Of a stretch of 27,505 nt of DNA, positions 1 through 27,505 are shown one piece after another. The notes below the pieces were generated by a model. That model was not told where the DNA came from, made no database searches, and saw only the letters and a program-made list of their open reading frames with translations. The stretch is from assembly GCA_041548245.1 (NCBI GenBank), contig JBFESZ010000018.1, forward strand, positions 1-27,505. The letters run 5' to 3'. Both the position numbers and the translations under genes were made by a program. Within the stretch, counting starts at the first letter, position 1; each line of letters opens with the position of its first letter. This DNA comes from Sulfurimonadaceae bacterium (GTDB lineage: Bacteria > Campylobacterota > Campylobacteria > Campylobacterales > Sulfurimonadaceae).

Positions 1-482
1 AGCATCTTCTCAATACGGTATCTGTCGCTCGGATCAATGCCTTGCATATAAGTATTATCCGCTTCAAAAAGCAGTTGGTAGGCGGACGGCAAGTCTATGA
101 GAAGCTTTTTGACCTTACTCAGCGTCTCCTTTGAGTACTCGGGGATAATCGAGAGCCCCTGTATCAATGTTCGTAGATAGAAACTGCTTCCTCCGACGAT
201 GATAAGGTTCTTTTTTTCATCTTCGCATTGGCGTTTTACCTCTTTGTAGACCCTGGCAAAGATACCGACAGAGAACTCTTCGTCGGGATAGATAAGATCA
301 ATTCCAAAGTGTGGGACTTTACAAAGTTCCTCTTTCGAAGGCTTGGCTGAGGCGATATCTATCTCTTTGTATATTGAGAGCGAATCGAGTGAGAGTATGT
401 AGGCATTGCACTCAAGGGCAAGTCTAAGTGCCAGATCACTTTTTCCTGAGGCAGTGGGTCCGATAAGGGCAAGTTCTTTCAT
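1..482 (-). CDS. miaA: tRNA dimethylallyltransferase, 3' end runs off the window
   Basis: Manual translation from ATG at 482: [19 protein letters not shown]... (P-loop GPTASGKS), then [17 protein letters not shown] and [10 protein letters not shown], all MiaA motifs. Missing from the ORF track because it is truncated. Confidence 0.95.
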
Positions 483-488
483 AGGCGT

Positions 489-497
489 ATTGTAACA
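489..497 (-). promoter_or_regulatory. Extended -10 (TGtTACAAT) 6 nt before the miaA ATG; probable leaderless promoter
   Basis: Minus strand reads TGTTACAAT-ACGCCT-ATG with no SD sequence. Confidence 0.55.
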
Positions 498-607
498 TGT
501 GTATCGACTGAAAAGCTGTTTACGAGGTGTAAAAAAAAGTTATTTAAAGTTTCAGGTTATATACTTTAAAACAAATAATTTACAGAGAAAATTTCAAGGA
601 TATATAC

Positions 608-1201
608 GTGGAAGAAAACAGCAGTGGGATAGAGGAGCTCCATGAACCCAATAGAGCAGGCCAAGATACAGTAACAGAGGAGTATGAGGCAAGAATGCTT
701 GAGGCTTTTGTCGGGAAACCTGATACACCGGAGAAAGGGCTTTGGTATGCCAATTCTTTTTCCAAATATGATATGAATGGCGTAGATGTTATGAAGTGGA
801 ACTGGTCATGGTGGGCATTCTTCGGCGGGATATGGTTTCTGCTTTATCGTAAGGCCTATGCTGCAGCTGGTGGGCTCTTGCTTATCTCGATCCTCGCATC
901 GTTTATCCCTTTTTCCGGAATCATAATCAGTATACTCGCAGGTGGTTTCTCTACCTATGCCATCTATAAGGTCTACAAGACGAAAAAGCATGAGATCGAG
1001 GCCAGTACTATGGATGAGGAACAGCGTATAGAGATGATGAGAGTTGTTGGTGGCTATAATGCCTGGGTAGCATGGGTCTTCCCGATTATTGTTCTGCTGG
1101 GTATCTTGGCCGCGTTAGTATTGCCTAAACTGGAAGATACTCAGATGAATCAACAGCAGATGCAAGAGTTTCAAATGCAATATCAGCAAAACGTACAATA
1201 G
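608..1201 (+). CDS. DUF2628-family membrane protein, paralog 1
   Basis: WNWSWWAFFGG-WFLLYRK motif and TM segments; GTG start after AAGGA; C-terminal hydrophobic helix and Gln-rich tail. Confidence 0.8.
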   Translation: MEENSSGIEELHEPNRAGQDTVTEEYEARMLEAFVGKPDTPEKGLWYANSFSKYDMNGVDVMKWNWSWWAFFGGIWFLLYRKAYAAAGGLLLISILASFIPFSGIIISILAGGFSTYAIYKVYKTKKHEIEASTMDEEQRIEMMRVVGGYNAWVAWVFPIIVLLGILAALVLPKLEDTQMNQQQMQEFQMQYQQNVQ

Positions 1202-1216
1202 CAGGAGCGAAGGAAC

Positions 1217-1732
1217 ATGGAAAACAAATATGCACCGATAGAAGAGTATGATTACAAGATGATCGAAGCGTATATTGATAAGCCTGATGTTACGGAGTGG
1301 TATGTTGACGCGTTTAAGAGATTTAGCATCAACGGTATTGACGTGATGAAATGGAAATGGTCGTGGTGGGCCTTTTTTGGCAATATCTTTTATCTTCTTT
1401 ACCGAAAGTCATATCTGGCAGCCGGGATTTTGTTTGTATTGACAATCGTGACGAGTTTTATCCCTTTAGGAGGCTTGATATTATGGGTATTGACAGGTGG
1501 GTATGCGCCTTATTTCGTCTATAAGACCTATAAGGAGAAACGTCTCGAGGTCGAAGCACAGATAGAAGATGAGCAAAAACGTATTGAGACAATGCGCTAC
1601 GTCGGGGGTTACAATGACTGGGCAATCTGGGTCGCAGTAGTCTTACATCTGTTCTTCTGGGTGGCAGCATTTTCGATGTTGGGTTTCATTCTTACAGCGA
1701 TAGGCCTTGCAGCAGGCAATGCGGCACAATAG
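1217..1732 (+). CDS. DUF2628-family membrane protein, paralog 2
   Basis: WKWSWWAFFG-FYLLYRK motif; clearly similar to 608..1201 (KPD, NG.DVMKW, VGGYN); SD AGGAG/AAGGA upstream. Confidence 0.8.
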   Translation: MENKYAPIEEYDYKMIEAYIDKPDVTEWYVDAFKRFSINGIDVMKWKWSWWAFFGNIFYLLYRKSYLAAGILFVLTIVTSFIPLGGLILWVLTGGYAPYFVYKTYKEKRLEVEAQIEDEQKRIETMRYVGGYNDWAIWVAVVLHLFFWVAAFSMLGFILTAIGLAAGNAAQ

Positions 1733-2576
1733 ATACATTGTCGCTCTCTTTTTGGCCTTGATTTTTCAAGGCTGTAGTTCACTCTTTTTTTATCCGGATA
1801 CACTGACGTACCGCACCCCTGATTTTTATGGGTTGAAGTATGATGATCTCTATTTTGATTCCAAAGACAAGACAACTTTGCATGCATGGCATATTTATCC
1901 AAATCAGAGATCAAAAGGTTTGCTCTTCGTCGCTCACGGCAATGCGCAGAACCTCTCTTCTCATTTTGCGGCTTGGGTATGGTTGATAGAGAAAAGGTAT
2001 GAGCTCTTTATTTTTGACTATCGAGGTTATGGAAAGTCTGATGGGCAAATTGACCTTCAAGGCAGTATTGAGGATACGATCTCTGCTTTGTCCTACCTTG
2101 AAGGTCTCTATAATAAAGAGTATTTTGTATGTGGACAATCCTTGGGCGGTACGCTACTTTTAAATGCGCTTAATGCCAGAGATAATATGAAGATCAAGGC
2201 GGTGATTATTGATTCGACGTTTACAGGGTTTAGAGATATTGTCAAGGAAAAGTTGAGCCAGAGTTGGTTGACATGGCCTTTTCAATGGGTAACATATCTA
2301 AGTTTGAGTGATGATTATGATGCAAAAGACAGGGTAACAGCAGTTGAAAAGCCGATTCTTTTTTTGCACGGATCTCAAGATGGTATCATCTCCGCTAATC
2401 ATTCATGGCAGCTTTTTGAGCTTTCAAATCCACCCAAAGAGTTATGGCTTGCAAAAAATGCACAACATATCCAGACCCTCAACAGTAAAAGTGTCCAAGA
2501 TGATTTTTTAAAGTTCTTAGAAGAGGGGAAAAACTTTTTCGATGGGAATTATTCAAAAATGAGAATATATGAATAG
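1719..2576 (+). CDS. Alpha/beta hydrolase lipoprotein (ABHD/BEM46-like serine hydrolase)
   Basis: HGNA, FDYRGYGKS, nucleophile GQSLG, HGSQD, catalytic His in AQH. The ATG at 1719 gives a signal peptide ending FQGC; preferred over TTG 1707. Confidence 0.85.
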   Translation: MRHNRYIVALFLALIFQGCSSLFFYPDTLTYRTPDFYGLKYDDLYFDSKDKTTLHAWHIYPNQRSKGLLFVAHGNAQNLSSHFAAWVWLIEKRYELFIFDYRGYGKSDGQIDLQGSIEDTISALSYLEGLYNKEYFVCGQSLGGTLLLNALNARDNMKIKAVIIDSTFTGFRDIVKEKLSQSWLTWPFQWVTYLSLSDDYDAKDRVTAVEKPILFLHGSQDGIISANHSWQLFELSNPPKELWLAKNAQHIQTLNSKSVQDDFLKFLEEGKNFFDGNYSKMRIYE

Positions 2577-2671
2577 ATACTGTTTAAGTTTTCTTTCTAT
2601 CATCGTTTCTTAAAGGGCTTCTTCGTTAATATTGTATGCAAATAAGACGTATATAACATTAGGATAATCTT

Positions 2672-3532
2672 TTGAGAAAATTTTTCAACTCTTTAAAAAA
2701 TTTTAATGAACTGGTGATGTTTCAACACTCTGTTTTCTCCCTCCCTTTTATTTTTATCGCGATGATAGTCGCAGCAAATGGCTGGTTCGGTTGGTCTTTA
2801 CTGTTTATGGGTGTATTGGCGGCGGTAACAGCGCGTAATTTTGCAATGGGACTTAATCGGTATGCCGATAGAGATATCGATGTAAAAAATCCGCGTACGG
2901 CTTCTCGTCCTAGCGTGGATGGGCGTATCACCCCTAGGGCTATTCTTTTTTTTACCTTCGTCAATGCGATGGGCTTTATTGCGGTTGCCTATTTTATCAA
3001 TGAATTAGCATTCTATCTTTCGGTGCCTATTTTGGCCGTGTTGGGATCGTACTCATACTTTAAACGTTTTTCTGCCTTTGCACACATCATCCTAGGTGTC
3101 TCTTTAGGTCTGGCTCCGATTGCCGGTGTTGTAGCTGTGCAGGCTGCTGTACCGCTATGGTCACTTTATCTGAGTGCAGGGGTTCTGTTCTGGGTGGCCG
3201 GGTTTGATCTGTTGTATTCACTACAGGACATCGAGTTTGACAAGGAGGAAGGGTTGCATTCAATCCCCTCAAAGTTTGGTGCAAAGAATACCTTTAGGAT
3301 TGCACAGTTCTTTCATCTGTTGACGATTGTCTTTTGGTCTGTATTTGTGATGGAAGCTGATCTGGGATTATTTTCCATGATGGCTATCGCTTTCTCTGCT
3401 CTTATGTTGGGGTATGAGCATTACCTTGTTAACAAGGATTTTACGAAGATAGACAGAGCTTTTTTTACAGTTAATGGATATTTGGGTATTATATTTATAA
3501 TTTTTATTATCTTGGAAAAGGTTTTTCAGTGA
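2672..3532 (+). CDS. mqnP: UbiA-family prenyltransferase of the futalosine menaquinone pathway
   Basis: FQHSVFSLPF, NRYADRDIDVKNPRTASRP, YSYFKRF, FDLLYSLQDIEFD, AFFTVNG motifs; TTG start after AGGA. Confidence 0.9.
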   Translation: MRKFFNSLKNFNELVMFQHSVFSLPFIFIAMIVAANGWFGWSLLFMGVLAAVTARNFAMGLNRYADRDIDVKNPRTASRPSVDGRITPRAILFFTFVNAMGFIAVAYFINELAFYLSVPILAVLGSYSYFKRFSAFAHIILGVSLGLAPIAGVVAVQAAVPLWSLYLSAGVLFWVAGFDLLYSLQDIEFDKEEGLHSIPSKFGAKNTFRIAQFFHLLTIVFWSVFVMEADLGLFSMMAIAFSALMLGYEHYLVNKDFTKIDRAFFTVNGYLGIIFIIFIILEKVFQ

Positions 3533-4044
3533 GTCAGCCGCGTTTAGTAAAAGCTCCCATCTCCATTGTCTATGATGTTGCAGATGAGAGTCTACATGAA
3601 CGTGAATATCATAGTCTGAGTGAGGCTGATGATGACGCTATCGGTCAATGGCTGAAGTTAGCTAAGGCGAGAGGAGAGACAAGTGAAAGCGATCCGATCA
3701 CACTGAAGCTTTTGGTTGAACTTCACAGGAAAGTCGATCATCTTGAGCGTCTGATCAAAAATGAGAAACCAAGCCGTGTTGGCTTGAGCTCAGAAGGAAA
3801 AATAGAGAGTATAGGTTTCGGTTACTTTAAGTTGGAAGACGATGAATTGGAAGTGGCGCAACAGTATTATGGCCGCATCAGTATGCCGACCTATCCTCAA
3901 CGAGAGATAGGTGTCTTCTTTGTTGCAGAGAACCCATCACTAGGCAAGATTGTAAGAATTCATGAGAGAGATGAAAAAGAGTGGGGCGCTTATGTGACGG
4001 CCCGTGAAAGAATCATGATACGCGAACTGAAGGGAAATGAATGA
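3529..4044 (+). CDS. Conserved hypothetical protein typical downstream of mqnP in Campylobacterota
   Basis: GTGA overlap with the mqnP stop; 171 aa; DAIGQWLKLAKARG...LLVELHRKVD. Confidence 0.75.
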   Translation: MSQPRLVKAPISIVYDVADESLHEREYHSLSEADDDAIGQWLKLAKARGETSESDPITLKLLVELHRKVDHLERLIKNEKPSRVGLSSEGKIESIGFGYFKLEDDELEVAQQYYGRISMPTYPQREIGVFFVAENPSLGKIVRIHERDEKEWGAYVTARERIMIRELKGNE

Positions 4045-4561
4045 AAAAGGTATTAAGGTGAATACGGAGATAATACTCATTTCTTTTGGAGTCATTCTTT
4101 TCATTGTCGTTGTCTACTCGTATATGCGTGACAGTGAGAACACTCGTCAGATTCGTTTTTTGGCTAATACCATGGATAACTTTAATAAACAGCTCTTTGC
4201 TTTGGAGCGAAAAGTCGAAAAGATAGAGACACATATTAAACAGGACAATACGTCGATAGACGCTGATGAACTCGAAAGAAAGATGGAACAGGAATTGGCC
4301 TCAATGGCAGAGCCAATAGCCTTCAGTCTGAATGAGATACAGAACTCCTTCATGCATTTTAAAAAACAGATGGAAGCGCGTATAGGACATATTGAAGACG
4401 GTATGAAATCTATTGCTATGCCAAAAAGTTTAACAGGTCTAGATGATCAGAAAATCATCTCTTTGTATAAGCAGGGGATGGATGAAGAGTCCATTGCCAG
4501 AGAACTTGCGCTTTCCAAGGGCGAAGTTGAGTTCGCATTAAAAATCTCAAAAATGCAATAG
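4037..4561 (+). CDS. Membrane-anchored coiled-coil protein with C-terminal HTH-like segment (DUF6115-like)
   Basis: N-terminal TM, coiled coil, C-terminal IISLYKQGMDEESIARELALSKGEVEFALK; overlaps the previous gene. Confidence 0.75.
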   Translation: MNEKGIKVNTEIILISFGVILFIVVVYSYMRDSENTRQIRFLANTMDNFNKQLFALERKVEKIETHIKQDNTSIDADELERKMEQELASMAEPIAFSLNEIQNSFMHFKKQMEARIGHIEDGMKSIAMPKSLTGLDDQKIISLYKQGMDEESIARELALSKGEVEFALKISKMQ

Positions 4562-4602
4562 TCGTTTTAAAGGCTTGTTTTAATTATAATATAAGCTATA
4601 GA

Positions 4603-4611
4603 TGGTATAAT
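4603..4611 (+). promoter_or_regulatory. Extended -10 promoter for tRNA-Arg
   Basis: TGGTATAAT about 45 nt upstream of the tRNA. Confidence 0.6.
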
Positions 4612-4654
4612 TTCGGCCTACAAAACGAGAGAAATCGAGTTTCTTTAGAAATGT

Positions 4655-4731
4655 GCGTTCGTAGCTCAGCTGGATAGAGCACCGGTTTGCGGTACCGGCG
4701 GTCAGGGGTTCGAATCCCTTCGAGCGCACCA
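4655..4731 (+). tRNA. tRNA-Arg (anticodon GCG)
   Basis: Cloverleaf: acceptor GCGTTCG/CGAGCGC plus ACCA; D arm GCTC/GAGC; anticodon stem CCGGT/ACCGG with loop TT-GCG-GT; T arm AGGGG-TTCGAAT-CCCTT. Confidence 0.97.
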
Positions 4732-5256
4732 TATGATAACCTCCAAAAAACAAGAACTTCCAAAAGATTTACTTGCAATAACGAAACAATTTGGTTTTGA
4801 CTTGATGTCACTTTATGTGCTATTTCAATTTAGAACTTCTCAGACTATTAAGAGTTTTTCATACAAATTCTTCTTATCGCTTTTAATTACGTACAAACAG
4901 ATTTGGAATCCAATGTACCGAGTTTGATTTATCTAATGTAAGATATTTCATGAAGTATTAAAACATCAGTGGCTGTTTGCCAATAGCAGAATAGTCTGAA
5001 TATTGTTCTTTTTAATGCTTTCAATTCAGACTTAAACTATCTTAAGCGGGTTCTTCGTCTATACGTATAGTCAAGTATAATATCATTTATCCAGTCTGTT
5101 ATCTTTACCATAATTATTTCCAGTGATTGTCTATTCAACTAAGCATATCTGATACCAATTTATGAAGTTGAGAATATGACAGAATGCAACAAAAATATCA
5201 TTTATTAACATAATCTAATCGATCAAGCCATGTATAAACTTGATGTTATGTAGGGT

Positions 5257-5265
5257 TGGTATAAT
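5257..5265 (+). promoter_or_regulatory. Extended -10 promoter for galU
   Basis: TGGTATAAT 30 nt before the ATG. Confidence 0.6.
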
Positions 5266-5295
5266 TCTTTAAATTTTTATATATAGGTTTTTTTA

Positions 5296-6117
5296 ATGAT
5301 CAAAAAATGTTTATTCCCTGCCGCCGGTTACGGTACACGCTTTCTTCCTGCGACTAAGGCAATGCCTAAAGAGATGCTGCCGGTATTGACCCGTCCGTTG
5401 ATAGAGTATGGTGTTGAAGAAGCAGTGAATGCAGGGATGACGACAATGGCAATCGTAACAGGACGTGGAAAACGTGCCATTGAGGATCATTTTGATATTT
5501 CATATGAACTTGAACACCAGATTCTTGGGACCCCAAAAGAACACTATTTGACCGAGATTCGTTCTTTGATCAATCAGTGTACATTTTCCTATACCCGACA
5601 GATCGAGATGAAGGGATTGGGGCATGCGATCTTAACGGGTGAGACTCTTATCGGTCAGGAACCTTTTGCGGTCGTACTCGCGGATGACCTGTGTGACGGT
5701 GAAGGTGAGGGCGTTCTTTCTCAAATGGTAAAGCTTTATGAGAAGTATCAATGCTGTATCGTAGCGATTGAAGAAGTTCCAAAAGACGAGACAAACAAAT
5801 ATGGAGTCATTGCCGGTGATGAGATAGAAGAAGGTGTATATCGGGTAAATGACATGGTGGAGAAACCAGACCCGCAAGATGCCCCGTCAAATCTGGCTAT
5901 TATCGGACGCTATATTTTGACGCCGGATATCTTTGATGTCATCCGTGAAACGGCTCCGGGTAAAGGCGGGGAGATTCAGATCACCGACGCACTGTTGACC
6001 ATGGCGAAAGAGGGTAAGGTCATCGCTTACAAGTTCAAGGGTGAGCGTTTCGACTGTGGTAGTGTCGACGGTTTTGTTCAGGCAACCAACTACTTTTATG
6101 AGAAATCAAAAGCCTAA
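5296..6117 (+). CDS. galU: UTP--glucose-1-phosphate uridylyltransferase
   Basis: FPAAGYGTRFLPATKAMPKEMLP, GLGHA, VEKP, GRYILTP, GEIQITDA, RFDCG. Confidence 0.97.
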   Translation: MIKKCLFPAAGYGTRFLPATKAMPKEMLPVLTRPLIEYGVEEAVNAGMTTMAIVTGRGKRAIEDHFDISYELEHQILGTPKEHYLTEIRSLINQCTFSYTRQIEMKGLGHAILTGETLIGQEPFAVVLADDLCDGEGEGVLSQMVKLYEKYQCCIVAIEEVPKDETNKYGVIAGDEIEEGVYRVNDMVEKPDPQDAPSNLAIIGRYILTPDIFDVIRETAPGKGGEIQITDALLTMAKEGKVIAYKFKGERFDCGSVDGFVQATNYFYEKSKA

Positions 6118-6122
6118 AAACA

Positions 6123-6159
6123 TTTAAAAAGGCCTATGCTCTTATCTGGCCTTTTTAAA
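6123..6159. terminator. Probable bidirectional intrinsic terminator between convergent genes
   Basis: 12-bp inverted repeat TTTAAAAAGGCC (6123-6134) / GGCCTTTTTAAA (6148-6159). Confidence 0.55.
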
Positions 6160-6717
6160 AGCGAGGTAAAGATAGAGCATTGTAATTATTTCTATAATCA
6201 GAAGTATAAAGTGAAGAAGATAAACCTTTTCATGGGCATCTTGTATATGAAAGTTATGTTCTAAAAGTTTGTAAAAAAGATAAGATAAGACCATCCCCGC
6301 TAGATAACCTTTCTGTTTCGTAACATCCAAAAAAGTCAACAGTTGTGCCTTAGGTAAAAGTATCGTCTCTGCACGTACCAGATATGAGCCAAAGGCAAAG
6401 GTACTTTGATACCCTATATAGATGATAAGCGCTGTCATATAGCCGTATGAGGCAAGTAGAAAGTAAGAAATCAAAACCAGCATGACCATCTCAACAAGAA
6501 ACGAAATCCTAAAGAAATAGTATTTGTTCAAGATCTTGGTATAAAACTTTGCTATCACTAGCATTGACAAAGCAAGAAGCACACCCCCTAAAGAGTATAC
6601 AGAAGGTTCCAAAGGGGTGTAGATGATAAAGATTGTACCGACAGATAAGCCTAAAAACAGCGAATTAAAGAATTTATACGAGATAAACTTTCTAATATTA
6701 ATACTGTTCTTAAGCAT
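6142..6717 (-). CDS. Uncharacterised polytopic inner-membrane protein (about 6 TM), co-transcribed with the TonB-dependent receptor
   Basis: 191 aa, mostly hydrophobic helices; starts 15 nt after the receptor stop with SD AAGGA. Confidence 0.75.
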   Translation of the reverse strand: MLKNSINIRKFISYKFFNSLFLGLSVGTIFIIYTPLEPSVYSLGGVLLALSMLVIAKFYTKILNKYYFFRISFLVEMVMLVLISYFLLASYGYMTALIIYIGYQSTFAFGSYLVRAETILLPKAQLLTFLDVTKQKGYLAGMVLSYLFYKLLEHNFHIQDAHEKVYLLHFILLIIEIITMLYLYLAFKKAR

Positions 6718-6732
6718 GGGAGATTTCCTTAG

Positions 6733-8703
6733 TTAGAATTTTCCATTTAGACCAATTTGAAATGCACGTTGAAAGTTGACAGGATAAATTGCGTCATCTC
6801 CTGTCCAGATAGCATTGTCTTCATCAAGAAGATTCTGTATTTTAGCAAAAACTTCTATATGTTCATCATATTGGTATGAAGCTGTCACATCAGTTGAGTT
6901 ATAAGCTTCTTGTTTTTGTGACAAAGCGTTTTCAAAATCATCTATAGCATAGGCAGATGAACGGTAAGTATGAGATGCAATCAGTTTACTTTTATTTGTC
7001 GGTGCATAGCCTATACTGGCAGTAAGGTTGTGTTTTGATACACCTGGAAGTCTCTTGTTTTCAATATTCTTGTTAGCGTCTTTCTCAATAGTTGCTTCTA
7101 TATATGTATAGTTTGCACTTAGGTATAGATTGTCAGAAACAAGGTATTTATCATAAAGCTCAAAACCAAGTTTAGACGTCTTATCAAGGTTTGTATTGGC
7201 ACCATCGAATACACTGTCTGGATTAACAATGGATGGATCATAAAAAATTTCATCAGATACATCTGTGTAAAAAATGGTTGATTTGAATTTATTGTTTTTT
7301 ACAAAGTGGTTGTATCCAATATTATAGGTATTGGCTGTCATCGGCTTGATGAATCCATTGAAAAATGTTCCTAAGAAAGTATATGTTGGTGAATAATGGC
7401 TAGTAAAGAAACGATCGATGTCTGCTGCTTGAAATGAGTGTGAAAAACTTGCATAAAGTGACTGCTCATTATTGAGTTTATAGTTGTATCCTAACTCATA
7501 TGCTTCAAGGGTGTCATCTTTTTTAAGGTTGTTTCCTGTACTAGGTGTATATTCATAGGTGACTTTTTCTATTCTAAGTCCAGCTGAAAGAGTATGGTTT
7601 CCATTAAGATAGTTTGCCTTGATAAAGCCTGCTAGATTGTCTTTTGTAGTTGTATTGGAATTTCCTTGTCTTTCTCCATTAAAGACTGAAGTTCCAAAAA
7701 GAACATTTAAATTATTATCAGAATATTTTAAACTCAAGTCACCTGAGTTGTAATCATAGTCTGCATTGGTTGTATAAGCAGTTGAGAAATAATCGGATTC
7801 CTTGTCTTCTAAAAAGATATTGGCGTTGATTTCCCATTGAGAACTTAAATCATATGATAATCCGAAACTCCATAAGTCAGTTGAAAAATATTGATTTGAA
7901 AATGTTGAATCACCTGGATAAGCTGGAGTGGAATCTTGAGTCGGATCAGTTTTGTATTGATCAAGTGACAAAGGATCTGCATAGTAAGTGTTGATTCTAG
8001 TCGCTGCCCAACCTAAACGCAACTCAAGATTATCCACTGGATAGAGTTTGAGGTCAAATGACCCGTTCTTTGAACGTGACGAATCTTTTTTAGTCCCACT
8101 TGAATCAAGATCGCGTTGACCATCTGTTTCGAAATAATCACCAAAAGCAGAGAGTGAGAACAGGTCAGAAGAATAGCCAGCATTAAAAGAGCCATAGCCG
8201 GTATCAAAGTTTCCGCCATAGGCTTTAAAGTTCACGCCATCAAAGTCTTTTGTAGTGATGCTGATAATACCAGCATTTGCTCCATCACCATATTCTACTG
8301 AACCAGCACCCTTTAATATTTCAATCTTTTCAATTGAGTTAACAGGGATTGATCCAAGAAGTTGAGGAACACCGTCGATGTTATTCAAACGTCTGCCATC
8401 AACAACGACAACGATGTTTTGAAAACCATCTCCTATACCATAACCACGCATATCAATTTTTTGTGCAAACTGATTACCATAACTTGGTAAGACTGCAACA
8501 GATGTCTCTTGATTTAAAAAATCATAGATGTTCTTTGATTTTGAGTTTTCTATATCTTGAGTTGTATAGGTCTCAACAGGTGCTGTATAGCTTAGCTCAT
8601 CTTGTGGGATCTGAGAAGCCGTTATTGTTTGTTCTTCTAGTGTGAAGATCTCTTGTGCTATAAGTGAAGCACATACTAGTGACAAAAGTAGTGTTTTTTT
8701 CAT
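6733..8703 (-). CDS. TonB-dependent outer-membrane receptor (possibly BtuB-like)
   Basis: Signal peptide MKKTLLLSLVCASLIA; plug motifs DMRG, VVVDGRRLN, IEKIEILKGAGSVEYGDGANAGIISITTK; NLLD; terminal Phe. ATG at 8703 after GGA preferred over TTG 8715. Confidence 0.92.
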   Translation of the reverse strand: MKKTLLLSLVCASLIAQEIFTLEEQTITASQIPQDELSYTAPVETYTTQDIENSKSKNIYDFLNQETSVAVLPSYGNQFAQKIDMRGYGIGDGFQNIVVVVDGRRLNNIDGVPQLLGSIPVNSIEKIEILKGAGSVEYGDGANAGIISITTKDFDGVNFKAYGGNFDTGYGSFNAGYSSDLFSLSAFGDYFETDGQRDLDSSGTKKDSSRSKNGSFDLKLYPVDNLELRLGWAATRINTYYADPLSLDQYKTDPTQDSTPAYPGDSTFSNQYFSTDLWSFGLSYDLSSQWEINANIFLEDKESDYFSTAYTTNADYDYNSGDLSLKYSDNNLNVLFGTSVFNGERQGNSNTTTKDNLAGFIKANYLNGNHTLSAGLRIEKVTYEYTPSTGNNLKKDDTLEAYELGYNYKLNNEQSLYASFSHSFQAADIDRFFTSHYSPTYTFLGTFFNGFIKPMTANTYNIGYNHFVKNNKFKSTIFYTDVSDEIFYDPSIVNPDSVFDGANTNLDKTSKLGFELYDKYLVSDNLYLSANYTYIEATIEKDANKNIENKRLPGVSKHNLTASIGYAPTNKSKLIASHTYRSSAYAIDDFENALSQKQEAYNSTDVTASYQYDEHIEVFAKIQNLLDEDNAIWTGDDAIYPVNFQRAFQIGLNGKF

Positions 8704-8745
8704 TTGTTTTTCCAATTTAGTTTTTTATTTGATATGAAGTTAAAC

Positions 8746-9072
8746 TTAAGAAGGCGGTGAGATGCCTGAACGGGTTTTTAGATAGATGAAAAAAGTTTGC
8801 GGTTGGAACTTGAAGATCTGGGTGAGTCTGTAAAGCAGTCGTTTAAAATAGCAATTGCAATGGCATGATGATGTGCTTGGAGTATAAGCACTCTCTTGTA
8901 TAAGTTCAAGTTCCTCAAGAGGGTCGTCTTCCTCTTCGAGTGTCTCAAATGAGAAATTACGTGAAGATTGTGTGAATGAGACGCATTGGGCATGTAAAAT
9001 AACGGCAGAAGAGTAGGCACAAATAGCCGATAATGAAAAGTAGTTCTTGCCAAAACCTTTAGGTGTTCTCAT
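8746..9072 (-). CDS. Putative regulatory leader ORF (108 aa) with Cys cluster and C-terminal ...TRSGISPPS
   Basis: SD AGAGGGA before ATG 9072; directly after a canonical promoter; stop 42 nt before the receptor ATG. Confidence 0.65.
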   Translation of the reverse strand: MRTPKGFGKNYFSLSAICAYSSAVILHAQCVSFTQSSRNFSFETLEEEDDPLEELELIQESAYTPSTSSCHCNCYFKRLLYRLTQIFKFQPQTFFIYLKTRSGISPPS

Positions 9073-9095
9073 CTGTTCCCTCTTATAATTTCGCA

Positions 9096-9124
9096 ATCAT
9101 AGTCAAAAGCAGTTGTTTTGTCAA
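9096..9124 (-). promoter_or_regulatory. Sigma70 promoter TTGACA-N17-TATGAT for the leader ORF/receptor operon
   Basis: -35 TTGACA at 9124-9119, -10 TATGAT at 9101-9096, spacer exactly 17 nt. Confidence 0.7.
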
Positions 9125-9160
9125 TCATTGCCCAGCTGAGGCAGAAGAGTTAAAATACTG

Positions 9161-9514
9161 TCAGTTGCTCTCTTTTAGTTTTAGTTCGTAGATATTTGGA
9201 TCTGGCGTAATAAAATAGAGCTCATAGAGGCCAATGGCATTTTTTTTCTTCACAACGGTCTGCATGCCTAAGGATTCCGCCTTTGCTTTTAAAGTCTCTA
9301 TAATTGAAAAGTCTATCGTTGTTATCTCCACAAGCAGATCACCTTTATATCCGGAGTAAGTTCGGATGTCACGGATAGGATAGTCCATCGCAAAACGAAT
9401 CATATCTCTGCGTACACCACAGAGGTCCAGATCAGATGAATGCAAAGCAGATATATTCGATTCTCTGTCCCAGGATGTAGGGGTATGGTCTATATTTTGA
9501 TTCTCATCAGGCAT
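9161..9514 (-). CDS. Hypothetical protein
   Basis: 117 aa; strong SD AAGGAG and a TATACT -10 upstream; no recognised motif. Confidence 0.7.
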   Translation of the reverse strand: MPDENQNIDHTPTSWDRESNISALHSSDLDLCGVRRDMIRFAMDYPIRDIRTYSGYKGDLLVEITTIDFSIIETLKAKAESLGMQTVVKKKNAIGLYELYFITPDPNIYELKLKESN

Positions 9515-9581
9515 ACTTCTTTACTCCTTGTTAGAGTTATCCTATAAGTATAACCTATATTTTAAAGATTTTACAGAGGGA

Positions 9582-10010
9582 TCAGCTGTTTTGACATCCT
9601 TTCATTATCTCTCGCCAATTTATATCGAAGTGGGTTGCAATATAGGAGTCGTGATGAGGAACCAGACAGCCTGAACAGTCCTGGTGAATATTGTTCTCAT
9701 GTTCAAAGAGTGCACCGTCTTTGGAGTTGATGGAGCAGTGAGAGTGAATGTACTTGCCCTTTTTAGGCTCAGGTTTTATATTGAAACGAAAGTTAGGACA
9801 GGCACAAAGATAGCAGTTGAGGTCTTCCATATCATGGCATTTGGTATGGGTCTTATAGAGCTCGCAGAAACCTTGCTCTTTTTCAACCATATTTTCATAA
9901 CGAAAATAGGCAATGATTTCACTTTGGCTAAGCCCTTCATCAAGAAGCCTTTGCGTAAGCTGCTGATGTTTGTCTGCATGGGCTTCAAACCATTCACTAT
10001 AGCTTAACAT
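9582..10010 (-). CDS. Cysteine-rich small-domain (zf-like) metal-binding protein
   Basis: CELY..KCH..LNCYLCACP and HQDCSGCLVPH motifs; ATG at 10010 overlaps the upstream TAA (TAATG), preferred over 10031. Confidence 0.75.
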   Translation of the reverse strand: MLSYSEWFEAHADKHQQLTQRLLDEGLSQSEIIAYFRYENMVEKEQGFCELYKTHTKCHDMEDLNCYLCACPNFRFNIKPEPKKGKYIHSHCSINSKDGALFEHENNIHQDCSGCLVPHHDSYIATHFDINWREIMKGCQNS

Positions 10011-10705
10011 TATTGTCCGAGGGTATTCCACATCACCTGTGCACCTTTGGTATTATAGACGGCCGGTGTCCCTCGCACTCCAAACTCATTGGCAAGGGTC
10101 TTGTTCTTCTCTATCTTCTGTGCGAAAAGTTCATGTATCTGTTGGTTCATTGCATGTCGTTCATAGCTGGTATCGCCGTGAGCCATGTCTAAAAGAGCTT
10201 TGGCCTTAGCTTGTTGATCTTTTTGTTTCATCACATGGTATGACATCTGAACAGCATTGCTGTGATGAGAAAGGGGCATGAAGAAGACATAGAGTTTTAC
10301 CTTTTTCTCCAGAGTAGGCCACATCTTTTCGAACTTGACACAATAAGGGCATTGAGGATCAGTAAAGACAATATACTCATCTTTACCGCTTCCGTAGACG
10401 ATATCAGCATCCCTGCGAATAGCCTCCATATCCAGCGGACGTTTGAAATTTTCACCTGTAGATGCATCCATAGCCTCACCTAGCAGTACTACTTTTTTAT
10501 CCTTCGTGAGAAAGGTTGTCGTCAGCTGCTTACCACGTGAAGTGGCAATCTCAAGTTGCAGTTCATAGATTGGACCATGGTCATAGGCTTTGACAATAGT
10601 GATATTGGATTGAGAGAACATCGGTATAGACTTGAAAGGTTTTGGATCAATGTCCCCTGCCAATACAGAGCCGATCAGCACAAGAAGTGAAAAGTAGATC
10701 TTCAT
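10010..10705 (-). CDS. Exported DsbC/DsbG-family thiol:disulfide oxidoreductase
   Basis: Signal peptide, N-terminal dimerisation-like region, VFTDPQCPYC active site, GVRGTP cis-Pro loop. Confidence 0.88.
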   Translation of the reverse strand: MKIYFSLLVLIGSVLAGDIDPKPFKSIPMFSQSNITIVKAYDHGPIYELQLEIATSRGKQLTTTFLTKDKKVVLLGEAMDASTGENFKRPLDMEAIRRDADIVYGSGKDEYIVFTDPQCPYCVKFEKMWPTLEKKVKLYVFFMPLSHHSNAVQMSYHVMKQKDQQAKAKALLDMAHGDTSYERHAMNQQIHELFAQKIEKNKTLANEFGVRGTPAVYNTKGAQVMWNTLGQ

Positions 10706-10738
10706 AGGATTCCTTTTTGAGTTTGTTTGAGTCTAAAA

Positions 10739-13700
10739 CTAGACATTATAATAGGTCGCATTAGGATGGTAGACCACGAGTGCAGAAGTACTTTGCTCCG
10801 GATGGATCTGGAAGGTCTCGCTGAGCTCGATTCCAAACTCTTCGGGACGTAAAAGTTTAAACAGTGGTGTATTCAATTCAAGATCCGGACAGGCAGGATA
10901 CCCGAAAGAGTATCGTGCTCCTTGGTATTTGTTCATGCGTACATCAGAGAGAACAGGCTTCTCATCCTCACAGATATTTAGGTCAAGCCGTATCTGTTTG
11001 TGCACGATCTCTGCCAATGCTTCGGCCAATTCGACACCCAGCCCATGCACCATGTAATATTCGGTATATTCACCCTTGTCATATAGTGTCTTCTCATAAG
11101 CACTCAGCTTGCTTCCGGCAGAGACACAGGTCATAGGCAGGACATCATGGCGGTCACGATGAAAAAAGTCCGAGAGTGCACGGTGCGGCTTCTTACTTTG
11201 GCGTGGGAAAGTAAATTGATGTTCGGCTCTTCCTATGACCTCTTTTAAAGGTTCTGTATTGATATCGTTTTCGGAGTTGTAGCCTTCACTTTCATCAAAG
11301 ACGAGGAGGCTGGTGTCATCCGAGCGTACAGGGAAATAACCGTAGATGACCGTCGGCTCAAAAAGACCTTCGTCGAGAAACTGCTGTTTTATGCGTTCGT
11401 AGGCCGGCCATACTTTGGTTTCGAGTTGTTTCTCATACTCTTCTTTGCTCAGTCCTTTTGAGTTATACCCCCAACGCTGTTTAAAAAGCATCTTATGGTT
11501 GATCCATTCAAAGGCTAACTCGATAGGAAAGTCTTTTCCGACTTCCATGACACGACGCCCCCAAAATGGAGGAATAGGCACTCTTACATCGCGCGATGGC
11601 ATTTTGATCTCTTCAAATGGAGGAATGATGATCTCTTTTTTCTCCTGCGGGGCTTTTTCAAGTCCGGCATCTCCATGGAGGTTTGTATCGAAGTTGCCTG
11701 CCTCGATACGACTCATCGCGGTGACCCCGTCAAAGGCATCTTTACAGTAGAAAATAGGGCCGTCATAATTAGGACGGCAGAAGTCATCGATAAAGCTGCG
11801 TGTAAGGGCTGCCCCTCCGAGAAGAACAGGAATGGTTATACCGGCCTCTTTCATCGCTTCAAGGTTCTCTTTCATGACCTGAGTTGACTTGACAAGCAGA
11901 CCGCTCATGCCTATGGCTGAGATGTTGGATTCTTTGAGCTCTTTCAAAAAGATATCGAGTTCGACTTTTATCCCCAGGTTGATGACCTTAAAGCCATTAT
12001 TGGTCAGAATGATATCGACAAGGTTTTTCCCGACGTCATGCACATCCCCTTTGACCGTCCCCAAGGCGAGTGTTGTCACACTTGTTTTTTCTGTCTTTGG
12101 AAGATAGGGGTTGAGATAATCCACTGTTGCTTTCATAGTCTCCGCTGATTGAAGTACGAAAGGCAGCTGCATCTGACCCGAACCGAAAAGTTCACCGACC
12201 ACTTTCATTGCGTCGATGAGGATCTCATTGACGATACGTTCAGGTGCGATATGGTGGCGTGCCTCTTCGACAAGAGGGATCATTCGCTCTTTGTCACCAT
12301 CCATTAGCAGTTTGGATATCTTCTCTTCGTCGTTTAGGGCATTATAGGCCTCGTCTTCTGCTTCATTGTCAACCGCCTCCTTAGATGAGAAGTGTTCGAT
12401 AAAGTCAAAAAGAGCCTGCCCATCCGGCTTTTTATCAAAGAGAAGGTTATTGCATATATCCTGATCTTCTTGCGAGATCTTGTTCAGCGGAATGATATGC
12501 TTGACATTGATGATGACTGAGGTCAGTCCTGCTTTGATACAGTGGTCTAAAAATATCGAGTTCAGATACGGTCTGGCATCTTTGTCAAGACCAAAAGAGA
12601 TGTTGGATAGGCCAAGAGTCGTTCCGACTTCAGGATGGCGAGTACGAAGTTCACGGATGGCTTCAATCGTCTGAATGGCTGCATCGCGGTACTCTTCATC
12701 TCCGGAACCAAGGGTAAAGGTCAATACGTCAAAGACCAAGTCTTCGGGATTGATGCCGTGCAGTTTGGTCGCTCGTTCATAGATACGTTCGGCGACTTCT
12801 ATCTTGGTCTCAAGGGTTTTTGCCATCCCGACTTCATCGATGGTAAGACAGACAAGCGAGGCACCGAACTTTTTTGCCAGTGAACAGATGACATCAAACT
12901 TTTCAATCCCGTCTTCAAGGTTAACCGAGTTGATGATAGGTTTACCACCAATCATTTTTAGGGCTGCTTCAAGGGCTGCGGTCTGTGTTGAGTCGGGCAT
13001 TAGAGGAAGGGATATCTTTTGGGCATACAGGGCCATGACTTTGTTCATGTCTGTCGTTTCATCGCGTCCTGCAAAACCGACCGAGACATCCAGGACATGT
13101 GCCCCCGCACGGACCTGCTGCTGTCCGACACTCAGTGTCCCCTCATAATCTTCAGCGAGTAAAAGTTCTCTAAAGGCTTTTGAACCGGTCGCGTTTGAAC
13201 GTTCACCGATCAGTAAAGGAGCAGGGTCCTGCATCAAAGGAACGGTATTGAAAAGAGAGGCCAGAGATGTTGGTTGGGAACCTTTTGGTTCTTTTGGGAC
13301 AATAGATGAGACTTTGTTGACCATCGCGCGTATGTGTTGAGGTGTTGTACCACAACATCCTCCTAAAAAGGCGACGCCGTCATACTCTAAAAAGCCTTCC
13401 TGTTTTTCGGCGAATTCATCGGGTCCCATCGGATAGTAGGTATATCCGCCACGGTTTTGAGGCAGACCGGCATTGGCATGGATAGAAATGGGTTTTCCCC
13501 ATACTTCAGAGAGGGTCTTGATGTGTTTTCCATACTGTTCCGGTCCTGTTCCACAGTTGAAACCCAGAGAGATGATATCAAATGGCTCCAGGATAGTAGC
13601 GATGGTCTGTGCATCGGTTCCTATGAGCATCGTCCCGGCAAGTTCGATGGTAACAGAGACCATGATGGGAAGTTCAGTTCCTCGTTCCTTGTTAGCTGCT

Positions 13701-14233
13701 TCACAGGCATGCAGGGCTGCTTTAATCTGAAGCGGGTCCTGACAGGTCTCAAGCAGGAATACATCGGTTCCGCCATCGATCAATGCCAAGGCACATTCGG
13801 TATATCCTTCGAGCATCTCATCATAGTGGATATGGCCAAGGGATGGAAGTTTTGTCCCTGGTCCAATTGAACCAAGAACGAAACGCGGATGCTCGGGTGT
13901 CGAGAACTTATCGCATTGGCGTTTTACAATCTCGGCTCCTGCTTTGGTAAGCTCATAAGCACGGTGGCCGATCTGGTACTCGTCTAGTACCCAGCTGAAG
14001 GAGCCGAAGGTATTGGTCGTGATAAGGTCAGCTCCGGCAGTCAGATAGGCATGAAAGATCTCTTCGAGGATTTCAGGAGCAGTGACGTTAAGCAGCTCAT
14101 TACAGCCTTCATTACCTTCCCACTGCCCTTGTGTGATTCGATCGGATCGTTCCTGAAGCTGGGTTCCCATAGCACCGTCAATGATCAGTGGACGTTTTTT
14201 GATGGTGTCTAATATATATTGTTTGACTGACAT
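10739..14233 (-). CDS. metH: Cobalamin-dependent methionine synthase
   Basis: DGAMGT, GFNC and GGCCGT (Hcy/Zn domain); IGERSN pterin domain; GDVHDVGKNLV B12 motif; SGLL; RYSFGYPACPD activation domain. Confidence 0.98.
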   Translation of the reverse strand: MSVKQYILDTIKKRPLIIDGAMGTQLQERSDRITQGQWEGNEGCNELLNVTAPEILEEIFHAYLTAGADLITTNTFGSFSWVLDEYQIGHRAYELTKAGAEIVKRQCDKFSTPEHPRFVLGSIGPGTKLPSLGHIHYDEMLEGYTECALALIDGGTDVFLLETCQDPLQIKAALHACEAANKERGTELPIMVSVTIELAGTMLIGTDAQTIATILEPFDIISLGFNCGTGPEQYGKHIKTLSEVWGKPISIHANAGLPQNRGGYTYYPMGPDEFAEKQEGFLEYDGVAFLGGCCGTTPQHIRAMVNKVSSIVPKEPKGSQPTSLASLFNTVPLMQDPAPLLIGERSNATGSKAFRELLLAEDYEGTLSVGQQQVRAGAHVLDVSVGFAGRDETTDMNKVMALYAQKISLPLMPDSTQTAALEAALKMIGGKPIINSVNLEDGIEKFDVICSLAKKFGASLVCLTIDEVGMAKTLETKIEVAERIYERATKLHGINPEDLVFDVLTFTLGSGDEEYRDAAIQTIEAIRELRTRHPEVGTTLGLSNISFGLDKDARPYLNSIFLDHCIKAGLTSVIINVKHIIPLNKISQEDQDICNNLLFDKKPDGQALFDFIEHFSSKEAVDNEAEDEAYNALNDEEKISKLLMDGDKERMIPLVEEARHHIAPERIVNEILIDAMKVVGELFGSGQMQLPFVLQSAETMKATVDYLNPYLPKTEKTSVTTLALGTVKGDVHDVGKNLVDIILTNNGFKVINLGIKVELDIFLKELKESNISAIGMSGLLVKSTQVMKENLEAMKEAGITIPVLLGGAALTRSFIDDFCRPNYDGPIFYCKDAFDGVTAMSRIEAGNFDTNLHGDAGLEKAPQEKKEIIIPPFEEIKMPSRDVRVPIPPFWGRRVMEVGKDFPIELAFEWINHKMLFKQRWGYNSKGLSKEEYEKQLETKVWPAYERIKQQFLDEGLFEPTVIYGYFPVRSDDTSLLVFDESEGYNSENDINTEPLKEVIGRAEHQFTFPRQSKKPHRALSDFFHRDRHDVLPMTCVSAGSKLSAYEKTLYDKGEYTEYYMVHGLGVELAEALAEIVHKQIRLDLNICEDEKPVLSDVRMNKYQGARYSFGYPACPDLELNTPLFKLLRPEEFGIELSETFQIHPEQSTSALVVYHPNATYYNV

Positions 14234-14246
14234 GAAACTCTTTTTT

Positions 14247-14313
14247 AAAAATACTTATATTTATGCAGAAACACCAATTATGCCGCTGCATAAATACAGT
14301 AATCGTGATTTTA
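14247..14313 (-). promoter_or_regulatory. metH promoter (-10 TAAAAT) and leader hairpin followed by a U5 tract
   Basis: -10 at 14313-14308; perfect 11-bp inverted repeat TATTTATGCAG/CTGCATAAATA (14258-14268 and 14286-14296); TTTTT at 14251-14247 on the minus strand. Confidence 0.5.
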
Positions 14314-14461
14314 GCCAATTTGAGCATAAATTTTAATGAGGCTCAGTAGTTAGGTATATAAGGGTAATATAACTGTTATTTAATCCAATCATGAGTTGAA
14401 GAGTTGGGTATAAAAAATGGTAATATATAGCTGAAACAATCAAATCAAAGAGGATGTACGT

Positions 14462-16972
14462 ATGCAGAGTCTTCATAGTTTTGTTCTTGAACGTATTTTC
14501 AAGTCTGCTTTACTCCCGATTGTTTTGATTGAGTTGTTGCTTATAATATTGATCTTTGTCTTTGGATTTTTGCAAGAAGAAAAAAATGAACAGTTGCTTC
14601 AGAATATGGCTGCACAGAGCTTTGAAGAGGTCTCTTATCAGGTGACTGAACGCATGAATGCGAAGATCGAACGTGTTCAAAAGGATGCCTCAGCTTTGAA
14701 AGCAGTAATAGAGTCTCTTTTTAAAGAGAGCAGCTATTACAGTGATGCACATCTCTCCTTTATATTTGATGATGGTTTTTTTATCCGGGAAAATGGGGGA
14801 GCCGCTTCGATATATACGACAAACCTTCAAAGGCTAGATGAAAAAGACAGGGGAGTTTTGAAGATACTCTCCATGGCAGAAGTCTCTGTTGATTCGGTTA
14901 TGCAGCAGTACCAAGGGATTGTCGATTCGGCTTGGATCAATATCGGGAAACATTACTCTTTATATTACCCAAGCATTGTCGTCAAAGATGAGCTTTCTTC
15001 CAACCTTGATTCGACACAGCAGAGTTATTATTTCAAAGCAGATGTAGAACATAATCCGCAGAAAAGGACTATCTTCATACCTTTATTCCAAGAACCTTGG
15101 GCAATGGAGCTAGGCCAAATAGGTTCAGTCGTCGCACCGATTTATATCAAAGATGAGATGAAGGGTGTTGTCGGAATGACTTTAACAGCTCAAAATACAC
15201 AAGAGATCAGTGATATCACCCTGCCTTTTGAAGCTTATATCATCCTTTTGGGAGAGAAAGGCCATGTGCTTTTTGCATCAGATGAAGAAGCCTTTTACAA
15301 GGATTTTGGTATACACTCCTTTAACTCCCTGCATAAAAATTCCAAACATGGTCTATTAGAGCCTTTTGTCTGTTCACCGGGCGAAGAGTCGAATTTTCTA
15401 TTTTTTCAAAAGATGCTTAAAGATACAGGGCTAGAACTTGTCTTGATTGCTAAAAAGGATGTAATAAATAAAAAGATCAATGCGGTCTATCTTCAGACGA
15501 GGCAGTATGGGATCATCTCTTTGATTGTGATTGCATTGATTCACCTGATTTTGTTCTTTTTTATCCGAAAACAGGCTAAAGTAGTCAGCAACCTGATCTC
15601 TAAACCCGTAGGTGAGATTGCCAAGATATCCCAGATGCTTTTTGATGATAAGAGCCTTAACCTGCATAAAAGTGATATCCATGAGATCTCCATATTGCAG
15701 GTCAATCTTCGCAAGGCACATGCCAAACTGCTTGAACAGTTGTATTTTGATCTGCAGACGCACCTTCCTAATTTGAATAAACTGCAAATGGATATTGGGG
15801 AGAACTCAACACTGATACTCATCTGTGTTGAGAACTATAATATGGTGAAAAACATATATGGACCCAAGATCGCTGAAGAGGTACTGTTTGCATTGATAGA
15901 GATGCTTCAACAGTTTCCACGTTCACCGATGCAGCTTTACAGGGTAGATAACGATACATTTGCCTTACGTTCAGATGCGAAGGTTCATCTGCAGGATGAA
16001 CTTCAATATCTTTATAACCGCTTGTCGATCGAGCATATCCATCTGGATGAATTTGATATCGCATTGAACTATACCCTCTCTCTTGCTTTACCGTATGCGC
16101 AGAGCGAACTGCCTCTTTTTGCACGGGCGGATATCGCCCTTGATGAAGCACGAAGGCAAGAGCATATCAAATACCTTTCTTATGATGAGGGGCATAATGA
16201 GAAGGAGCTTTTCAAAGAGAATCAGGAGTGGGCGAAACGGTTTCAGTCTGCCTTGCATGAGCATAGAGTAGTACCGTTTTTTCAACCGATTTATGACATT
16301 AAAGAGAAAAAAGTCTGTAAGTTTGAGTGCCTGGTACGCATGATAGAAGGCGATGAGGTGATCCTTCCTTACTTGTTCTTGCATGTTGCCAAGAAGATGG
16401 GAAAACTGACCGATATAACCTTAATGATGTTACGTTCTGTCTTTAGTGTAGCTCAAAAGTATCCAGAGGTAGAATTTTCAATCAATACCTCTTTTGAGGA
16501 TTTTGAGGAGGCAAATCTTATGCAAGATATCCAGACGATGGTTTCAGAGTTTAACATCGATACGCACAAGATTATTATTGAGATTTTAGAGACGGGAAAG
16601 TATAAAGATGGAAAGGATGTGATTGTTATCATTGAAAAGTTAAAAAGACTGGGATTCAAGATAGCTATTGATGATTTCGGTACGGGAAATTCAAATTTTG
16701 CTCATCTGATGTTGATGGAAGCCGATTATATAAAGATCGATGGGCAGTTTGTACAAAAGATTGTAACCGATGTTCAGAGTCAAAATATCACAAAGACTAT
16801 CAACGCATTTGCACATATGACAGGAGCGAAGAGTGTTGCTGAGTTCGTCTGTGATATGGATGTTTTTGACAAGGTTTGTGAGCTGGGAGTGGATTATGTC
16901 CAGGGATATTATATAGATGAACCTAGGCCTGCTAGTGAGATCGGGAGAATGTTGGAAATAGAGCTGAAATGA
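14462..16972 (+). CDS. Membrane c-di-GMP phosphodiesterase: periplasmic Cache-like sensor, degenerate GGDEF, EAL
   Basis: Two TMs flanking a sensor domain; DLQTHLPN and RVDNDTF (degenerate GGDEF); FQPI, ECLVR, IDDFGTG, IKIDG, VAEFV, VQGYY. Confidence 0.9.
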   Translation: MQSLHSFVLERIFKSALLPIVLIELLLIILIFVFGFLQEEKNEQLLQNMAAQSFEEVSYQVTERMNAKIERVQKDASALKAVIESLFKESSYYSDAHLSFIFDDGFFIRENGGAASIYTTNLQRLDEKDRGVLKILSMAEVSVDSVMQQYQGIVDSAWINIGKHYSLYYPSIVVKDELSSNLDSTQQSYYFKADVEHNPQKRTIFIPLFQEPWAMELGQIGSVVAPIYIKDEMKGVVGMTLTAQNTQEISDITLPFEAYIILLGEKGHVLFASDEEAFYKDFGIHSFNSLHKNSKHGLLEPFVCSPGEESNFLFFQKMLKDTGLELVLIAKKDVINKKINAVYLQTRQYGIISLIVIALIHLILFFFIRKQAKVVSNLISKPVGEIAKISQMLFDDKSLNLHKSDIHEISILQVNLRKAHAKLLEQLYFDLQTHLPNLNKLQMDIGENSTLILICVENYNMVKNIYGPKIAEEVLFALIEMLQQFPRSPMQLYRVDNDTFALRSDAKVHLQDELQYLYNRLSIEHIHLDEFDIALNYTLSLALPYAQSELPLFARADIALDEARRQEHIKYLSYDEGHNEKELFKENQEWAKRFQSALHEHRVVPFFQPIYDIKEKKVCKFECLVRMIEGDEVILPYLFLHVAKKMGKLTDITLMMLRSVFSVAQKYPEVEFSINTSFEDFEEANLMQDIQTMVSEFNIDTHKIIIEILETGKYKDGKDVIVIIEKLKRLGFKIAIDDFGTGNSNFAHLMLMEADYIKIDGQFVQKIVTDVQSQNITKTINAFAHMTGAKSVAEFVCDMDVFDKVCELGVDYVQGYYIDEPRPASEIGRMLEIELK

Positions 16973-17646
16973 TCGAAAAAGACAGAATCAGAAAACTTCC
17001 GGTAAAGTTGAAACACTTTGTACAAAAGCTTCAAAATGAAAAAATTGAAGGGTATGTGACAAACTTTTACAGCGCTAAGCGTACGAATGCAAAACGTGCA
17101 AACCTTGAGAAGTATCTTTCATACATGTATGCGCAGGGAGCGGATACACTTTTGGTCGGTGAGGCTCCCGGCTACAATGGATGTCGTCTTACCGGTGTTC
17201 CTTTTACCTCTGAACATATTGTATGCTCTGGCGTAGGCAGGATAAAGTTGTTTGGGATTGAGAATGGTTATAAGGTCTCAAACAAAAGAGCCGCGAAAGA
17301 GCAAAGTGCGTCCGCTATGTGGGATCTCCTTGAATCATTTGATGCACTACCACTCCTATGGAATGCTTTTCCGTTTCATCCTTATCATCAAGGAGAAATT
17401 GACTCAAACAGAAAACCCAATGGCAAAGAATTGGAGATAGGAAAAGTTTATATAAGAGAACTTATAGACATTTTTGAAATCAAAGATGTCATCGCAATAG
17501 GCAATGTCGCAGATGATTTACTTCGAAGGATGCAGATATCGCATACAAAGGTAAGACACCCTTCCTACGGAGGCAAGGCTCTTTTTCGTGAGCAGTTGTT
17601 CTCTTATTACAAGGCAAAGTATCATGAACATGGGAGTAGCGCTTGA
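16969..17646 (+). CDS. Uracil-DNA glycosylase superfamily protein
   Basis: LLVGEAPGYNGCRLTGVPFTSE, WNAFPFHP, NRKP, RHPSYGG; ATGA overlap with the upstream gene. Confidence 0.85.
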   Translation: MIEKDRIRKLPVKLKHFVQKLQNEKIEGYVTNFYSAKRTNAKRANLEKYLSYMYAQGADTLLVGEAPGYNGCRLTGVPFTSEHIVCSGVGRIKLFGIENGYKVSNKRAAKEQSASAMWDLLESFDALPLLWNAFPFHPYHQGEIDSNRKPNGKELEIGKVYIRELIDIFEIKDVIAIGNVADDLLRRMQISHTKVRHPSYGGKALFREQLFSYYKAKYHEHGSSA

Positions 17647-17681
17647 GTATGCTATACTTATTAAAAAACAAAAGGACAAGG

Positions 17682-17807
17682 ATGAAGAGTATACTGTTTT
17701 CGATCCTTTTACTATCAGTATTGGGTGGGTGTGCTCAAAAGGGATTTGATCAGGGTTCATATGACCGACAAAACAAGGCAGCTGAGAAAAGTTTAGAGTC
17801 TCTTTGA
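17682..17807 (+). CDS. Small lipoprotein, 41 aa (below the ORF-track cutoff)
   Basis: MKSILFSILLLSVLGGCAQKGFDQGSYDRQNKAAEKSLESL; lipobox LGGC; SD AAGGA; extended -10 TGCTATACT at 17650-17658. Confidence 0.8.
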   Translation: MKSILFSILLLSVLGGCAQKGFDQGSYDRQNKAAEKSLESL

Positions 17808-17867
17808 ATCAATTTTCCGAAGTTTCTTTTGAAAACCAGGCAGCCGAGAAAAGTCTGTAGTCTTTTT
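17770..17867 (+). repeat. Degenerate 36-bp direct repeat (3' end of the small lipoprotein gene duplicated)
   Basis: 17770-17805 versus 17832-17867, 30/36 identical. Confidence 0.75.
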
Positions 17868-17923
17868 AGATTAATCTAGTACATATATAGAAAAAGGATT
17901 GGAAGGTTTACAACTCATCTGCT

Positions 17924-19819
17924 TTAGATATGAAATGAGATATTGCTCATTTGCACTGATGCTTTCATCTGATGATAGTACTCTTCAAACTCCTCTTGGC
18001 TTAAAGGTTGTGCAAAAAGATACCCCTGTAAAATATCGCAGCCATGCTCTTTTAAGAATTGAGCCTGCGATTGGGTTTCGACACCTTCGGCGACGACCTG
18101 CAGACCAAAAGATTTTGCCATGTTCAGGATAATGTTGACCATTTTGTTCTCACCCTTGTGCTGATTGATCTCATAAATGAAAGAGCGGTCGATCTTAAGT
18201 TCGTGTATAGGCATCTTCTGTAGATAACTTAAGGAAGAGTAGCCTGTACCGAAGTCATCCATGGAAAAACGTATACCTAATTCCGACAACTCATCAATAA
18301 TGGCGACAACCCTAGGGATGTCTTCGGCTGCAATAGTCTCTGTCATTTCGAAGATGATTTTGTTTTTTAATGCCTCCGTAAGATAGCGTTTGCACAGGAA
18401 TGTAACATCATCAACAAATTTAAAATAGAAGAGCTGACGCATACTGATATTGATCGAAAACTGTTTTAAATCTATACCTTCGTTGTCCCATTTTGCTAAT
18501 GTTTTAAAAGACTCTTCTAGAATGTAGTAGCCAAGTTCAATCATGAAACCTGTTTGTTCGGCAATTGTTATGAAGGTCTCAGGAGAGACTGAACCTAATT
18601 CTTTATTGTCCCAACGTACCAAGACTTCAGTACCGATGATCTCCTCTTGAATATTGACCTGGGGCTGATAGTTCAGGGATATCTCATTCTGTTCAAGAGC
18701 AAAATGAAGCTTTTGTTCTATGACCAAGTGTTTTTCAACACGTTTGGAAAGTTCGGTATTGAATAAGACTACACCGTCTCTGCCTTGTTCCTTGACCTCA
18801 TACATGGCGATATCAGCCTCTTTGATAAAAAGATTAGCATCAAGTTTCTTATCGGTGAGCAGACTGGCACCGATACTGGCACTGAGATAAAGGTGATGGT
18901 CGTTTACAATGTAGGTCTCTTTTAAAGCATCCAGAAGAGAGTGAGAGATAAGCATCGCATTGTCTAGACTTTCATCTTCGGAAGCAAACTCTTTTCCTAA
19001 AATAACAAACTCGTCTCCACCCAGACGAGCAATAGTGGCTGCTTCTCCGGAAATGTTTCTCAAGCGTAAAGCGACCTCTTGCAGGACTTTATCACCAATA
19101 TCATGGCCAAGGGTATCATTGATCGTCTTGAAATGATCAAGATCGATGAGCAGAAGGTAGGAAAACTTTTTTTCCCTTTCGAGGCCGTTGACTTTTTGCT
19201 GCAGTGTGTCAATAAAGGCATGGCGGTTGAAGAGTCCGGTAAGTTGGTCATGTGATGCTTGATAGTGTATTTTATGCAAGAGTCTATCCGAACTGTGGGC
19301 CCCATAAAAGAGAACACCTAAAAAGATCAGAGAAAAAAGAGTGAGAATATACCCATACAGTTCGTTGATCATAGCGAAGTAAATGGAAAGGGGAAGTATC
19401 AACATCAGCAATACGGGGCGTAATATATGTGAGGCAGGATATAGCAGTGTCGCTGCCACGACAGATGCCCCCAGCTGGGTGAAGATAGCGATATAGTGCA
19501 TGTTACTTTCATTTTCACCAGCGTATAAAATGAATATAAGAGTCCATGAAGTAAAGATAAGGAAATAGAAAAAAGAGAGTCTTTTATGCCAGCTCAGCAC
19601 TTCCGAACGGGTCATTTTCGCGTATTGGAACTCTTTATGCAACTGATATCCCCACGCAGAGAGCACAAGGATCAAAGCATACCAGAATAGAGCAGGGATG
19701 ATGATATTGTTAAGCCAGCCCAATAAGATATAGCCAAGCCCCGGAATAAGGCAGAGGCTGACCATAACAAGAATCTCTTTATGCAAGATCTTATAGATAT
19801 AATAATTTTGGTTTTTCAC
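17924..19819 (-). CDS. Multi-TM GGDEF-EAL diguanylate cyclase/phosphodiesterase
   Basis: N-terminal TM bundle; HDQLTGLFNR, DLDHFKTINDTLGH, intact GGDEF; EVL, DDFGTGYSS, LKIDRSF, VAEGVE, LQGY. GTG at 19819 chosen because TGCTATAAT (19859-19851) lies inside the longer ORF call. Confidence 0.92.
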   Translation of the reverse strand: MKNQNYYIYKILHKEILVMVSLCLIPGLGYILLGWLNNIIIPALFWYALILVLSAWGYQLHKEFQYAKMTRSEVLSWHKRLSFFYFLIFTSWTLIFILYAGENESNMHYIAIFTQLGASVVAATLLYPASHILRPVLLMLILPLSIYFAMINELYGYILTLFSLIFLGVLFYGAHSSDRLLHKIHYQASHDQLTGLFNRHAFIDTLQQKVNGLEREKKFSYLLLIDLDHFKTINDTLGHDIGDKVLQEVALRLRNISGEAATIARLGGDEFVILGKEFASEDESLDNAMLISHSLLDALKETYIVNDHHLYLSASIGASLLTDKKLDANLFIKEADIAMYEVKEQGRDGVVLFNTELSKRVEKHLVIEQKLHFALEQNEISLNYQPQVNIQEEIIGTEVLVRWDNKELGSVSPETFITIAEQTGFMIELGYYILEESFKTLAKWDNEGIDLKQFSINISMRQLFYFKFVDDVTFLCKRYLTEALKNKIIFEMTETIAAEDIPRVVAIIDELSELGIRFSMDDFGTGYSSLSYLQKMPIHELKIDRSFIYEINQHKGENKMVNIILNMAKSFGLQVVAEGVETQSQAQFLKEHGCDILQGYLFAQPLSQEEFEEYYHQMKASVQMSNISFHI

Positions 19820-19984
19820 AGTATGCTTTACCCTTTTCTCTGTTAGAACAATTATAGCAGACAAGCCTGAGCTCAATGATTAAAGTTGGGAAGCGTAGGC
19901 GGTTAATAAGAGTGATAATATTATACGGTAATATGTTTGAGTAAGAGTATCGATCGTGAAGCTGCCTACATATAGAGGCTGTTT

Positions 19985-21019
19985 TTAATCTTTACTCTCT
20001 TGTCTTTTGTAGGCTGATTTGTCTTTTGCAAACTGTTGCATGTCCGTTACCGTGTCTGCCTCATCAACAATCTCAACACCAAGCAGTGTCTCGATAGCAT
20101 CTTCAAGGGTCACGATCCCGACGTACTGGTCATAATTGTCATGGACGACAAAAAGATGCTCTTTGCGTTTAATGAATTTATCCATCAGATAAAACACAGG
20201 CAGATTTTCAGAGACTCGATAAACAGGTCTCATTATGGTATTTAGAGGTTTATGGTCTTCTTCATCCAGCGAGGTCGAACGCAAGATATTACGCGAGAAA
20301 ACCATCCCTACAATGTTTTGATTCGAAGCTTCATACAGAGGGATACGTGAATAGGTGAAGATGTCTTTTTCTTCAAGCGCTGATTCTATTGACTCTTCGG
20401 CATCCAGAGAAAAGACAACTGAACGAGGTGTCAAGATGTCTTTTACACGTACCTGTTTGAGTTGAAGAAGGTTTTGAATAAGTCGCTCCTCTTTCTCTTC
20501 CAAAATACCGTGTTCTCCTCCTATGCCTGCCATGGCAGAGATCTCTTCACGGGTTGGACCATGTCGTTTGTTTTTTTGGATACGTTTGGTTATTTGGCTG
20601 GAGACCCAGATAAAAGGGAAAAGGAGTTTTACTAAAACTGAGATGATGATCGCAGCAGGCTTGGCCAGCTCTCTCCAGTAAGTCGCTCCAATAGTCTTGG
20701 GAATAATTTCTGAAAAATATAGGATCAACAAAGTCAAGATAATTGCAACCACACTTTGCCATTGCGGTCCAAAAATTTTAAGTGCCTGGGCACCCACACC
20801 GGCTGCACCCATCGTATGTGCTATCGTATTGAGAATCAATATGGAAGAGATCGCATTGTCAAGGTTGCTTTTAAGCGTTTTAAGACGTTTTTTGTGAATG
20901 GAGTCTTCAGGAATTGAGCCGATAAAAGAAGGTGTTATAGAGAGTAAAACAGCTTCCAGAACAGAACATAAAAATGATATAAAAAGAGCGATGAAAAGAT
21001 AAAAAAGAAGTAAACCCAT
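19985..21019 (-). CDS. CNNM/DUF21 plus CBS-pair membrane protein (CorB/hemolysin-like Mg/Co homeostasis family)
   Basis: SFLCSVLEA, ILILNTIAHTMGA, FSEIIPKTIG, TPR, YSRIPLY, GIVTLEDAIETLLGVEIVDE. Confidence 0.92.
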   Translation of the reverse strand: MGLLLFYLFIALFISFLCSVLEAVLLSITPSFIGSIPEDSIHKKRLKTLKSNLDNAISSILILNTIAHTMGAAGVGAQALKIFGPQWQSVVAIILTLLILYFSEIIPKTIGATYWRELAKPAAIIISVLVKLLFPFIWVSSQITKRIQKNKRHGPTREEISAMAGIGGEHGILEEKEERLIQNLLQLKQVRVKDILTPRSVVFSLDAEESIESALEEKDIFTYSRIPLYEASNQNIVGMVFSRNILRSTSLDEEDHKPLNTIMRPVYRVSENLPVFYLMDKFIKRKEHLFVVHDNYDQYVGIVTLEDAIETLLGVEIVDEADTVTDMQQFAKDKSAYKRQESKD

Positions 21020-21218
21020 TAGGCTACCGTACTTAAAGTTAAGTTATATAACGAGGGGTCCATTTAAAGGTAAAGTCCTTGATAGTTTAAAATTTTGAGG
21101 TATTATACACTTTTTATGTAAATAGTGAAAATTTATATTGTAATTAGATGAAAAATTTAATCTCTGGTTTTAGCGCTTTTAGATAAAAATAGAAAAAAAT
21201 TTATAAAGGTTGTTAACT

Positions 21219-21740
21219 ATGCAAACGGCAATTTTAGGTGGTGGATGTTTTTGGTGTATTGAAGCAGTCTACTCCCGTGCTAAAGGTGTGAACTCAGCGA
21301 TCAGTGGATATGCAGGCGGAGAAACTCCTAATCCTACATATAAAGAGATATGTACCGGTATGACAGGGCATGCGGAAGTCGTAAAGGTGATGTTTGATGA
21401 GAATATTATCTCCTATGAGGATATACTCGATATATTTTTTGAGATACATGACCCAACCTCGCTTAATCGTCAGGGCGCGGATGTCGGAACGCAGTATCGT
21501 TCGGTTATTTACTACCTGGATGATGAACAGCGTGATGCAGCTGAAGCCAAAATTATAGAGTTACAAAAAAGGCTTTCATCACCCGTTGTGACAGAACTGA
21601 GTGCTGCCCCTGAGTTCTTTGAAGCAGAAGGGTATCATCAGGACTATTTGACACATAATTCAAATCAGGGATATTGTCAAGCAGTGGTGGCACCAAAGGT
21701 TCAGAAGTTTATGATGAAGTTCAGAGAGTTTATACGTTAA
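21219..21740 (+). CDS. msrA: Peptide-methionine (S)-S-oxide reductase
   Basis: GGGCFWC, GYAGG, TGHAEVV, HDPT, RQGADVGTQYRS, AEGYHQDY; ATG at 21219. Confidence 0.97.
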   Translation: MQTAILGGGCFWCIEAVYSRAKGVNSAISGYAGGETPNPTYKEICTGMTGHAEVVKVMFDENIISYEDILDIFFEIHDPTSLNRQGADVGTQYRSVIYYLDDEQRDAAEAKIIELQKRLSSPVVTELSAAPEFFEAEGYHQDYLTHNSNQGYCQAVVAPKVQKFMMKFREFIR

Positions 21741-21753
21741 GTAATTAGAGATT

Positions 21754-21780
21754 AAAAGGCAAATGATCGTTCATTTGCTT
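21754..21780. terminator. Hairpin downstream of msrA, usable in both directions
   Basis: GCAAATGA-TCGT-TCATTTGC (21759-21778); on the minus strand it is followed by CTTTT. Confidence 0.55.
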
Positions 21781-21885
21781 CATTTCCTGAAATTGCTTTT
21801 ATTTTCATTTTTCTTTCAATACATTTTGTGATTTTTTAAGGACACTTCTCAATTATGCTTTTAGTTTAAATTCAATATGGATTTG

Positions 21886-22046
21886 AGTCAAAGAGAGGAA
21901 GGAGTGTTATTTCAAAGTTTATGGTTTTAAAAGATAAGTTTTACCTACACTGAGGGGAATATAGGTAAAATGGATGTAAAATGTATAAGAGCGATCAAAG
22001 GCTAGGGGAACTTTGATCGAAAATCGTTTGTTTTCTCTTTGACTTC
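21886..22046 (-). ncRNA. Candidate structured sRNA with two UUCCCCU loops (RepG/CJnc190-like architecture)
   Basis: TATAAT at 22059-22054; 11-bp closing stem 22034-22044/21886-21896; two 9-bp hairpins (21939-21970, 21992-22019) with the identical loop motif. Confidence 0.55.
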
Positions 22047-22110
22047 GATGAAAATTATAGATGGTTGATGTGTGATAAATGTGTGAAGTGGAATAAAGAT
22101 ATAATTAAAT

Positions 22111-22722
22111 ATGAATAAAACAAAAGAGATTATTATTGTTGCAGATCCTATGTGCTCTTGGTGCTGGGGATTTGAGCCTGTGATCGAATCTTTGATCAAG
22201 GAATTGCCTGAGGGAGTGAAGCTGTCTCTTCTGATGGGCGGGCTTAGATCCAAGGGAGATCAAGTGTGGGATGATGCGTTTAAATCACATCTGGCCCAAC
22301 ATTGGATAAGTGTTGAAAGAAAGAGTGCTCAGCGTTTCAATATGGAGTTCTTAAAGCGCGAAAGCTTTGACTACGATACAGAACCATCATGTCGGGCTGT
22401 TGTCACAGTAAGAAAAATAGACGAGACTAAGCAGTTCTCTTTTTTTCATGCCATTCAGAAAGCTTTTTATCTGGAGGCTAAAGACATTACCCAAGAACAG
22501 GTTCTTGCAGAGATTTCGGAACAGGAAGGTATTGATAAAGAAGTGTTTTTGAGTCTTTATAGAAGTCAAGCAATGATAGAGAAGACCCAGTCCGATAAAT
22601 ACAAAGCGCGTTCGATGGGCGCTAATGCCTTTCCCTCTTTAGTCTTTATCGATGAGGAGGGGCATCTGTGTGTAATGAAAGGGTACCGATCATACGAAGA
22701 ACTCAGCCGTTTACTCGCCTAA
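22111..22722 (+). CDS. Cytoplasmic DsbA/FrnE-family thioredoxin-fold protein
   Basis: DPMCSWCWGF, YDTEPSCRAV, GANAFPSL; no signal peptide. Confidence 0.88.
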   Translation: MNKTKEIIIVADPMCSWCWGFEPVIESLIKELPEGVKLSLLMGGLRSKGDQVWDDAFKSHLAQHWISVERKSAQRFNMEFLKRESFDYDTEPSCRAVVTVRKIDETKQFSFFHAIQKAFYLEAKDITQEQVLAEISEQEGIDKEVFLSLYRSQAMIEKTQSDKYKARSMGANAFPSLVFIDEEGHLCVMKGYRSYEELSRLLA

Positions 22723-22737
22723 GAAGGATTTGATACT

Positions 22738-23412
22738 TTACTGGATGGTATATCCAACACCGCGGACAGTTTTGATGTAATTATTTGTTGTAATAGTATT
22801 GATTTTTTCTTTCAGGCGCTTGATAGCGACATTGACCGTACGTTTTTGTGTCGAGTTTTCTGACTTCCATACGTTTGTGAGTAGAAAATCGCGATCTAGT
22901 ACGGAACCCTGATTCTCTATAAAGGTACGCAATAGGTTAAACTCAAGTTTTGTAAGTTCCATAGGTCGGTCTTTTATGAAGACAATACGCTGATTGATAT
23001 CCAGTGTTATCTCTTTATACGAAAGCGTCCTTTTGTTGATATGGCTCTTAGTACGTTTCAAGATAGCACTTATACGTAGCAGGAGCTCTTTTATCTCAAA
23101 GGGTTTGGTCATATAGTCATCCCCTCCGCACATAAAACCCTCTTGGATATCCTCTTTTGTATTTTTGGCAGAGAGAAACATCACCGGTGTCTGCATCCCT
23201 TTGTCACGTAATAAAGATATATAGGCACTCCCTTCCACACCGGGTAGGTTTCGATCCATGATAATAAGGTCTACAGGCTCTGTCTCCAGTGTCTTGTTCA
23301 AGAGTTTTGTGTTAACAAGACTCACTGTCTCATAGCCTTCTTTTTGCAGTCTGTGTTCAAGAAGTTCAAGAAGATCAAGGTCATCTTCTACAATTAAAAT
23401 TAATGCTTTCAT
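22738..23412 (-). CDS. OmpR/PhoB-family response regulator resembling Campylobacterota PhosR
   Basis: IVEDD, phospho-acceptor in IIMDRNLPGVEGS, SAK, TKPF; winged helix LTKLEFNLL...RTVNVAIKRLKEKI...IKTVRGVGY. ATG 23412 preferred; 23424 possible. Confidence 0.9.
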   Translation of the reverse strand: MKALILIVEDDLDLLELLEHRLQKEGYETVSLVNTKLLNKTLETEPVDLIIMDRNLPGVEGSAYISLLRDKGMQTPVMFLSAKNTKEDIQEGFMCGGDDYMTKPFEIKELLLRISAILKRTKSHINKRTLSYKEITLDINQRIVFIKDRPMELTKLEFNLLRTFIENQGSVLDRDFLLTNVWKSENSTQKRTVNVAIKRLKEKINTITTNNYIKTVRGVGYTIQ

Positions 23413-23419
23413 AGTCAGT

Positions 23420-23451
23420 ATCATAAGGTCTTAAAATTTCAATTAGATTAC
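23420..23451 (-). promoter_or_regulatory. Putative pho box plus -10 of the regulator gene
   Basis: Minus strand GTAAT (23451) and GAAAT (23440) 11 nt apart, then TATGAT starting 15 nt after the last G. Confidence 0.5.
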
Positions 23452-23528
23452 AACTACCATTTAACATAGCAAGCTATATATTTTTTTTAATGAATAGCAC
23501 TTTATATGAAAATGTAGCCAAAATATTT

Positions 23529-23583
23529 TGTTACCAAAATGTCATCAAGTTGAGATGAAGCAGTAATTAAATCACATTACACT
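23529..23583 (+). promoter_or_regulatory. Tandem pho-box-like repeats plus -10 for the lipoprotein gene
   Basis: GTTAC (23530), GTCAT (23541), GAGAT (23552), GTAAT (23563) with 11-nt period; -10 TACACT at 23578. Confidence 0.7.
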
Positions 23584-23617
23584 TTCGGAACTTTTTTATA
23601 ATTCAAGGGAGATTCAA

Positions 23618-25018
23618 ATGAAAATGAATCAAAAACTTATTTTTGGTGTCCTAACTGCAGGTTCAATCCTGTTCACAGGTTGTGGTGGTTCAGTAGCATC
23701 GGGTGGTGGTACAGTTGTAACGACAAGTTCAAGCTCAAGTAGCGGTAATTGTCCTGCTCAGACAACGTATTTAAGTGCTGAAACAACTATTCTTGGGAAA
23801 GAGGTATGTCAACTTAATGCAAATATTCTTAGTGATCTTATATTGACGAATGACAAGATCTGGTCATTGGGTGATGCCTTGGTAAGAATCGGTGATGATG
23901 CGACAAACAATCCGACATTGACAATACAATCAGGTACGACTCTATATGGTAAAGTCGGTGGAGCACTTGTTGTGCAACGTGGTGCAAAAATTCAGGCTAT
24001 CGGTACGGCATCAGCTCCAATTATTATGACAGGTGAGGCAGACCTTATGCTAGGATCAACTAGCCGTGGACAATGGGCTGGTGTTGTTATCGCTGGTAAA
24101 GCTCCTAACAACAACCCTACAACAGAAGTCGCTTTTGAGTTTGATGCAACGATCTTACATGGTGGAACAGATACTGCAGACAGTTCAGGGGCGATGAAAT
24201 ATGTTGTTGTTAAACATGCAGGACAACCTATTCAAGCAGACCAAGAGTTTAATACAATTACTTTAGGAAGTGTTGGTTCGGGTACGACTATTGATTATGT
24301 TGAAGCCTATAATGGTAAAGATGATGGTATCGAGCTTTTTGGTGGAAATGTTAATATGAGCCACCTTGTTCTTATTGGTAACGATGACGATCAGCTTGAC
24401 ACGGATGAAGGTTATAACGGTTATGTTCAATATGTATATGCTGAGACAACAACTTCAGGTGAAAAAGACCCGTCAGCTTTCGAGTTCTCAAACACGAACA
24501 GTGCTCTTTACGGTGGTGCTGGAACGACTGCGTATTTTGCAGAGCCTAAGGTGGCAAACTTCACTATCGTAGGAGCGCCTTTGGCTAATATGAATGCAAA
24601 CAGCAGTTTCAAATATTACAATGGTATCCGTACAAAAGATGAGACATACGCTAAGTTTGTCAATGGTGAGATTTCTGGTTTTTCAGGTATTGAAGCAGAT
24701 CCGAACTCTGGTATGTGGCGTCATCAAAATGATGGTGTAGGTCAAGTAACAGATGTTACAATGGATGGTATGTTCCTAGATGCTAGTGGTGATTATGAAC
24801 TTGCTTTTGCAACAGCGAAAGATGCGAATGCTACTGAGTTTTATGCAGCAGGATCAGGTAACTCTTATGGCGATGTTGCTGTTCCAACAGCAACACCTGC
24901 AGCAGATGAGCAAGCTATTCTTGGCGGTACATTTATTCAGACAAATGGAACAATCGGTGCTGGTCATGCGACATGGGCAACTGGTTGGGCTGTTAAAGCT
25001 GACGGGACTAACTTCTAA
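23618..25018 (+). CDS. Large surface lipoprotein, probable beta-helix fold, of the type found with phosphate-starvation TonB systems
   Basis: Lipobox FTGC (Cys22), Gly/Ser linker, LTIQSGT, GQWAGVVIAGKAP, DDGIELFGG, DDDQLDTDEG, Trp-containing C-terminus. Confidence 0.8.
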   Translation: MKMNQKLIFGVLTAGSILFTGCGGSVASGGGTVVTTSSSSSSGNCPAQTTYLSAETTILGKEVCQLNANILSDLILTNDKIWSLGDALVRIGDDATNNPTLTIQSGTTLYGKVGGALVVQRGAKIQAIGTASAPIIMTGEADLMLGSTSRGQWAGVVIAGKAPNNNPTTEVAFEFDATILHGGTDTADSSGAMKYVVVKHAGQPIQADQEFNTITLGSVGSGTTIDYVEAYNGKDDGIELFGGNVNMSHLVLIGNDDDQLDTDEGYNGYVQYVYAETTTSGEKDPSAFEFSNTNSALYGGAGTTAYFAEPKVANFTIVGAPLANMNANSSFKYYNGIRTKDETYAKFVNGEISGFSGIEADPNSGMWRHQNDGVGQVTDVTMDGMFLDASGDYELAFATAKDANATEFYAAGSGNSYGDVAVPTATPAADEQAILGGTFIQTNGTIGAGHATWATGWAVKADGTNF

Positions 25019-25031
25019 GACCTTCTCTTTC

Positions 25032-25057
25032 AGGCATCCCTATGAGGATGCCTTTTT
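25032..25057 (+). terminator. Rho-independent terminator
   Basis: AGGCATCC-CTATGA-GGATGCCT followed by TTTT. Confidence 0.85.
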
Positions 25058-25090
25058 CTACTTTTTTCTACTCTTGATTTTTGTACCAAA

Positions 25091-25145
25091 TGTAACCAAA
25101 ATGTTACCTATGAGTAATATTGAAGTAATGACAATTATTTAAACT
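25091..25145 (+). promoter_or_regulatory. Tandem pho-box-like repeats plus -10 for the DUF3450/ExbB operon
   Basis: GTAAC (25092), GTTAC (25103), GTAAT (25114), GTAAT (25125) with 11-nt period; -10 TAAACT at 25140. Confidence 0.75.
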
Positions 25146-25174
25146 TTCAACATCTAAAACTAAACGGGGATCGC

Positions 25175-25933
25175 ATGTCGAAAACAATGCTAAGCATAGC
25201 GGTTGTAACACTTCTTAGTACAACAACACTATTCGCTTCTTCAGAAAATATGGCTGAGTCATTAATGAAACTTCGCGCAGACGTAGAGCAGCTTGATGCT
25301 TCTATTAATGATGAGAAAGATACATACAAAGCAGGGATGAGCTCACTGCTTCGTCAAAAAAATGACCTTGAATCAGTAGTAGCAAGAGAAGACTTGAACA
25401 TCAAGCAACTTGAACGTGAACTTGACAAGGTACGTGCAGAGATCAAAGAAGCAGGTAAAAACACAGAGGGGCTTAAGCCTATCGTGTTTAAAGCCATTGA
25501 TATGTTGGAAGGGAGCATCAAAGCTTCTTTGCCTTTCAAAACAGCAGATAGAATCGCTGATATTGAGAAGATTAAATCACAGCTAGAAAACAACCTTATC
25601 ACAGGACAAAAAGCTTTGGCATTGACATGGAACGCTTATGGTGATGCTATCCGTATGAGTAAAGAGAACGGTCTTTTCAAACAGACAATCAGCATTAATG
25701 GACAAGACCGTCTAGCCGAAGTCGCTCGTATCGGAACGGTGGCAATGTATTTTAAACTTCCTGACAATACTGTAGGTCATGTGACTAAAGATACTAATGG
25801 CTGGTATTATAAAGAGGCTGTGTCTAAAAAAGAGCAAGAGCAGATCTTGGCACTTTTTGATTCATTCAAAAAACAAATTCGTTCTGGGTACTTCACACTG
25901 CCTAATGCGATTGTAATGGCGGAGAGTAAATAA
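25175..25933 (+). CDS. DUF3450-family periplasmic coiled-coil protein (TtpB-like)
   Basis: Signal peptide, coiled coil, SLPFKTADR, RIGTVAMYF, terminal LP motif; first gene of an exbB operon. Confidence 0.8.
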   Translation: MSKTMLSIAVVTLLSTTTLFASSENMAESLMKLRADVEQLDASINDEKDTYKAGMSSLLRQKNDLESVVAREDLNIKQLERELDKVRAEIKEAGKNTEGLKPIVFKAIDMLEGSIKASLPFKTADRIADIEKIKSQLENNLITGQKALALTWNAYGDAIRMSKENGLFKQTISINGQDRLAEVARIGTVAMYFKLPDNTVGHVTKDTNGWYYKEAVSKKEQEQILALFDSFKKQIRSGYFTLPNAIVMAESK

Positions 25934-27246
25934 TGAAGAAAATTTTAACTGTTTTATTGGCATTGAGTCTATCTGTCTTTGCAGCGACTGAGACAGAACT
26001 AGAGCGTGCATACGCTAAAGAGTTTGCTTACTTAAAAGCACAAAAACAGATGTTGCAAAAACGTTTAAATGACATCAAAACGACACAAAACAAAAAACTT
26101 ACAAGTGCGAAGAAAGAACTTGATGTTCTTCAAAACCTTGTTTTGAAGAAAAATGCGATGAATGAAAAGCTTGAAACAGAGCTGTTCCGTGCCCGTCAAA
26201 ATGCACAGGCAATCACAGATGACACATCTTTAATCGAAACAGTGATGATGCAGTCTACTGCAGCTTTGAAACCATTTGGTGTTGATGTGAAAGTTGACGA
26301 ACAAAACTATCAGGGCTCATTAGAGACTGTATTTATGGAAGCCAATGCACTTGTCTCTAAACTTGGTAAGGTAAGTGCTGAAGATGGTAAGTTCTATGTA
26401 CAAGACGGAAGTGAGAAAACTGGACGTGTCATCAAAATCGGTAATATCGCTGCTTATGGTATAGCTGATGATGTAGCAGGCGCTTTGGTACCGGCGGGAG
26501 CAGGTAAACTAAAGATCTGGGATGCAGAAGGTTCAGCGAAAAGTGCACACGCTTTCAATGAAGGTAAAGCAGTAGAAACAATGAACATCTTCTTATACGA
26601 AAATGCTGAAAAAGAGATTGAAGAAGCTGCAGAGAAGACTGTTGTCAGTGTCATCAACTCAGGTGGACTGATCGGATGGATCATTGTGCTACTAGGGGCA
26701 GGAGCAATGATCCTTGTAGCATTGAGAATCATTTTCTTGATGGGTGCGGCTAAAGCGACTGGTAATCTTGCGAAACCGGTTCTTACTAAACTTCTTCAAG
26801 ATGGCAAAGAGAGCGCACTTGAATACATGAAGACACAAAAAGGTTCAACGGCCCGTGTCCTTAAAGCGACTATCCGTAACCTTGACAGAGACCGTGAACA
26901 TATTGAAGATATCGTAGCTGAGTCGATCTTGCATGAGAGTGGAAGACTGGATCGTTTCGGTTCAATGATCCTTGTGGTAGCGGCTGTTGCTCCACTTCTT
27001 GGTCTTCTTGGAACTGTAACAGGTATGATCGCGACATTTGATATTATCACTGAGTTTGGTACGGGTGATCCAAAACTGCTTTCAGGCGGTATTTCTATTG
27101 CTCTTGTGACAACAGAACTTGGTCTTATCGTTGCGATTCCTGTACTTATGCTAGGTAACCTGCTAAGCGGTTGGGCTGAACGTATTAAAGACTCTATGGA
27201 GCACTCAGCATTACACCTTATCAATGAGTATAACAAGCAGGCGTAA
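25933..27246 (+). CDS. Extended MotA/TolQ/ExbB proton-channel protein (TtpC-like)
   Basis: Large periplasmic N-terminal domain, then APLLGLLGTVTGMI, GISIALVTTELGLIVAIP; TAATG coupling to the upstream gene. Confidence 0.9.
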   Translation: MKKILTVLLALSLSVFAATETELERAYAKEFAYLKAQKQMLQKRLNDIKTTQNKKLTSAKKELDVLQNLVLKKNAMNEKLETELFRARQNAQAITDDTSLIETVMMQSTAALKPFGVDVKVDEQNYQGSLETVFMEANALVSKLGKVSAEDGKFYVQDGSEKTGRVIKIGNIAAYGIADDVAGALVPAGAGKLKIWDAEGSAKSAHAFNEGKAVETMNIFLYENAEKEIEEAAEKTVVSVINSGGLIGWIIVLLGAGAMILVALRIIFLMGAAKATGNLAKPVLTKLLQDGKESALEYMKTQKGSTARVLKATIRNLDRDREHIEDIVAESILHESGRLDRFGSMILVVAAVAPLLGLLGTVTGMIATFDIITEFGTGDPKLLSGGISIALVTTELGLIVAIPVLMLGNLLSGWAERIKDSMEHSALHLINEYNKQA

Positions 27247-27505
27247 ATGGAGTTTTTAATCCAGGGGTTTGAGCAGTTTTTTGCCTATATGAATAGTGGT
27301 GGCTATGTTATGTGGCCGCTTGCTATCTGTGTGTTGGTATTATGGTATGCCTTAGGCTATCGTTATTACACGCTCAATCGCGGTTCAAAAGCTACGGTTA
27401 GAAATCTTGTCAGAAAATTCCAAGAGGGTATCCGAAGTGAGCCTAAAGGAATGATAGACGGGGCTATTGTAGAAGCGATAGCTATTGTTAAAAAAGAGGG
27501 TCATA
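27247..27505 (+). CDS. Second MotA/TolQ/ExbB-family protein, truncated by the window end
   Basis: Manual translation MEFLIQGFEQFFAYMNSGGYVMWPLAICVLVLWYALGYR...; GG.VMWPL is the ExbB TM1 signature. Confidence 0.8.
   Translation, partial: MEFLIQGFEQFFAYMNSGGYVMWPLAICVLVLWYALGYRYYTLNRGSKATVRNLVRKFQEGIRSEPKGMIDGAIVEAIAIVKKEGH

Follow-up and report, generated by a model that had tools for sequence, protein, structure and literature searches.

What is the function of a short open reading frame (ORF) that stands, with translation signals of its own, a few tens of nucleotides ahead of a gene for a TonB-dependent receptor (TBDR)? The question is raised by a stretch of 27,505 nucleotides from a Sulfurimonadaceae bacterium, which was analysed as a whole and is called the window here. 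All features of the locus described below are on the minus strand. The leader ORF consists of 108 codons plus TAA and occupies 8746..9072 (ATG 9072..9070, stop TAA 8748..8746; protein P0001). It is preceded by a putative promoter, recognised from consensus alone (TTGACA-17-TATGAT, 9096..9124, 11/12 consensus matches), and by the Shine-Dalgarno-like sequence AAGAGGGA (9077..9084), 4 nt ahead of the ATG. An A-rich spacer of 42 nt (8704..8745) separates the leader stop from the ATG of the receptor, whose Shine-Dalgarno (SD) is GGA at 8713..8711. A consensus scan detected no promoter-like site in this gap (8745..8704) and a weak one (9/12 consensus) within the leader ORF at 8909..8881. An initial annotation of this DNA had described a 108-aa ORF with a canonical promoter and a good SD, ending 42 nt before the receptor ATG with no clear promoter in the gap, and the scans confirm this description. 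Of the RNA data, one run contains any of the stretch (X15, share 0.05); its three contig pieces are short, lie inside the receptor and show less than 99% likeness, and are therefore uninformative on transcription or transcript ends.

The leader peptide begins with a basic start, followed by a Cys-containing segment (SLSAICAYSS..), an acidic tract, a CHCNC cluster and the ending ..TRSGISPPS; every feature that the annotation had named is present. The N-terminal motif spans residues 4-19 (P-K-G-F-G-K-N-Y-F-S-L-S-A-I.., 9016..9063) and, like the Cys/His cluster C-H-C-N-C at residues 70-74 (8851..8865), stands out by its column identity in the family alignment. The acidic tract covers residues 43-56 (8905..8946), with low AF2 confidence at residues 42-47. 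Residues 77-105 (8758..8844), conserved within subfamilies, would fill the exit tunnel with the ribosome on Pro106-Pro107 (CCG CCT, 8752..8757), the proposed pause site. From Cys74 to Pro106 we count 31 residues, close to the 30 or so estimated in the annotation, and from the Pro-Pro end to the receptor ATG 48 nt. The AF2 model calculated from an 80-sequence alignment predicts four helices and no globular fold (pLDDT 67.8, pTM 0.30). A PDB sequence search with the leader profile gave nothing usable, and the ESM Atlas matches, at 0.85-0.87, fall under the 0.9 line and serve as leads only. The leader is present in a single copy in its own genome. A lipoprotein reading of ..HAQC was dropped, as this Cys is unconserved in other subfamilies.

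Is this ORF translated under selection? The protein collection yielded 63 relatives and the species genomes 240 related stretches; at 50% identity, 190 clusters were counted. Eighty loci, found with the N-terminal motif as the search pattern, were kept for the alignment and the neighbourhood counts; they are mutually related, so that counts over them overstate independence. In 79/80 loci the reading frame is open as far as a Pro-Pro, that is for about 100 codons in A+T-rich DNA. Codon comparison gave a median dN of 0.237, dS of 1.5 and dN/dS of 0.156 (296 pairs, all <1). In columns with at least 90% residue conservation the entropy of third positions is 1.26 bits, compared to 0.145 at the first and 0.055 at the second codon position, and the conserved residues, those of the N-terminal motif included, are drawn from all synonymous codons. 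Third-position entropy is high, near saturation, over the entire leader ORF, so that no embedded conserved RNA is visible. By this comparative evidence the leader is a genuine, conserved protein-coding gene family, far beyond chance, and as far as seen it is limited to Campylobacterota. Ten divergent relatives are G+C-richer and fall outside that statement of range.

The C-terminal end of the family is defined by Pro-Pro. The commonest endings among the 80 loci are RTGVHPP (22), NNAISPP (11) and RSGISPP (10), the remainder being others; the residue three ahead of the last Pro is one of I, V, S, T and L and is Arg in 0/80. All four Pro codons occur at both positions. An enrichment of CCG at the first Pro (25/80 against a 21% background, p = 0.04) was dropped as weak and drawn from non-independent loci. 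Past Pro-Pro the tail varies from 0 to 59 residues, mostly 12 or fewer, and is unconserved (pairwise identity 0.12). At L044 (=L012) and L087 the leader frame even continues in frame into the receptor, whose own SD and ATG are both preserved. The spacing to the ATG varies less when measured from Pro-Pro than when measured from the stop (sd 8.9 vs 19.9 nt, 48 short-gap loci), and in 29 of 77 unique loci the Pro-Pro end lies 45-54 nt from the ATG. Judged from these alignments, Pro-Pro is the functional end of the leader and the tail is dispensable.

The Cys cluster is (C)-H-C-[ND]-C, i.e. CxC or CxCxC: CxC is present in 79/80 aligned rows, and column identity at residues 70-76 is 0.72. The distance from the first CxC to Pro-Pro falls into few classes (33 in 40 rows, 36 in 27, 31 in 9 and 3 others, for 79 rows), and the last Cys is 31-34 residues from Pro-Pro by alignment reading. 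The cluster thus stands, in the aligned sequences, at a near-fixed distance from Pro-Pro. Together with a conserved Pro-Pro and a dispensable tail, this is the pattern that sequence comparison would be expected to show for an arrest or pausing leader of a new family. Such a family in Campylobacterota, with the layout of an arrest leader, had been suggested in the annotation and is supported at the comparative level (63 relatives, 240 stretches, dN/dS 0.156).

The N-terminal motif has a mean pairwise column identity of 0.78 in the 80-sequence alignment, partly by construction, as the motif was the search pattern; a word-free HMM search still recovers variants of [KR]G[FY]xxxYFxLxAI. The region of the acidic tract bears (D/S/T)-P-P in other subfamilies, and residues 77-105 are kept within subfamilies (..RSGIS, ..NNAIS, ..FAFRRTGVH). 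Some variants are devoid of the Cys cluster (L121, L124, L127) and some of the N-terminal motif (L123, L125, L128, L129), so that no single candidate ligand site is universal. Shorter variants, some of half length, stand ahead of TBDR-BtuF-like-ABC, CbiM and MetE; a variant ahead of CbiM has 62 aa. The N-terminal motif is also the start of genuine receptor signal peptides. The maximal hydropathy over 10 N-terminal residues has a median of 1.35 in the leaders, where 2/80 reach 2.0 (that of the window has 2.02), compared to a median of 2.36 in the receptors' own signal peptides, where 51/51 reach 2.0.

What the leader may respond to is suggested by the genes behind it. Throughout the 80 loci it is the first gene of the operon, with varying upstream neighbours. 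The first gene downstream is a TBDR in 42 loci, MetE in 27, a porin in 4 and another gene in 2, the remaining 5 having none (contig end or opposite strand). At least one gene of the B12 regulon lies in the co-directional run at 63/80 loci. The operons are of the types TBDR-BtuF-like-ABC-FecCD, TBDR-CobT-like/CobU/CobS/CobQ, MetE, and porin-CbiM, the last a cobalt-uptake operon headed by the leader at four loci; the neighbour families are Peripla_BP_2, FecCD, ABC, CobQ, CobT-like, CobU, CobS and CbiM. The MetE equivalog cut-off was passed in 3/3 tested, and TonB-B12 is the top-scoring model for four downstream receptors of 600-634 aa. Copper genes number 0 among the neighbours of the 80 loci. 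The leader precedes proteins of three different compartments, the cytoplasmic enzyme MetE included. By gene content, the family heads genes that are placed under the cobalamin riboswitch in other bacteria. The metal ligand implied in the annotation finds no support in this B12 regulon with its cytoplasmic MetE; B12 had been one item on its list of ligands. A literature search returned no description of a B12-sensing leader or arrest peptide, and the covered parts of the supplements of PMC9973294 and PMC12992588 hold no entry for Sulfurimonas, Sulfurovum, Arcobacter, cobalamin or methionine synthase.

In the window itself the link to B12 is through orthology and a neighbouring metH, as the operon contains no recognised B12 gene downstream. 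The leader is followed by the TonB-dependent receptor (6733..8703; 656 aa from ATG 8703; Plug and barrel domains) and by a six-helix membrane protein of 191 aa ('unk200', 6142..6717, AF2 pLDDT 86), the last gene of the operon. The receptor is the best TonB-B12 match in its own genome, at about 91.5 bits and below the cut-off; heme and siderophore subfamily models give it higher scores (130.7 and 128 bits), likewise below their cut-offs. Its orthologues have CobT-like/CobU/CobS/CobQ genes next in line. The 191-aa protein has no Pfam or NCBIfam match and a PDB sequence search gave nothing usable for it, nor for the Cys-rich 149-aa protein of the window. The AF2 model of the 191-aa protein looks like one half of an MFS transporter (TMq about 0.6, E about 0.07-0.1), and proteins of this type come after the receptor in 11/80 loci. 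In the genome of the window (96% completeness) MetH was found, adjacent to the window operon, and MetE, CobS and a Peripla_BP_2/BtuF-like protein were not found. This gene content suggests that the operon, receptor and six-helix membrane protein, is probably the B12 uptake system of this genome.

Could the transcript itself carry the signal? RF00174 was found in 0/41 and 0/151 Campylobacterota genomes, while the positive control gave matches in 7/14 named genomes. The window contains no Rfam cobalamin riboswitch at the gathering score, and eight leader loci contain none even at E<=5; among these loci a TPP riboswitch was detected. The spacers are poor in G (4.6%), and no stable fold is predicted for them (mean z -0.52). 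The family-average C/G ratio is 2.5-4.4 in the region from -90 to +30 nt about the Pro-Pro end, compared to about 0.8-1.1 downstream. The corresponding tract of the window, around the Pro-Pro codons (8722..8842), has 35 C and 11 G in 121 nt by hand count and is a possible Rho loading site; the C-rich, G-poor composition could be a by-product of that of the peptide. The duplex between the stall window and the SD averages -5.09 kcal/mol, compared to -3.26 kcal/mol for control windows. We judge this advantage to be inherent to CCN-CCN near AGGA and keep SD sequestration as a secondary mechanism. Terminator-like hairpins occur in 0/48 short-gap and 8/27 long-gap loci, and terminator-based attenuation was dropped as a general mechanism. 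The window leader contains no regulatory codon runs of the trpL type.

We lean towards reading the leader, from its sequence conservation and gene neighbourhood, as a cis-acting pausing or regulatory peptide of a new Campylobacterota family that would report B12 status and heads genes of the cobalamin-riboswitch type. The leader would be transcribed from its own promoter and then translated, as the conserved coding frame indicates. The ribosome would pause with its P and A sites on the Pro-Pro codons; the approximately 30 preceding residues would then occupy the exit tunnel, and the Cys/His cluster would lie where the tunnel opens. Plain X-P-P pauses are normally relieved by EF-P. Since the Arg of RAPP is absent, strong intrinsic arrest would not be expected from known rules. 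The paused ribosome would stand in the middle of the C-rich, G-poor, unstructured tract of about 120 nt, about 48 nt before the receptor start, and the pause would keep the downstream genes on, most likely by denying a Rho loading site, as in CruR and TnaC. Alternatively, the paused ribosome may free the receptor SD from the anti-SD-like Pro codons. When corrinoid (B12) is sufficient, the pause would be relieved, the ribosome would run to the next stop and the downstream genes would be off; this direction is proposed because of the regulon content and the logic of CruR. A bolder version, which we hold to be possible and rather doubtful, is that the cobalamin riboswitch has been replaced across Campylobacterota by a modular nascent peptide that reads corrinoid status directly on the ribosome. 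Such a peptide, built from the N-terminal [KR]G[FY]xxxYFxLxAI module, the CxC module or both, with Pro-Pro at the end of each, would switch btuB-like receptors, B12 transporters, cobalt uptake, cobamide salvage and metE.

The same data can be read differently. The leader might be a metal sensor similar to CruR and CutF, in which cobalt (or copper or zinc) would bind to the Cys/His cluster, perhaps once the peptide is exported, and so alter pausing at Pro-Pro. Clusters such as C-H-C-N-C are typical of metal sites, and the one in the leader is fixed in its distance to Pro-Pro, like CXXC relative to RAPP in CruR; four loci head porin-CbiM cobalt uptake, and the 62-aa variant stands ahead of CbiM. 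Moreover, some CutF-like groups adjoin Ni/Co genes according to PMC9973294, the ESM Atlas matches lead, at 0.85 and thus below the 0.9 line, to DUF2946-containing and CzcI clusters, and the leader's N-terminal motif doubles as the start of real receptor signal peptides. However, the N-terminal hydropathy of the leaders is well under that of these signal peptides (median 1.35 vs 2.36), the DUF2946 HMM is unmatched and variants without the Cys cluster exist. MetE, BtuF-like-ABC-FecCD and CobT-like/CobU/CobS/CobQ are genes for B12 and not for metals, the 80 loci have 0 copper genes, and we consider a metal sensor unlikely.

Rather improbable, in our estimate, is an ordinary small trans-acting protein, such as an exported peptide or a factor that handles B12 or cobalt, that is merely co-transcribed and whose Pro-Pro is structural. 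Such a protein would not be expected to have a tail past Pro-Pro that varies from 0 to 59 residues or fuses in frame with the receptor, a constrained spacing from Pro-Pro to the next start, variants of half its length, or an invariable position as first gene before proteins of three compartments. It would agree with purifying selection along the full length, with an N-terminal motif too invariant for a mere spacer and with the four predicted helices, but these form no globular fold in the AF2 model (pLDDT 67.8, pTM 0.30). Finally, the signal might be read by the mRNA, through an undescribed B12 riboswitch or a protein-binding site, the ORF being incidental or serving only translation coupling. 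The controlled genes are exactly those of cobalamin riboswitches, and the Pro codons can pair with the SD that lies downstream (duplex -5.09 vs -3.26 kcal/mol), but this duplex signal is expected for any Pro-Pro beside any SD. There is no Rfam cobalamin riboswitch match even at E<=5, and the spacer has no stable fold. The frame is open for about 100 codons of A+T-rich DNA in 79/80 loci, and all synonymous codons are used, with third positions near saturation along the ORF; an RNA-borne signal is therefore very hard to credit.

Control by B12 is a textbook case of riboswitch regulation. In Campylobacterota no cobalamin riboswitch was found in the 151 genomes sampled, and a translated, Pro-Pro-ended leader fronts the B12 genes instead; the leader may be a peptide-based stand-in for the B12 riboswitch. 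Should it respond to B12, the ligands of sensing leader peptides, which include amino acids, antibiotics and copper, would be extended by a large cofactor, and if the replacement reading is true, the leader would be the first example of a nascent chain that senses a vitamin cofactor. It would also offer a non-RAPP pausing sequence to study and account for the way in which Sulfurimonas, Sulfurovum, Arcobacter-like and related bacteria balance B12 uptake and the use of MetE. The leader would then be a marker for B12-related genes of unassigned function, such as those for the six-helix, the Cys-rich 149-aa and the 117-aa proteins of the window.

CruR (Bp2923, DUF2946) of Bordetella pertussis lies upstream of the TonB-dependent transporter BfrG, and the account of CruR in the annotation agrees with that in the covered part of PMC9426467. 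CruR and the window leader are each the small first ORF of a TonB-receptor operon; in both, the Cys motif keeps a fixed spacing to a Pro-Pro close to the C-terminus, and the short tail behind it is dispensable. The proposed logic (pause on, ligand relieving, Rho terminating) is shared as well. Kinship to CruR and DUF2946 is not supported: Pfam gives no family for the window leader at E<=1, 0/33 aligned members match DUF2946, and the family has no CXXC, no RAPP and no copper genes. Pfam matches among the 33 members are spurious only, e.g. Condensin2nSMC in 4. CruR has CXXC and ends in R-A-P-P, whereas the leader family has C-x-C-x-C/HCNC and ends in I/V-S/A/H-P-P. The Cys-to-Pro-Pro spacing is 31-34 residues compared to 45 in CruR, as given in PMC9426467, and the gap to the next gene is 42 nt in the window compared to 162 nt for CruR, a figure given in PMC9973294. 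Unlike CruR, the leader has an N-terminus less hydrophobic than a signal peptide, and its downstream genes are for B12 and not for copper.

In CutF, pausing at a proline motif melts a stem-loop over the SD of the next gene, and a Sec signal peptide is required, periplasmic copper being sensed, according to PMC9973294 and bioRxiv 10.1101/2025.02.05.636593. The window leader agrees in its 108 aa, Pro106-Pro107 and 42-nt gap with the CutF-like working definition of PMC9973294, the main text of which nowhere mentions cobalamin, B12, metE or Campylobacter. In contrast to CutF, the presence of a signal peptide in the leader is doubtful, and the short spacers show no predicted stem-loop. The RAPP/RGPP/RAGP peptides ApdA, ApdP and SecM, as presented in parts of PMC12992588, resemble the leader in their C-terminal x-x-P-P core, family-specific upstream segment and variable tail, and peptides of the RAPP class include upstream ORFs ahead of TonB receptors in Gram-negative bacteria. 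The same parts of PMC12992588 report that the Arg of this class is essential, R139A abolishing CruR arrest, and that the survey searched RAPP and RGPP only; it would thus have missed the leader family. This essential Arg is absent at that position from all 80 leader sequences.

TnaC, the tryptophan-sensing leader of the tna operon, is 24 residues long, stalls during termination and recognises free tryptophan within the tunnel. In response to a small molecule, the ribosome stalled on it masks a Rho loading site beside the leader end, as we propose here. However, B12 is much larger than tryptophan, and the pause proposed here would occur during elongation. In position at the head of operons and in the genes controlled (btuB-like receptors, btuFCD-like transporters, cbiM, cob salvage genes and metE), the closest parallel is to the cobalamin riboswitch (RF00174). 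However, the riboswitch is a structured RNA, whereas the leader is a translated peptide under protein-level selection.

The leader gene occupies 8746..9072 of the minus strand, from an ATG at 9072 to a TAA stop at 8748..8746, and encodes 108 residues, exactly as placed by the initial annotation. The promoter, Shine-Dalgarno (SD) sequence and intergenic gap described there were also found: a promoter-like TTGACA-17-TATGAT (9124..9096, minus strand; 11/12 consensus matches), an SD-like AAGAGGGA 4 nt 5′ of the leader ATG, and 42 nt between the leader stop and the ATG (8703, minus strand) of a 656-aa TonB-dependent receptor (TBDR) with Plug and barrel domains. A weak promoter-like site within the leader ORF (TTGAAC-17-TATACT, 8881..8909, minus strand; 9/12) could yield a receptor transcript independent of the leader. 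The receptor gene is followed by that of a 191-aa membrane protein of the unk200 family (6142..6717, minus strand). Four genes upstream of the leader are all on its strand; on this side lie metH (10739..14233), with all B12-binding domains present, a DsbG-like thioredoxin gene, and the adjoining genes of a Cys-rich 149-aa protein (9582..10031; weak PF04071 match, E = 0.027) and a 117-aa protein (9161..9514). Two GGDEF/EAL proteins flank the region (14462..16972, plus strand; 17924..19876, minus strand). At other leader loci, too, a divergent GGDEF gene is often found beside the leader (cluster of 16), probably through shared ancestry of the neighbourhood.

The protein collection contained 63 leader relatives (94-149 aa, 35-90% identity), none of them named beyond "hypothetical". 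In the family alignment, which took in 33 of the 64 sequences (window leader included), G6, F7, N10, Y11, F12, L14, I17, P106 and P107 are invariant and HCNC is near-invariant. Scanning one genome per species with a DNA pattern of the N-terminal conserved motif (N-motif) gave 240 stretches coding leader relatives, of which the best 80 were kept as loci; N-motif invariance among them is partly by construction. Record titles give Campylobacterota lineages for 78 of the 80, the remaining two carrying no lineage; represented are Sulfurimonas, Sulfurovum, Arcobacter/Halarcobacter, Sulfurospirillum, Sulfuricurvum, and Helicobacteraceae and Campylobacteraceae MAGs. Pro-Pro, though absent from the search pattern, occurs in 79/80 loci, the exception (L034) being shortened by a stop. 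A word-free search with the profile, run against 1.84 billion representatives, returned 190 clusters at E≤0.001 (101 at E≤1e-10) and revealed looser N-motif forms, [KR]G[FY]xxxYFxLxAI. The family was found in 98 of 301 phylum genomes; some families have it almost without exception (22/23, 12/15, 6/6, 11/11, 4/4), and in one it is rare (2/90). All synonymous codons are used for the invariant Gly, Phe, Lys, Asn, Tyr and Pro, third-position entropy is high throughout the ORF, and the median dN/dS over 296 pairs is 0.156 (dN 0.237, dS 1.5), every pair being below 1. These observations indicate that selection targets the leader peptide rather than the RNA, and the comparisons mark the leader as a real, conserved gene.

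Mean pairwise column identity is 0.78 in the N-motif (residues 4-19), 0.72 in CHCNCYF (residues 70-76), 1.0 at Pro-Pro, 0.23-0.36 in the remaining segments and 0.12 in the tail beyond Pro-Pro. This tail varies from 0 to 59 residues. In two loci (L044:403-2724, the same as L012, and L087:13-2355) the leader frame has no stop and continues in frame into the receptor, which retains its own SD and ATG despite the fusion; protein P0121 appears to be arranged likewise. Pro-Pro is, on this comparative evidence, the only universal element of the leader and the point where the conserved peptide effectively ends. Conservation of the terminal SGISPP and of the Cys residues had been put forward as a test: Pro-Pro and HCNC are conserved, and the last seven residues up to and including Pro-Pro are of a few types (RTGVHPP, 22; NNAISPP, 11; RSGISPP, 10; NTSISPP, 7; and others), SGISPP belonging to one of them. 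The Cys cluster had been placed about 30 residues before Pro-Pro, and 31 residues indeed separate Cys74 from Pro106 in the window. Across the 79/80 rows having a CxC, few spacing classes occur, the distance from the first CxC to Pro-Pro being 33 (40 rows), 36 (27) or 31 (9), with 3 others; counted from the last Cys, we read these classes as 31-34 residues, roughly the length of the exit tunnel. AF2 structure prediction gives four helices and no globular fold (pLDDT 67.8, pTM 0.30). The median N-terminal hydrophobicity of leaders (1.35) is below that of the signal peptides on the receptors they accompany (2.36), and the window leader (2.02) stands at the top of the leader range.

Half-length variants are found at L124:3857-4015, L127:3915-4070, L121:1498-1656, L120:1492-1680, L123:3974-4174, L125:2956-3105, L128 and L129, some consisting of just the N-motif and ..SPP or DPP; these forms of 52-62 aa stand ahead of TBDR-BtuF-like-ABC or CbiM. 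Likewise in complete genomes, a 52-aa leader with N-motif and ..SPP precedes TBDR-BtuF-like-ABC, a 62-aa variant precedes CbiM, and C-terminal-half leaders (CxC ... RRSG-x-HPP) precede MetE; such CxC ... HPP halves stand before MetE in 31/63 genomes of one genus-level group. The N-motif also opens genuine signal peptides of some B12-context receptors (L008:1318-3324; L119:1495-3183; L130:2362-4218, minus strand; protein P0208), which have no separate leader. The B12 context of these receptors is their adjacency to unk200 and to a small P-loop protein resembling an adenosyltransferase. Because the N-motif starts true receptor signal peptides, its distribution suggests that the leader originated as the 5′ part of a receptor gene; the nascent chain may also be exported.

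All ORFs of the 80 loci were clustered, and the clusters were named with Pfam and NCBIfam and then mapped. The first gene 3′ of the leader encodes a TBDR in 42 loci, MetE in 27, an OprD-like porin in 4 and another protein in 2; in 5 there is none (contig end or opposite strand). Recurrent operons are TBDR-BtuF-like-ABC-FecCD (14 loci), TBDR-unk200-unk153-CobQ (6; unk153 is an unnamed neighbour family), TBDR-CobT-like-CobQ (4), TBDR-CobT-like-CobU-CobS (2), Porin-CbiM (4) and MetE on its own or beside unrelated genes (27). In 63/80 loci the co-directional run includes one or more B12-regulon genes; upstream neighbours are varied. All three MetE proteins tested pass the curated equivalog cut-off (~1010 bits vs 929.95). 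TonB-B12 is the best model for four receptors of 600-634 aa, at 211-300 bits, below the 599.7 cut-off. The window receptor type reaches only 91.6 bits with TonB-B12, heme and siderophore subfamily models scoring higher, and its orthologues are those followed by CobT-like/CobU/CobS/CobQ genes. No copper genes were seen among the leader loci. Here the evidence departs from the initial annotation, and the assignment of ligand and family moves from copper and CruR to the B12 regulon. These data describe the leader as a peptide-selected coding frame heading B12-regulon operons. The Cys-rich 149-aa family recurs in 17/80 loci, between metH and leader or in TBDR-unk200-unk153-CobQ operons, and the 117-aa protein in 6; by context, both are B12-associated genes without assigned function.

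The cobalamin riboswitch RF00174 was found in 0/41 genomes (own and relatives) and 0/151 genomes across Campylobacterota, two overlapping samples, with a search positive in 7/14 named control genomes. Permissive Rfam scans of 8 leader loci detected no cobalamin riboswitch family. They did detect a TPP riboswitch before thiC (L047:3777-3882, minus strand; 75.3 bits), divergent from the leader-metE unit, so riboswitches as such occur and are detectable in these genomes.

The window's own genome (96% completeness) has a single leader copy. It looks dependent on imported B12, because MetH was found and MetE, CobS and Peripla_BP_2 were not; its best TonB-B12 match, sub-threshold, is the leader-controlled receptor. 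The 191-aa protein, whose family follows that receptor in 11/80 loci, matches no Pfam or NCBIfam family. Its structure model is a confident six-helix fold resembling half of an MFS transporter (pLDDT 86, pTM 0.82), with weak Foldseek scores (TMq ~0.6, E ~0.07-0.1). The protein counts as a candidate inner-membrane partner; with no BtuF-like protein seen in this genome, it may transport B12 or a corrinoid across the inner membrane, a role so far unrecognised.

The next ATG lies 45-54 nt past the Pro-Pro codons in 29/77 unique loci with a downstream gene (48 nt in the window). In the 48 loci with gaps of ≤72 nt, the stop-to-start distance, whose conservation the initial annotation suggested checking, is looser (sd 19.9) than Pro-Pro-to-ATG (sd 8.9). 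Spacers are A-rich and poor in G (4.6% vs background 19%), with no stable fold (mean z -0.52). A C-rich, G-poor tract surrounds the Pro-Pro end (~-90 to +30 nt), its four 30-nt windows having C/G of 3.2, 4.4, 2.5 and 3.2, compared with 0.8-1.1 further downstream; a hand count of 8842..8722 (minus strand) gave 35 C and 11 G. Rho loads on tracts of this kind. By these measures and the Cys spacing classes, the Cys-to-Pro-Pro and Pro-Pro-to-ATG distances are constrained, in C-rich, G-poor, unstructured surroundings. The Pro codons pair with the downstream SD better than control windows do (-5.09 vs -3.26 kcal/mol), as would be expected of any CCN-CCN. Terminator-like hairpins occur in 8/27 long gaps and 0/48 short gaps, and in L045, L053, L052 and L063 such hairpins and T runs separate leader and metE; from these few metE loci, attenuation may operate in some lineages. 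The 160-211-nt spacers of L100, L090, L075 and L099 carry a tandem ~22-nt repeat (..GTCATTGCGAG..) after the Pro-Pro codons, through which the leader frame reads for up to 59 codons.

We propose that the ribosome would pause on Pro-Pro and that the pause would hold the downstream genes ON, either because the paused ribosome would hide a Rho site, the CruR and TnaC way, or because it would leave the SD accessible, the CutF and SecM way; sufficient B12 would relieve the pause. The account of CruR in PMC9426467 has copper relieving the arrest, after which Rho terminates. This logic would fit the leader because its regulon must be OFF when ligand is plentiful. For the B12-sensing part, the obvious candidate is the Cys/His cluster, which would sit at the tunnel exit; it is missing from some variants, and the N-motif from others.

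Compared with CruR, the leader has no DUF2946 match, no CXXC, no Arg of the RAPP motif and no copper context. The published survey of RAPP/RGPP arrest peptides sought only those two motifs (PMC12992588), and the leader family therefore escapes it. The literature searched yielded no B12-sensing leader or arrest peptide; some members may stand, uncommented, in the large CutF-like lists of PMC9973294. The arrest-leader reading keeps its comparative support and loses its kinship to CruR. Proposed to work like CruR or CutF and a member of neither group, the leader is best read as a new form of ligand-sensing leader peptide, one that would pause ribosomes and respond to B12 at the head of the B12 regulon.

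Follow-up and report, generated by a model that had tools for sequence, protein, structure and literature searches.

A conserved, previously uncatalogued candidate small RNA gene in one genus of sulfur-oxidising bacteria

The locus and the predicted RNA

The window analysed here is a stretch of 27,505 nucleotides at the start of contig JBFESZ010000018.1 from a Sulfurimonadaceae bacterium (assembly GCA_041548245.1). We refer to the window's genome as G000; other G numbers denote compared genomes, and g2, g4 and g9 denote other genera. The feature under study, hereafter family A, lies on the minus strand between msrA, which converges on it, and a gene for a DsbA/thioredoxin-fold protein, which diverges from it; a gene for a PhoB-like response regulator lies beyond the latter (Table 1). 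At 22738-27504, this PhoB-like gene is divergent from genes for a lipoprotein (466 aa, no Pfam match), a DUF3450 protein and ExbB-like proteins. A second PhoB-like gene is found in the pst cluster on contig C13 of G000.

Table 1. Features at the family A locus (positions are those of the window)
Feature	Position	Strand	Support and remarks
msrA, convergent neighbour	21210..21740	+	PF01625; neighbour in 3/15 genomes
Hairpin with T runs	21754..21778	.	14 nt beyond msrA stop; not conserved in homologs
Core sRNA (family A), ~163 nt	21884..22046	-	Covariance-model match 4.8e-23; ends inferred from conservation
Closing stem P1, 3' arm	21886..21896	-	11 bp with 22044-22034
Single-stranded C/U tract CUCCUUCCU before closing stem	21896..21904	-	Read directly in window
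Hairpin P3, C-rich loop (motif 21953-21959)	21939..21970	-	Stem sequence variable; not universal
Hairpin P2, 9 bp	21992..22019	-	91% of cells paired; two-sided change in 6/9 pairs
P2 loop UUCCCCUAGC	22001-22010	-	Most conserved loop
Closing stem P1, 5' arm	22034..22044	-	97% of cells paired; two-sided change in 4/9 counted pairs
Predicted 5' start of family A RNA	22046-22049	-	Conservation; 3' end predicted as the closing stem
-10 hexamer TATAAT	22054..22059	-	TA(T/C)A(A/C)T in 15/15 homologs; 6-10 nt before conserved GAAG start
Direct-repeat box, two ACACAT half-sites, 11-bp period, replacing the -35 element	22068..22087	-	15/15 homologs
DsbA/thioredoxin-fold gene, divergent neighbour	22111..22722	+	PF13743, PF01323; neighbour in 11/15 genomes
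PhoB-like response regulator	22738..23424	-	Pfam and neighbour comparison; nearby in 4/15 genomes

Each sequence feature in the original prediction was found at its given coordinates. The perfect TATAAT is present, and the start expected near 22046 agrees with the homologs, which keep a GAAG start at a fixed range behind the -10 element. The 5' bases pair perfectly with a downstream segment to form the 11-bp closing stem (P1), which encloses two 9-bp hairpins (P2, 22019-21992; P3, 21970-21939) sharing the motif UUCCCCU at 22010-22004 and 21959-21953, and the third C/U tract is found directly before the 3' arm. Counting G-U pairs, the 9-bp core of P3 grows to 13 bp, so that the first two loop U's of P3 can pair. 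The C/U tract is the complement of the common AAGGAG site; a similar tract occurs in most homologs and is missing from several. The P2 loop is likely the main seed of the RNA.

The 163-nt core (22046-21884) folded with a z-score of -7.6 against 200 dinucleotide shuffles, and the 293-nt version of the RNA with one of -3.06. In the window's genome, a perfect 11-bp inverted repeat with arms 100-200 nt apart was found in 11 of 404 intergenic regions of at least 200 nt. Since such a repeat alone occurs elsewhere, the case rests on comparison: conservation together with covariation, rather than the closing stem alone, provides what we regard as strong evidence for an RNA.

The hairpin and U tract at 21778-21754 had been proposed to end a transcript of about 290 nt. 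The hairpin is indeed there, but it is particular to the window's genome and is probably the terminator of the convergent pair, outside the conserved RNA. The proposed length did not hold up either, as homologs span 122-165 nt (n = 15) and similarity stops at the closing stem; judged by these alignments, the 290-nt form is not the conserved unit. In the window's genome, read-through to the hairpin followed by trimming is possible. Among the 15 homologs, a terminator-like hairpin was found in one within the 120 nt scanned downstream, a span ending just short of the window's U tract.

The gene on the 3' side is a co-oriented M23 peptidase gene in 8/15 genomes, a secreted-protein gene in 4/15 and the convergent msrA in 3/15 (assignments with a Pfam check on the G003 copy). 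Directly past the stem, a few bases before the next start codon, a separate extended -10 element is present in 7/15, which points to a separate leaderless message. The varying 3' neighbours and this promoter of their own argue that the family A RNA is not a leader. Where the M23 peptidase gene follows, its extended -10 abuts the last base of the RNA, and its message appears to lack a leader (L035, L037, L040-L044). A second direct repeat, of TCACA type, is present in the window at ~21820-21835 (-) and is clearer in relatives (L030, L032, L033, L036); there it precedes the secreted-protein gene, which is absent at that place in the window.

Conservation, covariation and strand

A DNA search detected family A in 8 of the 16 other genus genomes. 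We then used a covariance model built from nine sequences of orthologous regions, an approach that the original prediction had itself suggested. With it, one copy each was detected in 15 of 17 genus genomes, including the window's own, where this was the single copy at E-values up to 1. A diverged copy missed by the model occupies the same gene position in a sixteenth genome (G003), and no family A match was found in G013, which is 88% complete. No match was found in 134 genomes from other genera of the taxonomic family under stricter filters, with which weak matches are lost. Outside that family, blastn gave short matches to the RNA in 5 of 24 genomes. A promoter-plus-start pattern, run against 185,579 species genomes, gave 10 matches, all labelled Sulfurimonadaceae, Sulfurimonas, Arcobacter or Campylobacterales. 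At gathering scores no Rfam model matched family A, the window's sole match being a tRNA elsewhere; a tRNA gene lies at 4655-4728 (+). An Rfam CRISPR-repeat match (E 4.1) was dismissed as chance.

In the 15-row alignment, 91.5% of cells were paired and two-sided change was found at 12 of 20 pairs. None of 500 shuffles reached the observed covariation, and controls with slid pairing gave 33-51%. Because 9 of the 15 rows had trained the model to which the alignment was fitted, because the aligned sequences are kin, and because a single sequence accounts for several of the two-sided changes, the covariation is strong yet not independent. The closing stem measures 10-16 bp in all 15 homologs. The P2 loop CCCU(U)A is likewise kept in 15/15 while its stem varies, and it is accessible in the predicted fold. 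A contiguous P3 stem exceeded shuffles at p<0.05 in 7/15, a count in which interrupted stems are missed, and P3 is apparently absent in G016 and G001.

Three observations indicated the strand: paired columns hold 15 G-U against 3 A-C combinations when read on the minus strand, the fold z-score was better on that strand in 9/9 sequences, and the promoter lies on it in 15/15. No conserved small open reading frame was found on either strand of the 15 homologs. The earlier picture of a minus-strand small RNA whose C-rich loops lie inside a 5'-3' closing stem is borne out by the distribution, the covariation of that stem and the strand tests. It is very probable that family A is a real, independent RNA and, as read from the compared genomes, it represents a conserved, previously uncatalogued sRNA gene of one genus of sulfur oxidisers.

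The promoter box, a sibling RNA family and the candidate regulator

The promoter box and a sibling RNA family are new relative to the original prediction. The ACACAT direct repeat ends exactly 8 nt upstream of the -10 element in 15/15 family A homologs. Activators of the OmpR/PhoB family typically bind repeats that have an 11-bp period and overlap the -35 position. Across the family, the box-plus-promoter pattern had 37 matches in 17 of 101 genomes, and its reversed control had none. In the window's genome, a box matrix trained on other genomes only returned 310 boxes; a -10 element at gap 8 followed an intergenic box in 12 cases, compared with about three at other gaps. We inspected 18 box loci, excluding already known RNA copies.

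The second-strongest box-plus-promoter site in the window's genome drives an unannotated candidate RNA, family B (G000 contig C13, ~13842-13730, -; L054:1530-1643). Its layout comprises two hairpins, each with a C-rich loop, and between them a single-stranded AUUCUCCC. Matches were found in 10 of 17 genus genomes, and a further copy in G003 raises this to 11/17, with one to three copies per genome. Box and -10 element are present at 18 of 22 family B loci inspected, and the second hairpin shows two-sided change at 6 of 10 pairs in 11 sequences picked from inspected loci. Of ten metagenome pattern matches to family B, three are further members and seven are chance. Contig C86 of G000 (L064) carries a family B copy that is letter-identical to the G004 copy (L056) over the stretch compared; C86 also repeats gyrB and queF of C13, and ccoO is likewise doubled on C92. 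Judged from these repeats, C86 is probably a contaminating contig.

Two further RNA candidates were noted. In genus g9, a box drives a structured RNA (L107, G024:C134, from ~1538) that combines a long-range stem with a P2-like hairpin and a CACUCCUU tract and may be a remote member of family A; a second site with the same promoter lies at G024:C156. A rod-shaped candidate with its own TATAAT lies upstream of purD in the window's genome (G000 C27 ~21433-21590, +; L257 ~1337-1494). The 6S model RF00013 had no match in that genome, and the rod-shaped candidate is probably a 6S RNA that this model missed.

In genus g2, seven of ten box matches are within or next to copper-resistance genes; of the other three, two fall inside a coding gene and one is unclear. 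The linked genes encode CopA-type ATPases, CopB with a DUF302 protein, YtkA with TolC, and a KCG-repeat precursor recognised by motif only. In G017, one box stands before a CopZ-domain gene and the genes for an OmpR-family regulator and its kinase; another, divergent box stands before a YtkA gene and a multicopper oxidase gene. A box also precedes an HvfA/HvfX pair in the window's genome, and the TolC-CusB-CusA-type operon there has an upstream box with mismatches, below the cut-off of the matrix scan. At C32:3234-4108 (L053) of G000, an HvfA-type KCG-repeat metallophore precursor and an HvfX-type partner stand behind a box promoter. Boxes are found before non-copper genes too, including thioredoxin-fold and hydrolase genes, and before msrP in G000, G002 and G010. 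The ACACAT box defines a copper regulon for part of the family.

A candidate reader of the box adjoins the TolC-CusB-CusA-type operon of the window's genome, where an OmpR-family regulator (C106:4727-5374) and a kinase are encoded. Its relatives were found at seven loci in five genomes, four beside a CusA-like or P-type ATPase gene and three without a copper gene. The box before regulator and kinase in G017 is expected for self-activation. Homolog, structure-sequence and family-model searches gave no name, CrdR included, for the regulator in the copper cluster. We consider it fairly likely that a copper-type regulator reads the box. For the family A promoter, the regulator is most likely a CrdRS/CusRS-like pair of the copper-efflux clusters, a candidate suggested by gene position and shared sites. 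As this promoter shares its box with copper-resistance genes, family A may be the RNA arm of a copper stress response. The neighbouring PhoB-like regulator was rejected as activator because it is nearby in 4/15 genomes only and because the pstS-phoU region has no box placed on a promoter. A plasmid search with this neighbouring regulator gave no name for it.

For the Helicobacter pylori regulator CrdR, the part of 10.64898/2026.06.29.735229 available gives the core AACACC-ATTT-CCACAA, which on our own reading could be taken as ACAC and ACAA 11 bp apart. CrdRS is described, in the accessible portions of the same source and PMC9449129, as answering nitrosative stress too. The available portions of PMC9927306 and PMC10092412 held nothing on binding sites or sRNAs.

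Targets, mechanism and relation to known systems

Target counts rest on gene starts from a simple heuristic, some of them wrong. By this count, 74 of the 2082 genes called in the window's genome have GGGG in their ribosome-binding region and 839 have AGGA; given this rarity, C4 loops would be selective. A ranking by pairing plus accessibility in the same genome yielded no standout target. The three G-rich sites of the window named as targets in the original prediction are all present, but took ranks 154, 157 and 686 among the 1311 genes scored. The pattern YTAGGGGR-ATG, in which a perfect complement of the loop precedes the start codon, was not enriched over its reversed control.

Several individual messages deserve mention. 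The ccoO gene carries AGGGAGA in 18/18 genus sequences and in 0/12 outside, where four of the 12 keep AGGGAG; the spacer is conserved throughout in the genus. This site suits family B better than the family A RNA. One Opr-type porin family keeps (A/T)GGAGAA in 10/10 relatives, and a second has AGGAGA in most copies; the porin site, AGGAGAA, is shared with genus g2, where the RNA was not found. A GGGG site before petB is kept in 6 of 14 genus starts and varies. Both ccoP, whose site varies, and cheW, whose site is not conserved in 5/5 relatives, were rejected as targets. As likely target classes, messages for envelope and respiratory proteins are faintly suggested, among them those of Opr-type porins, ccoO and petB. 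An Opr-like porin gene with a six-G ribosome-binding site was seen at G000 C47:1153-2421 (L111); its product resembles proteins of genera g2 and g4 (58-63%) more than those of its own genus (40-52%).

We propose the following model. Under copper stress, or under related redox stress in the periplasm, a phosphorylated OmpR-family regulator would occupy the ACACAT direct repeat (about -40 to -20) and switch on the promoter, which has a -10 element only. The transcript of ~160 nt would fold into a multi-branch shape in which the 5'-3' stem ties the ends and may shield them from exonucleases, with no conserved terminator. Two C-rich loops and the C/U tract, left exposed, could by analogy pair with G-rich ribosome-binding sites and repress translation. 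Pairing would proceed without Hfq, for which no match was found in the window's genome (96% complete), and the RNA would work alongside the multicopy family B under the same box. RNase III is encoded (rnc) in the window's genome, and trimming of the stem by this enzyme is possible.

That family A acts by pairing to mRNA is probable. The comparison of genomes establishes the conservation, fold and strand of the RNA, the layout of its promoter and the genes that its box accompanies; transcription, inducer, pairing and targets are deduced from DNA letters. For the full reading, in which a CrdRS/CusRS-like copper sensor turns on an sRNA that acts against Shine-Dalgarno sites without Hfq, we put the probability at roughly 55%. 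More tentatively, and at less than even odds, the strongest promoters of the copper regulon may be given to C-rich sRNAs that shut down translation of porins and respiratory subunits in copper excess.

The sensor rather than the RNA is at issue if the box responds more broadly to oxidative signals in the periplasm or to envelope signals (reactive chlorine, nitrosative or disulfide stress) and not to copper itself, the RNA still acting against Shine-Dalgarno sequences. Boxed msrP in three genomes, the boxed thioredoxin-fold and hydrolase genes, msrA and the DsbA-fold gene as neighbours of family A, and the nitrosative response ascribed to CrdRS in the partial accounts above would all fit; in g2, however, the box is mostly found at dedicated copper genes, and the regulator pair belongs to copper clusters, which leaves the wider signal a minority possibility. 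A different function would follow if the C-rich loops bind a protein or another RNA, as sponge or scaffold, instead of ribosome-binding sites. Pairing sRNAs do not usually have such a closed shape with protected ends, no target found explains how well the P2 stem and loop sequence are conserved, and no conserved target emerged. Repeated C-runs on unrelated stems, with the same motif in family B, are nevertheless the pattern of mRNA-pairing sRNAs, and short seeds to many weak targets would likewise give no clear signal; we hold a sponge or scaffold to be improbable.

The remaining alternatives concern what kind of element this is. A true CJnc190 or RepG homolog, matured by RNase III from a ~290-nt precursor, could account for the C/U-rich loops, the flank-joining duplex and the encoded RNase III, and the 10-16 bp stem is near the 11-20 bp range given in the accessible part of PMC8687705. 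Against it stand the lack of matches in 134 family genomes of other genera (stricter filters), a position not beside the hsrA-like gene, a single conserved promoter without a conserved antisense promoter, several loops and no conserved extension, and we find homology very unlikely. Terminal inverted repeats of 10-16 bp and the lack of an Rfam 6S match in the window's genome might also suggest a miniature inverted-repeat element acting at the DNA level, or a cis-acting leader, terminator or 6S RNA. A single copy at a conserved gene position, rather than many dispersed ones, variable or convergent 3' neighbours and wobble pairs speak against such elements; for 6S RNA, so do the multi-branch fold, the absent RF00013 match and the separate rod-shaped candidate with its own -10 upstream of purD, a position in line with the available part of PMC3847290. 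We give this group scant credence. Slimmer still is the chance of a plus-strand RNA sponging CsrA in the manner of CsrB/RsmZ: GGA motifs do lie in loops of the reverse strand and CsrA is encoded, but the G-U to A-C ratio, the z-scores in all nine sequences and the promoter, conserved on the minus strand only, favour the opposite strand.

Non-coding RNAs of the phylum are reported to be mostly species-specific (PMC3847290, in the part available), and CJnc190 is stated to have no known regulators (PMC8687705, likewise). Here, two uncatalogued families are kept across a genus; they share a legible regulator box, for which both a sensor pair and an inducing signal can be put forward as candidates. 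The literature searched, at abstract level, held no description of the family A RNA or of an sRNA controlled by a copper sensor, although supplementary sRNA tables could hold one. If the reading as a copper-switched, C-rich sRNA is true, the genus would combine an end-closed, terminator-less RNA with one to three LhrC-like siblings per genome, copper- or iron-dependent subunits such as the cbb3 oxidase subunit CcoO would be repressed, and a bacterial copper sensor would have a dedicated sRNA arm convergent with Listeria LhrC. If copper induction holds, copper would join the metals with a dedicated sRNA response, in an Hfq-free, testable model.

UCCC seed motifs are known from staphylococcal RsaE and RNAIII and from the pneumococcal csRNAs, the last of which are siblings under one response regulator. 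These belong to low-GC Gram-positive families, and family A has no Rfam match. The original prediction had considered an RNA analogous or homologous to RepG and CJnc190; the analogy stands, but homology found no support, as position, layout and range differ. Like family A, H. pylori RepG is a stand-alone gene with a C/U-rich loop able to pair with G-runs. As far as the available text of PMC8295292 goes, RepG lies between hp1043 (hsrA) and hp1044, carries its seed in the terminator loop and is reported from gastric Helicobacter alone. The seeds of family A lie in internal hairpins within a closing stem, with no terminator loop, and the gene lies between the DsbA-fold gene and msrA or the M23 gene, the hsrA-like gene (recognised by eye) being on contig C1. 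Campylobacter jejuni CJnc190 also has C/U-rich loops, comparable to the CCCU(U)A loop seen in every family A homolog. The accessible part of PMC8687705 describes an RNA transcribed from two promoters, with an antisense partner and a long duplex that RNase III cuts, and with no known regulator, whereas family A has one boxed promoter, two to three C-rich sites and a short stem that begins at the predicted first base. An opposite-strand -10-like hexamer within 40 nt of the 3' end, as an antisense partner would need, was found in 1/15 homologs. Going by these descriptions, the position and layout of RepG and the antisense partner of CJnc190 are not shared, and family A was therefore not filed under either. 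The CrdRS regulon of H. pylori resembles the present one in its OmpR-family copper and stress sensor and in AC-rich sites of compatible 11-bp spacing upstream of an efflux system; the available portions of 10.64898/2026.06.29.735229 and PMC9449129 mention no sRNA in it, and for the family A box the regulator is a candidate only.

A close likeness is to LhrC1-5 of Listeria monocytogenes, which carry two loop and one single-stranded UCCC motif under two-component control (PMC4132741, in the part available, as for all LhrC features below). LhrC and family A alike carry the C-rich motif redundantly: two copies sit in loops and a third is single-stranded. LhrC depends strictly on its two-component system, with siblings under one regulator; family A has a conserved box and a predicted regulator. 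LhrC pairs without Hfq, and the family A genome has no Hfq match. Unlike family A, LhrC ends in a terminator hairpin, has no 5'-3' stem, belongs to another phylum and responds to envelope and heme stress. Family B is nearer the LhrC layout than family A is, a likeness of layout by description. On this reading, family A would be a new family, and a variant, among two-component-controlled, C-rich sRNAs.
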